From Octopus vulgaris (lineage: Eukaryota), in the NCBI GenBank assembly GCA_951406725.2, contig OX597821.1, positions 61,814,001 to 61,878,000 on the forward strand: DNA of 64,000 nucleotides. Reading direction: 5' to 3'. Below the pieces are notes generated by a model. The model did not search any database. It was not told the DNA's origin and saw nothing but the letters and a program-made list of their open reading frames with translations. The translations under genes were made by a program, and so were the position numbers. Shown in pieces: positions 1-64,000 of the stretch. Numbering within the stretch: the stretch's first letter is position 1; every line of letters begins with the position of its first letter.

Positions 1-3
1 CAG

Positions 4-43
<40 letters not shown>

Positions 44-1663
44 ATACATGTACATGGGTGTGTGTGTTTATACTTATGTATATTTATTTATACATCATTC
101 ACGTTTTCCATGTCAGAGACGACGAATTCTCGCCCAAGAATATAGCTGGATACCAGTTTATGCCATGATAAACATCTAAAATGCACGAATGGATCCGGTA
201 CACTTGCTTGTCACTCCTGTGGAACTTGGCATTTTACAAATTTAACGAGCTCTTAAACAACCTTCCCCCAAAATATGATGTTACCTTAGGGTGGTTTCTT
301 TATATTAGACACTATATATACATGGCTATTTTGAATATTGCATAATAGCTAACTGCTTGCTTTTCTTTCGCTAGCTTCTCCATGAGTTTTTATAAGTGTG
401 CGATACGAGAAACGAGGAGTAACCACCCAGCTGGTATAATATTTCTTTTCCTTTATTAAATCTGAGTGTAAACGATTAGACTGAAACAGAATAATTATAA
501 ATATATTTCTGTTTGGGGTGTTATTAACTGCGCCAGCGCTGGACAATTGGGAGAAACAATACAATGCGCTACATATACACTTGCAATATGTCGAGAAGAT
601 TCTTTGCTTGTTTGTCCTATTTTGATAGGAGGTGTCATAAATCCCTTTTCTAGTAGACTGAACGACTGCGAACGATCTTCTCCGCTATTTTCGCCTTTCA
701 TTTTGTATTGTTGACTGGCAACTAAGTAAATATATAAACATACTACAATCACTTAACTGACCAAATAGATAGCAATCACTATTTGTTAAAAACAAATGAT
801 TTCAATTATGAATTAGTTCTGTGGCGTTTCAGTGTAGAATAAAATAAGAAAAACCAATCAGCTAATTGTGGGAACCATTTACTAATCCCAGTTAAATTCG
901 AATGAATAATTATTTCTTGAAGGTGTCCTTTAAATAGTAATGATCATAAACCATTTTAAATTGTATCTTGTTTCGAGAGAGTCTTGGAACCAGTTTGGAA
1001 ACTATGTTGGTGCAACGTCACTCGCGCAGAAGATTTGCCTGGTTGAAAATTGTATTTTATCGGCAACAGCTCTCAGTTTTATTTATAATTTTGTCCCTTA
1101 GTCTCGAATATAAAGCCAGTGAGTTAATTCATTAGGTTGCGGATCTAATAACCGATATTAATGCGAAGAGCTTCATACACACTAAATCAAATATATAGTG
1201 GTCAATTATATATGATTAATAGAGGGGATAGGTATATTTTGTGGGTTTTTTTGTCGACTTAAGTACTTTGTTAAATTATACGATAATAACCAAGCATACA
1301 CACTCAGACACACAAATACACACACACATACACACACGTACACATATACAAACAGCTATACTATTGCATTGAAAAGGAGCTAAGAAGAGATTAAAAGAAA
1401 ATGTTTGACAGCTGTACACTGTATTGAAGAGTATTCAATTTGGTCATTATAAAAGAGATTCCGTTCCTTCTACAGAACACTCCTTAATGAAATAACCATT
1501 AGCAGGGTAAATGGAATACATTGTTGTATCTGATTCAGATTTAGAGGAAGGTACATTAATGGAAAATATTGAGTAAATATATGTTTAAGACACTTTGACA
1601 CGTTACTGTGCACGTATTGTTCAATAGGTATCTCGGAAAATTTTCAGTACTGTAATGTGAATA

Positions 1664-1878
1664 TTGGCTTCAAATTTTGAAACAAGGCCCATAATTTTAG
1701 GGGAGGTGTAAGTGGATTACATCGACCGAAGTTCACAACTGGTACGCATTTTATGGAGGAAGAAAATATTAATTGCAAGTTGGAACTTGGCAGAATTTGA
1801 ACTCAGAATATAAAGACGGACGAAAAGCCACTATGCATTTTGCAAAGCGTGCCAACGATTCAGCCAGCTCGATGGCTT
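1664..1878 (-). mobile_element. SINE family A, diverged copy
   Basis: Reverse complement matches the unit at 31226 (gagctgg..gaatcgttggcacgc...ttctgagttcaaattc...cttgtttcaaaatttgaa). Confidence 0.8.
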
Positions 1879-2100
1879 CCCGTTACTCGAATATTTTACA
1901 CAAAGAGGTTAGTAAAGATATTCAAGGCATATTTATATTATAAGGTACAAAGCACAAAGTTACAGTGTATTATGACCTATATAGCTATAGCATAATTTCG
2001 TGTAAATAGAAAGTATATACGTTGATTCATAAAATTATCAACATCTTTATAGGGTTTACTTAAAATTAGTTCTTACACGCACATACACACGCATACATAC

Positions 2101-2165
<65 letters not shown>

Positions 2166-2197
2166 AACTAAATAAAACCTATAAAGATGTTGTTTCA

Positions 2198-2650
2198 ACA
2201 TGATTGATCGCTAAATCCACAATTTTTTTCTCTGTTTATTTCCTCGTGTTCCTTTCTCTTGAAAAGCGTAGGCTCGAAACGTAGAAGACTTTCCCAATCT
2301 CCCGAAACCGATGCATTAGTTAAACACTCGGGAAGTGAGAAAGTCTTTCACCTTTCGAACGTATGCTCTTCGATAGAAAGGAACACAGAAATAAACAGGG
2401 AGAGAAAATAGAAAAAGCTTTAGTGGCTAGCGATCTATCATGGCGAATGCCGGACAGAGGGGTCACACAGAAGTGCTAGGAAGAAGGAGAGATAATAAAG
2501 TAGTGGTAATCGCAAAACGAAGGTGCGCGTGCGTGTGTATGTGAGAGGGTGTATATGCGTGTGGAGGGGGCTGGTCGCATTGACGTGTGCGTGTGTGCAT
2601 GTGAAGGTGTGTAGATGATAGTGTAGGTACTGGTGTATTCTGCACAGTTA
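2198..2650. mobile_element. Penelope-like 3' UTR/pseudo-LTR fragments in inverted arrangement (+ arm about 2198-2305, - arm about 2310-2650)
   Basis: The reverse complement of 2430-2535 aligns with 52736-52845 of the GIY-YIG element (ctactttattatctc...gtgtgacccctctgtccggcattcg). Both arms carry the gaagagcgtaggctcgaaacg-type motif. Confidence 0.8.
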
Positions 2651-4014
2651 AGAGTTAGCAAATACGCTCACATAGGTGAGATCAGTATCAAAGTGGCCGA
2701 TACATACTTAATATTCAACACAATAGAGCTGAACGCAAACCAAGTAGTACGACTCATATTTGATTTACACCACATAAAATATTGATTATGCTTTGTATAT
2801 CTTGTCAGTTTAGATCTCAAAAACGTATATTAGAGACATATTTCACTATATTTATATAAATCTTATAAGAAATATTAATTAAACATATGTACAGATATAA
2901 AATTAAAAGCAAAGCATAGCTTTAAGGAAATAATATGGAGCACTCGTTTTAAAGAGATTTACATAATTATTTACATAATAAGCCTTGTATGGAATATATA
3001 ATATTGATTTTTTTATAAAGGATAGAACAATACACATATCTACATTGAAGGAAAATACAAAATTGTTATTTAGAAAATTAACTTCGGGGAATATTGAAAG
3101 GTAGAAAGAAAGACATTTAGAAAGAAGATTGGGAACCGAGAACTCATAGGAGTTAATTGACGGTTAAAATATTGGAATTAAATATGAAATATAATATAAG
3201 TTGATAATATGTTCGATAGGTAGTCAACAATCTATTAATGCATAAACATCGTATGTTATTCTCATTAAATATGCTACAGTGTTACTGAGAGGAATTCAAC
3301 TCAATTCGTTTCTCTCGTGTATAAATTTGTCTAATTATAGTCTAACTTTGTAGCTTTGAGAAACAAGGATTTTGATACTTTTCTCGAGACTATAATTATT
3401 TTATCACTCTTTATACACTAAAATAAGCAAAACTATATTTTGTACTAATACAGCTTATTTGGTACATACACACAGAAAAAATACAATGCATTTTTGTTTA
3501 TTAGAAAGTGAGATATATGAATATGTATTTCTTTCATGATCATTACATACTAATTTGAAAATATTCAAACTTGCAAAAATTGTATAAATTAGTTTTCAGT
3601 GGAAATCATGTTTCAAATTCGATAAAGTTTCATGTTTAAATAGCACCCCACACTAAGAAACATTCCGTTAAAATGGTGCTAATATAACTCATTACATATA
3701 AATATTTGTACTTGTAAATCATATTATAGGTCATTGGTAAATTTTGTAAGGATAAGTCATTTTGTAAGGATAATCTCAAGTCTTAATTATATATATCCTC
3801 TTATATTCAAAGGTTTACTAACATGTTTTGTTTATAGTGAGACTAATCTTTGTTTCATATTTTTTGTTCCTACATTTTTCACAAAACAGCACTTTCATTT
3901 GAAGTGGGCATTTTGATTAGTACTTGGGATGACCTTATTTTAGCGACCCTAAATGTATAAAAATCAAATTTTTTCCGAAACGATTTAAAATCGGCTCACA
4001 AAACCTGGAAGGAA

Positions 4015-4234
4015 TACCATGCTTATCAGCTTCACCTCCCCAAGCCACCGATGTTGTCCAAGGGAAAGCCAAAGTGCAATATCACAACAGTGATCCCGTA
4101 ACTCATTTCTACAACTGAGTGAACTAGAGCAACTTGAAATAAAGTATCTTGTTCAAGAATATAACATATAACCCGGTCCAGGAATCGAACTGACTACCTC
4201 ATGATTGTGAACCCAACGCTCTAACCTCTGAGTC

Positions 4235-4238
<4 letters not shown>
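4015..4238 (-). mobile_element. SINE family D (tRNA head plus cactcag..gtagaaatgagt domain)
   Basis: Reverse complement reads catgactcagaggttagagcg...gttcgattcctggaccggg (A and B boxes), then ttcttgaacaagatactttatttca...cactcagttgtagaaatgagt. The central part is shared with 21735-22026. Confidence 0.75.
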
Positions 4239-4293
<55 letters not shown>

Positions 4294-4384
4294 CATATGT
4301 ATCATATATACATGTATATTACACACACACATACACACACACATACACACACACACATATATATATATATGTATGTATATCATA

Positions 4385-4510
4385 TATAAGGCATTGGTCG
4401 ACCCGAGACTATAGCAGAGGACGCCTACCAAACCTGCCACGCAGTATGTTTTAGCCCGGGGCTATGTGAATGGGAAGCAAGCTTCTGATCATAAACCAAG
4501 TTTCCGCGTA
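4385..4510 (-). mobile_element. SINE family B, diverged 5' half
   Basis: ttggtcgacccgagactatagcagaggac...gccacgcagt matches the reverse complement of the family B head. Confidence 0.65.
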
Positions 4511-5244
4511 TATGAACATATATATATATTTGCATGTGAGTGACTTTGTAAAAGTACTTATCATGACCATTAAGTGAATGAAATCAGTAAATAGTTTTTT
4601 GTGTGCACATAGCTATATAACTATAGATTTGGGTGGCAAGAATTCGGTCACGTCGGATGCAATAATTTGTCTATGTTACTGTAAGGGAATTAAATAAATT
4701 ACAAACTTTATTATTCAAGGCGGACAGCACATCTACTCATTCACGAAATAATGCAATCCTTCATTTTAAATTCTTCGCTGCTGATCAATCAAGCGGAAAA
4801 CGAGGGGGCATTGACGTTCTCTCTTATCAGTCATTGCAGTTCTGTAATAGATTAAACAACATATCCTAATATAGATAAAAGTGATTGAAATGCTACCAAA
4901 GCTATTTGTCTGGTAATTATCTATTACTGGCTGGCTAGCTGATGTGAATACGTAGAATCTTATAGTAAATTGAGAACAATGATACATGTTTGTTTAACGA
5001 AAAAGAACGAAAACACTACGAAATAAACAGAATCTTCAGACAATGATTGGGAGACTGAGCTATATGGAAAATATCGCACAAATATTCAGGCAAGGCATAA
5101 ATAAATGTAAGATTAAATAAGGCCTTGTCGGAAAAGTATAATGCCAAATATTAGATCGAGATGTGCAGCGAAGAATGAAATATAATTGTAAAGAGGTATA
5201 ACACATTTACAAGATATATAACAACTATTGTTCTCGATAATATC

Positions 5245-5667
5245 TTATTTCTTTATAGCCCACATGGGGGCTAAACACAGAGGGGACAAACAAGGTCAGA
5301 TAAAGGGATTAAGTCGATTACATCGACTCCAGTGCATAACTGGTATTTAATTTATCGACCCCGAAAGGATGAAAGGCAAAGTCGACCTTGGCGGAATTTG
5401 AGCTCAGAACATAGCGGCAGACGAAATACTTTTTTCTATTTCTTTACTACCCACAAGGGGCTAAACACAGAGAGGACAAACAAGGACAGACAAACGGATT
5501 AAGTCAATTATATCGACCCCAGGGCGTAACTGGTACTTATTTCATCGACTTCGAAAGGATGAAAGGTAAAGTCGACCTCGGCGGAATTTGAACTCAGAAC
5601 GTAAAGGCAGACGAAATACCGCTAAGCATTTCGCCCAGCGTGCTAACGTTTCTGCCAGCTCGCCGCC

Positions 5668-5669
<2 letters not shown>
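5245..5669 (-). mobile_element. SINE family A, head-to-tail dimer
   Basis: Two units of about 185 bp (cccac..ggggctaaacacagag...gacgaaatac). Only the distal unit carries the A-box head (ctgccagctcgccgcctt at about 5652-5669). Confidence 0.9.
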
Positions 5670-5736
<67 letters not shown>

Positions 5737-6257
5737 GCTTCTGATCTTAACTGATTGGAAGTGTTATCATGTACATTGTTTTGTCTTGGTATAAAAGATG
5801 GGCTACAGCAAATATTCTGCTCAATACCACAGATTTGCTTGTCAGTTGTTTGACCTTAACCAGTTGAGCATGTCCCTTAGTGGCTGACGATATGTGCATC
5901 TCTGATCACGAGCAGAAGTAGTGGGGGAGCATCATAGCCATGTTTTGAGAGGGATTCTTTGGGGTTTGAATAGTTCACCTCTGGAAACATGGGTGGTTCT
6001 TTCAACATCCTTAAACAACCCTTATTCAGGGACCTTTTGAGCGGGATGGGCTTCTCAACCTGAAGAAAATTCTAACAGGGCCCCACCTGCAAGGTCATGT
6101 GCTGTTTATCTTGATATGAGATCACCATGTCGCGCACATATGGTTGTGATGCATGTGCCTGGTGTACCTTTATCAGACGGGTGGTCATGATGGGTATATT
6201 GGGCTTCGTATATTTTACCCCAGTGTCACTTTGATGGCATGAACTGCTCTCTCACTC
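5737..6257 (+). mobile_element. Non-coding 520-bp retro-insertion (probable LINE 3' UTR or non-autonomous element) within (TAA)n
   Basis: Higher-GC block bounded by (AAT)n at 5669-5736 and 6258-6423. Its 3' end (gcatg...gctctctcactcaat) recurs inverted at about 46728-46754, again next to TAA repeats. Confidence 0.7.
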
Positions 6258-6351
6258 AATAATAATAATTATAATAGTAAAAATAATAATAATGATAATA
6301 ATAATAATAACAATAATAACAATAATATTAATAATAATAATAATAATAATG

Positions 6352-6423
<72 letters not shown>

Positions 6424-7026
6424 TGTTCCCGATATTATCTTCTGTTATGTGAAATACTTTTATGTGTCTATATACACACATAGTATTGTATAAACATCTA
6501 ATTATTAAAATGGAAAAATTAGCAGCAAAGCCATTTCTGTTATTTTTTTTTCAGATATACAATACTGTACCAATGATTTTCTATTTCTTATTCTACTATA
6601 TAATGAACATTCCGAATGTGTTCATTTGGGCGTGTTTGTAGGTAAATAAATACGTGTGTAGAAGAAGATAGCAACGTAATGGCGCATTCATTTTTTGAAT
6701 TGTGAAAATGCGAAACATTCTCCAACTAAAGGTTTATTCAGGCGTTTAAAAATTATACAATTATGCAATCATTTGAGCATACGAAAGACTCAAAATCTGA
6801 AAAAAATATAGTACGTATATTTCCAGTGAGGAGTATACTTCACTGTATGAAACCTATAACTACGAGGTATACGGTTTCTATTTATATCTGTGGCAGTATA
6901 TTTGTTATACTCTAAGGTTTCTTAAAACTATGATTTATACACACACACACGCACACAAACACACACACACGCTCACACACACATGCACACAAATAAACAC
7001 ACACTCACGTACACAAACTTATATAC

Positions 7027-7069
<43 letters not shown>

Positions 7070-7100
7070 TATATGTATATATATATCCATACATACATGG

Positions 7101-7138
<38 letters not shown>

Positions 7139-7314
7139 CTCCAGAATTTAAACTCTGTGTACTATTATGACTTATGAAAACTTACCGATTGTCCTAAGCT
7201 ATAGATACATACATATACACATACATAATACATAATACATAATACATATATAAATATATACACATATATTAATACACTCCAGGGTAGCAAAAATTTGTGC
7301 TTAAATGTACACTG

Positions 7315-7388
<74 letters not shown>

Positions 7389-9669
7389 TTGTATGCATTT
7401 ATTTGTGTGAGTGTCTGTTCTTCAGGCCTGGTCACATGCTTGTTGCATATTGGATTTTGTTTAGATTTTTCTGTGCCAAGTACACAATGTTAAACCAGCG
7501 TAGGATCTAATAACAATAAATACGACCACAACAATACTCTGATGCAAAAATGATGCAAATGAAATAAAGAGAATGTAATAGTAGCTGTAATGCAGATGTC
7601 GAAGGAACTATTGTGGTTAGAAACCATTCATACAAAATATATTTGAAAAATAATCGAAAACCTTTATGTGCCGTGTGGACGGATCGAGAAATAAAAGGTG
7701 GAGAAACTGTGAATGGCTAAAAGGTTAAAATGTTAATAGATGTCATGGATTTCTCTGGAGGAGATATGTCACAAGAATATACCTGGAATTTGTTATTTAT
7801 TGAATAGGGAAATAAGAAATGTAATAGAATATATATAAAAGGAAGATGGACGAAGAAAGTGAGTGTGAACTATAAGACGAAGAAAGGTAAAAGAAAGCGA
7901 AAAGCTGAAGATGCAGATAAAAAAATAGAAACAATCGAAGAAGGAGAAAGTGAAAGGTGAATTGAGAGGGGGAATGAGGAAGAGGAGGAGGATGGAAGAG
8001 AAAAAGTGAAGAAGAGTATGCTGGTTATGGTGATGTTGTTGAAAGGTAAAAGAAAGAAATGAAATAAATTGAGAAGGGAACGAAATTTTAGAAGCTGTGA
8101 GACAACCTTGAGTACTATAACTTTAAGGAAGACATGAAGTTAAAAATATTTGTTTTGTTTAAAAGAATGTAATTGAAATAAAAACTTGATATATACGGAA
8201 CACAATCTTCAATAAACTATGACATTATACAAATTCTCTGATCATAAGAGATCTTCCATGCCACCTCTAATTAATAGGAACTGTAACTCTATAATTCCTG
8301 GCATACCTCCTTCTTAACTGCAGCCAAATTGGACATAGACAATTTCTAACAGCCTAGTCCATCAAGTTTTACATCAGATACAATGTCCATCCGTTGTAGA
8401 CGAAATACAACCAGCCCACAGTTTTCTCCCGCATCTCTAGAGGGAAAGCAAACTCTAGCGCCTCCGATATATGGTACCTCAAAAGAAAAGTATACGATAT
8501 AGTCTAAGAATGGTGAAATACTAAATTCTAACATTATGTTGGCTGTAGGGTTGAAGGAAATATGTTTCGCGCAAATTTTCAAAATATTACAAGCCAAGGA
8601 CTTTCTCCTTTGAATAATATTTCTGCTTCCATAAGCACTTTAAAATCATGCATACTTCAAATCCATACTCTAACTTTAATAGTATATTCCTTCGAAATAT
8701 GTTGCATTATGTTTCACGTATCGAAATTTGCAAGGAGTTTCTCTATATCTTGATTCTAACATCACTCTATAATCAAAGTTTTCTTTATTTAAATGTTACT
8801 GTTATCCATATTTATGATTTATATAATTGTTTTTGCACAATTTTTACAAACTTATCATTTTATCCTCTTTTGTTTTATTCATACTCAACTATTTTTTTTT
8901 AATGGATTGTTAGCATTGAACCTAGAGCTCCCCACTTCCATCTATTGAAACAACCAACAGTCCTTTCCTCACATTTTTTATCTCCACCTCCTCTTCCTTG
9001 AAATACAGTGTTCGGAATATCTCCCTTCATAGACTACAAACCATCCACTTTACTTTACAAACAAGCCACATTATTTGGCTACAGATTATTTCGACAATTA
9101 GAATTTCTGTTCCTACTTCATACGTTCCCTCACAAAAGTTTTTTTAATTTTATTTCCTGATCTAGTTATATATTTATTTTCCTTTTCTTTTTATCGTCTT
9201 TCATCTTGTTGTTATCATTCTTGATCTCCAACTATTTTCCCTTACATTATTGTCTTTTTTTGTCCTTGTATATTCTTTTTATTCTATTTCTATATAACTT
9301 CCATACACTTTAATGCCTGACACAAATCTGCCGCAACCCTTGCATTCAAAACCATAGCTTCTCTTATCACTTATCAGCCGAACCATTCCTTTTAACATCT
9401 CACTCTTACTCCCTCCCCTCACAATACGCATTTACCCTTGAGTATTTCCTGTATAATTTTTCCTTTCTGTCCTCTGGCCATTTTAGATTTTTATTCTTTA
9501 TTCACGTTTTTCATAATATTTAATGTTTTTTTTAACATTATCGATGCTTTTATCAATTGTTCCCTTTTTGAGCATCTTTACTCCCAGCGGTATTATTAGT
9601 TGGAGTCGCAACCTACAAGTTTTCACAATATTTGATCAAAATAGGTTACATTACAACAACAACACTAAC

Positions 9670-10320
9670 AATGGTTTCAAGTTTAGTCAGACTTGCAGCG
9701 GCTGTAGTGTATTGTATGTGTTTGGGGGTAATGTCGAGTATATTGAACACGGAACTTGACTAGTACTTTATTTTATCGACGCTGGAAAGCTGAAAAACAA
9801 AGTTGACATCCTTGGAATTTACCTGATGCACAATCGCGTCTTTCGAAACATGGTGATTTCACATGTTGGCACAAGGCCAGCAATTTCGAGCGAGCGATTC
9901 AGTCGACATCATCGAACGCAGTGATAAAAAAACAAAAAAACTTATGTTATTGACCTCGAAATGATGAAATCAAAAGTCAACATCGGCGGAAAATAAACAC
10001 ACAATAAACTAAATGCTGCCAAACATTCTTCTAGATGTGCTAACGATTCTACCAGCTCGGTGCCTTCATGACAACAGAGACGACGATAACAACAACAACA
10101 ACAATATCAACTGCAATAAAGATAATGGTCTCAAAGATTCGCACACGGCAAAGTAGATTAAATCGACTCCAGTTCTTAACTGGTACATTTTTTTGACCAA
10201 CTTCAAAAGGATGAAAGGCAAAGTCGACTTCGGCATGAACTCAAAAGATAACGACGGACGAAATGACGCTTAGGGAAAGCAATTTTTCCGGCGTGCAAAC
10301 GGTTCTAACAGCTCACCTTA
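9670..10320 (-). mobile_element. Three tandem degenerate SINE family A copies
   Basis: Repeated gatgaaa..caaagtcgac..cggc and gattctaccagctcg motifs at about 9770-9820, 9950-10066 and 10160-10320. Confidence 0.7.
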
Positions 10321-10322
10321 TT

Positions 10323-12392
<2,070 letters not shown>

Positions 12393-12393
<1 letters not shown>

Positions 12394-12651
12394 GCTATTG
12401 AAACCTATTTTAAAATGATACCAGGGTTACCATCCCTACAGGAAGTGCAAAAAAATCGTGTTAACTGGAACAGCTCATGTGTTGAGAAGAGCATTATCAC
12501 TGTGAAAACAACATCCATTCATGAATTTATTTAGTTAATAATTTTTTAAAATACATATTTTACCTGTGAATTTGCGTGTGTAATCTGGGATTGCATACAA
12601 TGAGCTTCTCTGCCCTAGGTGTGAAATCGAAGAAAATTTGAAGAAGGAAGA

Positions 12652-12655
<4 letters not shown>
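12393..12655 (+). mobile_element. Second R4/Dong-like 3' fragment, different subfamily
   Basis: Translates IETYFKMIPGLPSLQEVQK/IVLTGTAHVLRRALSL*, paralogous to KTPGLTNTYNIHKIALLGTAHILRRTLSIQ of the upstream element. It has a different 3' UTR and a (CAA)n(TAA)n tail. Confidence 0.8.
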
Positions 12656-12685
<30 letters not shown>

Positions 12686-13247
12686 AATAATAATTACAAT
12701 AATGATGATGAACCCAACCCGAATTCCAATTCGAGGCTATCTACATTGTTGAATTGGAGCCCGAAGACAATGGAAATTGTACTGATGTAGAAAATGAATG
12801 TATCACATCGATACATCCAATGTGTGGAGTTTAGCGAAGATTTACGCTTCGCTAACCCATCGATTCCAAATAAGACAAATTGCTTAGCACATCTTAAAGT
12901 TGCAACCTACCCTATAAATGCATGCATCTAGACACGCAGACACACACATTCACGCACATATTCGTCGACGCTAATGTTCTGCATCCCCACCTTAACTTGT
13001 CAAGTGTTAAGCAAATATCATATTCCTTAGGAAATGTTCTTTCTCTCTCGGGTAATTTTTAAAGTTTATTGATATAATGCTACTCGTCACAAACATATCT
13101 ATATATTTGTATATATATATATGCCTATCTCTCTATTGTTTCTACACATACACAGGATACACCCTCCTGCATATACATACATACATACATACATACATAC
13201 ATACATACATACATACATACATACATACACATACACATCTATATCTA

Positions 13248-13291
<44 letters not shown>

Positions 13292-13379
13292 AACACATAT
13301 ATATATATATGTATATATATATATACACATATACATACATACACTCAGACATACTCACACACACATATATACATATACC

Positions 13380-13418
<39 letters not shown>

Positions 13419-15422
13419 AAAGAGAGGGAGTGAGGAAGAGGGAGAAAATGAGGGAGAGAGATAGTGAGCATAGCCTAAATAATAGGGGTCCCGCCATAAC
13501 CTACAGTATGACGTAAATATACTTTAGATCTGGGGAGACTACCCCACTTCTAGTCTGTGCACAGTGAATTTTTGCAGAAAAAATGAGATTGATAATCAGA
13601 AAATAAGAAATGTTAAGAAGTTAAAGACATAGCAACTTTATATTACTGCTACTTTGTCGAGCACAAAATCAAGTATGATGAAGTTGGTGACTGCGGTATT
13701 TAAATTCAGATTGCAAAGAGCCGGAATAGATATCGGAGGTCAGTCTATACGAAGTTTTAAAAATACAGCCAAAGACGACCATACAGAAACAAACAATCAC
13801 ACACAAATACCATCTTTTCACTCACATATCTTAGATGTGTAAATGTAATTTAATTAAATTCTTAATGACTATTCATGCCTAAAAACCTATGTACCCTCCA
13901 AAGTTTCATTAGTCAATTTACATCTTTTAATATAGAGTGGATATAAAGCTAGATTTCATTCAAATCATGGTATCATAAGTCTGTCTTTGATATTGACATA
14001 ATGTTTGCGTTTAAGATAAAAATTTTCTTTTGACTTAAACATTTTATAATGACAAGCGACAAACCAATTAATGATTTTAAAGGAAATCTCCGCTAGATCT
14101 TCTCAAATCTTCCAGCTGAATTTGATACAGGCTGTTAAAATATAATTAGATAGATTTTGGGATGATTACGATCGAGAAGATTTAAACATTTCTTTAATTT
14201 CATCTGATACGGACATTGCACATCCATGTTAAAATGCTCGTTCTAATGAAAGTCATAGTGCATTCGTAGATCATAGGAATTTCTAAATATGTTTAATGCA
14301 TTGCTGAAGTGACCTATCTGAATTCATGGAAACATTAATTTTCATTTCAGATCGTGATTCATAACATACATACTTATACGACGCATGATATTTTAAAAAA
14401 ATGTTTTCAAATAACGTCATATCGTTATAGTAGTTATCCCAGCCTACATATCCTGATAAAATAATGCCTTAATATCCTGTTATTTTATAAACCAATAATC
14501 TATAATGCAGCTAGGATAAACACTGTATCACTTTCGACAAACTCAAAATTTTTTCCAATAATCTTAATTTGCTAGCTTTTCCTAAAATGTGTAATTGAAA
14601 TACTTGATTCTTGTTTGCAGTATGTAATGACTTGTATCTCCATCTATCTTACATTTTAGGTTACACATTATTTAGTTGAAATAAATATTAACTTTGCCGC
14701 TGGAAATGCGACCCTCTAGCGTAACATTAAAAAGTTTAGCTGATATAAATACAACAATATGTAAGAAATGTCAAAATAGATTTATAAGTATGCGAGTTTT
14801 ATCAAGTTGGCTATATTAGAAAAAATATCAATATGTAGAAGTTAAGATACTGTACAATTGATAAATAGTGATATAACATATGAATCGTGAGAAATGTGAT
14901 AAAAAGGAAAGCAAAATTTTGACATTAGTCTTTGAAAATAGTATTGAATTTGCATCTGTAGCCTGACGAAACATCTCAGGGAGAAGTTACAAAAGTAATC
15001 TGTTATGAGTATGCATAACTAATTTAAGCTCTACCTCAGTATTTCTAATGGTACACTATTTTCGAAATATTGGTACCTTATTTTCGAAATGCTGAAAATT
15101 AACAATGGTTTCCGTGTAATTTTAACTTATTTCGTAAAAAGGCAAAATAAATACCGAAATATTATCGATTCTACCACATTCAATGCTCATATTCATAATT
15201 AATACTCTAAACAATATTTTTTTAGCCACTGCGATTACGATTCAGATAACCACGTCATTGGCGCTAATGTCCATTTTCATAATACAATTAACTGTCTACG
15301 TGCAAAGGAAACTAAATAAACAATTTTAACCGTTGCCTAACATTGATTGAATATACTGACTAAACATGATTGATTATATTAAGTAGATAACTTTACAACC
15401 GTTGTGATCAAATTATTAACTT

Positions 15423-15465
<43 letters not shown>

Positions 15466-15949
15466 GGTGTTAGTAGGTACCAACAATCTAATTATTTTTT
15501 GCTAAGGTATATCAATTTTAAATTGCAGAGTGAAAGTTGATTCGATCTACTGAAAACATTTATTTTCAGATAAGCATATTTATTAACCCCATTTCTGTGT
15601 CGAACCACAGTATTTCTTACATAGAAAACAAAGTGAAATATTTCATAATATTATACTAATCATAAGTTACCATAAAGCGTCGACTTTTTCCTATAAATGG
15701 CAAGGGGTGGAGCTTACAATTTCTGTCTTTGTGTAACTGGCTGTAACAGAAGTGGAGCGTCATACACCCCGAGCTTTATACGTTGGCAATAATTAGTAAC
15801 AGAAAGAAAAACGTCCTTCGAAAGAGAGAAGGAAAAACGATGAAATGAAGGAATAAGGTAGGGGGAGAATATGGTGGAAGGAAAAATTGAAGTACAAAAA
15901 TGTGAAATAACAGGTGGTGTAGCAATAAAAGAACAAAGCTTCATATAAA

Positions 15950-16200
15950 CATATCATTGACGTGGCTCCAAGTTTGAGCAGGAAACATTATTACTTTTGT
16001 AATCTGCAGTGTGCGGAAATCCCGTGCTTCGGATAAGTGGTGAAAATAATGGTCTCTTGTGTTGAAGTACGTGGCAACATTTTTGCATCGTAGCGTGCAT
16101 CGAATGTCCATTATCAGGAAGACGGCCTGTGTTGCTTCCTCGAAATAAATAATTGCCAAGAAGCTTTGAGATAAAGCAATATAGAAGGTCCGAAAAGATG
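15950..16200 (-). pseudogene. Possible highly decayed mariner transposase remnant
   Basis: The reverse complement gives DNG..H, VATYFNTR and ...cgggatttccgcacactgcagattac, reminiscent of HDNA.H...HPPYSPDLAPADY across frameshifts. Confidence 0.35.
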
Positions 16201-16309
16201 CAAAATAAATTCTGGTGAATGTAGTCCTGTGACCTAGGCTCGGTGATGGTTATATAATTTTGTTAATGTAGGGTCAAGATTTATTTATACATATATATAT
16301 ATGTATAAA

Positions 16310-17341
16310 ATATATAAAATAAAAATTCCCCAAAACAAAAATATAGCATTCAGCCAACACATAGATACTTGCGCCAACAACAAAACATCAAGCTTCAGGA
16401 TTTTCCCCCTATATCAATTCAGGGACGATACAACCTCGAGACAACGAATAAGTAAAGAAACTCTCTTTATTACAAAATGCAGGCCACTTCTTAACGGATC
16501 TACGACAAGCGATATATACACCTCAGCTTTAGAATAACACAAATACACACGCAAATATTACATTCCAAAGAATCCATTACAAATCAGCCCCAATCACAGC
16601 TATAACCCATAACGGGCCAACTTCAAGTCATACAACACCTCACTACTTCATTCATATTCTCCCTTCTCTTTCTTCTTCTTCCTCTTCTTCATCATCATCA
16701 TTATCATCATCAACATCGTCATCATCTTCTTCTTCTTCTTCTTCTCTTCTTCTTCTTCTTCTTCTTCTTCTTCTCCTTCTCCTTCTCCTTCTCCTTCTTC
16801 TTCTTCTTCATCATCATCATCAACATCGTCATCATCATCATCGTCATCATCACCTTCTTCTTCTTCTTCTTCTTCTTCTTCTTCTTCTGCTCCACCTTCT
16901 AATTCTTAACTTAATCACTAATGCTTTTTAGTATAACACCTACGCAAATTCTATAAACAAACCTTTCAATAGAAATATTCTCATGAATTGAACTGCAACT
17001 GCTAGCCGCCACTGACCATTCAAAATACGACAATCAAGGCACTCCCAAATTTTCCCACCCCTTCTCCTATCATCCGTCTTCTTCTTCTACCCTACCAAGA
17101 ATTCACAACGACCTCGAACCCACAAGTGTAAACAAGAGAGACAGAGAAAGGCAGAAACAAGGAAATGCCACTTATATTTGAACACTATATAAATATTCCT
17201 TTAAAAACACTTTCCTTTTAATTTTTCTAAAGTTAATTAATTAATCGGTACAGTTGAAAAGGTCTCAAAATGACCGAAACCGGTATTGAAATGTTATTTA
17301 TAAAATTATTTTAGCATTTTCTATCTTGACTTGTATTTTCA
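16310..17341 (+). mobile_element. Penelope-like element 3' part (GIY-YIG C-terminus, 3' UTR, terminal HHR)
   Basis: ORF 16301-16537 KIPQNKNIAFSQHIDTC..FRIFPLYQ..RISKETLFITKCRPLLN resembles the PLE endonuclease end (H...R..KE..FI...P.LN). HHR motif at 17251. The element ends in (TA)n. Confidence 0.7.
17251..17288 (+). ncRNA. Minimal type I hammerhead ribozyme, U3-A8 core variant
   Basis: cag TTGAAAA ggtc-tcaaaat-gacc GAAAC cg GTA ttg: 4-bp helix II, palindromic helix III ACCGGT, helix I cag/ttg (ctg in the 47864 copy). Confidence 0.65.
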
Positions 17342-17369
17342 TATATATATATATATATATACAGATATA

Positions 17370-17771
17370 CTTTTATTATTTTATTTGTGTCAGTCTTTAG
17401 ACTGAGGACAGGCTGGGGCACTACCGTGAATTTTTAGTCGAATTGATCGACACTAGGACTTATTTATCAAGTCTGGTACTTATTCTATCGTTTCTTGTGC
17501 TGAACCACTCAGTTACGGGGACCTAAACACACCAACACCGGCTTTCAATCGGTGATGGGTGGGAGGAACACACACTGAGACACACACATACATAAATCTA
17601 CATTTATAAAACGGACTTCTTTCAGTTTCCGTCTAGCGAATCCACTCACAAGCTTTCGTCGGCTTTAGGCTACAGTAGAAGACACTTGCCCAAGGTGCTA
17701 CACAGTGGCACTGAACCCAAAACCATGTGGTTGGGAAGCAAACTTCTTACCACATAGCTACGCCTTCACCT
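17370..17771 (-). mobile_element. SINE family B (tRNA head, CORE-like gcaccttgggcaagtg, internal microsatellite)
   Basis: The reverse complement matches 32890-33295 along its whole length. Confidence 0.88.
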
Positions 17772-17798
17772 TATATATATATATATATACACACTCAA

Positions 17799-18447
17799 TC
17801 GTCACTAAATGTGACTAAGAGGAGTTGAGGCACCTGCATTGCTAGAAATAGGAGTAGAAAGCTCCTTGTGCTGTAAGAAGAGTGCGAATATATACAAATA
17901 CACTGGCAGTGGGAAGAAACCACCCCATAACCGAACTGAGAATATCTCTGACTAGAGTCTAGTTTCACGTATTTCCGTACTCTTCGTCAGTGAGAGCTGC
18001 CCGATCGGCTAGCGGTGGCGAATTCCACTAGTCAGCACATATATATTTACCATATATGTATTTACAAAATATATATGTATTTAACATATAGGTATTTACC
18101 GTATTTACCATATTCACTGAGCAAATGTACGAAAATATTCGAAACTAGATGTCTAGTTTCGAGACATACTTGTTTTGGACATGGAGCAGTGTCGTCCTCT
18201 GTCAGCGTATGTGTATAAATTTGCAAACTTCTTACAGTACAAGGAATATTCTACTCCTATTTCTAGCAATGCAGGTGTTTCGGCACCCTTATTCACATTC
18301 ACTGACGATAGAAATTTTTTTAATATTATATTGCGCCTAGCTGTAAAACTACTATTTTCTTCCCTAAGCTTTTACTAATACTTTGCATGTACCATGTCCT
18401 CGTGTTGTTTTTTCTTGTTGTGCTTTCCTCGTTTTTTAAAATTAGCG

Positions 18448-18450
<3 letters not shown>
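17799..18450. mobile_element. Divergently oriented pair of HHR-bearing PLE-type terminal repeats
   Basis: 17799-17990 is an imperfect inverted copy of about 18115-18310 (cacctgcattgctagaaataggagtagaa / ttctactcctatttctagcaatgcaggtg). Confidence 0.7.
17945..17995 (-). ncRNA. Type I hammerhead ribozyme, near-intact
   Basis: Reverse complement: tctca CTGACGA agagta-cggaaa-tacgt GAAAC tag-act-cta GTC agaga. Intact core, 5-bp helix III, mismatches in helix I (1.1/2.1) and helix II. Confidence 0.7.
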
Positions 18451-18495
<45 letters not shown>

Positions 18496-18708
18496 CAACA
18501 CACATAAACTCTTCGAACCCAGTCGCCTAAGGACTTCCATGTAAAAAGCTATTTTGTATGATATCATGTTCATGCAATAATGTGTATAACGTGTGAAACA
18601 CTGAACAATTATTAGCTGATGCTAATGCACAGAAACAATTGTAATGACTTGAATTAAAGCCTTTTCATTCTACACATACTAACATACATAATACATATAT
18701 ATGTATAC

Positions 18709-18740
<32 letters not shown>

Positions 18741-18786
18741 ATATAGAAGTATATATGTACGTGTTTATACATGCATACACATTTAT

Positions 18787-18838
<52 letters not shown>

Positions 18839-19120
18839 ACTACTACTATTACGGCCAACGGTCACTTTCACGATTACAGCTAACGATTCTAGTCAACACA
18901 CAAGACAGCCATTATGTTCCATCCCCACAAAATACTACCACGTGGAGTCTGTTGAGACTAGTGAGAAATAATTATGAACATTTTTATTACACTTAACTTT
19001 TAAAAATATTTTTGATGAAGTTCGTTTTTTCAAGAAGAACCGAGACATGTAAAATCTCTAAGAAAATTAAAATTTATCTTATATAGTGGCGTTTGCAAAC
19101 TTCTTTTTATAAATATACAC

Positions 19121-19284
19121 AGATGCAGGAGTGACTGTGTGGTAAGTAGCTTGATTACCAACCACATGGTTCCGGGTTCAGTCCCACTGCGTGGCACCTT
19201 GGGTAAGTGTCTTCTACTATAGCCTCAGGCCAACCAAAGCCTTGTGAGTGGATTTGATAGACGGAAACTGCAAGAAGCCCGTCG

Positions 19285-19341
<57 letters not shown>

Positions 19342-19585
19342 GTATATGTGTTTGTGTGTTTGTGTGTGTTTGTGTGTGTATGTGTTTGTCTCCCAACATT
19401 GCTTGACAACCGATGGTGGCGTGTTTACGTCCCTGTACCTTAGCGGTTCGGCAAAAAAAGCCGATTGAATAATTACTAGGCCTACAAAGAACAAGTCCTC
19501 GGTCGATTTGCTCGATTAAAGGCGATACTCCAGCAGGCCGCAGTCAAATGACTGAAACAAGTACAAGAGTGACAGAGTAAAAGAA
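19121..19585 (+). mobile_element. SINE family B
   Basis: gcaggagtgactgtgtggtaag...gggttcagtccc (A and B boxes), ggcaccttggg, internal (TA)n(TG)n, tail cagtcaaatgactgaaacaagt. Confidence 0.9.
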
Positions 19586-19640
19586 TATGCACATTCGTAT
19601 GTCACCTAGACTTTTTATAAATATATATAAACACACACAA

Positions 19641-19740
<100 letters not shown>

Positions 19741-21180
19741 ATACATTCATAATTTTTCAGCTACTGTGAATTAGGTTCTTTAGTAGTGAAGAAGTTTTTA
19801 GCATTTTAAAGCATTCTTCGAAATATATTGTTTTCGATTTGGTCAACTTCAAACCACTTCATTCCGTTTCGTTTCTTTCGGATATATACTCTTAGTTGAT
19901 TGCGTTTATTGCATTAACTTCTCCATTGAGATTACAGCAAACTATAAAATTGAATGACTATAGAAATCTGTTCACATAACTAATCCGAAGAGAAAAGTTA
20001 CAAAGTCCATTGTAAAGTAAACATAATCATTTCTACTTCATTTATATTTTGCACAAAAAATTCTAATTTGTAAAAGGAAAAGAAAATTCATATGGGATTA
20101 ATGCTTCAAAGGAAAACAAAAGGAAAAAAAGATTTCAAAAGACTAAACTAAACATATATGAAAAACTTAAAACCAACACGAATATTTTGTGAGATTTTGA
20201 TGGTGTACTTCGTACCCAGTAAAGAAGAATATGACATGAGATTTGCTCTTGTTTACGCAACACTGAGCAGTTTTACACGCTGCATTTCTTCTGTGAAATG
20301 AAGCACTGACGAAACAGACAACTTCGCCTACACGTTCCTGAAAAAATCCTGGGAGCTAATGTCCACTTTTGTATTATCTGTAATTAAATATATCGTATTA
20401 TCAAAGAAAAAAAAGAAAGAAAAATTAAAAAATAACAATCTCTTGCTTTAGTTTTGTGAAAGATAACTTGTTCATTTTGCTATTTTATTTATAAACAGGT
20501 TGACGCAGTCTTCGTTATATTAAGATGCTTTGTTATTGCTTCCAGTGCTAGTTTTTCAGCTCCACTAAAACAGAGTGAACAGACCTATGATGATACGGAT
20601 TCTATTTGTAAATATTATTGCTTGTTTTCGAGAACGGCGTACGAGGGTGTATATGGATCAATATCTCTATCTTTAAGACAGAATGTTGTAATTAGTGGGC
20701 TTTTCCCCTGCTGTCACATGCAGAACAGACGACTGCGTTGATTTTCTAATGGATATCAATGTGCTTTAAATAGCTTATTCCGTGCACCGTATCTTAAGAT
20801 TCTTCTGTATAGCAAATTTAATAGAATATATAGTTTATCCTGTAGGCAATTTGCCGTTACCAGATAAGATGATGTAACTTCTTAGAAAATGCCAAATCAT
20901 TTAGATGAAGTCAAATTACTAAGAATAGAAGCCTTACTCTTTTCGAACAGAAAAAAAATACGTCCTGTATTATAATATTAAACAATCCTTGAGTAAAGTA
21001 TTACGGTAGACACATAAAAACATTCTACCATGTTCATGTCACACAACTGCAATTGTTGCGTTAGCATATTGCAACTATATAGATATATATTTGAAGAAAA
21101 TGTTTTGCAATTATCGACGAATAAATAAATAATGTATTGGTTTTTCTCAATATCTACACACACACACAAACACACACACA

Positions 21181-21214
<34 letters not shown>

Positions 21215-21592
21215 TATGTGTGTTCAGTGCCACTGCGTGACACCTACGGCAGGTGTATTCTATTACGGCCAAATGCTTCCGTTATTTGTGTTGGAAAGTT
21301 CCATGCCTTTGGATGATTCACCTGAACCTCAAACTCTAAATCGACACTTCTCTCAATTTGAGCAATAATTGATTCATATCTGTGATTTCTAATGAGTAAC
21401 CCTTCCCCTTTAGCATACCCCAGAAAACGAAATCTAGTGCAATAATTTCTGGTAATCGAGGAGCACATCCCAAACGGCCACGTCTCCAAATCCCATATAT
21501 TCAGATCTTATGGTTACCTTGTATTTCTCATCCTTATTCATATCTCTCCACTTACTCCACTGGAATCACCAGGATGTTCTTACACGCAGACA

Positions 21593-21624
<32 letters not shown>

Positions 21625-21734
21625 AGCGCGTGTTTGACGGGGCGTGTGCGAGAACTCGCATGGGTATATGTCTGTCAGTGTATTTGAATGTGTGCATGTT
21701 AAAAGAAGAATGATATGGGTAAAGTCTTCGCGGA

Positions 21735-22026
21735 TTCTTTTACACTAGGTTCGTGATTTATGTGATTAGGGCAATCGGATCACATTCGATTCTCGGCGGC
21801 GCGTTTTGTTCTTCAGCACTCACTTTATTTCACTTTACTCCAGTCCACTCAACCCGCAAAAGTGAGTAGTACCTGTATTTTGTGTCATGCTGAAGATGCG
21901 TGTGAACTTCAATAAGTGCACGCGTGACTGTGGAGTGCTCAACCACATCCACGTTAATTTCCCGAACAGGCTGTCCCGGTGATCTGATCAACTGGAACCT
22001 TCGTCGTCGCAAGCGACGGAGTGACA
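21735..22026 (+). mobile_element. SINE related to family D with a different 3' half
   Basis: ttcgattctcgg B-box, actttatttcactttactccagtccactca shared with 4015-4238, 3' hairpin cgtcgtcgcaagcgacg. Confidence 0.6.
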
Positions 22027-22048
22027 GTCAGTCAGTTAGTCAAATATA

Positions 22049-23293
22049 TTAGGTTGAGTAAAAAGTAAGCAACGTTTTGAGCCATAAAGAATTTGTACCG
22101 GATTTTTGCAGATGTTTGAATTTAAAAAAAAACAACAAAATTTTGCAATTGTCATACATAGACTTGCCGAAATACATAAATAAAACAACATTGATATTTT
22201 CTCACCGCTGTTACAATCATCTGAAATAGAACTGCCAAAGCAATTTTGTATTCAACTTCAAAAAAGGATGTAAAGCATCTGAAACTGCTCGTAATATCAA
22301 CGAAACATTGACCTGTAAGTGGTCAGCTCAAAAATGGTTTAAATGATTTCGAAGTGGAGACCTGAACCTTGAAGATCGTGAGCGTAGTGGATGCCCATCT
22401 GGCATTGATGACGGTCAATTAAAGACCATCATTGAGAAAGATCCACGTAAAACCACTCGAGAACTGGCAATAGTAATTCAAGCCAGAAAACTGCCTGCAA
22501 CCATTTTCATGCGATTGGAAAATCAAAAAAGCTCAACAAATGTGTACCACACGATTTGAAAGATAATCAGAAAATGCGCAGATATGAAATTTGCTCTTCA
22601 CTTCTTCTCCACAGATAGACAGATCCATTTCGTGACCATATTGTAACTTGTGATTGAAACTGGATTCTGTAGAATAATAATAAAACGTTCTTCGCAGTGG
22701 TTGGACCAAAATCAAGCACCGAAAACCTTCTTGAAACCCGAGCTCTTTAAAAAGAAGTTTATGGTGACTGTTCGGTGGTGTACTGCTAGACTCATCCACT
22801 ATAACTTCTTAAAAGCCGGAAAAACCATCACTACAGAAAAGTATTGCCATGAAATTGCTGAAATAAACGAGAAACTGCTACTCACCCGTTCTACACTGGT
22901 CAACAGAGGAGGGCCAATCATACTCCATGACGATGCTCGACTACACGTTTACCTAATGACTCTCCAGAAGTTGAGGGAACTTGGTTACGAAGGTATTCTT
23001 CTCCCAGCTTATTCTCCAGACCTTTCTCCTACCGACTACCACCTATTCAATACCTTGATGGTTTCTTGCGAGAGAAGTCGTTCAATAATCAAACCAATAT
23101 TGAAAGTGCGTTCAAAGAGTTAATTAGCTCCAGAACTTCAGATTTTTATGTTGCTGGAGTAAACAAACATGTAACGCGTTGGCAAAAATGTGTTGATTGT
23201 AATAGTACATCCTTTGATGAATAAAATTTCCGCATTGTTGAAACACACTGAATTCTATGTTTCAAAACGTTGCTTACTTTTTATTCAGCCTAA
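22049..23293 (+). mobile_element. Full-length decayed mariner transposon, cecropia/Hsmar1-like
   Basis: TIRs ttaggttgagtaaaaagtaagcaacgttttga / tcaaaacgttgcttactttttattcagcctaa, TA on both sides, 1245 bp. Transposase remnants CVPHDL, ILHDDARLH, PAYSPDLSPTDYHLF with stops and frameshifts. Confidence 0.93.
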
Positions 23294-23299
23294 TACATA

Positions 23300-24056
23300 C
23301 ATGGTGCTGTGAATTAACTGGCGTCTAAACTAGGCAAAAATAAAAATATCACTGACGTCGCATTTTCCAAACGCATTACCAAAATTACATAAAATCTTGA
23401 AAAACTAAAGTGTAAATACATTCAATAAAATCGACATTGGCTTCAACCACGGCCTCCAGACTAGTTCGAAATCTGCTGCAACACTTCTGGACCGTCTCCT
23501 CGTTTAAGTTGGCGAATGTAGCCATAATCCTTGTCTTCAATTCATCTTTGGTGTTATAAGGTGTTTTATGGTCTCTCGCTCAACTACGCTCCACACATAA
23601 TAATCAAAGGGGTTGCAGTCTGGGGAATTAGGTAGCCAGATGTTAGGGGTGATGTGGTCGCAGAAATTATCTGAGAGCCTTGACTGGGTTCTCCTGCTTG
23701 TGTGACTTTGTGTAGAGTCCTGTTTCCAGAAATAGGGTCTTCCAGCAGCCACCCTTTTGATCCAGGGCAGCATTACCTCCTCCAGGCACTTGATGTGGAT
23801 CTCTGTGTTGTACGTCCTCAGACTGACATCTAAACACTCTGAAATATTCGTATTGGAGATTCCGGTGCGAATGTGAAGAAGTACAGCATGTCGTTTACAA
23901 ATTTCTGGCAGACTGAATCGAGTCATTGTGGTGTTTTTCACAGAGATGGTGTTCAACTGACGATACGATATTGTGTTGTCGACAAAATAAACAAAAAACA
24001 ATGCGCATGCACAAAATAAAAATATGTAATGGCGACAATTTACCCATCGTACCCCG
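23300..24056 (-). mobile_element. Internally deleted Tc1/mariner element, maT/DD37D-like
   Basis: ORF 23537-24067 has KQDSTQSHTSRRTQ..WLPNSPDCNPFDYYVW. The N-terminal HTH is joined directly to the late catalytic domain. Degenerate TIRs catggtgctgtgaattaactggcg / cgacaatttacccatcgtaccccg with TA flanks. Confidence 0.8.
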
Positions 24057-24076
24057 TACACACACATCTTTTGAAT

Positions 24077-24213
24077 AGGCGTAGGAGTGGGTGTGTGGTA
24101 AGAACTTGTTTTTCAGTCACTTGGTTCTGGGTTCAATCCCACTGCATTGCACCTTGAGCCGACCAAACCTTGAGAGTTGGACTTTGGTAGACGGAAAGTG
24201 AATGAAGTCCGTC

Positions 24214-24292
<79 letters not shown>

Positions 24293-24472
24293 TATATTTG
24301 TCTGTCTGCGTTTGCCGCCCCCCCCCTCATTGCTTGACAAGCGATGTTAGTAAGTTTACATCCCATAACTTAGCGGTTCGGCAAAGAAACCGATAGAATA
24401 AGTACTGGGCTTACAAAGAATAAGCTTTGGGGGTCAGTGAGTTCGACTAAACAAGTAAAAGAATAAAAGAAT
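24077..24472 (+). mobile_element. SINE family B
   Basis: Same head, internal microsatellite and tail as 19121, with small deletions. Confidence 0.88.
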
Positions 24473-24957
24473 ATATCATAGCTGGGTTGGGGTTAGTAGT
24501 ATTTGTAAGAAAGGTAGAAGAGAAGGAAAATAAGATTTGGTAATGAGATGTATAGGTGAGGCAGAATATTAACATTTTCGGAAGTAAGGTATGACTACAA
24601 AACATGTATGAACTGGTGGAGTTTACTTCATGCGTCAGTCACCAGTGTACAATAAACTTTCCTCCAGTATTTACAAGACTTTAAAGACTTTCATCGTTCC
24701 ACACTATCTTCTTGGAAAGAAAAACTTATATAATTAATGACAGAGTCACCCGTTGAGTAATTGAAATGTTTATTTCCTTGTATGAACGTATCATTTTTCA
24801 TAGTATTTATAGCAATTTCTTATTTCTGCAAAAGTCTAGGAATTTTTCAGTGGGAATGTATTCGGCGATTACAAGATGCCCGCTACCAGACTGGTACGTT
24901 GGTTTATCGATCTCGCTATGATGAAAGACAAATTTCACCCAGGTAGTATAGCAACTG

Positions 24958-25255
24958 TGGAGGCGCAATGGCCTAGTGGTTAGGGCAGCGCATTCGCGGT
25001 CGGAGGATCGCGGTTTCGATTCCCATACCGGTCGTTGTGTGTGTTTATTGAGCGAAAACAACTAAAAGCTCCACGCACTCCGGCATGGAGTGGTGGCGAC
25101 CCCTATTGTACTCTTTCACCCCAAAATTCTCTCACGCTTCCTTCCTGTTTCTTCAGTAACGCTGCGATGAACTGGCGTCCCGTCCAGCTGGAGGGGGGGA
25201 TACATACGAGCCCGTGAGCCTGGCTAGCCTTGAAAAGGGCGCATAAATAAATATG
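24958..25255 (+). mobile_element. SINE family C (tRNA-derived head, ctgcgatgaactggcgtcccgtccag domain)
   Basis: tggcctagtggttag A-box and ggtttcgattccc B-box. Second copy at 40396. It interrupts a degenerate family A copy. Confidence 0.85.
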
Positions 25256-25529
25256 TAAATAAACTACGAATGTGAAGAGCCTCTTAGCAGTTTGTCTGAC
25301 GCGTTGATGATTCTGCCATCTCGCCGCATTCGTACCATATATACTACTAATGATTTGACTCTTAAACTATCTTTGACAAAGGATATTCGCAAGTGAAGAG
25401 TATTTAATATATTTGGAGGGTATTCTATGAATTGTTCCTGGGGACCAAGGCATAACCATGTAATTCAAGCAATCAGCTGCACCAGCAGGATATAAATAAC
25501 TGTTTAAAACGGGTAGCATTAGCAATAGG

Positions 25530-25747
25530 TCTTTTCTACTGTAGGCACAATGCCAGAAATGTTTGAGGAGGTGGGGGGCAGTCAATTAAATCGACCCCAG
25601 TACACAACTTGTACTTAACTTATCAACCCCGAAAGGATGGAAGGCAAAGTCAACCTCGGCGGAATTTGAACTCAGAACGTAAAGATAGACGGATACCGCT
25701 ATGCATTTCTCCCGGCGTGCTAACGTTTCTGCCAGATCGCTGCCTTA
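25530..25747 (-). mobile_element. SINE family A
   Basis: gaaaggatggaaggcaaagtcaacctcggcggaatttgaactcagaacgt...gtttctgccag. Confidence 0.88.
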
Positions 25748-25993
25748 GCCTCCTGAAATATTAACGTACTAAACAATTCTTTCTGTTTTAATATGTACCA
25801 ACGAAGAAAACCAAGACTGACCCTAACAGAATTAGCCTTTTCACAGCAAAACTAGCTAGCAAAACATGCAATGGAATATAAGACCTAAGACTGAAACATT
25901 AATGTAAGATCTATCTATGTGAAGCGAAATAAAATAGAGGGTAACCGAGGTAACTCACAGCACACAGGATGAAACCTAAATAATAAAACAGTA

Positions 25994-26239
25994 CAGTAAT
26001 CCCTCGATTAGCGCAGGTGTTACATTCCAAAAACACTCGTGATAGGTGAAAATCCGCAAAGTAGAAACAGTACTATATATTCTGTATATTTTATAAAACT
26101 ACTTTTATAATTTGTATATATTAATTTTATTATAAATTCAAAACAACACTACGGAGGCATCGACGTAAGCTTAACTAATCGACGTAAGCTTAACTAATAA
26201 ACTGCAATATGTGAACCGCGATATGGCGAGGGATTACTT
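25994..26239. mobile_element. pogo/Tigger-like MITE
   Basis: Termini ta|cagtaatccctcg and cgagggattactt|ta, 246 bp, non-coding. Internal 19-bp tandem duplication atcgacgtaagcttaacta. Confidence 0.8.
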
Positions 26240-27039
26240 TATAAAAATGAACGTAGACATTCTGCAGCAAAAGAAATGTTTAAATCAAATCAGCGAGGTG
26301 ACAGACAGAATAAGCTCAAACTTGCCAACCAATAATGGTTTTGAATTAAATCGAAGTTATATTTCATGATTATTAAGGAACAAGTTAAAACCGGGTTAAT
26401 TAATAACACCATCAGAAATTCAAGCAGACTTGTATAGAATAGATTGCAATTTCAGTCAGCAGAATATGCGAAAATCACAGCGAACAATAACTGAAGTGGG
26501 AAAATTCAATATGAAATCCAATATCACCCCAGTTTGATGTGCAATAACAGACAACGGACTCGCGAGAATATTGACAATTGAAAATCAGATGAGAACACAA
26601 GAAAAAACTCTTTTCACTCAGTACTGACTCGAGCACCCGAGTAGGAACCTTTTGATAGGGGCAGAGACCGCATCTAAATGCTTGCTAAATGGGTATACAC
26701 CACCCATCCACTTTCAAAATAATAGACTTAGGTAGTGCAGACCTATAATTTTGGTGTAGTAACATCGTAAAATATCTTTGCAATAATTATTTATTTATCT
26801 GAAGCAAAATAACATCACAAAAACAAAAAAAGAAATGCAAGAGCAGTGAATAGCTCCAGTTATATGAGCAACTGCTATAAATGGAGCGGATTATAGGAAA
26901 AAGAAACAATCTGAAAATATACATGACCATATCTAGCATTCAATACGGAAATGCATTTAGAAGTGAACTCTACACTTTCACATGAGAGACACCACACATA
27001 ATTAACGAGAGTGTGTGCATATTCATATATGTATGAATG

Positions 27040-27074
<35 letters not shown>

Positions 27075-27076
<2 letters not shown>

Positions 27077-27340
27077 TTTTACTATTTCACTCTTTTATTT
27101 GTTCCAATAATTTGATTGTGGCTATGCTAGAGCACTGCCTTCAGTCGAAAAAAATGGACCCACGATTTATTCTTTGTAAACCTAGTACTTATTCTATCGG
27201 ACTAAGTTACGGGGATGTAAACACACCGGCATCGGTTGGCAAGCGATGTTGGAGGGGACAAACATAGACACACAAACATATACATACAGACCAAACCCTT
27301 GTGAGTGGATTTGGTAGACGGAAACTGAAAGAAACTCGTC

Positions 27341-27386
<46 letters not shown>

Positions 27387-27548
27387 GACGAGTTTCTTTC
27401 AGTTTCCGTCTACCAAATCCACTCACAAGGGTTTGGTCTGCCCGAGGCTATAGTAGAAGAAAATTGCTCAAGGTGCCACGCAGTGGGAATGTACCCGGAA
27501 CCATGAGGTTGGTAAGGAAGCTACTTAACACACTGCCACACCTGCGAC
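27075..27548 (-). mobile_element. SINE family B with an internal perfect fold-back duplication
   Basis: Family B reverse complement. 27287-27341 is an exact inverted copy of 27386-27440 across (TA)n. Confidence 0.88.
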
Positions 27549-27565
27549 TATATATATATATAGCA

Positions 27566-27641
<76 letters not shown>

Positions 27642-28159
27642 CAGAATAATGTATATTACATGTAATGACTGGAAAAAACTTCGTATCTCTAGAAGAAAAA
27701 AGACAATAATAACGTTGAGACATGTCTCCATAATGAAAAGAACTTCTCAAAGGCAATTCATTATGACATTTCAGATAAAATATTACAGATACTATGGACT
27801 ATTTTAAATCAGCTCCTCTAAAGTGATGCTTTAAAAATATTTACAAGAAAAAATGATTTACGAAAATCTAATGCTAATACAGCAACGTATAAAATAGTGG
27901 TAGGTTTAATGGAATGCATTGAAACTATGATGAGAATGTGAACGTCTGAATTATAAAAAAACAGTCAATTAAATCAAGAGTTACCCATAAAATATTCTGG
28001 AGAACTTGAAAGTGATAATATACAGCAGACAAGTAACGAAGAGGACTACATATATATTGAAAAACACACAGAACGCAGCGTGTATGATAACCGTTATTAA
28101 CCCACTCTATTTCATTCAGTAATAAAATATTGATTCAATATAATAAACTTGATGGTAAG

Positions 28160-28203
28160 TGAATGAACGTGTATGTATGCATGTATGTATGTATGTGCTT
28201 ATA

Positions 28204-28267
<64 letters not shown>

Positions 28268-28370
28268 TATATACATATATATAGATATATACATATATAC
28301 ATATACACACACACACATATATATATATATATACATATATATACATATATACATATACATATATATATAT

Positions 28371-28417
<47 letters not shown>

Positions 28418-28535
28418 GTATGTATGTGTATATATATATATATATACGATACAATCGAGAAAAGATAATATTGGAAACAAATAGAAATAGAGGAGTGTAA
28501 TAAACAACGTGAAGACAACAAGAAACTTTACTATA

Positions 28536-28582
<47 letters not shown>
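28160..28582. repeat. Compound (TA)n/(CA)n microsatellite field
   Basis: Seen directly in the sequence. Confidence 0.95.
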
Positions 28583-28585
<3 letters not shown>

Positions 28586-29833
28586 AAGAAGAAACAAACT
28601 ATAAAGTGGAAATTTAACTTACGACTCGAAAAAGTGTTGACCAACAAACAAGAGAAATGTTTAGAAAAGAAAATATTGCATCAGAATTCAGAAATATGAT
28701 AAAGAAAAAAAATTAAGAGCAATTCCATTTCATTGCCAATACTGGAGAAGTCTAGACAGAGAGGAGGTTATTCAGTGTGAAATGTAACAACGATATCAAA
28801 GCTATCGACTAATAACATAAACAGAAGGTTTAGACTTAGCTGCATATTACCATATTGCCTCAAAGCAATCACGAAATTAATATAATTAAACTAGTCGGTA
28901 ACATCTATTTACAAATCTGCAATCGGTACAATGATACAACTGCTTATATCATTGCAAGACAGTAGATCGTTCCCTGTCAGGTAAGATACAAGACTGGACT
29001 GAGTAGGTAGTTATACTTACTGGGCAACATAGTAATATTACTACATGACTGATAACATTATGTAACAAGTATATTGCACATAATCATCTTAAATCTCACT
29101 GACCAAACACAAATTCTTTCAAGACAAATTCTCAAGATAAGTTTATTAAGGAGGAATTACGATATATACCAGTTTATATAATCTGTTCCTACGTACTTTT
29201 CACCTGTGCGATTGCATAGAACTTTTCATTGAATACTCCAAGGTTTTTTGAAGCAGACTGGGTGGTGTAAGCTATGGGAAGCTCCAAACGTGTCAGTTAA
29301 GTTGCATATCTATTTGTGTACACAAGATGTATACCTAAGTCTTAAGCAAGGCCTGCAATTTCTCTTTTAGTTCAGGCTCATTGTAAAGTGTTTTATATAA
29401 GAAATGAATAATTTGGAACCTAATGCATTTCTTATAATATTCTAGAATGTTCTAGAATTTTCATATCATATATTCTCCAAATATTTCCTTGTGGTAGCTC
29501 ATTGACGTTATTTAAACTGTATGGTCAACAACATGCAATCCGTAGTTACATGTCAGTTTCCATTCCGAGATTGTGTAAGTCGATTCGCTCCACAAGAGCT
29601 AAAATATCTGCCACACCATAGCTGCAGATGAAGAAGGTCAAGAAAGGTATAACCTCGTTTCATTTAGTAGCATCAGCCATGCAATTGAACAGATTTTTTT
29701 AATATTCTATAATATCCATTTCTAACGGAGGTCATATATTTTCACAGTATTTAATGATTATCAGCGGACACAATTTCGACATGGATGTGTACAAATCGTA
29801 AGTATGTGTGTATATATGTATATATATATATAT

Positions 29834-29942
29834 ATCACGTGACCGACCAGTCCATCAGATGTTGTTACACATCGCTGGTCACAATGCGTTCGCATTGTTT
29901 TAGCCTCCGAATGACGCCACCCCGCTGGCTAAGCGAGCAGGC

Positions 29943-29947
<5 letters not shown>
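29834..29947. repeat. Short GC-richer insertion within (TA)n, probable retroelement end
   Basis: Block of about 113 bp with sharp (TA)n boundaries on both sides. Family not assignable. Confidence 0.45.
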
Positions 29948-29980
<33 letters not shown>

Positions 29981-29981
29981 T

Positions 29982-30376
29982 AGGCGAAAGAGTGGTTGTG
30001 TGGTCAGTAGTTTGGTTACGAACCACATTGTTCTGAGTTCAGTCCAACTGTGTGGCACCTTGGGCAAATGTCTTCTACTATAGCCACGGACCAAGCAAAG
30101 CCTTGTGAGTGGATTTGGTCGACGGAAACTGAAAGAAGCTCGTCGTTTATGCATATATATATATGTATATGTGTCTGTGTTTTTCCCCCCAACATCGCTT
30201 GACAACCGATTCTGGTGTGTTTACGTCCGCATCACTTAGAGGTTCGGCATAAAAAACGGAGAAAATAAGTACTAGGCTTACAAAGAATTAGTCCTGGGGT
30301 CGATTTGCTCGACTAAAGGTGGCGGTACAGCATGGCAGCAGTCAAATGAATGAAACAAGTAAAAGAATAAAAGAAT
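29982..30376 (+). mobile_element. SINE family B
   Basis: Head, ggcaccttgggcaa, ctggggtcgatttgctcgactaaagg, tail. Confidence 0.9.
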
Positions 30377-30488
30377 ATATATATGTTTATTACGTGTGCG
30401 CGTGGGGATGCCTGTGTGTGTTTCTGTGCATATATACAGACAGATAGATAGATAGATAGTTAAATAGATAGATGTTTAGATATATAGG

Positions 30489-30525
<37 letters not shown>

Positions 30526-30715
30526 GCATGCAAGCATGTATGTATGTATGTGTGTGTGTGTGTATGTATGTATGTATATATGTATGTATATATGCATGCA
30601 TGTATGTATGTATGTATGTATGTATGTATGTATGTATGTATGTATGTATGTATGTATGTATGCATGCATGTATGTATGTATGTATGTATGTATGTATGTA
30701 TGTATGTATGTATGT
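30489..30715. repeat. (TATG)n tetranucleotide microsatellite
   Basis: Seen directly in the sequence. Confidence 0.95.
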
Positions 30716-31225
30716 GCGTGTACACATAAAAATGTACTTAAAACAGAAACAGAAAGACAGAGAGAAAGAATGTAATATCATTAGAACTAAATGCAGTTCA
30801 TACCCTTTGTTCCCTACCCACGTTTTGTCATTGTGGATATTTGCGACTTATGCAAAGGAAGCTAATAGCGATCTTGGATGCACAGCTCTATCACATGTTG
30901 CAGAAAATGCAAATTAACACCATACAAACCTTATCTTTATAAGAAATAATTTACACACACGCGCTCGTTTCCATATATATGTATAAAAAGAGAAAGGTGG
31001 AGAGGCAGAATGTGAGAGAAAGAAATGTGGGAACCGATCGAGGTAGGGAAGAAAGAAAAGATATGCATATAATGATTACAAATGCATAATGAAGACAGTC
31101 AAGACATATTTGATAGATTTTAAAACATGCTATAGCAGAAACTATGGAACCTTTTCATATTTCATCATAGAAAGAATTTTCTGTTCCGACGTGGGAAAAA
31201 GAGTGTCACAATTATTGCTAATGCT

Positions 31226-32020
31226 AAGGCGGTGAGCCGGCAGAAACGTTAACACGCCGGGCGAAATACTTAGCGGTGTTTAGTCTGCCGCTACGTTCTG
31301 TGTTCCAATTCCGCCGAGGTAGACTTTGCCTTTCATCCTTTCGGGGTCGATTAAATAAGTACCAGTTATGCACTGGAGTCGATATAATCGACTCAATCCG
31401 TTTGTCCGTCCTTGTTTGTCCCCTCTGCGTTTAGCCTCTTGTGGGTAGTAAAGAAATAGGTATTTCGTCTGAGTTACGTTCTGAGTTCAAATTCCGCCGA
31501 GGTCGACTTTGCCTTTAATCCTTTCGGGGTCGATAAATTAAGTACCAGTTACGTTCTGGGATCGATATAATCGACTTAATTCCTTTGTCTGAACTTGTTT
31601 GTCCCCTCTATGTTTAGCCCCTTGTGGGCGATAATGAAATAGGTATTTCGTCTGTCTTAACGTTCTGAGTTCAAATACCTCTGAGGTCGACTTTGCCTTT
31701 CATCCTTTCGGTGTCGATAAATTAAGTATCAGTTGCGTACTGAAGTCTATCTAATTGACTGTCACCCCCTCTCCAAAAGTTTCGGGCCTTGTGTCTAGAA
31801 TAGAAAGAATATTTCAGGCGGTTAAAGCGGTGAGCTGGCAGAAACGTTAGCACGTCTGTCTTTATGTTCTGAGTTCAAATTCCACCGAGGTCGAATTTGA
31901 CTTTCATCCTTTCGAGGTCGATAAATCAAATACCAGTTACGTACTGGATTCGATCTAATCCACTGTACCCGTCCTCCCACAAAATTTCGTGCCTTGTACT
32001 TAGAGTAGAAAAGAATATTT
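31226..32020 (+). mobile_element. SINE family A, tandem tetramer
   Basis: Four gttctgagttcaaattccgccgaggtcgactttgcctttcatcctttcggggtcgat-type units (about 31295, 31477, 31662, 31866). A-box heads only at 31226 and 31826. Confidence 0.92.
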
Positions 32021-32564
32021 CAGGAGATTGTTTCTGTTGGCAAAATTTCTGCTGAACCGAAGTACCTTTTTATTTATTTATTCATTTTTTGATCTAAATG
32101 TTTCTGTATTGCTTGGACACTTGGTTTGCATTCATTGGCTACGCTGGCATTTTTTTCCTTCTATGTTGTGTTAGATCCTCCTGAATAATAACTCATATAC
32201 ATCTGTTCTCATGTACAATCCGTTCGCTAATGTGTTGTTTTGTATATGTTATTGCTATAGCTGTTCATTTTGTTAAATGTTTCCATGGAGACACCTCTAT
32301 GTTTTTTTGTGTTTTTCATGATTTAAGACTTCGATACATTCTGTGTTTTCGACGTATTATCATGTTTTTCTTATTTCTTTCTTGATGGATGATATTTTAT
32401 TTTCACTGTGTTCTCTTTTCCTCTATGACGCTTTGTATTTTGTATGTGGTCGATATCTGTTACGATACGTTCGCGTTTGGTGGGAATTTTTGTTTCTTTA
32501 CACTGTGCATTTTCTATATGTGATGTTTTTCAACGTCCAAAATCAAGTCATTCCTTGTTATATA

Positions 32565-32794
32565 TTTCTTTACTGCCCACAAAGGGCTAAACATAGAGGG
32601 GACAAACAAGGACAGACAAAGGGATTAAGTCGATTACATCGACCCCAGTGCGTAACTGGTACTTTATTTATCGACCCCGAAAGGATGAAAGGCAAAGTCG
32701 ACCTCGGCAGAATTTGAACTCAGAACGTAACGGCGGACGAAATACGGCTACGCATTTCGCCCGGCGTGCTAAAGTTTCTGCCAGCTCACCGCCT
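32565..32794 (-). mobile_element. SINE family A, near-consensus
   Basis: Full reverse-complement match to 31226-31459. Confidence 0.92.
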
Positions 32795-32889
32795 ATATTC
32801 CTTGTTATAATTGCCTGAACTACCAATGTCCATTCGCATTTAAATCTTTCTTAAATATTTCATTATATATTTTGCAGAATTTACACATT

Positions 32890-33295
32890 AGGCGTAGGAG
32901 TGGCTGTGTGGTAAGTAGCTTGCTTACCAACCACATGGTTCCGGGTTAATTTCCACTGCGTGGCACCTTGGGCAAGTGTCTTTTACTATAGCCGACCAAA
33001 GCCTTATGAGTAGATTTGGTAGACGGAAACTGAAAGAAGCCTGTCGTATATATGTGTATATATATATGTATGTGTATGTGTATGTTTGCGTGTCTGTGCT
33101 TGTCCCCCCAACATCGCTTGACAACTGATGGTGGTGTGTTTACATCCTCGTTATCTAGTGGTTCGGCAAAATAAACCGATAGAATAAGTACTATGCTTCC
33201 AAAGAATAAGTCATAGGGTCGATTTTCTCGACTAAAGGCGGTGCTCCAGCATGGCCATAGTCAAATGACTGAAACAAGTAAAAGAGTAAAAGAAT
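32890..33295 (+). mobile_element. SINE family B
   Basis: Full-length match to 19121. Confidence 0.9.
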
Positions 33296-34082
33296 ATAAT
33301 GTTATAACGCTCATATGTTTTGGATGCAGTGTTCTCGTGTAATAGTAATGTAGCATTTCAATATGGTTGCCTTTGTTCAAACCGTCTAGTTATATTGTTG
33401 TTGTTAGGAAGTAGCTGTCAGAGACAGGGTTTCTTTCGGAATTTATATTTTCACAGGATATCGATTATATAGTGTTACAGTACTAACACTGTGAAATTCA
33501 TTCTCATCGTGATTGTGCGGGTAATGCTTCGTCAGCTGTTATATGTATCCTCGGCTATAATTCTTCTGCTGTTTTCGTCATCGTTGTTGTTATTTCTTCA
33601 TCTTCTTTTTATCATCATAAGCATTATCATCGTCAGCATCATCATCACCGAGACCTTACTATCACCACGACCATCAACACGAACACGACGACGATCACCA
33701 CTACAACCACCACTATCAACATAATCATCATTATCATCATCACCATCACAGGATAAACCATTTCATTAAAAAAATTCATTGAGGATTTTGTTTCTTTTTA
33801 CAATTATTTACATGTCTGTTGGACCGTTTCACATAACTTTATTCATTAAAACATCAGAATATCTTCCAAATTTGCTCATCGTAAAGCTTGCTTTTGTTGT
33901 TTAATAAGAATTTCTCCTCTTATGCTTTCATTTTGTGATAGATAGCTATCATGCAGAATATACCAGGTATCATGTAGCTATCATGTAGAAAATGTTAGCT
34001 TCCAAATCCTGTTTTATGATTAGGTATACTTGATTAAAATTTAAACCTGAGTAACATATTTCTGCAAGTTTTCTGGAACAAA

Positions 34083-34462
34083 TCTCTCTCTATATAAACG
34101 GCAGTTTGTCTGTGCGTGTTTCTGTGTGTCTGTTTGCTTGTACCCTCACCCTGACCACGGCTTTCAACCGATTCTGATGAAACTTGACACACACATAGCC
34201 CAATGTCATAATTCAAAACTAACGCAGCGAAAATTTTGAAAAGTTCCCCCAGTTCTGAAAAAATCGATAAATTCGACATGGGGTCGAGAATCAAAAACAC
34301 AAACCGCAAACTGTCTAGGGGACGCAACTCCACCTTTTTTAACTAAAAAAAAAATTACCATCATTTTTTCCATTTTTTTGTTATTTTTTGGCTATAACTC
34401 TCTAAAAATGCTTTATAGTTATTTCCCTTACAAACCCGAGCAACACCGGGCGATACTGCTAG
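34083..34462 (+). mobile_element. Non-autonomous Helitron
   Basis: 5' A|TC...tatataaa start, 3' GC hairpin cccgagcaacaccggg, 8 nt, then CTAG|T. No TSD or TIR. Confidence 0.85.
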
Positions 34463-34810
34463 TTTATATATAAAAGTGAAGTTGTGTGTCTGTCTCCTAC
34501 GATTTAGATTCCTAACTACTCCCACATTTTGCGGTGCAGTGTAACCAAAAGCGGGTATCTTATAGTCGTGATTCATATCGAGCCCATCCGGGTATTAGCG
34601 CGCGTCTACGATGAGTCTACGACTTAAAAAAAAATTACCATCATGTTTTTCCATTTTAATGCATTTTTTTCGCTATTATATAAGGGAAGTAACTTTCTAA
34701 AAATGTCTACAATGAGTCAACGATTTAAAAAAAATTTACGATAATTTTCTTTCCAATTTTAATGCATTTTTTTGCAATTTGTTGGCTATAACTCTCTGAA
34801 AATGCTTACA

Positions 34811-35212
34811 TTCTTATTCATTTTGTTTCAGTCATTTGACTGCGGCCATGCTGGAGCACCGCCTTTAGTCGAGCAAATCGACCCCAGGACTTATTCTTTG
34901 TAAGCCCAGTACTTATTCTATCGGTCTCTTTTGCCGAACCGCTAAGTAACGGGGACGTAACCACACCAGCATCGGTTGTCAAGCAATGCTAGGGGGACAA
35001 ACACAGACACACAAACACACACATATACATATATACACATACATATATACGACAGGCTTCTTTCAATTTCCATCTACCAAATCCACTCACAAGTCATTGG
35101 TCGGCCCGGGGCTATAGCAGAAGACACTTGCCCAAGATGTCACGCACTGGGACTGAACCCGGAACAATGTGGTTGGTTAGCAAGCTACTTACCACACAGC
35201 CACTCCTGCGCC
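34811..35212 (-). mobile_element. SINE family B, near-consensus, inside Helitron
   Basis: Full reverse-complement match to family B. Confidence 0.92.
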
Positions 35213-35372
35213 ATTATATATATATATATATATTCTCTCCCAATTTCGCAGTGTGTGTATGTGCATAAATAAATGTATTTACGGTAATGTATCCCATTGC
35301 TTAGGTTCATTAATATATGTTTTGATGAACGTCAGATCTGATAACAAGATTGCTTTACACCATTCAAGGCCT

Positions 35373-38282
35373 CAGAGATCAAAGAGGGTTGCCGACAGAG
35401 ATCAAAGAGGGGTGCCGACAGAGATCAAAGAAGGTGTCGACAGAGATCGACGGGGTGCCGACAGAGATTAAAGAGGGTGCAGACAGAGATCAAAGGGGTG
35501 CCGACAGAGATCAAAGAGGGGTGCCGACAGAGATCAAAGGAGGTCCCGACAGAAATCAAAGAGGGGTGCCGACAGAGATCAAAGGGGGTGCCGACAGAGA
35601 TCAAAGAGGGGTGCTGACAGGTGAAAAAGGGTGCCGACAGGGATCAAAGTGGGTGCCGACAGAGATCAAAGAGGGGTGCTAACAAAGATCAAAGGGGGTG
35701 CCGACAGAGATCAAAGAGGGGTGTCGACAGAGATCAAAGAGGGGTGCCGACAGAGATCAAAGGGGGTGCCGACAGAGATCAAAGAGGGGTGCCGACAGAG
35801 ATCAAAGAGGGGTGCCGACAGGAATCAAAGAGGGTGCCGACAGAGATCAAAGAGGGGTGCCGACAGAGATCAAAGAGGGGTGCCGACAGAGATCAAAGAA
35901 GGTGTCGACAGAGATCGACGGGGTGCCGACAGAGATTAAAGAGGGTGCAGACAGAGATCAAAGGGGTGCCGACAGAGATCAAAGAGGGGTGCCGACAGAG
36001 ATCAAAGGAGGTCCCGACAGAAATCAAAGAGGGGTGCCGACAGAGATCAAAGGGGGTGCCGACAGAGATCAAAGAGGGGTGCTGACAGGTTAAAAAGGGT
36101 GCCGACAGGGATCAAAGTGGGTGCCGACAGAGATCAAAGAGGGGTGCTAACAAAGATCAAAGGGGGTGCCGACAGAGATCAAAGAGGGGTGTGGACAGAG
36201 ATCAAAGAGGGGTGCCGACAGAGATCAAAGGGGGTGCCGACAGAGATCAAAGAGGGGTGCCGACAGCAATCAAAGAGTGTGCCGACAGAGATCAAAGAGG
36301 GGTGCCGACATAGATCAAAGAGGGTGCCGACAGAGATCAAAGAGGGGTGCCGACAGAGATCAAAGAGGGGTGCCGACAGAGATCAAAGAAGGTGTCGACA
36401 GAGATCGACGGGGTGCCGACAGAGATTAAAGAGGGTGCAGACAGAGATCAAAGGGGTGCCGACAGAGATCAAAGAGGGGTGCCGACAGAGATCAAAGGAG
36501 GTCCCGACAGAAATCAAAGAGGGGTGCCGACAGAGATCAAAGGGAGTGCCGACAGAGATCAAAGAGGGGTGCTGACAGGTTAAAAAGGGTGCCGACAGGG
36601 ATCAAAGTGGGTGCCGACAGAGATCAAAGAGGGGTGCTAACAAAGATCAAAGGGGGTGCCGACAGAGATCAAAGAGGGGTGTCGACAGAGATCAAAGAGG
36701 GGTGCCGACAGAGATCAAAGGGGGTGCCGACAGAGATCAAAGAGGGGTGCCGACAGCAATCAAAGAGGGTGCCGACAGAGATCAAAGAGGGGTGCCGACA
36801 TAGATCAAAGAGGGGTGCCGACAGGAATCAAAGAGGGTGCCGACAGAGATCAAAGAGGGGTGCCGACAGAGATCAAAGAGGGGTACCGACAGAGATCAAA
36901 GAGGGGTGCCGACAGAGATCAAAGAGAGGTGCCGACATAGATCAAAGGGGATGCACAGAGATCAAAGGGGTGCTGACAGAGATCAAAGGGGGTGCCGACA
37001 GAGATCAAAGAGGGTGCCGACAGAGATCAAAGGGGGTGCCGACAGAGATCAAAGGGGGTGCCGACAGAGACCAAAGAGGGTGCCGACAGAGATCAAAGGG
37101 GGTGCCGACAGAGATCAAAGAGGTGTGCTGACAGAGGTTAAAAAGGGTGCCGACAGAGATCAAAGAGGGATGCCGACAGAGATCAAAGAGGGGTGTCGAC
37201 AGAGATCAAAGAGGGATGCACAGAGATCAAAGGGGGTGCCGACAGAGATCAAAGGCGGTGCCTACAGAGATCAAAGAGGGGTGGCGAAAGAGATCAAAGA
37301 GGGGTACCGATAGAGATCAAAGAAGGGTGCTGACAAGGATCAAAGAGGGTGCCGACAGAGATCAATGGGGTGCCGACAGAGATCAAAGGGTGGTGCCGAC
37401 AGAGATCAAAGGGTGGTGCCGACAGAGATCAAAGGGGGTTCCGACAGAGATCAAAGAGGGGTGCAGACAGAGATCAAAGAGGTGTGCCGAGAGAGACCAA
37501 AGGGTTGCCGAAAGAGATCAAAGAGGGGTGCCGACAGAGATCAAAGGAGGTACCGACAGAGATCAAAGGGGATGCCGACATAGATCAAAGAGAGGTGCCG
37601 ACTGAGATCAAAGAGGGGTGCCGACAGAGATCAAAGGGGGTGCCGACAGAGATCAAAGACGGGTACCGACAGAGATCAAAGAGGGATGCCGACAGAGATC
37701 AAAGAGGGGTGCCGACAGAGATCAAAGGGGGTGCCGACAGAGATCAAAGACGGGTACCGACAGAGATCAAAGAGGGATGCCGACAGAGATCAAAGAGGGG
37801 TGTCGACAGAGATCAAAGAGGGATGCACAGAGATCAAAGGGTGTGCCGACAGGGATCAAAGGGGGTGCCGACAGAGATCAAAGAGGGGTGCCGAAAGAGA
37901 TCAAAGAGGGGTGCCGATAGAGATCAAAGAAGGGTGCCGACAAGGATCAAAGAGGGTGCTGACAGAGATCAATGGGGTGCCGACAGAGATCAAAGGGGGG
38001 TGCCGACAGAGATCAAAGGGGGGTGCCGACAGAGATCAAAGGGGGTTCAGACAGAGATCAAAGAGGGGTGCAGACAGAGATCAAAGAGGTGTGCCGAGAG
38101 AGACCAAAGGGTTGCCGAAAGAGATCAAAGAGGGGTGCCGACAGAGATCAAAGGAGGTACCGACAGAGATCAAAGGGGATGCCGACATAGATCAAAGAGA
38201 GGTGTCGACAGATATCAAAGGGGGTGTCGACAGAGATCAAAGAGTGTGCCGAAAAAGATCAAAGATGGTGCCGAAAGAGATC
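35373..38282. repeat. 21-22-bp tandem satellite (gccgacagagatcaaagaggggt) with higher-order repeats
   Basis: About 2.9 kb of contiguous monomers. Variant landmarks recur at 35445/35913/36403 (468 and 490 bp) and 37365/37972 (607 bp). Confidence 0.97.
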
Positions 38283-38434
38283 TTCCCTGACAAACCCGAG
38301 CAACGCCGGGCGATACTGCTAGTAAATAACAAAATCGGATTTAATGTGGAAAATTATTTCGATACACAACATTTAAAAATTTAGACGTAATTTCAAAATC
38401 TCGCAATATGTGACTGCAACAGAGAAGACCCTAC

Positions 38435-38538
<104 letters not shown>

Positions 38539-39405
38539 ATAGAACATGACACACACACATATACGAAACACATACACACAAACACTAACACGAATGCATA
38601 TACACACACATATTTTCGAACATGCAAACAGAGGCAATCACGAGTTTAAAAGTGGTGTATAGAAGACATGTATGAATGTATGTATGTATGTATGTATGTA
38701 TGTATGTATGTATGTATGTATGTATGTATGTATGTATGTATGTACGTATGTATGTACTTATGTATATATATGTATATGTGTTTCTGTGTCTGAGTATTTC
38801 TTTGTGATGGACACCAGAGAAAGTCATCTAACCCTCTCTCCTTAAAACTACGTATTCCTCACAGCCAAGTTTCTGTGTGAGTGTGTGCTTGTGTCTGTAT
38901 GTTGTATCTATATATTTACAAAAGTATATATGCAGCGTTCCCTGTATATGATAGCTGTATTAACCTTACATTCCATTACTATTCAACATTTGACGTTTAT
39001 ATAACGCTCTTCTCGTGTTCCGTGCGTTTCTCTCAGACTTATACTTTTTTCACCCTACTCATTTTATCATATAATTCGCCAAACTCCACTCGGTGGAACT
39101 TTATAGACTTTTCTTGAAATCCACTTATCCTATTATTGAACTGGATATTAGTGTAACAGGTACGCAAAGTTTCTTGAATATTGGTTCGCTGATTTAGGCA
39201 CTATGATAGTAACAGACAGACAGAAATTGTCATTTATATATCAGATACGAGTGAAAGTGTGTATTGCGTTCTGTAAAGTGGATAGACTGCAGAAAATCAC
39301 AAAACAGAAATATTCGGCTTGGGAAAGCATCTCCTGTAGTTTTATAGTATTTAAAGGCACAGAAGTGTATCAATATGAGGCGCACGCATCAACGGCTTCG
39401 GAATG

Positions 39406-39446
39406 GCTATATTCAGGTTTCTACGTCTTACCGCATCATCAGTAGC
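39406..39446 (-). ncRNA. Minimal type I hammerhead ribozyme, helix III damaged
   Basis: Reverse complement: gcta CTGATGA tgcg-gtaaga-cgta GAAAC ctga ATA tagc. Intact core, helix I gcta/tagc, 4-bp helix II, C15.2-A16.2 mismatch. Confidence 0.65.
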
Positions 39447-39611
39447 AAGTTTTAATGCGTTGTTAGAAATTACAGAGTAAATTATAGGTTATATGATGTT
39501 TCAAATATGTGGAGGATTGTAATAATTGTATTTAGTTCAGGCAATGACAAGCCAGTCTATTTGAAATAATAATACCTCTGACAATTTGTCACATTTTGGA
39601 GACATGTAATA

Positions 39612-39995
39612 TTTGTTTCAAATTTTGGCACACGCCAGCAAGTTTGGGGGAGGAAAATGAGCGATTACATCGATCCCAGTTCTCAACTAGTATTTATTTT
39701 GTCAACCTCGGAATGATGAATGGCAAAGTCGACCTCGGCAGTATTTCAAATGTGATCGTAGAGTCGGACGAAATGCCTCTAAGTGTTTCCCCCTCTTCTG
39801 CCTGATCCCCGTCTTTGGTGACATTTAATTTTGGTTTCAAATTTATGCTCTAGTCCAGTATGTTCGGGGGCCGGGATATATTTATTATACCGACCACCCT
39901 TGCTCAACTAGTACTTATTTTTAATTGACCTCGACAGAATTTGAACTCAGACCGCATAGATGGACGAAATGCCACTACGCATTTTACACGGTTTT
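39612..39995 (-). mobile_element. Two degenerate SINE family A copies
   Basis: ggcaaagtcgacctcggcag at about 39722 and cagaatttgaactcag at about 39935. Confidence 0.75.
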
Positions 39996-40395
39996 GGCTT
40001 TGGTGACGATCAATATTATAAGCATATTGACATGTTACATAAACCTGACATCCTGTATTGCATATAGACTCAATTCAATGTGCTGTATTTAGTAATTAAT
40101 TGATACAGAACGAAATCAATGAATATATAAAGTAAAATATTTCACACAAAATATTTTCGTTGTACTGTAATATGGTATTTCATAATTTAACAAGTTATAG
40201 GAAAAACATTTAATTTTCCAAACTACAATTTTATTACATTGCATTAGTATATTATAAAAACAATAGAAAACAACATATTAAGTTTCGAAATGATACACCA
40301 TTTGACACAAATGATACACATCTCATACGCTTTATTCTATTCAATTCAAGTTACATCCATACCATTTTATTGTTTTAGTACTATTGACCAATATG

Positions 40396-40658
40396 TGGAG
40401 GCAATTGGCCTAGTGGTTAGAGCAGCGGACTCGCGGGTTCGAATTTCAGACCGGGCGATGTGTGTGTGTGTTTATGAGCGAAACACCTAAGCTCCACACG
40501 GCTCCGACAGAAAGTCGTCACAACTTTCTCTTAATCTTTCCTCCTGCATCTTGCAGCTCACCGGCGTCCCGTCCAGGTGGGGAACCTATACGGCAAGGAA
40601 ACCGGGAAACTGGCCCTTAAGAGCCAGGCGTAGCTCGAGAAGGAACATATAATAATAA
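40396..40658 (+). mobile_element. SINE family C with target-site duplication
   Basis: Homologous to 24958. Flanked by attgaccaatat (40383-40394) and attgtccaatat (40659-40670). Confidence 0.85.
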
Positions 40659-41069
40659 ATTGTCCAATATAGATAGTTTAAAATTCATTGTAATTATGTT
40701 TTTGTTTCATGAAAAAATAAAACTGTTCTCTATCAAGTACAGTCGATGTGGGACCGTCTGTATGCATCAGTTATGAGAATAGTTTCTAGCACAGGCATAA
40801 AGCATAACATCTTGTGTGAGGCGTAAACCGATTATATCGAGCTTAGTAAGTGATTGGAATTTTATTTTACTGACCTGAGAAAGAAAAAAGAGACAAAGAC
40901 AACGCGGAAAGATTTGAACTCAAAACGTGAAGGTGCAGCATTATATAATGCACAGTAGTTTCTCTGGTGAATTAACGATTCAGCAAATTCATGAATCATA
41001 AACTCATACAAGTCAACTTGAATAATAGTAATAATGATGATGATGATGATGATGATCATGATGATCATG

Positions 41070-41114
<45 letters not shown>

Positions 41115-41692
41115 GTGATAATAATAATAATAATACATGGTATTGCAGGAAATTCCCATTAGGTATGTATTAGAAATATATCAACAAAACTTGAAATATT
41201 AATCTTACCTTTCAATTATACACATGCAATGGAATATGAATTGAATAGTTTAACAACAATGACAATTATTATTTTTAATAATTGAAAACAGGTTATTAAT
41301 GCATGGCAGTATATTCTTACTCACAACCTTTTCTCATTATATTGTATTTTAAGCTAATTACGGACAATAGCGTTAATATAAATGTTTTCACAATAATGTT
41401 TGTAGCTTAGGTACATCTAATGAATTGCACTCATACATTTAACAAATTTTAATTAGAATTTCAAAACATTCAGAAAATTAAATAGAATATACTACCTAAT
41501 CATTAACGAATATAATGTTTCAAATAAACTATATGTATGAAGCTCAAAAGCTATATACACACACCTATAAACGCGATACTTAATTATACATCTCGCTAAG
41601 TTCACTCTCCTCACTGCCAATAAATCAACGCAAATACTAATGAACAAATATATGTGCACGTACATATGTATGATTGTAAGTATGTTATATAT

Positions 41693-41736
<44 letters not shown>

Positions 41737-42099
41737 GTGTGTGTGTGTGTGTGTGAATTTATAAACCTAGATAAAAAATTTATATATATACATATACACA
41801 TGGCTAAATGTATATATATTGTATGTATGTGTGTCGATCTGATGGAATAGAATGAGAATTATAAAAAAAATATTGCTTTACACACGATCTCATCCGATTT
41901 GACTCATTCAAATTAGTTTCTCTTTAGTTTCTACTGAAGATACGCTTCCGCTAACGTTTTCTTTTTAAACTTTTGGAACAATTCTACTGCTGGTTGGTGT
42001 TCAGATTTCATAAGTATCTACCGGAGCCAATTTTAATTTTGGACACAAGATAAATCTCGATTTCAGCAGTTAAATGGAGAGAGTAATAGCACAGATAAT

Positions 42100-42570
42100 C
42101 AGTGATGCGTCAGCAAATGAGTTGTTATTATTCACTCAACTCATGTCGTGTACGCGTGCTTTAGACAAGAGCCTGGACACTCGATGTTTTTGTCAAACGG
42201 CTTGGGGGAAGCTGCGAGAAGTCGACAGGAATAATTCACATACTGGAAGCTGTAAGGATTCTTACAAAACACTAATCATGCGGTTGTGTAAGTCTTCACT
42301 TCAAAATTTATACCAGTTTATATGGTATAATATACCATATAATACCGCTACAAATTCATACAGTTTATATGGCAAAATTCTACTGCATCTAACGCAAGAA
42401 AAATGTTTTACTAGTGCTGTGATTGGTAATATTTCTCAGAGAGCAAGGTTACGAAGAGGCCTGCCGAGACAATTTTCGTCTCATAAATCTAAATACAGTG
42501 TTTAAGACTTTAGTCAAGCTGGTAGGAAAAGATTGCTCCTTAATTATAGCAAACGTGAGCAGTCGGGAAT
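42100..42570 (+). pseudogene. Decayed L1/Tx1-like reverse transcriptase remnant
   Basis: VIFLRE..DNFRLINLNTVFKTLVKLVGK resembles the RT domain 0/1 consensus LL.K..DNFRPITLLN.D.KILAKVLA. Confidence 0.5.
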
Positions 42571-43099
42571 TGATAAATCTGTTTGGGAAGACATTAATAA
42601 AGTCTTATGTCATTGGGGTTCTACTTGCGCAAGATACATTCTACAGGCACAGTTATGCGGTCATTTTGACTTGCCACAAATGCACCCAGAACATTGCAAC
42701 TGTTCTGCATAGAACTTTTCGTGTCCAGACGTTACTTAAGATAAATCTACTTCTCCCACGTCTCTCATTTAAAAAGAGGAACTATGTTTTGGACGAGGCT
42801 GTAAGTTATGTGGACAAAAACATTATTCTTTTATATGCCGTTATATTCAGGCTGAGCGTAGAAAAATGCAATTGCTTATCTAGCTTTAAATGGAGGTCTT
42901 GCTGTGTCAGAAGAACTGTGTTTTCATATTTCATTATTTGAATTCCATTTATTGCTTCTTCATCTAATTTGCTATGTAAAACTCCACAATTCTCATACGT
43001 CATTGATATTCTTTCTTCAATCCTCGTCCACTTTTCCTCTTTCTCCTCTATCTCCTCTTTCTCTTCGTCCTCATAATATCACTTAAACTTACCTTTTAT

Positions 43100-43690
43100 G
43101 CTTTGTAGATTTGTGTTTCCATTACCTTATCTTCAGGTAGCTCCACTAGGTAGGAGCATCCTTCGTTCTTTTTCACTCAGCTAATAAAATTCTCTTGTAG
43201 ATTCTTCGCCCTATGAGATTTAATCTTTCAATCTCATTTCCTAAATAATACTGCATACCTATTCTTTCCAAATATTTGATGTATTATATGCATTCAATGA
43301 AATGATTATTTTCTTATATCTCTCGGCAAGATCATCATTCCGTCTACATTTTCTCAGTATGCTTGTCAAACAAATCACGGCTATCAGGCAAATTGATAGT
43401 GTGAGCCACCGCCCCACCCCTGTAATATCCCTTTCCAGTTTTTCATATTTCCGAATTGGATGAAGTCTTCGTATTCCCATATGTTTTTCTACAAAGTTGT
43501 GAATCTTTTCAGGCAATCTCTGGCACCTTGCACACTTCAAAATTTAAATAGTAACGTGTCTTGGCGTGTATCATTTCTTATAGTCTATCCAGCCAGGGGC
43601 TATTTCTTTTTCTTTTATCCAACTGAATCTTAGTATCCTCAGAAATCAGTATTTGAATAAATATTTATTGTTACAAACATTGTTTTCTTG
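43100..43690 (-). mobile_element. Decayed R4/Dong-like RT fragment
   Basis: Reverse complement: KEIAPGWIDYKK and ICLIAVICLTSILRK (RT domains 3-4). Confidence 0.55.
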
Positions 43691-43799
43691 TTCATTGTTG
43701 TTGCTTTTTCTGCTGTCGTTGTTGTAGTTGTTTTTCCTATTTTCTTCCTCCTTCTTTTTCTTCTTCATCTTCTTCTCCATCCCCCACCTATTCCGTCTT

Positions 43800-45122
43800 C
43801 TTGCTATTTCATTATTCCACTTGACTCAGGATTGAATTTATTCCTGGTAGAGTATATGTGGTTAGCTAGTTACTAACTGTAAACATAGATTTCCACATAA
43901 TTTCAAAAAATGCTCCAAATGCTTCCCATAGTCATTCCTGTTACTAAGAATCAAACCTTCTGGAAAAGCTCTACTGGAATCCCCATTTTTTCTATATCAA
44001 TACTCTCAGTCCCTAATACAGTAAGCGTTACAAATACAACGTTTGCAGATTTCCTGTTTTAGATCCTCGCAAAAAATCAAATTTCAAGGGGTTTTATTTT
44101 TCAACTCTTCCTCTTCTTTCTTCACAGTTCTAGAATTAAATGGATATGATAGATGAATCAGTAAGCAAATTCCATTTTCTTTGTCTATTGCTGTAATATC
44201 TCGATTATATTTTCTATATTCTTTGCCGCCTGAATATGAAAATTACACAAAATCTTACATAGTCCCGACTCTGATACACTTTCTACCCGATGCCTGTACC
44301 TCCATTTCTGTCAAAAATTTCACAACTTGACCATGTCTCCATTTCTTTCTAGGCGGCCAACCCAGAGCATTCTGCAATTATGTGTGCTATTGTTTCATCC
44401 TAAATTCCACATACTCTACATTTTCGAAATACTCGCCTACACACACCATATTTTCTCAAGTTATTTGTTTGAAGTTCTTGGCAAGGATCAGCTATCATAA
44501 AGCTCCGTTTCCTCTTTCAGTTGCTCCCTTTTCAACCAAGCCATCAATGAATTTCCAAAACCCACTGTCCATAATCTCTTTGAATTTCATTCTTGTCCTT
44601 TCTAACCTTAGTCATTCTTCATCAAATGTTCATTATTCACTTCCTTTAGTAACTATTCTGTACTTGTGATTAATTTAGTTCCATCTGCATACGATCTTCT
44701 GCGCCAATGAAGCCTCATACACCCTTGTCTGTCTTCAAGTGCAGCCTGTTTATAACAGTTTTCGTATGCTGCTTCCCAAACAGTTAACAACTTTCTAGTT
44801 TTTCTATCAAGTTTCTGAAATTAGTATTATGGCCAGTCCACAATTCCAGTTGCACATCTGATAACTTACTCTGTTCTTAGATTTATTACTTAAATAAAAT
44901 TTCCTGAATTGAAAATTAACTTAATCCTCCGGATACCTTCTACATTCCCTTCTTGGACTTTGTTCCACCTCTTCATGTTTTATTTCATCTGTCTCCAGTA
45001 TTCCTAAATAATATGCCACTATCCTTTCTCAATTGATTTCATTGATTCACCATTCGGTATTTCAATCACCGGACTCTCTTTAAATCTTCACAGTTTCACT
45101 TATTACCAAAACAACGTACTTT
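43800..45122 (-). mobile_element. Decayed 5'-truncated R4/Dong-like element
   Basis: Reverse complement: EIPNGESMKSIEK, YLGILETDEIKHEEV, KTRKLLT, in the same order as in 10526-12325. Confidence 0.6.
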
Positions 45123-45149
45123 ATAATCATCATCATCATCATCATCATT

Positions 45150-46715
45150 GTGGTTTGGCTCAGGTCCGGTCTTATTACTAGTACAAATTATGCGCTTGGA
45201 TGGTCACTACCTGAAACCTTAGGTGTCCACAAGTTTTCATCAGTCTTTCAAGTAATTAGAGCCCTCTTAATAATCCTTTCAGTCCCTCATTGACAAAATT
45301 TATGTAGGCGCTCTATGATGCATTCTTTTTCAATCTCCATCAGCCATTTGTCTATATCTTGGCTTACTGTTCCCAACACACCAATTATTATAGTCATGGC
45401 CTTTACTGTTCTAATGCTCCAAATTTTTCCTATTTCAAACATTAAGGGATTGTATTTTTTACGTTTCTCTTATCTTTCTTTACGATCTTAGAATCAAATG
45501 GCCGTGTTGGGTCGATCAGTAAGGAACTTCACTTTTCCTTATCTACATTCGTTATGTCTGGTCTAATATTTTCTAATTTCTTGTCCGTTTGAATAGGAAA
45601 GTCACACAAAATCATAGTTTGTCCGACTTCAGTTCTCTTCTGACTCGATGTGTGCACCGTGTCTTTCCAGCTTCAAATTTCCATTTCTGTCACAGTTTCC
45701 AGTGTATAACGTTTCCAATCTGTTCATGCCTCCGTATTTTTTTAGTCTTTCTGCACCAACTTGGCGAATTCTTCCACAATGTGTGCCACTGTCTCCTTCC
45801 AAGTTTCATAAGTACTACATTTTTCTTACGCATTCTCTCCATGTAAATTTTTCCCAAGTTGTTTTTATCGCTTAATATTGGGCTGCTACAATTAGACTCT
45901 CTGTTTGTTTTTTCACTGTCCCTTTTTTAAACCAAGCTCAGGATTTTGTTCCACATATGTCGTTATGGACACTTCAACATTAGCCATGCAGAGGTTTCAC
46001 TTCGATCTGTCTGACGCGCTCCCTTTGTATTTCATTCTTAACCTCCTCTCCTATTACGCGCTCCATCACATGTTCTTTGTTAACTGCCTTTAGTAGTTTT
46101 TCTGTGCTGCTCTGTAAATACTCTTCAAGATATTTTTCTGTCAGTCTGTATACATTTTCTTACTGCTGTCAAGTATCTTCCACCCTGGTATCTCCTCAAG
46201 TACAGGTGTTTGATATCAGCGTTTGGATGGTGAGCTCCATACATCGTCAACAACTTCATAGTTTTCGTGTTAACTTACTTTATATTGTTTTTGGTCCAGT
46301 CTATAATTTCAATTCCACATATATATGATTAAAGGTAATACTTCAATATTTTTTTTAAAAATCCAGCTTTGACGGTAATAATTTCCTGACTCTCCTTGTG
46401 TACTCTCTACTGGTAATTCGTTTCATTTTTCCTATCTCGTCTGCTTCTAGATTTCCCAAGTACTTATAGCACCGCTATCATTGTCTACCCATTTGTCATT
46501 TCAGTTCCCTGGCTTCTTTCAAATCTTCCTTGTTTCATTTTCAGCATAGTGCACTTTTCTATCACAAATTACAAACCTACGTCATTTGAGAAAAAGTGAA
46601 GACAGTATATACAAGTCTTTCAGGTTGTTTCTCATATTTCGCATAAACATTTATATCATCCCTGAAAAAGAGATAATTTATCTGACCATTTTCTTTTTTC
46701 CAAATCGAAAGCAGT
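45150..46715 (-). mobile_element. Decayed 5'-truncated R4/Dong-like element
   Basis: Reverse complement: INYLFFRDDINVYAK, YKYLGNLEADEI, RRHEQIGNVIHWKL, RPDITNVDKEK..LLID, IIIGVLGTV. Confidence 0.75.
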
Positions 46716-47547
46716 TTTATTATTATCATTGAGTGAGAGAGCTGCCCATGCTATCTAGTAGTAGTACTAGTAGTAGTAGTTATAGTAGTAGTAGTAGCAG
46801 CAGCAGCGTTATTTTTGCTATTGCTATGATAACTCTTTATTATTAAAGAGAAAGGGAGAGAGCGTAGTGGAAGACGGCGTTATTAGGGACCCGGGAATTT
46901 CAGATCCGTTTCAAAATATTCTTATGTTTCTATTTTAATTGATCTGAAAGTCAGCATTTCTCACATAATTGTTGTTTTTGATTTTAGAATTATACGTTGA
47001 TCGAACAACAGCTATAATATAAGACGATGCTGATTGTTCGCAAGAAACTTGCTTCAATTTTGTTTTAAATGGCCAATTGCTATTCTTTAATACATCATGT
47101 GGCATTTGAAATCGCACCGACATCATTAAAGCAAACTTTTGTTCTGAATATGAAATTTATTTCAAAAGAAAAATCAATATCAGAAATCAAGTAACACATA
47201 ATTTATGAAAGAACATCACATTCCTTTTATACTGAACTTCAATTGTTGCTGTATTGTATTGCATACGTATGAGACAATTTTCCTATTCATAATGGGTCGT
47301 CATAAAGAATTAAATAAAAATTAGGTGTGCCGGTTTGGATGCCAGTTAATTTACAAGGAGAAAGCTTTTGCGATTTCCATGAAAACTCCAGAAATAGTAA
47401 CCTCTTAACACAACCTGCTTTTACTAAAATGTTAAGTAGACTTTGTATAATGAAGTATGCAATATATAAATAAATTGACGAAGTGATCAGAACTAGAGTA
47501 TAGTCAATTGTAGAGCTGCTGGAACAGAAGTTTCCATCAAAAATTAA

Positions 47548-47710
47548 CAGGAGTGGGTGTGTGTTAAGTAGCTTGCTTACGAACCACATTGTTCCGGGTT
47601 CACAGTCCCACTTCGTGGCACCTTGGGCAAGTGTCTTCTACTATAGCCTCAGGCCGACCATAGCCTTGTGAGTGGATTTGGTTGACAGAAACTGAATGAA
47701 GCCCGTCGTA

Positions 47711-47783
<73 letters not shown>

Positions 47784-47928
47784 ATAAGGATGAAAAGGAA
47801 CACACGAGTTGATATATTTGGAAAAACAAGTCAAGATAGAAAATGCTAAAATAATTTTATGAACTGAAATGTTCTTTATAAAATACTTAATAAAATTATT
47901 TTAGCATTTTCTATCTTGACCTGGTTTT

Positions 47929-48022
<94 letters not shown>

Positions 48023-48228
48023 AGGTGTGTGTAAGTGTGTGTGTGTGTGCGTATGTTTGTGTGTCTGTATTTGGCCCCCAACATCGCTTGACAACCGATG
48101 CTGGTGTGTTTACGTCCCCGCAACTTAGCGGTTCGGCAAAGAGGCAGATAGAATAAGTACTAGGCGTACAAAGAATAAGTCCTGGGGTCGATTTCTTCGA
48201 CTAAAGTAAACGTAAAGAGTAAAAGAGA
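47548..48228 (+). mobile_element. SINE family B interrupted in its microsatellite by PLE-end fold-back
   Basis: Head 47548-47708 and tail 48050-48228 are separated by (TA)/(TG) tracts and the 47820-47930 inverted repeat. Confidence 0.88.
47820..47930. mobile_element. Fold-back (41-bp arms) of the 16310-17341 PLE terminus
   Basis: 47864-47930 matches 17286-17340. 47820-47860 is an inverted copy of 47890-47930 with 2 mismatches. Confidence 0.85.
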
Positions 48229-48502
48229 AATCATTATCATTAAGAATATGATAATCAGAGAATCTCATACTGTGCTCAGAATGCTGCCACTTATATTTGA
48301 TATTTTTTTAAAGAACAATATTGTGATTTTGATATGAGAAATTATCTATAAGCTAACTGTACATATGAGTTGCTATTTTACCGTGAAGGATTGTAACATC
48401 ATGTGCTTCATAATCTTGTGTTTAAACCTTTTCTAAATATCACACTCACAAATACAAATAAATATTAAAACCTATAATTGCATAAATAAGAATTAATTTG
48501 TT

Positions 48503-48734
48503 ATTTTTCTATTGCTCACAAGGGGCTAAACATAGAGAGGACAAAAAAGGACAGACAAATGGATTAAGTTGATTACATCGACTCCAGTGCGTAACTGGTA
48601 CTCAATTTATCGACCCTGAAAGTATGAAAGGCAAAGTCGACCTCGGTGGAATTTCAACTTAGAACGTAAAGACAGATGAAATGCTGTTTAGTATTTCGCC
48701 TGCCGTGCTAACGTCTCTGCAAGCTCGCCGCCTT
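48503..48734 (-). mobile_element. SINE family A
   Basis: Full reverse-complement match. Confidence 0.9.
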
Positions 48735-50648
48735 AGTTGCATAATACGAATTATTTTGTATACACAAATGCGTACATGCAAACGTACACGAGTACACATA
48801 ATCTGAGATGAATTATAAGTAGGATGGCAGCTTTTAAATTAATAGAAACATGGAGGTAAGTCTTCGACATAGATAATCACATATTCCGATGTAGGACCAT
48901 AACGAGCATTGAAACAATCTTACAAGATGAACAGAAAGGAATGTCACCGAGGTTCCGATCATCTTCAGAAAGCCGACCACTCGTCAAATGCATATGGCAG
49001 CAAGGCACAGAAAGTAGAGAAATTCGAAAACGATTCCATTTGTTCTAACTCAAGAAATGATGAAAATGGCAAAATGTATGGCGAAGGCAAGTTCAATCAA
49101 CGACATTACAACCAGCTTTCTACGTTCTGTCAGAATGAAAATAAGAGCAACACAATTAGTTAATGTTACATCCACTATTACAGGTCAAATGCACAAACTT
49201 TGATATAGAATGGAGAAGTATAGGAAATTGTTGATCATTTGAAAATGTAAGAGGATAAGATATTTATAAAGCTGCTAAGAGGCTCATACACTAAAATACA
49301 TGTATTGCTGTGATATATCTAGATAAGGGATCTGAGACAGTTATGATTCTTTATAGAGTCCAACATCATCAACAGTAAGATCGCAAAAGGCATATCTGAA
49401 AACGAGGAACAAAAACACACTGTGATATACTGCACAGTATCCCAAGCAAGACCCCACTGCTTGGGACACTGTTTCCTACATATGCTTAACATGGATAAAG
49501 AGCCTGCTAAAAGCTGTAACAGAGTCTGTTACAGATTCAAACTCTAAAACAAGTTTATATATTTAAAACAACGGTTACTGATGTGAAAAACAGCAGGATG
49601 ATTATGACGACAAAACCTTTGTCCTGAAGACAATGGAAGTAAAACTCTTAAATGCAAGCTCTCCCAATGGTATCATGAAAACCAAACGCAATTAGAAAAC
49701 ACTCTACGACACCTGCGTTACCTGAAAAAGTAAATACATAACAGTTAGAACTTCTATATGTTAGAACAAAGAGGAAGTTATTCATTATATAATAGGAAAT
49801 ATATATGCAACTGATATATATGTATATTAGGCGCTGATCATGCTGGAGCACCACTTCAAAGAAGTTTAGTCAAAGGTATCAAGTCTAGAACTGACATTTG
49901 TTAAAGGGCTCAGGCAAGGCGATTCTAATAACCTGGAGTTAAAAAAGAATATAGAAATAATTCAAAATTAAATGATATTCGAATACGGAGCATAAGATGA
50001 ACTTAAATAAACGACAACAAACCAGGAACAATGTAGTCAACTTCATTAGCTTACAACTGTTTCAAGTACAAGAAACCCAGGGCTGTGTGATGGTGCATTC
50101 TCAGCACCATCGGATCGTCTGAAAATGCATTGGTTACAAAACATATGGGATTTTAAAAAAAGATGGACGTTCATATCATATCAGTCTGCTTTTTCCGGTG
50201 TAATCAGATAAGATTTCTGTAAGATAATCTTACAAAGCTCGCAAATTATTCAACTCAAAGGTTTTCCTTATATAACGGATATTTTAATTGTTAATGAGAT
50301 AATTTCGCGAAGCGTAAATAATTTGTACGGTAATATTGTTTCTCATTTATGTATTTATATGTTTATGCATGCATATATGTATATGGCTGCGTGTGTGTAT
50401 GTATGTACTTAGGTACGTGTTTACATAAATATGTGTATGTATATATATATATATATATGCGTACATATTCCTTAATGCATTTATATGCTCATACATTTGT
50501 ATTTCTATGCGGGTGTATATGTATATATGTGTATATGTGTGTGTGTGCGTATACTGATTGTGAGGATACTGATTCCTCTTAAAATATTTGTAGGCAAATC
50601 TAAATTAAGAGTATATTAATAAATTAATGTTATCTTTCAAAATACTCT

Positions 50649-50724
<76 letters not shown>

Positions 50725-51169
50725 TCGGATATTTTCGGTCAGATAATTTTGTCCATCGAAGATTCCTTTGTCATTGCAAGACTCACTCATTAAGGAATCA
50801 GAAATCTAGCTGCTTCATAATACCCAATTCCATAGATTTATATATATATATATATATATATAATATGCACTTGCCTTCTATGGTAATATGTGATCGTCGT
50901 ATTCACTCTTACTGTCATTCAATTAAACTATATTAAAGTGGCATGTGCTATCTGTGTAACACGTTTCAGAGGTTGAAATGTATTCACAAAAGAGCAGTAA
51001 TGCATAGAGTGAATGCTTTCAACACCTTACAACTTCTTCCACGGAAAAGTAGAAATATGCCTGCTTCCAACGCTGATGTTTGAAGTATAAATAATTTCCC
51101 CCCATATTTTCGCGAGAACTATCTTTTACTGATATATGTGTATATGAATACATACATACATATACATGC

Positions 51170-51210
<41 letters not shown>

Positions 51211-51380
51211 GATATAGATATACATATATGCACATATTTATATGCATATCCATATATGTATTTATATATACATACATGTATATATATATATATATATGCT
51301 CATATATATATATATATATATGCTTATATATGTATATGGGTATATATACATATATATATGTATATATATATATATGTGTG

Positions 51381-51421
<41 letters not shown>

Positions 51422-51449
51422 ATGTGTGTATATATATATCTATGTATAT

Positions 51450-53000
51450 ATCCTGATTCACAATTCCTCCGTCTAAGCAGGCTCTGTAGTGACGACCATG
51501 ACTTTCAGCCTCAGTTTCAATTCATGTCTGGCCACTTCATCCTACGTAGATATCTCCTCATCACTATCCACACCACCCTTACCAGACACGTTCCTGGGAC
51601 CGTGCGTCTGCTCTCTCCCCCGCACCCACCCCGCTGTCTCCTGTCTCCCTTTTCCCTTCATCTACCACATCATCTCCTACCTCTCCAACGCGCCATTCTC
51701 CGAGACTTCCGGCGACTCCATTCCGACCACTCCACTTCGCACATCATCGCTAACTTACCCCATCTCATCCTTCAAACGAGCCCACGACCTACTAGACCCC
51801 TTGATCCACAGCTTCTTCCCTAATCTATCCTCCCAACCCGGATCGTTCCCCTATTCCCGCCCACGCTGCCGCACTTGCCCTTACCTCTCCAACACCACGC
51901 TCCTCACCGGCACCCATTATCGACCCTATCACATCACTGACTTCTTCACCTGTACCTCTACCGATGTCATCTACTACATCTACTGTTATCTCTTCCCTTC
52001 TCTATACATCGGGCAAACGGGACGCCACATCTCAGACCGGTTCGCGGAATAACTCCGAAACACCCCTGCCTTGCACCATTTCCACTCTACCAGTCACTCT
52101 GTGATTGGATTGTCCTTGCACAGGGGCCATCCGGACTACCGTTTGTGCCGTGAACAGGGATTATTCTTCTCTCTTCGCACGTTTGCGACATATGGCCTCA
52201 AATCTCCTCCCTTCTTCATCTAACCTCCTCTTTTCCCACCCTAGACCTAATTCTTTCCACTCACCTCTCCTCTCTTGCTCCGACTCCTACTTCATCTCTT
52301 CACACCTATATTCCTCTCTTCTCTTCTCTTCTCTTCAATCTTACCCACATTCTCCCTTTCCCCTTCATCGTCACCCTTCCCTCGTAACCCGACCCCTACA
52401 CAATCCCACCCCATCCCTTACACCCACTCCGACATGCCCCACTTCTACCGCACCTCTACCCCACCTTCAGCCTACCCACATACGCCCCCTCTACACTCAC
52501 CCTCAGCCTAAACTACAGTCACCCTTGATTTTCCCACTCACGCCTCCCCCACCTCGCAATACCATCACAACACACTACAAACCACTACCCCATACATTAC
52601 ATTATATCCCATCACACAACCACCCACAGACTAGTACTGACCACTTCCCAGACCCACATAAACACTCCGACACATACACACACGTCAAGGTAACCAGCTC
52701 TATCCCACACGCACATACATACTCTCTTATACATACCCACGCGCACCTATGTTTTGAGATCACAACTACTTTATTATCTCCCCTTCTTTCTAGATCTCCT
52801 GTGTGACCCCTCTGTCCGGCATTCGTCATCGTCGATCGCTACACATTCTTTATTTTCTTTCCTTGTTTCTTTTTGTGTTCCGTTCTGTGGAAGAGCATAG
52901 GCACGAAACGTTAAAGACTTCCTCACTTCCCGAGCGTTAAACTAATACATCTGTTTTTTGTGTGCACCACCTGTCTTCGTGTTTTTTGTGAATTCTTCCT
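51450..53000 (+). mobile_element. 5'-truncated Penelope-like element (RT thumb, GIY-YIG endonuclease, C-rich 3' UTR)
   Basis: [53 protein letters not shown]. Frameshifted. Both ends lie in (TA)n. Confidence 0.92.
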
Positions 53001-53028
53001 ATATATACGTATATATATATATATATAC

Positions 53029-53060
<32 letters not shown>

Positions 53061-53416
53061 CTGTATGTCTATATGATACTATATAGACTAACAAGAATCT
53101 CCATGGTTTTGTGTTAAATGTGTTCTAGTAACCGTATTTCCACGATTGTTTTGTAAGTATTCCGTGCAATCAGCAGAATCACTACAACGACGTCTATTCT
53201 GTCTACGTAGTTTTATATGGAGAAACAATTACTCACCATTATCTTAGTAATTGCTTTTTATTGTCTCAATTCGCTCTGAAAAATTCTAAATATTATCACA
53301 TACTGTTATTCATGAAATTATTGTCAGTATTTTTGTTAGAATCACCGTGTATGTGAATCTTGTACGAATTGTGCAATATCTGATAGAGGTAGCTTTCTAT
53401 TTTCTTTTTATACATT

Positions 53417-53635
53417 AAGGCGCCGCGCTGGCAGATTCGTTAGCACACCGGACAAAATGATCTGAGTCATTTCGTCCGTCTTAACGTTCTGGATTCAAAT
53501 CCCTTCGAGGTCGACTTTGTCTATAATCTTCGTGGGGTCGATAAAATAAGTATCAGTTCAGTACTAGAGCCGATGTACTCGAATCGTTCTTTCCCCGAAA
53601 TTGCTGGCCTTGTGCCAAAATTTGAAAGCAATATT
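53417..53635 (+). mobile_element. SINE family A
   Basis: aaggcgccgcgctggcagattcgttagcac...gaggtcgactttg...ggccttgtgccaaaatttgaa. Confidence 0.85.
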
Positions 53636-54847
53636 TCTTTATAAGATTAAGCATTGCCGTTATTAACGCATTGTCCAAATAATTTATGTATAATATTTAA
53701 TGTCCTTCTGTTCGTCTCTTGAAATTATTTAAAAGAATGCAACTACAATTAGTTTCAGCTAATACCCACGCAAGATAATAGAGATGTTAGTTCCTCGCTC
53801 TAATGAGGTTGCAATGCCGTCTGTGTTTCTTGCAAGTTGCTAGTATATTGATGCTCGATATATTTGATTCATGTTTCAGGTGAAGCTTCTTACATGGATA
53901 ATAGAATGTCTTGGTTACGTAAGAATATATAATTAGAGTTAAAATATACTATATAAGTAATACAATGAAGGTAGAAGATGCAGGCATGTATAACACCTTC
54001 ATTGAGTTGTGAATAACGCAAGAGGAGTTGTATGAGCATATAAACAGAAGACAATATTAGGAAATAGTGTGAAGTCTCTGATAGAATTTAGAGAATACAA
54101 GATAATGCAAGTTATATAGCAACGGCTGTACGTATGAAATGTAGTTCAGCAAGTTGGAAATAATGAGAACTATGAATAGTCAATAAATCATACTAATACA
54201 TAAGGATCTGTGTATAGGTTTAGGCTTTTATTCTTGTGCCAAATTTAAGCAATACATATCAGCTACATGAAACGAATGTAATACCATTTTTCATCCGACA
54301 TAACGTGTTCAGGATATAAGTAAGGAGATACGTATCAAGAAGTGTAAAATGATATAAATCAACTTATTGTGATAAAATTAGTAATGTGGAGTGATGGTGG
54401 CTGGAGAAACATAAGACTGTATTAAAGAAAACTGTATTATGTAAATTCGGTGTACTACCAGTTTTAATAATCTTCATAAGTGCTTGTCTGTAGAGAAGTC
54501 AATTAAGACTGAAGTATTTTATTGTTTTATTGACACAGAAATAGAATTCATGTCTATTAATATACAATGTAAATCAAAGAGATGCACTTCATATATATTT
54601 CGATATTATTGATATCAGTATTGCTAAACTTCAACACTAATAGGAAAACGGCGACGGGAAAGAATGATACTTATTTTAAACAAGTTGATAGGGGTTGATT
54701 GAAATGATAATGGTGTGGAGAGTAGGAACACTTTTGAAGAATGAAAATGAATATAATTCTAGATCGATTCCTTCGTTTGCTACGAAAGGTACCCTTTCAT
54801 TAGTCATTGCAATGTTTATTTTTGTGGTGACATACATTTTATTGTGT

Positions 54848-54992
54848 AGAAGAAGAAGAAGAAGAAGAAGAAGAAGAAGAAGAAGAAGAAGAAGAAGAAG
54901 AAGAAGAAGAAGGAGAAGAAGAAGAAGAAGAAGAAGAAGAAGAAGAAGAAGAAGAAGAAGAAGAAGAAGAAGAAGAACAACAACAACAACAA
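54848..54992. repeat. (GAA)n(CAA)n microsatellite
   Basis: Seen directly in the sequence. Confidence 0.95.
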
Positions 54993-55339
54993 CTACAAGC
55001 AGCAGATGAAGAAGAAGCGGAAGAATGGACGTACTATAAGAAGCTCTCTCCACAAAACAAAATCAGTCCAATCACGTCGGTACGATGGAACGAAGTCTTC
55101 GCAATAAAACTGTGGGAAATTTTCTGTTAAAGCAGAGGAGCTAATAAAAAACAACATCGACGTACATTTAGAATTCCTCTTCCCAAAGCAAACTCAATAC
55201 AATAGCATCAGTGCGATGGAAGGAAAACTTCGCAATACAATTGTGGGAAAAGTTCTGTTAAAGCAGAGGAAGTAAAAACACTTTTGTCATACAATATGTT
55301 GTTTCTTTCTTAAATGTACGATATCTTAAGGCAACATAC

Positions 55340-55970
55340 GCGAGAAGTCGATACTAGCACCACGAAGGAACAACAAATTTTCTCCCAAAACCTGATGACA
55401 AGAAATCCAAAGAATTACCGAATAACATCTCTCAATACCACCTACAAGATCCTCACATCCATATCAACTGACAGAATATACGCTTTCCTTGAACAGAGAT
55501 CTAACCCGCCTCAAGCTCAAAGAGGCTGCAAAAAGAATGTTCATGGTGCAAAGATCAAATGCTCATAAGTGACATAATTGTGGAGAATTGCTGGAGCAAA
55601 AAAGAAGTACCTCAGTATGTCATGAATAGACTGCAGGAAAGTGTTTAATAGTGTCCCACGTAACTGGATACTCAACGACCTTGAGATATATAAGATCTTT
55701 CCTGTCATCTCCAAATACTTGCAAGGTAGCATGGCCATAGTAATGGGATGAGCCAAACTAACAACATCAACATCAAACGAGGCATCTTTCAAGGTGACTC
55801 CCTCTCCCCATCACTCTTCTGCATGGCACTGATCCCACTCTCAAACGAACTAAATAACACCAGGTATGGGATCAAATCTTACAATAAGACTATGAACCAT
55901 CTGTTTTATATGGACGAGCTGAAACTGTTTGTTAGAAATGACGAAGAGCTAGTTGGGTTGCTAACAACCC
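55340..55970 (+). mobile_element. R4/Dong-like RT internal fragment (pseudogene)
   Basis: PKNYRITSLNTTYKILT, QRGC, IDCRKVFNSVP, RGIFQGDSLSPSLFCMALIPLS, NHLFYMDELKLF. Confidence 0.88.
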
Positions 55971-56600
55971 CACTATATATTTGGCTAATCAAAATTCAAA
56001 CCAAACAATCTGCTATAATATTTTAAATATATAAATACTACGTTGCCATACTCTGCAAGTAACTCTTAATTTCATAAGCATGTTTTACTACGGACTTCTT
56101 GATTAATGTTTACTCTCGTTCAGTTGCAGTGATTAAGCTATTTCATACATAGTTAATAGATTTTGATAAAGCCCATGCGATATACATCGCATTGATATAC
56201 TTTTATATTTTACGCTTAGTTATGAACTAACACATCGATAACTTCGTCTATTAATAAAGTGAAAAACAGTAGATTTAACGGAGAAGATAAAAGTAATTTG
56301 GCAATAAAACGTAATGGTGTCTCTGTCGATGTCAGAATAGTTAATCTTAGTTTACATTGCTAGCATTGTTTAAATGAATATCTAGAATATTCTGAAGAAC
56401 TCAAAAGATGTCTGCACTTGTTTTCCATTAAAAAAACGTGGGATATTATTGAAAACACATGTTCTAGCGAATCTATTGTTTTGCATACACAAAAATAAAG
56501 TGACGGTCTCTTATGTGAAGAATATTGTGATTATGTTTTTCACCCACAAATTAATGTGATTCACTTGTTTGTGGAAAATGCACCATATAATTTAAACCAT

Positions 56601-56673
<73 letters not shown>

Positions 56674-56738
56674 TAAATTAGATATAAAACCACTATTAGG
56701 CAAATCAAACAGTGAAAATCATAAACCAATACAATATA

Positions 56739-56794
<56 letters not shown>

Positions 56795-58610
56795 TATGTA
56801 GATCAACTGGACTGGATTTCGCTTATAACCACCCTTGGCAGAGAGGACATAGTCCTGAATGAATAATTCAGAGTTTAAGTTCAATTCATTAAACCATTAC
56901 TTCGTGTAATAGCTCTCACTTAATGTCTGTCTGTCTATTTATCTCTCTCCATCTAACACACAAACATCTCCCCACATACACTTAGAGAGAGATACAGAGT
57001 GAGAGATGCATATATATATGTAAATGTATATGTATGTACGCATTTAAGTGTATATTTGTGCGCTCATCTGTGTGCATATGTATGTTCTTTTATGCTTTTA
57101 TTTACGCCCGCCATTGTTTAAGCTGGCCACAACACGGAAGAGGTTAATCGATAATATCTTTATGTATTCTATTCCTCGCTTTTTTCTGGAAGAGCGAAAT
57201 TCCACCGTCGGAAGCAAACAAAAGCTATAAACAATCTCTTCTCTCTCTCTCTCTCTCTCTTGTTCTCGCTAACTCATTCACAAACATACATGCACGTGCA
57301 TAATCACACACACATTCACTCACCCATACGGCGCTTACACACCTATATTCTCCTACAAAAATACACATACACGAATATACATATGTACAAAAGAAGCTGC
57401 CAGTCATCATTGGCCCACCTCTATAGCCATTATTTTATCCTTGACTCTTCTCAAAATATATGGACAACAGGATAATTTCTGGAGATTTTCAACCAATGTC
57501 AAGATGCTATATCTGCTTTTGGCCTAGCTTGGCTTGAGAGTTTGTTCCCTATTCTACACGGTCATGGATTTGAACAGGATTGTGTATTCACCCCAAAGCT
57601 CCTTCTATTATTTCGGGTTGTTGTCCTTTAAAAGATTGTAAGTGAGCACAAAATAGCTGAGTATATCCGCAGAAGACTTGATGACGGATTGCTCAATATA
57701 TGTAGACTAAGATATACCGAAAATTGCCGGCTTATGTGTACTCGCATAGGTTTCTTCGTTGGTAACTTAGTTCTAGCGGCTCAATCCGTATAGGATACTA
57801 GAAAATTACACACCGGATTGAATGCACGGTGTCAGCTTTCGGTTAATCAACAAATGTAAAACAGACTAGGAATACTGAGTGAAGTAACTAATCTCTGATA
57901 ATCTTGACTATAAGCCAGCCTCTAATTAAGGCAAAACTCCATATATTGGGATACTAGGATTTCTGACGGCAACAACCTGGATGTAGAAGTGGATGATTAC
58001 TTACATTCAACTAAGGTTGTATTCGGATAAGTCAAAGAATAACTGTAACAATAACGTTAAAAATATTGCCACCAAAATGCAAAGTTTATGTAGAAGGCAA
58101 AAATAACTTCTTTTTTTTGTTTTCGTCTAAGACCTACACGCCTCATTATCAGTATATCAGATATATTAGATCAACTGTTAGATCAACTAGATATAATCTA
58201 TATTCAAGCTTTCGAATCAGTACGTCCTGTAGAGTGGAAATACACTTCGTGATATGTCTCTGCAGATAAATTCGCAGGTGTGAAGTGTGGATCATGTGGT
58301 AAATATGGAAGACTCAGGAATGTTAAAAGTTGAGCTCTTTTAGTATGCTAAATTGTGGAAGTCGTCGAAGAAGGTGCTCGAAAATCTGCCTTAAAGATTT
58401 CATCAAACAACATCACAATTCAGTGGCAGATCGTTATGAAATTACATGGAAAAAGATAGCGTTAATTGCAAAGAAGAGAAAAAGGTTATAAGAAATGCTG
58501 TAAATAATGCAATGTTAATTTTCCTGGGACAACAGAGAAAAGAATAAAAAATTTGGAACCATTTCACAGGCACTACATTACTTAGGCTCAGGACCCTGCC
58601 AGTACGTTTG

Positions 58611-58642
<32 letters not shown>

Positions 58643-58670
58643 GGAAAAAAGCAACAAGAATGGATTAAAA

Positions 58671-58758
58671 TCTCGGTACGATCGTTTCGTACGAGGACAT
58701 CTTTAATAAGCTACAAAAAATGCAGTGAATACAGATGGCTCGTACTCGTCAGCCGAAA
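58671..58758 (-). ncRNA. Canonical type I hammerhead ribozyme with extended helix II
   Basis: Reverse complement: tttcgg CTGACGA gtacgag-[43 nt]-ctcgtac GAAAC gatc GTA ccgaga. All core nucleotides are canonical, G10.1-C11.1, 7-bp perfect helix II base, palindromic helix III ACGATCGT, GUA cleavage triplet. Confidence 0.88.
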
Positions 58759-58779
58759 AAATATCAGAGAATTCCCAAA

Positions 58780-58830
<51 letters not shown>

Positions 58831-58947
58831 GTCTGTATGTGTGTGTCTGCGTGAGGACATACGTGTATGTTTCTATATGAAGTTATATGAATATATGTAT
58901 GTGCATGTAGTGTGCGCGTGCGTGTGTGTGTACGTGTGTGTGTGTGT

Positions 58948-59002
<55 letters not shown>

Positions 59003-59397
59003 GCTAATTAACGTCTATGAAAGGTGTTCACAATATTCAAATTTTTACTCGGAGTTTTCCATTTCAGATCTCTGGGTACAGCAAAACAACTACGCAAAGT
59101 ATTCGTAAAATATCACAAACGATGAACGAATATGAATTTATATCTAATACTTATTAGATGAAAGTTTACAGAGATTTAAAAAGGAAGAGGTGAGATTTAG
59201 CGATGTATGAACGTTCTGAAGGGTATACACTGATCAAGAATAAGAGAAACAAATGAATAAAGGTTGTTGTAACGGGATGTTTTTAAGAGTAAGAGGCGAA
59301 AGATGAGAACTCGAAATACGATGGCATATGGAAATAGAGCTTCAGAAATGCGGCGAAATATTTCCATAGTTAGCTCAATAAGCACAGCGAAAACGAT

Positions 59398-59429
59398 TAA
59401 TAATAATAGCGATAATAATAATAACAATG

Positions 59430-59499
<70 letters not shown>

Positions 59500-59531
59500 T
59501 AATAATAATGATAATAATAATGATAATAATG

Positions 59532-59583
<52 letters not shown>

Positions 59584-59596
59584 TAATAATAAAAAC

Positions 59597-59658
<62 letters not shown>

Positions 59659-59661
59659 GAA

Positions 59662-59692
<31 letters not shown>

Positions 59693-59722
59693 AAGAAGAA
59701 GAAGGAAAGGAAGGAAGGAAGG
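59398..59722. repeat. Compound (AAT/GAT)n-(AAG)n microsatellite
   Basis: Seen directly in the sequence. Confidence 0.95.
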
Positions 59723-60949
59723 TGATGATTGAAAGCAGAAGAATTGTAGTAAAGAAAATAATGATGAAGAAGAAGAAGAAAAATTATAAGAAGCACACAA
59801 GAGAAAGAGAAAGAAAACTGAGGTGTTAATGATTTCTGGCAGAAGGCACGTATGACATTAAACGTAAAGTCAGGACGTGCAAAAGGAAATAGAAATAATA
59901 AAAGTCTATAAACACAATCTGGTAGAATTTGCAGCGGACTAAACCATCCAGCTATGGTTCTCATCCTTCATTTGTTTGATGTATTTTCTACTCGAAATGT
60001 TTTTCTTTGATTTTGTTTCTAACTTGCTCAAGGTTTGATCTAAATATAAGAATTATTGATTTTCTTGAAAGCACACATCGTACTACATGCCTTCAAAACT
60101 ATTACCTCCTATAGCAGATGAAGTCTATTAAATAGTGATATTGAACCATCTCAACGGAATACGTTCGATCTCCACTGTTATTATTTCTGTTGACTTGTTA
60201 TTATTCACTATTGTTATTAATTTGCTGTACTGAAAAGTGTTTTGTACATTTTTAATAAGGAGTTTCTCATTTGCATCGCATGAATTTCTTACGTAATATC
60301 TTTAGTTTTGTATGTTTGCGCGCACCACGCTTACTTTGAGATTCAGTCGCCATCGATATTCTATTAAAATTTCATTTTGTTGTTGGTGTTCGTCAAAGAA
60401 GCGAGAAATTCGGAGCAATTATTTGCTAGGGTTTCATTTGTAGACATTCAATATATAACAACGATTACACACACGCACACACAAAGTAAGTACTCTCACA
60501 CGCATCGTGCTTTGAGCATGTTTGTGTATGAATATATTTACAAATATATATGCGTACATAAATAGTTATGTATGCATATAAAAGATATGTGTAGTTCTAC
60601 AATACGGAGAAACACTTTGTGTTCAAACAGCTCTATATATTATATATAGAAATAGGTTGAATTAAAATTGTACCAATCATAACATATGTGGGAACAACAG
60701 CAGTCGTTTATGATATTGATATAAAGGGGGATGACTAGGAACATCTCCCTCCATATACATAGAGTTTGGGGAAACATATTTCTGCAATTGGGGATACACA
60801 TATAGAAAATATAATCTTACTCTGTGTCCAATATTGTGATTTTTGTAACTATTCATAATGTTCCTATTGTTTACGAGCGTTGATGACTCAGTTTCAGTAA
60901 AATATATCATTTTAGATGAATTTGAATGATAAATGTTCTATCCTTATAC

Positions 60950-61430
60950 TGAAATGCAAAGCTTATTCTTATACGTTTAAAATATGTTTTGTCTATTGCC
61001 TTACTCCCATTATTTCTAAGTGTATGGACATTCCATTAAAAATTTCCCCCCACCTTTTCCTTCTACTGAATTGCATTGTTTATTATATTCAATGGCTTTC
61101 GTAAAGCGACTAGATTCCTTCATATTGTTATAACACATTCGCATTTCTTTTAAATGCTCATCCATCAGTCGAGAACGTATAAATTTGTTTGTCCGGTATA
61201 TGAGCAGATTCGTAGGAATACAAATTGTTCGACTAGTTTCATTGTCTACATATATCATAAAATCGTTAGGTTTCATGAATAGCTTGAAAACCCCTTAATT
61301 CACATTTTTGTTCATTACCCAAATAAATTTGTGGATATTAAAATACTACCTTCCATTTTCAGCTCTTGGCAGCTCGCACCATTTTCAACAACACGAGTCA
61401 TACAAATCTTCAAACGGAGCATACAGGCAT
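60950..61430 (-). mobile_element. Decayed Penelope-like GIY-YIG remnant
   Basis: Reverse complement: C..R..ENGASCQEL, MIYV, YTGQTN / FIRSRLMDEHLKEMR across a frameshift. Confidence 0.5.
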
Positions 61431-61769
61431 ACATATATTTCTCCTAGTATCTTTGTCTAGAGGTAGGAGAGCATTTATATTTTAGGGTTCACAGGCCTAT
61501 AGAATTTAATATATCAGAGAAAAATAAATTAAAAGCATAAATGGTTTATTTGAGTGAAAAAAAGTAAACATTCATACAAGACGTAAATATTCTGTTTTAT
61601 ATCCACTAAGCACCTACATTGTTGGGCAAGAGATCTGAGATATGAAACAAGTATAGAAGGATAGCGAAAGACTATTCATGGACGCATAGAGAAAATCTAC
61701 TTACACAGTCTATTCAAGATATAATCAAATTTATACAGACATACGTACGTGTATACATACCCCCATATA

Positions 61770-61967
61770 TATAAAATAATATGTTACATTACTCAATAGT
61801 CAAGATAACCGAAGAAATGGTGTTGTGGATTTCCATTTCGGCATCTGAAACTCAGAGTTTTATCTTGACTATTGAGTAATGTAACATATTATTTTATAGA
61901 TAAATTTCCTCTATTTACATAATATTGAGGTCTCTTTCTTTCTTTTGTTATCTCACCGTTTTTACCA

Positions 61968-61968
<1 letters not shown>
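61770..61968 (+). mobile_element. PLE-type terminus with perfect 39-bp inverted repeat enclosing an HHR-like core
   Basis: Arms 61770-61808 and 61860-61898. Loop CCGAAGA...GAAAC tcaga GTT. Ends in (TA)n. Confidence 0.7.
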
Positions 61969-62035
<67 letters not shown>

Positions 62036-62037
<2 letters not shown>

Positions 62038-62869
62038 GTTCCACACCAACTCTCCTGTCTTTAAAAAAATGTGGGTCTTAGAAATCTCCTTCTTAGAAAC
62101 TTCACAGCTCCCAGCTCCGCAAAACCAGGAATCTTTAAATGTTCTCGCCGACGATGTAACACATGCCCCTACATCAACAATATTATCACCATCACGGGGT
62201 CCAATAAGCAATATCATATAATACACCACTACTGGTGCAATTTGGCCAATCTCATATTGCATTGCATGCAAAGTCTGCGATGCGCTTTACATTGGAGAAA
62301 CAGGACGGCGTCTTGGGTATCGTATTCGCTAACACATCAGAATGATAACGCTTCGTATGCCAGGCCGACCTGTCGCCACACGCTTCAACACTTTGAATCA
62401 TTCTATTGCATATTTATCAGTGTGTGGTATGGCATTGCACTACGGATCCCCCTTCTTCAGGAAACGAAAAAGCAACATCTCATATTTGATCTTGGTATTA
62501 TGTCCACAAAAAGGTATGAATTAACGTTTTTCCTTTCATCCTTTTACCTCCTCTTAATTCGTCTTTACCCTTTTTAATCCTCCTTCCACACTCTCTCTGC
62601 GACATTCTCGTATTAACTTACCTCTACTCTCTCCATCTTTTTCCTCCTCCTATCTGCACGCCATCTCCTATAACTTCTGTTTCACATCAGCAGCCCGCGT
62701 TATTCTGCGATCATTATGAGTTGCTGGCAGTTTTTCAAGCTGGGAGGATGTAAACTCTGCTTGACTTTATTCTCCTTTTCTTCTCTTTCAATGCTTTCTG
62801 ATGAATGATTGAATCCGAAACGTTGTATATTCCACTCCTCATAGCAAGTTCATTTCTTTCCATATTTTT
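62036..62869 (+). mobile_element. 5'-truncated Penelope-like element (GIY-YIG, 3' UTR with HHR motif)
   Basis: PGIFKCSRRRCNTCPY, ANLIYCIACKVCDALYIGETGRRLGYR (other frame). ctgatgaatgattgaatccgaaacgtt at 62798-62824. Confidence 0.9.
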
Positions 62870-62882
62870 ACACAGACACACA

Positions 62883-62930
<48 letters not shown>

Positions 62931-62976
62931 TATATACACACATATCCATACACACATACACACACACATATATATA

Positions 62977-63330
62977 CAGGAAACATAGGAGTTGGAAATA
63001 CACCGAGAATAGTTAAAATATTTTTATTAATATATTTAAAGCTTTAACCGGTTTCACACACACATACACATAGACACACACTCACATATAAATATACAAG
63101 AAAAATAAGAGTTCGAAATACACTGAGAATAGTTAAAATATTTTTTATTATTAATATATTTAAAGCTTTAACCAGTTTCCCAGCTTACACTGATTTTCAA
63201 AACGTTCAAATAGAAAGATGTGGCTTGTGTCACAGCTATCTTCCTTCTGACCTGTGTGTGAAGCTCGCCCTATTTTTATAGGCAGTTCATGGCACAAAGT
63301 TTTGAAGAGGGTTTGATTGGTAGAGGATAG
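62977..63330 (-). mobile_element. Tandem pair of HHR-bearing PLE-type termini
   Basis: 62977-63056 repeats at about 63097-63179. Reverse complement of 63166-63204: cgtt TTGAAAA tcag-tgtaag-ctgg GAAAC tg GTT aaag. Confidence 0.6.
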
Positions 63331-63540
63331 TCACATGAATATTCTTAGAAATTGTTGCAGGTTCCCCGCTACGTCCGTATGTTAGTATCAAATCGTATGC
63401 GAGGAATCATAAACGTATTATTACTGAGCTAGAAAAATATTGATTAGGGAGATGCGATCAAATTGGGAACCTGAAAAAATAAGTGTAGGTTTGGCCACAT
63501 ATACTCGAAAAGTGCTTTGTGAGAAATTTGTTAATCTGTA

Positions 63541-63850
63541 TAGGCGCAGGCATGGTTGTGTGTAAAGAAGCTTGCTGGTTCCACATGGTTCTGGGTTCAG
63601 TCCCACTGCGTGGCACATTGGGCGTGTATCTTCACATAGCCTCGGGCCGACCAAATCTCTATGAGTGGACTTGGTAGATAGAAACCCGTTATATATGTAT
63701 CTATATATGTGTGTCTTTATGTCTGTGTTTATTTTCCAGCACTGATTTACAACCGGTGCTGGGGTGTTTACATCCATGTATCTTAGTGTTTTAGCCAAAG
63801 AGAATCCAAAAACCAGGATGGCCGCAGTCAAATGATTGTAACCTGTAAAA
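63541..63850 (+). mobile_element. SINE family B, deleted
   Basis: taggcgcaggcatgg...gggttcagtcccactgcgtggcac...atggccgcagtcaaatga. Confidence 0.85.
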
Positions 63851-64000
63851 GATGGCAGATAAATTGGTAATGTGCGATAAATTTTGCTTTGCTCTTTGAA
63901 GAAGCTACTATAGTGATAAAAAATAAAAAAAAAAAACAAAGTTATTAGGTGAACTGCTTTGTGCAGCAATTTTTTGTGTGATAATTGATTCCGCGACTAA

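What the first reader, a model, noticed from the sequence alone, without database searches (positions are those of the whole stretch)
47820..47930. Retro-copy whose 5' end falls at the predicted hammerhead cleavage site, capped by an inverted copy of its own 3' end
Seen: the PLE end at 17251-17341 reads GAAACcgGTA|ttgaaatgttatttataaaa...cttgac. The copy at 47864-47930 begins ctgaaatgttctttataaaa, within 3 nt of the GUA cleavage point. Its ctg restores perfect helix I pairing with cag. Upstream is a 41-bp inverted copy of its 3' part. Inference: the inserted cDNA came from a ribozyme-cleaved RNA, which is fossil evidence that this HHR family was active and defines the template end. The inversion would record second-strand priming or a template switch.
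Basis: partly seen in the sequence, partly recalled or inferred. Interest (0 to 1): 0.7.

Follow-up and report, generated by a model that had tools for sequence, protein, structure and literature searches.

The report
Tiny two-armed Penelope retrotransposon insertion
This is a real 144-base head-to-head insertion of the end of a Penelope-like jumping gene, one arm of which starts within one base of the predicted cut site of the element's self-cutting RNA motif, but the two-armed layout is already known for these elements and one such junction does not show that the RNA was cut there.

Summary
The forward copy (47864-47930) starts within 1 nt of the predicted hammerhead scissile bond (17285|17286 in the longer window copy), and a 41-bp inverted arm (39 of 41 complementary) abuts it. 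The C of 'ctg' restores nothing: it is the family base (at least 99% of laid depth in 4 of 4 runs), and the longer copy is the mutant. The family ribozyme appears to be a U3-A8 core variant. The unit is larger than reported. The inverted arm carries a 33-nt extension that looks like the optional Penelope 'tail', and the whole 144 bp sits in a doubled (TA)n(TG)n tract. That is the known Penelope layout in miniature, most likely made by two reverse-transcription runs primed on opposite strands. Whether ribozyme cleavage set the breakpoint is unresolved. Chance gives 10-16% for arms this short. Public contigs showed no breakpoint peak at the cut site, but that test had low sensitivity. Published work on one Penelope-like element found cleavage dispensable in vitro. 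I put the cleaved-template reading at about 0.3.

The parts
47787..47930 (.). Whole miniature Penelope-like insertion unit (144 bp): two arms, head to head
   Evidence: lies between two (TA)n(TG)n tracts inside a host repeat whose 7 other two-half pairings in the window lack it
47787..47819 (-). 33-nt extension of the inverted arm, likely the optional Penelope 'tail'
   Evidence: Length fits the 30-40 bp tail (PMC8557442); no other good window match; agrees in register with the X7 loose-end consensus behind 17332 at 15 of 24 positions beyond the shared six letters (table 7, compared by eye; binomial 0.001-0.02)
47820..47860 (-). Inverted arm, 41 bp, copy of the element's 3' end
   Evidence: 39 of 41 complementary to 47890-47930; at both mismatches it agrees with the copy at 17300-17341; hairpin z -13.6
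47861..47864 (.). Junction 'gaac': either filler plus the first base after the cut, or the inverted arm running on to G17293 with a 3-nt gap and a 1-nt microhomology
47864..47930 (+). Forward copy from the predicted scissile bond to the element's 3' end, with 12 extra nt at 47878-47889
   Evidence: C47864 and C47874 are family bases at 17286 and 17296 (table 3)
47709..47786 (+). Left (TA)21(TG)12 tract; likely one half of a target-site duplication
47931..48054 (+). Right (TA)20(TG)21 tract and degenerate TG run; likely the other half of the duplication
47560..47708 (+). Left half of the interspersed host repeat (SINE-like; label recalled, not from a call)
   Evidence: 9 other window hits at 80-90% identity
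48055..48206 (+). Right half of the host repeat
   Evidence: 7 other window hits at 77-90% identity
16310..17341 (+). Longer 5'-truncated copy of the same family (reference copy): end of ORF, 3' UTR, hammerhead and 3' end, between (TA)n tracts; the 5' boundary is approximate
16316..16495 (+). C-terminal 60 aa of a GIY-YIG endonuclease of a Penelope-like ORF
   Evidence: 35 relatives at E<=0.001, best 2.8e-11; 5 of 5 relatives scanned carry PF01541, and the 745-aa P0025 also carries RVT_1 upstream
17246..17293 (+). Type I hammerhead motif with U3-A8 core, 4-bp helix II and palindromic one-pair helix III; predicted cut between 17285 and 17286
   Evidence: family bases T17248 and C17286 give Watson-Crick pairs in helix I

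Best explanation
The locus is a 144-bp, doubly 5'-truncated, head-to-head insertion of the 3' end of an endonuclease-bearing Penelope-like retrotransposon, likely made by two target-primed reverse-transcription runs on opposite DNA strands that both stopped early at the 3' strand of the ribozyme's helix I and were then likely end-joined. Shown: the two arms, their ends, the one-sided 33-nt extension, the doubled microsatellite, and family membership by homology. Inferred: the endonuclease nicked both strands at TA steps of a (TA)n(TG)n tract; one run began at the element's usual 3' end (right arm) and the other about 33 nt further out (left arm, with tail); the cDNAs stopped at 17285-17287 and at 17293-17300; they were joined through at most 1 nt of microhomology; and fill-in duplicated the tract. 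I judge ordinary early termination, possibly helped by the folded helix, somewhat more likely than run-off from a ribozyme-cut RNA end.
For: An inverted 5'-truncated partner, a one-sided 30-40 bp tail and (TA)n targets are the described Penelope layout (PMC8557442; PMC3846280). In vitro a Penelope-like protein cleaves and extends both strands and starts at two sites that bracket the tail (PMC11167929). The left arm has 33 nt absent from the right arm and lacks the right arm's two substitutions and 12-nt insert, so it is unlikely to be a copy of the right arm's cDNA. Both ends abut TA. The compound tract is doubled here and in none of 7 other host-repeat pairings. Chance of either arm ending within 1 nt of the cut is 16% (L=70) or 9.5% (L=100). 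No place where a fifth of contig depth begins, and no loose-end cluster at the cut among displayed rows. Ribozyme mutants did not change the insertion product, and no RNA-seq reads ended at the cut site, in the one element tested.
Against: Both arms end within 14 nt of the cut, on its 3' side, which is what a cleaved template predicts; the joint chance (cut within 1 nt, other arm within 12 nt) is 5% at L=70, 1.7% at L=100 and 0.13% at L=300. The family conserves helix I pairing, so the ribozyme fold was probably under selection. The tail assignment rests on a blurred consensus (agreement 0.56) in 1 of 4 runs. Two substitutions on one arm can be post-insertion decay. The target-site duplication cannot be sized in a microsatellite. 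The contig test was insensitive: it did not show this locus's own junction.
Confidence: 0.55

Rival explanations
1. Cleaved-template model: the hammerhead cut the RNA at 17285|17286, leaving only about 55 nt (or about 88 with the tail) upstream of the start sites. Both reverse-transcription runs ran off that end, and one cDNA was trimmed by 7-14 nt before joining.
For: Breakpoint within 1 nt of the scissile bond and the second arm within 14 nt on the 3' side. The family has C at 17286 in at least 99% of depth in 4 of 4 runs, with an extended helix I. A Penelope-like hammerhead does cleave when the element's protein is present (PMC11167929). R2 elements are a precedent for ribozyme cut sites shaping 5' junctions (PMC3774820 abstract).
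Against: One junction, picked because it coincides, and ambiguous by 1 nt. No peak at the site among 24 of 603 displayed loose-end rows (low sensitivity). U3-A8 core and a one-pair helix III; minimal hammerheads cleave poorly and probably as dimers (PMC4209133). The window copy's best fold is not the hammerhead. Uncut RNA was the dominant substrate in vitro.
Confidence: 0.3
2. Fold-back or template-switch model: one cDNA (or an antisense RNA) folded back through a C-G pair closing a 6-nt loop and copied itself, giving a hairpin intermediate that was resolved so that only one arm kept the tail.
For: The junction is a near-perfect hairpin with a 6-nt loop. Palindromes at inverted junctions have been read as self-priming (PMC3846280), and the tail as endonuclease-mediated resolution (PMC8557442).
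Against: A copy of the target-anchored right cDNA cannot supply the 33-nt extension. The left arm skips the right arm's 12-nt insert and has neither of its two substitutions.
Confidence: 0.12
3. Sequencing or assembly artefact (fold-back chimera), or a DNA-level inverted duplication with no retrotransposition.
For: This junction was not among the joints displayed from public contigs. Another host-repeat copy at 27277-27440 carries an inverted piece across (TA)22.
Against: The arms differ at 2 of 41 sites and by a 33-nt extension that resembles family sequence. The geometry is head to head around a unique loop, not tail to tail around (TA)n.
Confidence: 0.03

Closest known systems
Endonuclease-positive Penelope-like insertion units with an inverted 5'-truncated arm and a tail (e.g. 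Pen2a_Av, PMC3846280; Fig. 2 legend of PMC8557442)
   Same: Head-to-head inverted arm, palindromic junction, a 30-40 bp extension at one end only, (TA)n target, hammerhead near the 3' end of the family.
   Different: Extreme miniature: 144 bp, with no ORF, no pseudo-LTR tandem and no ribozyme left; the forward arm starts at the predicted scissile bond.
PAc, Poseidon element of the green anole (PMC11167929)
   Same: Two reverse-transcription start sites bracketing a tail; both strands nicked and extended; a hammerhead a short way upstream of the start sites.
   Different: PAc has a C3-G8 core overlapping the ORF start, and no RNA ends were seen at its cut site. The family here has U3-A8, and its relatives carry a Zn-finger linker before the endonuclease (Neptune-like by eye).
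U3-A8 minimal hammerheads of Schistosoma Cercyon elements (PMC4209133)
   Same: Same core covariation, type I topology, in a Penelope-like element.
   Different: Here helix II is 4 bp with no bulged base after the core, and a palindromic one-pair helix III is present. Different host.
R2 HDV-like ribozyme-defined 5' junctions (PMC3774820)
   Same: [quoted passage not shown]
   Different: In R2 the ribozyme is at the 5' end of the full element and the link was tested. Here it is near the 3' end and the link rests on one copy.
L1 twin priming (PMC2837659, search listing only; original model recalled)
   Same: Both target nicks prime cDNA, and the products are joined by microhomology.
   Different: L1 arms cover different parts of the RNA. 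Here both cover the same 3' end, giving an inverted repeat.

Membership tests
Endonuclease-positive Penelope-like elements | ORF with reverse transcriptase and C-terminal GIY-YIG endonuclease | tested here: met
   By homology, for the longer copy only: 16316-16495 matches the C-terminus of 35 proteins, incl. P0025 with RVT_1 and PF01541. The fragment itself has no Pfam hit. The short copy is non-coding.
Endonuclease-positive Penelope-like elements | Type I hammerhead near the 3' end | tested here: met
   Descriptor hit at 17254, 1 in the window against 0.1 per shuffle; the layout matches entries of File S2 of PMC8557442. Rfam is below threshold.
Endonuclease-positive Penelope-like elements | Inverted 5'-truncated copy next to the 5' end | tested here: met
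   47820-47860
Endonuclease-positive Penelope-like elements | Optional 30-40 bp tail at one end | tested here: met
   33 nt at 47787-47819; 15 of 24 register matches, incl. 4 of 4 C/G letters, to a loose-end consensus in 1 of 4 runs. Moderate support.
Endonuclease-positive Penelope-like elements | Insertion bias for (TA)n | tested here: met
   Both window copies end at (TA)n; the loose-end consensus behind 17332 is TA-rich in X1 and X3.
Endonuclease-positive Penelope-like elements | Pseudo-LTR partial tandem in full-length copies | not testable with these tools
   No full-length copy in the window; no genome held.
Neptune clade | CX2-5CxxC linker, CCHH motif and RT phylogeny | tested here: inconclusive
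   Cysteine motifs are visible in relatives, but the window fragment is truncated and no tree was built. Its hammerhead differs from that of Hydra-1_Obim.
Active hammerhead ribozyme | Self-cleavage at the NUH site | not testable with these tools
   Core is U3-A8; activity needs an assay.
Ribozyme-defined 5' junction (R2-like) | Excess of genomic 5' breakpoints at the cut site | tested here: inconclusive
   no begin/end site, no loose-end row at 17285-17287 among 24 of 603 shown, no strand-change joint. Depth ratio 17296/17286 was 0.21, 1.99, 1.80 and 0.88 in the four runs.
Non-LTR retrozymes | Tandem units each holding a type I hammerhead | tested here: not met
   One hammerhead in the window, none in the short copy, no tandem.

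The most novel reading that the evidence does not exclude
The family's U3-A8 hammerhead cut its RNA in the germ line while bound by the element's protein. The cut RNA, with only about 55-88 nt upstream of the two start sites, yields a distinct class of two-armed mini-insertions that begin at the scissile bond: a genomic record of Penelope hammerhead activity in vivo, which would imply that full-length copies need uncut or circularised RNA.
Probability: 0.3. Interest if true: 0.62.

Novelty: new member of a known kind. Interest (0 to 1): 0.27.

Why it matters
The role of hammerheads in Penelope-like elements is described as unclear (PMC8557442), and the one biochemical study I read found cleavage dispensable and saw no RNA ends at the cut site (PMC11167929). 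A high-copy family with the cut site only about 55 nt from its 3' end is a good substrate for a cheap genome-wide breakpoint test. This single copy does not settle the question. It does offer a compact natural example consistent with two start sites being used on opposite strands in one insertion.

Tried and rejected
No whole genome was available, so the breakpoint histogram could not be built directly. Exact scans for the 31-nt core gave 0 loci in metagenome, prokaryote-genome and viral contigs. Earlier-finding look-ups by sequence and place were empty. No RNA holder was listed on record in the run search; this is no evidence on expression. Summed contig depth was rejected as a measure of copy number or of a step at the cut site: the four runs disagree, and X1 and X2 were read only 76% and 80%. 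Skip joints landing at 17269-17310 were rejected as breakpoints: most have unknown or family-like letters between (tables 5, 5c). A word-index protein search found 0 of 10 candidates significant; the full HMMER search succeeded. Pfam on 4 window fragments gave 0 hits. My first view that the core was degenerate was dropped once no substitution row appeared at 17254 or 17259. A Hydra-1_Obim identity was rejected. The 31-mer was absent from the one supplement file of PMC13282606. A supplement search of PMC11167929 gave no hit in 3 short text files; its Fig. S2 could not be seen and may bear on the cut-site claim. A search for activity data on U3-A8 cores listed nothing usable.

Full report
Observation. 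The stated sequences are present. A 31-nt core occurs three times in the window, at 17300(+), 47830-47860(-) and 47890(+), with no match in 100 shuffles; self-BLAST finds no further copy. The inverted arm 47820-47860 pairs with 47890-47930 at 39 of 41 positions, and the strand folds at z = -13.6. No genome is held. The microsatellite-rich sequence and its host repeat look octopus-like to me; that label is recalled and comes from no call.

The family. The copy ending at 17341 extends upstream to about 16310. Its frame 16316-16495 matches the C-terminus of 35 proteins, best E 2.8e-11. All 5 relatives scanned carry GIY-YIG, and the 745-aa P0025 also has a reverse-transcriptase domain upstream. 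It is therefore a 5'-truncated Penelope-like element with a C-terminal endonuclease, Neptune-like by eye only. Twenty of 24 listed public runs, from four coded organisms, hold part of it. Laying four runs placed 3448, 4027, 3554 and 1401 contigs on 353 bases, most of them 90-99% alike, so it is a high-copy family.

The ribozyme. A relaxed type I descriptor finds one hit in the window, at 17254, against 0.1 per shuffle. Rfam gives nothing at gathering level and HH9 at E 0.26. The predicted cut is 17285|17286. In the contigs, 17286 is C in at least 99% of depth in 4 of 4 runs and 17248 is T in 97-100%. Both make Watson-Crick pairs in helix I, which then has 3 pairs, one A-A mismatch and 4 more pairs (positions). 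So the window's long copy is the decayed one, and the short copy's C is simply the family base. No substitution row appears at 17254 or 17259 among the 40 best-supported of 88 rows, and a divergent subfamily's loose-end consensus shows the same core. The family core is therefore most likely U3-A8, a covariant reported in Schistosoma elements (PMC4209133). Activity is untested; the window copy's best fold is not the hammerhead.

Anatomy of the locus. The insertion lies in the internal microsatellite of a two-part host repeat. In 7 other pairings of the two halves in the window the compound (TA)n(TG)n tract is not doubled; here (TA)21(TG)12 and (TA)20(TG)21 flank the insert. This fixes the unit at 47787-47930 and suggests a target duplication. 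The unit includes 33 nt (47787-47819) that continue the inverted arm. Read on the minus strand they agree in register with the X7 loose-end consensus behind 17332 at 15 of 24 positions, including all 4 C/G letters (compared by eye; binomial 0.001-0.02). The other three runs' consensus lines are A/T-rich and do not show it. I read the 33 nt as the optional 30-40 bp tail, with moderate confidence. The forward copy runs 47864-47930 with 12 extra nt not listed among family indels. Its match to the family starts at 47864 (= 17286) and extends to 47863 (= A17285). C47864 can also be the last base of the inverted arm, since gaac/gttc closes a 6-nt loop. The breakpoint is thus 17285-17287. The inverted arm stops at 17300, 17297 or, allowing a 3-nt gap, 17293, the outer pair of helix I.

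Mechanism. An inverted truncated arm, a one-sided tail and (TA)n targets are the described Penelope layout (PMC8557442; PMC3846280). A purified Penelope-like protein nicks and extends both strands and starts at two sites that bracket the tail (PMC11167929). The left arm has the tail and lacks the right arm's two substitutions and insert, so it was probably templated independently rather than by fold-back of the right cDNA. I infer two target-primed runs from opposite nicks, joined head to head. Self-priming, proposed for such palindromic junctions, remains a minor rival.

Did cleavage set the breakpoint? For: the forward arm starts at the bond and the other arm stops 7-14 nt on its 3' side; the joint chance is 5% for L=70, 1.7% for L=100 and 0.13% for L=300. 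Against: either arm lands within 1 nt by chance in 16% (L=70), 9.5% (L=100), 2.5% (L=300) or 0.7% (L=1030) of draws, and this junction was chosen for coinciding. On contigs there was no place where a fifth of depth begins, no loose-end row at 17285-17287 among 24 of 603 shown, and no strand-change joint among 11 listed, while the 3' end did show as a cluster of 52, 59, 49 and 32 contigs. That test is weak: it did not display this locus's own junction, and depth ratios across the site disagree between runs (0.21, 1.99, 1.80, 0.88). In the anole element, ribozyme mutants did not change the insertion product and no reads ended at the cut site. Unchecked earlier notes from other genomes report only mild or no preference for the cut site; these are leads, not support. 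I put the cleaved template at about 0.3.

Novelty. The architecture is known. Searches listed no paper reporting Penelope 5' breakpoints at the hammerhead cut site, within an open-access library that lacks most subscription papers. R2 is the precedent for ribozyme-shaped junctions. Papers seen: PMC11167929, parts 1-2 of 4 and a supplement search; PMC8557442, passages, section 11, supplement parts 1-2 of 59 and searches; PMC3846280, passages and Discussion; PMC4209133, parts 1-2 of 4; bioRxiv 10.64898/2026.07.22.740005, part 1 of 5; PMC3774820, abstract and outline; PMC7229834, passages; PMC13282606, passages and a supplement search; PMC2837659, listing only.

Verdict. A real but ordinary miniature two-armed Penelope-like insertion, with a suggestive and unproven coincidence at the ribozyme cut site. 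Interest 0.27; about 0.6 if a genome-wide peak at the bond is found.

Noticed in passing
window 17254-17260: The family hammerhead core appears to be the U3-A8 covariant across three coded organisms, in a high-copy family.
   Followed up: partly
window 27277-27440: Another copy of the host repeat holds an inverted piece of its own left half across (TA)22, tail to tail.
   Followed up: no
window 48285-48300 and 17166-17181: Exact 16-nt match (E 0.024), 350 bp downstream of the short copy; probably chance.
   Followed up: no
window 15950-16260(-), 51480-52050(+), 62065-62575(+): Decayed frames that look by eye like endonuclease ends of other Penelope-like elements; no Pfam hit, and no hammerhead descriptor hit near them.
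   Followed up: partly
window 16650-16890 and about 17077: Long (CTT)n/(CAT)n tracts inside the element's 3' UTR; the loose-end consensus before 17077 is also CTT-rich in 3 runs, so the tract there seems a variable family feature.
   Followed up: no
window 35300-38300: A 3-kb minisatellite of 22-23-nt units with long open frames.
   Followed up: no
window 11056-12226; 22647-24112: A LINE-like remnant interrupted by a long (GAA)n run, and two mariner-like transposase remnants (labels by eye).
   Followed up: no

Follow-up and report, generated by a model that had tools for sequence, protein, structure and literature searches.

A hammerhead ribozyme with a long helix II at the end of a probable Hydra-clade Penelope-like element in Octopus vulgaris

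Introduction

On contig OX597821.1 of Octopus vulgaris (assembly GCA_951406725.2) a stretch of 64,000 nucleotides, positions 61,814,001 to 61,878,000, contains a cassette of 146 bp which is embedded in a TA microsatellite and whose minus strand spells a hammerhead ribozyme with an unusually long helix II. In the following we call the whole stretch the window and number positions from its first letter. What is this cassette, and why is its arm so long? A sequence-only reading had offered two answers to the first question, the terminal repeat (pLTR) of a Penelope-like element (PLE) or a non-autonomous retrozyme-like unit, and had added that the ribozyme would cut any host pre-mRNA transcribed on the minus strand. 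Hammerheads in the pLTRs of the Hydra clade of PLEs, targeting of (TA)n and solo truncated ends are already known, and taken by itself the locus would be ordinary, a very short 5'-truncated PLE copy. The role of the hammerhead in endonuclease-bearing PLEs, however, has been stated to be still unclear (PMC8557442), and for insertion in vitro hammerheads are dispensable (PMC11167929).

The predicted hammerhead

By sequence match and mapping, the cassette (58638–58783, minus strand, as are all parts of the ribozyme) represents the 3'-terminal 146 nt of a PLE, a part of the pLTR with a tail-less "short" end. As had been noticed, (TA)n lies on either side: judged by repeat composition, positions 58611–58637 form the target microsatellite at the 3' junction of the element and 58784–58830 the repeat at its 5' junction, where one base can be assigned to either side. 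Read from its 5' end the ribozyme begins with the first strand of helix I (UUUCGG, 58753–58758), followed by the catalytic core C3–A9 (CUGACGA, 58746–58752) and by the extended helix II, for which sequence and folds confirm the unusual length of 57 nt (58745–58689). Then come GAA (58688–58686), the palindrome ACGAUCGU of helix III (58685–58678), A17 (58677), the scissile bond predicted from the hammerhead layout between 58677 and 58676, and the 3' strand of helix I (CCGAGA, 58671–58676), which completes a helix of 6 bp. Helix I is supported by two-sided changes in subfamilies and helix II by folds and covariation. The latter has a basal stem of 7 bp (predicted pair probability 0.93–0.97), a middle stem of 5 bp (catct/agatg), an asymmetric internal loop and an apical stem of 5 bp (ctgca/tgtag) with a U6 loop. 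Its internal loop carries on the 3' side the hexamer AUUAAA (58702–58707), 25 nt before the scissile bond, which by its conservation is a candidate poly(A) signal. A U/GU-rich tract (58645–58663), common to sister subfamilies in the alignment, starts 13 nt past the bond.

The letters of the motif and every core nucleotide are as the sequence-only reading had given them, and a type I descriptor recovered the site as its sole match in the 64-kb window. In 60 Markov-shuffled windows the same descriptor gave no match in its strict and three in its loose form. What we find is the type I arrangement, a CUGANGA ... GAAA ... UH core with three helices and an open helix I. The fold of the 101-nt core region has a z score of -3.7 with none of 200 shuffles equally stable, and that of the full 146 nt a z score of -2.1 with 8 of 200 shuffles equally stable. 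An Rfam scan, in contrast, listed no hammerhead family up to E = 1 and returned only miRNA matches driven by the microsatellite; this miss was probably caused by the long insert in helix II. Judged by its letters, with the core intact, a 6-bp helix I, a 57-nt helix II and a palindromic helix III, the predicted hammerhead is real. The description "fully canonical" is right for the core but not for helix III, which in the monomer has 2 bp only with a predicted pair probability of 0.002.

Copies of the cassette in the genome

A DNA search in which 40 of 1,052 candidates were scored listed 42 matches, the window copy included, and 32 of these are identical over all 146 nt. With 293 matches of an exact 26-nt ribozyme probe the motif is repeated genome-wide. 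Because the window copy is identical to 31 other listed copies, it is by its sequence young, and its intact core needs no selection specific to this site. The junction of (TA)n with the 5' end of the cassette was used as a further probe and has a single match in 2.8 Gb, the window itself. At each of the 29 other loci that were fetched the cassette is preceded not by (TA)n but by sequence shared within the family, its 3' UTR, and in copies which bear an ORF it maps to the very terminus of this 3' UTR. On the other side, 80 of 82 family records show TA repeats directly after the 3' end; six of these 80 are tandem copies, whose own 5' UTR opens with a short AT run, and the records still include some repeats of one insertion and come from best-match lists biased to young copies. 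Apart from the cassette no piece of this PLE family is present in the 64-kb window. The cassette thus stands alone at its locus but not as a family, since the other copies continue upstream.

From these data the cassette very probably corresponds to the final 146 bases of a Hydra-clade PLE, a copy truncated at its 5' end which was left in a TA microsatellite by reverse transcription that stopped early. Of the two earlier answers the first, the pLTR, thereby holds: the hammerhead is of type I, its helix III is palindromic and the cassette maps to the end of the element; a later 5' deletion of a longer insertion would leave the same appearance at the locus. The second answer, a self-contained non-autonomous retrozyme- or SINE-like unit of 146 bp amplifying via small circular RNAs, can hardly be true, for although it would account for (TA)n on both sides of a cassette with no other family sequence in the window and for hundreds of identical copies of the stretch, and although another hammerhead does occur in this genome in tandem arrays of ~545-bp period, it is refuted for this assembly by the unique 5' junction, by the upstream continuation at all 29 other loci and by 5' ends which vary along the element, some falling inside the ribozyme, and the loci examined contain no tandem array of a 146-bp unit, compared with the repeats of 150–450 bp which define such elements (PMC7229834). 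Metazoan non-LTR retrozymes resemble the cassette in that they are non-coding, carry type I hammerheads and are related to the pLTRs of PLEs (PMC7229834; bioRxiv 10.64898/2026.07.22.740005). They are, however, fixed-length non-coding units in tandem (PMC7229834), whereas what the window contains is one truncated end whose 5' boundary is unique. The arrays of ~545-bp period (G000:C1:33099609-33105376, C1:71597377-71603427 and L159–L161) are themselves retrozyme-like and unlike the cassette; their unit shows a type I hammerhead pattern with a helix II of 26–27 nt and the palindrome ACGTACGT.

Among the ORFs listed for 40–64 kb no host gene was found around the cassette; these ORFs resemble repeats and retroelement debris. 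Two decayed frames on the plus strand (51477–52052 and 62065–62577) contain a Cys-rich linker followed by GIY-YIG-like residues and have no Pfam match; presumably they resemble the endonucleases of Neptune-type PLEs. About 220 nt past the second frame, before a (CA)n tract, there is a second minimal hammerhead-like motif with a helix II region of 11 nt (62798–62827, plus strand), which failed a stricter descriptor. A reverse transcriptase fragment lies at 55730–56026 on the plus strand (Pfam RVT_1, E 1.9e-06, below the cut-off), and positions 35373–38282 are occupied by an array of ~130 copies of a 23-bp unit, strongly purine-rich on the plus strand.

The parent element

Walking upstream from the cassette sequence led to an open frame of 875 aa in locus L032 and to full-length frames in L086 and L087. 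The full-length element consists of the pLTR with its hammerhead, a leader of 208 nt, an ORF of 1,072 aa for reverse transcriptase (RT) and GIY-YIG endonuclease, a 3' UTR of 1,295 nt and the hammerhead again. From the stop codon it is 1,295 nt to the cut site and, where copies are in tandem, a further 208 nt from there to the following ATG; from cut to cut the unit measures ~4.7 kb (about 4,722 nt, the sum from two loci). The protein P0002, encoded by this single ORF in other copies and not in the window, has DKT at 124, YRDD at 355 and the GIY-YIG-like motif at 952, that is, first the RT and then a C-terminal endonuclease. P0002, P0003 and P0004 stand for three subfamilies. DKT is found at 124 in the first two and at 126 in P0004, and the RWK site, in a RIRWR/RIRWK context, reads RWR in P0002, exactly RWK in P0003 and RWA in P0004. 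All three proteins have the CxCx5C linker, CxxC before E and CxH after N, and in all three, as read from the sequence, the cysteine pair inside the GIY-YIG core is absent, so that there is no CCHH.

The Hydra clade is defined by a C-terminal GIY-YIG domain without CCHH, by RWK, DKT and the CxCx5C linker, by CxxC and CxH around the conserved E and N, by canonical hammerheads and by (TA)n targets (PMC8557442). Our family agrees with the clade and with Hydra-1_Obim in the single ORF with RT and C-terminal GIY-YIG, in DKT, RW(K/R), CxCx5C and CxxC/CxH, in the missing CCHH, in the type I hammerhead at the 3' end and in insertion into (TA)n (PMC8557442). It also shares 5' truncation, partial tandems and inverted copies, which together with a tail at one end make up the published PLE pattern (PMC8557442); in our family the pLTR carries the hammerhead and copies lie in partial tandem, or inverted and truncated at the 5' end, with a tail on one side (L086, L087, L089, L090 and L092–L094, and the pairs and ends described below). 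The family differs in its size of ~4.7 kb, described members being generally under 3 kb, in Asn-rich linkers (17% Asn overall) and in the 1.3-kb 3' UTR (PMC8557442). Compared by eye with Hydra-1_Obim (PMC8557442), P0002 is similar along the RT but represents a separate family in both protein and hammerhead.

Database searches contributed little to the assignment. Of the Pfam models GIY-YIG was matched by one truncated copy at E = 0.0024, short of its cut-off; nothing relevant came up in Pfam for the three full-length proteins, nor had P0002 a match in PDB. A homologue search with P0004 gave 1,378 matches among 8,000 scored, none with clade names, the named ones including proteins of Solemya and Argonauta. 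Motifs and the by-eye match to Hydra-1_Obim are thus what points to membership of the Hydra clade. The (TA)n target had also suggested an origin from Naiad, which we reject since the endonuclease is C-terminal here and N-terminal in Naiad; Naiad PLEs combine an N-terminal GIY-YIG with the lack of a canonical hammerhead.

Several copies of the family have uninterrupted frames of 976–1,091 codons. The ORFs at L087:2457-5675 (1,072 aa), L089:2377-5250 (957 aa) and L102:2396-4906 (836 aa) differ mainly in the Asn-rich low-complexity linkers between RT and endonuclease, with 17, 16 and 9% Asn.

Ends of the copies and insertion

The 3' ends of the family fall on two sharp points, of which the short one lies 39 nt and the long one 154 nt past the scissile bond. 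Of the 82 records 26 end short, 55 long, six of which run into the 5' leader, and one elsewhere; the window copy has the short end. Probes for the two ends match the genome 345 times (short, a probe apparently common to a sister subfamily) and 119 times (long). Between the two points lie 115 nt with which the leader of the next unit begins; the usual tail of PLEs, by comparison, is 30–40 bp (PMC8557442). The 5' ends, in contrast, are scattered from the RT domain to the inside of the ribozyme. When two copies abut head to head (gap 10 bp or less), 15 of 16 pairs consist of one long and one short copy, the remaining pair of two long ones and none of two short ones.

For Poseidon, an element of the anole, work in vitro has shown a tail bounded by two internal sites at which RT starts, and a template that is mainly uncut RNA (PMC11167929). 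By analogy with this system the two 3' ends may be two internal RT start sites. The element's own enzyme would nick the TA microsatellite and start reverse transcription, for the copy in the window 39 bases past the predicted cut site, and there it would have stopped early, after 146 nt. Since the scissile bond is read through in all copies, the template would be uncut or re-ligated RNA. Poseidon PAc of Anolis carolinensis is alike in its two internal RT starts downstream of the hammerhead, in its AT-rich target and in copies which read through the ribozyme; it belongs to another clade, its reverse transcription starts within the ORF at sites that do not resemble the target DNA, and its tail is 30–40 bp (PMC11167929), whereas in our family the two ends coincide with short internal TA runs of the non-coding leader. 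That priming relies on homology between the (TA)n target and the TA runs found internally at the two ends is no more than a lead, and against it stand some copies with TGTA at this place and the ends of family C, which are without a clear TA run.

Folding and cleavage

In the 146-nt RNA the active monomer is predicted at -22.8 kcal/mol and the minimum at -31.7 kcal/mol, a gap of 8.9 kcal/mol, and helix I has a predicted pair probability of ~0.2. The palindrome ACGAUCGU of two copies, however, would form a self-duplex of -10.0 kcal/mol. Cleavage in vitro was undetectable for single minimal PLE hammerheads and weak for dimers (PMC4209133), and the anole PLE hammerhead required its protein (PMC11167929). 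Taking the fold energetics of the monomer together with what Cervera and de la Pena observed in vitro (PMC4209133), we consider it likely that the ribozyme form is dimeric, perhaps assisted by protein. Its probable working setting would be a tandem transcript in which two palindromic helices III pair and a unit-length RNA is excised.

In the lone window copy the core would be intact through descent, and cleavage by this copy is predicted to be poor. For this reason the cutting of host pre-mRNA on the minus strand is unsupported, all the more as no host gene was found in the ORF listing and the active monomer lies 8.9 kcal/mol above the minimum. A regulator of this kind, cutting the minus-strand pre-mRNA around it, might be argued from the intact core and from a second copy in trans, which could complete helix III through the duplex described above. 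We consider it very unlikely nevertheless: a copy identical to 31 other listed ones is young and has its core without need of selection, in the 146-nt context neither helix I nor the monomeric helix III is predicted to form well, single minimal PLE hammerheads were inactive in vitro (PMC4209133) and the hammerhead of anole needed its protein (PMC11167929).

The long helix II across the genome

To return to the length of the arm, the pattern CTGANGA-N42-66-GAAAC-N4-GTAC has 12,437 matches in the genome compared with 75 for the reversed control, and the same pattern with N8-30 has 649 compared with 88, the two counts covering spacers of 42–66 and 8–30 nt. The long helix II is a trait of a lineage, and the window copy would have inherited it from this large lineage. 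The 206 pattern records listed comprise 95 distinct ones, and 27 relatives of the window's lineage were picked from them by hand for diversity and aligned. For 20 named pairs in these 27 relatives 91.3% of the cells can pair (81.7 +/- 1.0 after shuffling) and 10 of the 20 pairs have changed on both sides (5.9 +/- 1.1 after shuffling). Neither value was reached in any of 500 shuffles, and partners slid out of register pair at most in 54.6%; these scores are inflated by relatedness and by the fact that the structure was drawn from the same sequences. Two-sided changes occur in three of four pairs of helix I, four of five of basal helix II, two of seven of the apical stem and one of four of helix III. 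This count omits the middle stem of helix II, whose register is shifted by gaps placed by MAFFT, and the core, A15.1-U16.1, C15.2-G16.2 and one base of helix I are fixed by the search pattern, so that their invariance is no evidence. The inner four bases of helix III, however, were free in the search, yet they are self-complementary in each of ten different palindromes found among the genomic families. RNAalifold recovers three of the helices (I, III and the apical stem) and misses basal helix II, and a column scan of all pairs was swamped by G-U noise. Altogether the homologues keep the pairing of the motif by compensatory change.

Compared with published Hydra-clade members the arm of the window copy is two to four times longer: the 26 rows for Hydra in File S2 have at most 24 nt (stem, loop and stem), compared with 57 nt here (PMC8557442). 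Published pLTR hammerheads share the type I topology and a helix III that is short and palindromic, and they too occur as solo motifs left by truncated copies and as pairs on opposite strands 100–700 bp apart; what has been called a larger than usual helix II among them is 7–8 bp, compared with the arm of three segments and its conserved hexamer described here. In the spike moss element PLE-X1_sMoe, however, helix II is long as well, with 9 bp, a 35-nt loop and 9 bp adding up to 53 nt (PMC8557442), and arm length alone therefore has precedent. This element is from a plant, endonuclease-free, 28S-targeting and flagged as non-canonical, and by eye its loop contains neither AATAAA nor ATTAAA in the row as published (PMC8557442). 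The literature searched, to which supplements could add, contained neither long-helix-II hammerheads of the Hydra clade nor a poly(A) signal inside a PLE hammerhead. The hammerhead variants of Lunse et al. 2017 may include long helices II.

A hexamer in the arm

On the 3' side of helix II, AATAAA or ATTAAA is present in 24 of the 27 aligned relatives. With 0.83 parsimony changes per column the hexamer has changed less than the opposite bulge (2.5), the apical loop (3.3), the apical stem (1.57) and the flanks (4–5). Genome-wide, AATAAA occurs 16–27 nt before the scissile bond in 7,083 hammerheads (control 2) and ATTAAA in 3,086 (control 1), together ~10,000 and roughly four-fifths of the long-armed set, a share to be read with the different spacer windows of the two counts in mind and with counts reflecting family sizes. 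Two substitutions have spread through subfamilies, AATAAA to ATTAAA in that of the window and AATAAAA to AATTAAA in subfamily F, and a canonical signal was kept both times. Metazoan poly(A) sites have AAUAAA or AUUAAA 10–30 nt before the end and a U/GU-rich tract after it. The window, with the hexamer 25 nt before the scissile bond and the U/GU tract 13 nt after it, has this layout; the tract may be the downstream element or a context for the RT start.

The long helix II would most likely be a structured platform under sequence constraint, with an A-rich bulge that is read by a protein. Of the possible readers the poly(A) machinery is the leading candidate, and we put forward tentatively, from sequence conservation, that helix II contains a working poly(A) signal. 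A Hydra lineage of ~10,000 copies in which such a signal works within helix II and CPSF cuts a few bases from the scissile bond is a possibility, though a rather doubtful one. To the contrary explanation we give about an even chance: the long arm may be a tolerated structural expansion in which the hexamer is kept for pairing with the U-rich 5' strand or for docking on helix I and not for poly(A). In predicted folds of several subfamilies the A's of the hexamer do pair with UUU of the 5' strand, other families in the genome have helices II of 42–56 nt without a hexamer, and the sequence of the apical stem is conserved, too. Moreover, the 3' UTRs, with 63–70% A+T, contain 1–7 further canonical hexamers upstream, and the copies need RNA that runs past the hexamer. 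The pairing state of the hexamer, however, varies while its sequence is constant (it is bulged in L102, mostly so in the window copy, and paired elsewhere), the two different lineage-wide substitutions each leave a canonical signal, and the spacing of 16–27 nt together with the U/GU tract suits the general layout of a poly(A) site.

The other families with helices II of 42–56 nt (L145, L150, L152, L154, L155, L092:9798-9871, L095:8381-8454 and L102:8589-8662) have helix III palindromes of their own, and the search left their parent elements mostly unassigned; in some of them AATAAA or ATTAAA stands just before helix I or just after the cut. One of these hexamers within 20 nt before helix I is seen by eye also in 5 of the 26 published Hydra rows, a weak sign in view of AT-rich flanks (PMC8557442).

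Logan contigs, which were taken as RNA by guess and can speak for presence only, were inspected over two regions. With contigs of four runs on L086:6700-7950 no poly(A) loose end was seen near the ribozyme in the 24 of 34 rows viewed, and with contigs of four runs (one repeated) on L016:1430-1761 none in the 24 of 38 rows viewed; contig ends did not pile up at either region. Contigs of runs X1, X8, X10 and X11 bridge the scissile bond with at least 31 bases on each side and may derive from DNA.

Two further observations were made on these contigs. At L086:7017 (minus strand, ~367 nt into the ORF) one contig each of X1 and X4, which are two studies with two organism codes, has a loose end with a T-run. 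This would be a poly(A) junction on the sense strand, with no canonical hexamer just upstream and no A-run in the genomic copy, and premature polyadenylation early in the ORF is possible. At the family 3' end in L016:1467-1618 T>C and A>G differences are numerous in contigs of X8 and X11, core A15.1 included, at sites where 62–72 genomic records show no change; A-to-I editing of hairpin RNA from head-to-head pairs fits these differences, as would alleles or an unsampled subfamily.

Conclusions

While the locus is one short insertion among many, it leads to a single genome with more than 12,000 type I hammerheads with a long arm, about 20 times as many as short-armed ones on the same pattern, and the one long-armed hammerhead that was tested with Rfam was missed. 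With young copies whose ORFs are intact, with 3' ends at two sharp points and with regular inverted pairs of a long and a short copy, this family is a good model for PLE insertion, and the conserved poly(A)-like hexamer near the scissile bond provides a handle on the role of hammerheads in endonuclease-bearing PLEs. If the hexamer is indeed a working signal, one RNA element would pick between a tailed mRNA made through CPSF, a 2',3'-cyclic-phosphate end made by the ribozyme dimer and a read-through template for reverse transcription. The cyclic-phosphate end would be fit for circularisation, and the thousands of dispersed ends would be possible portable terminators for host transcripts.
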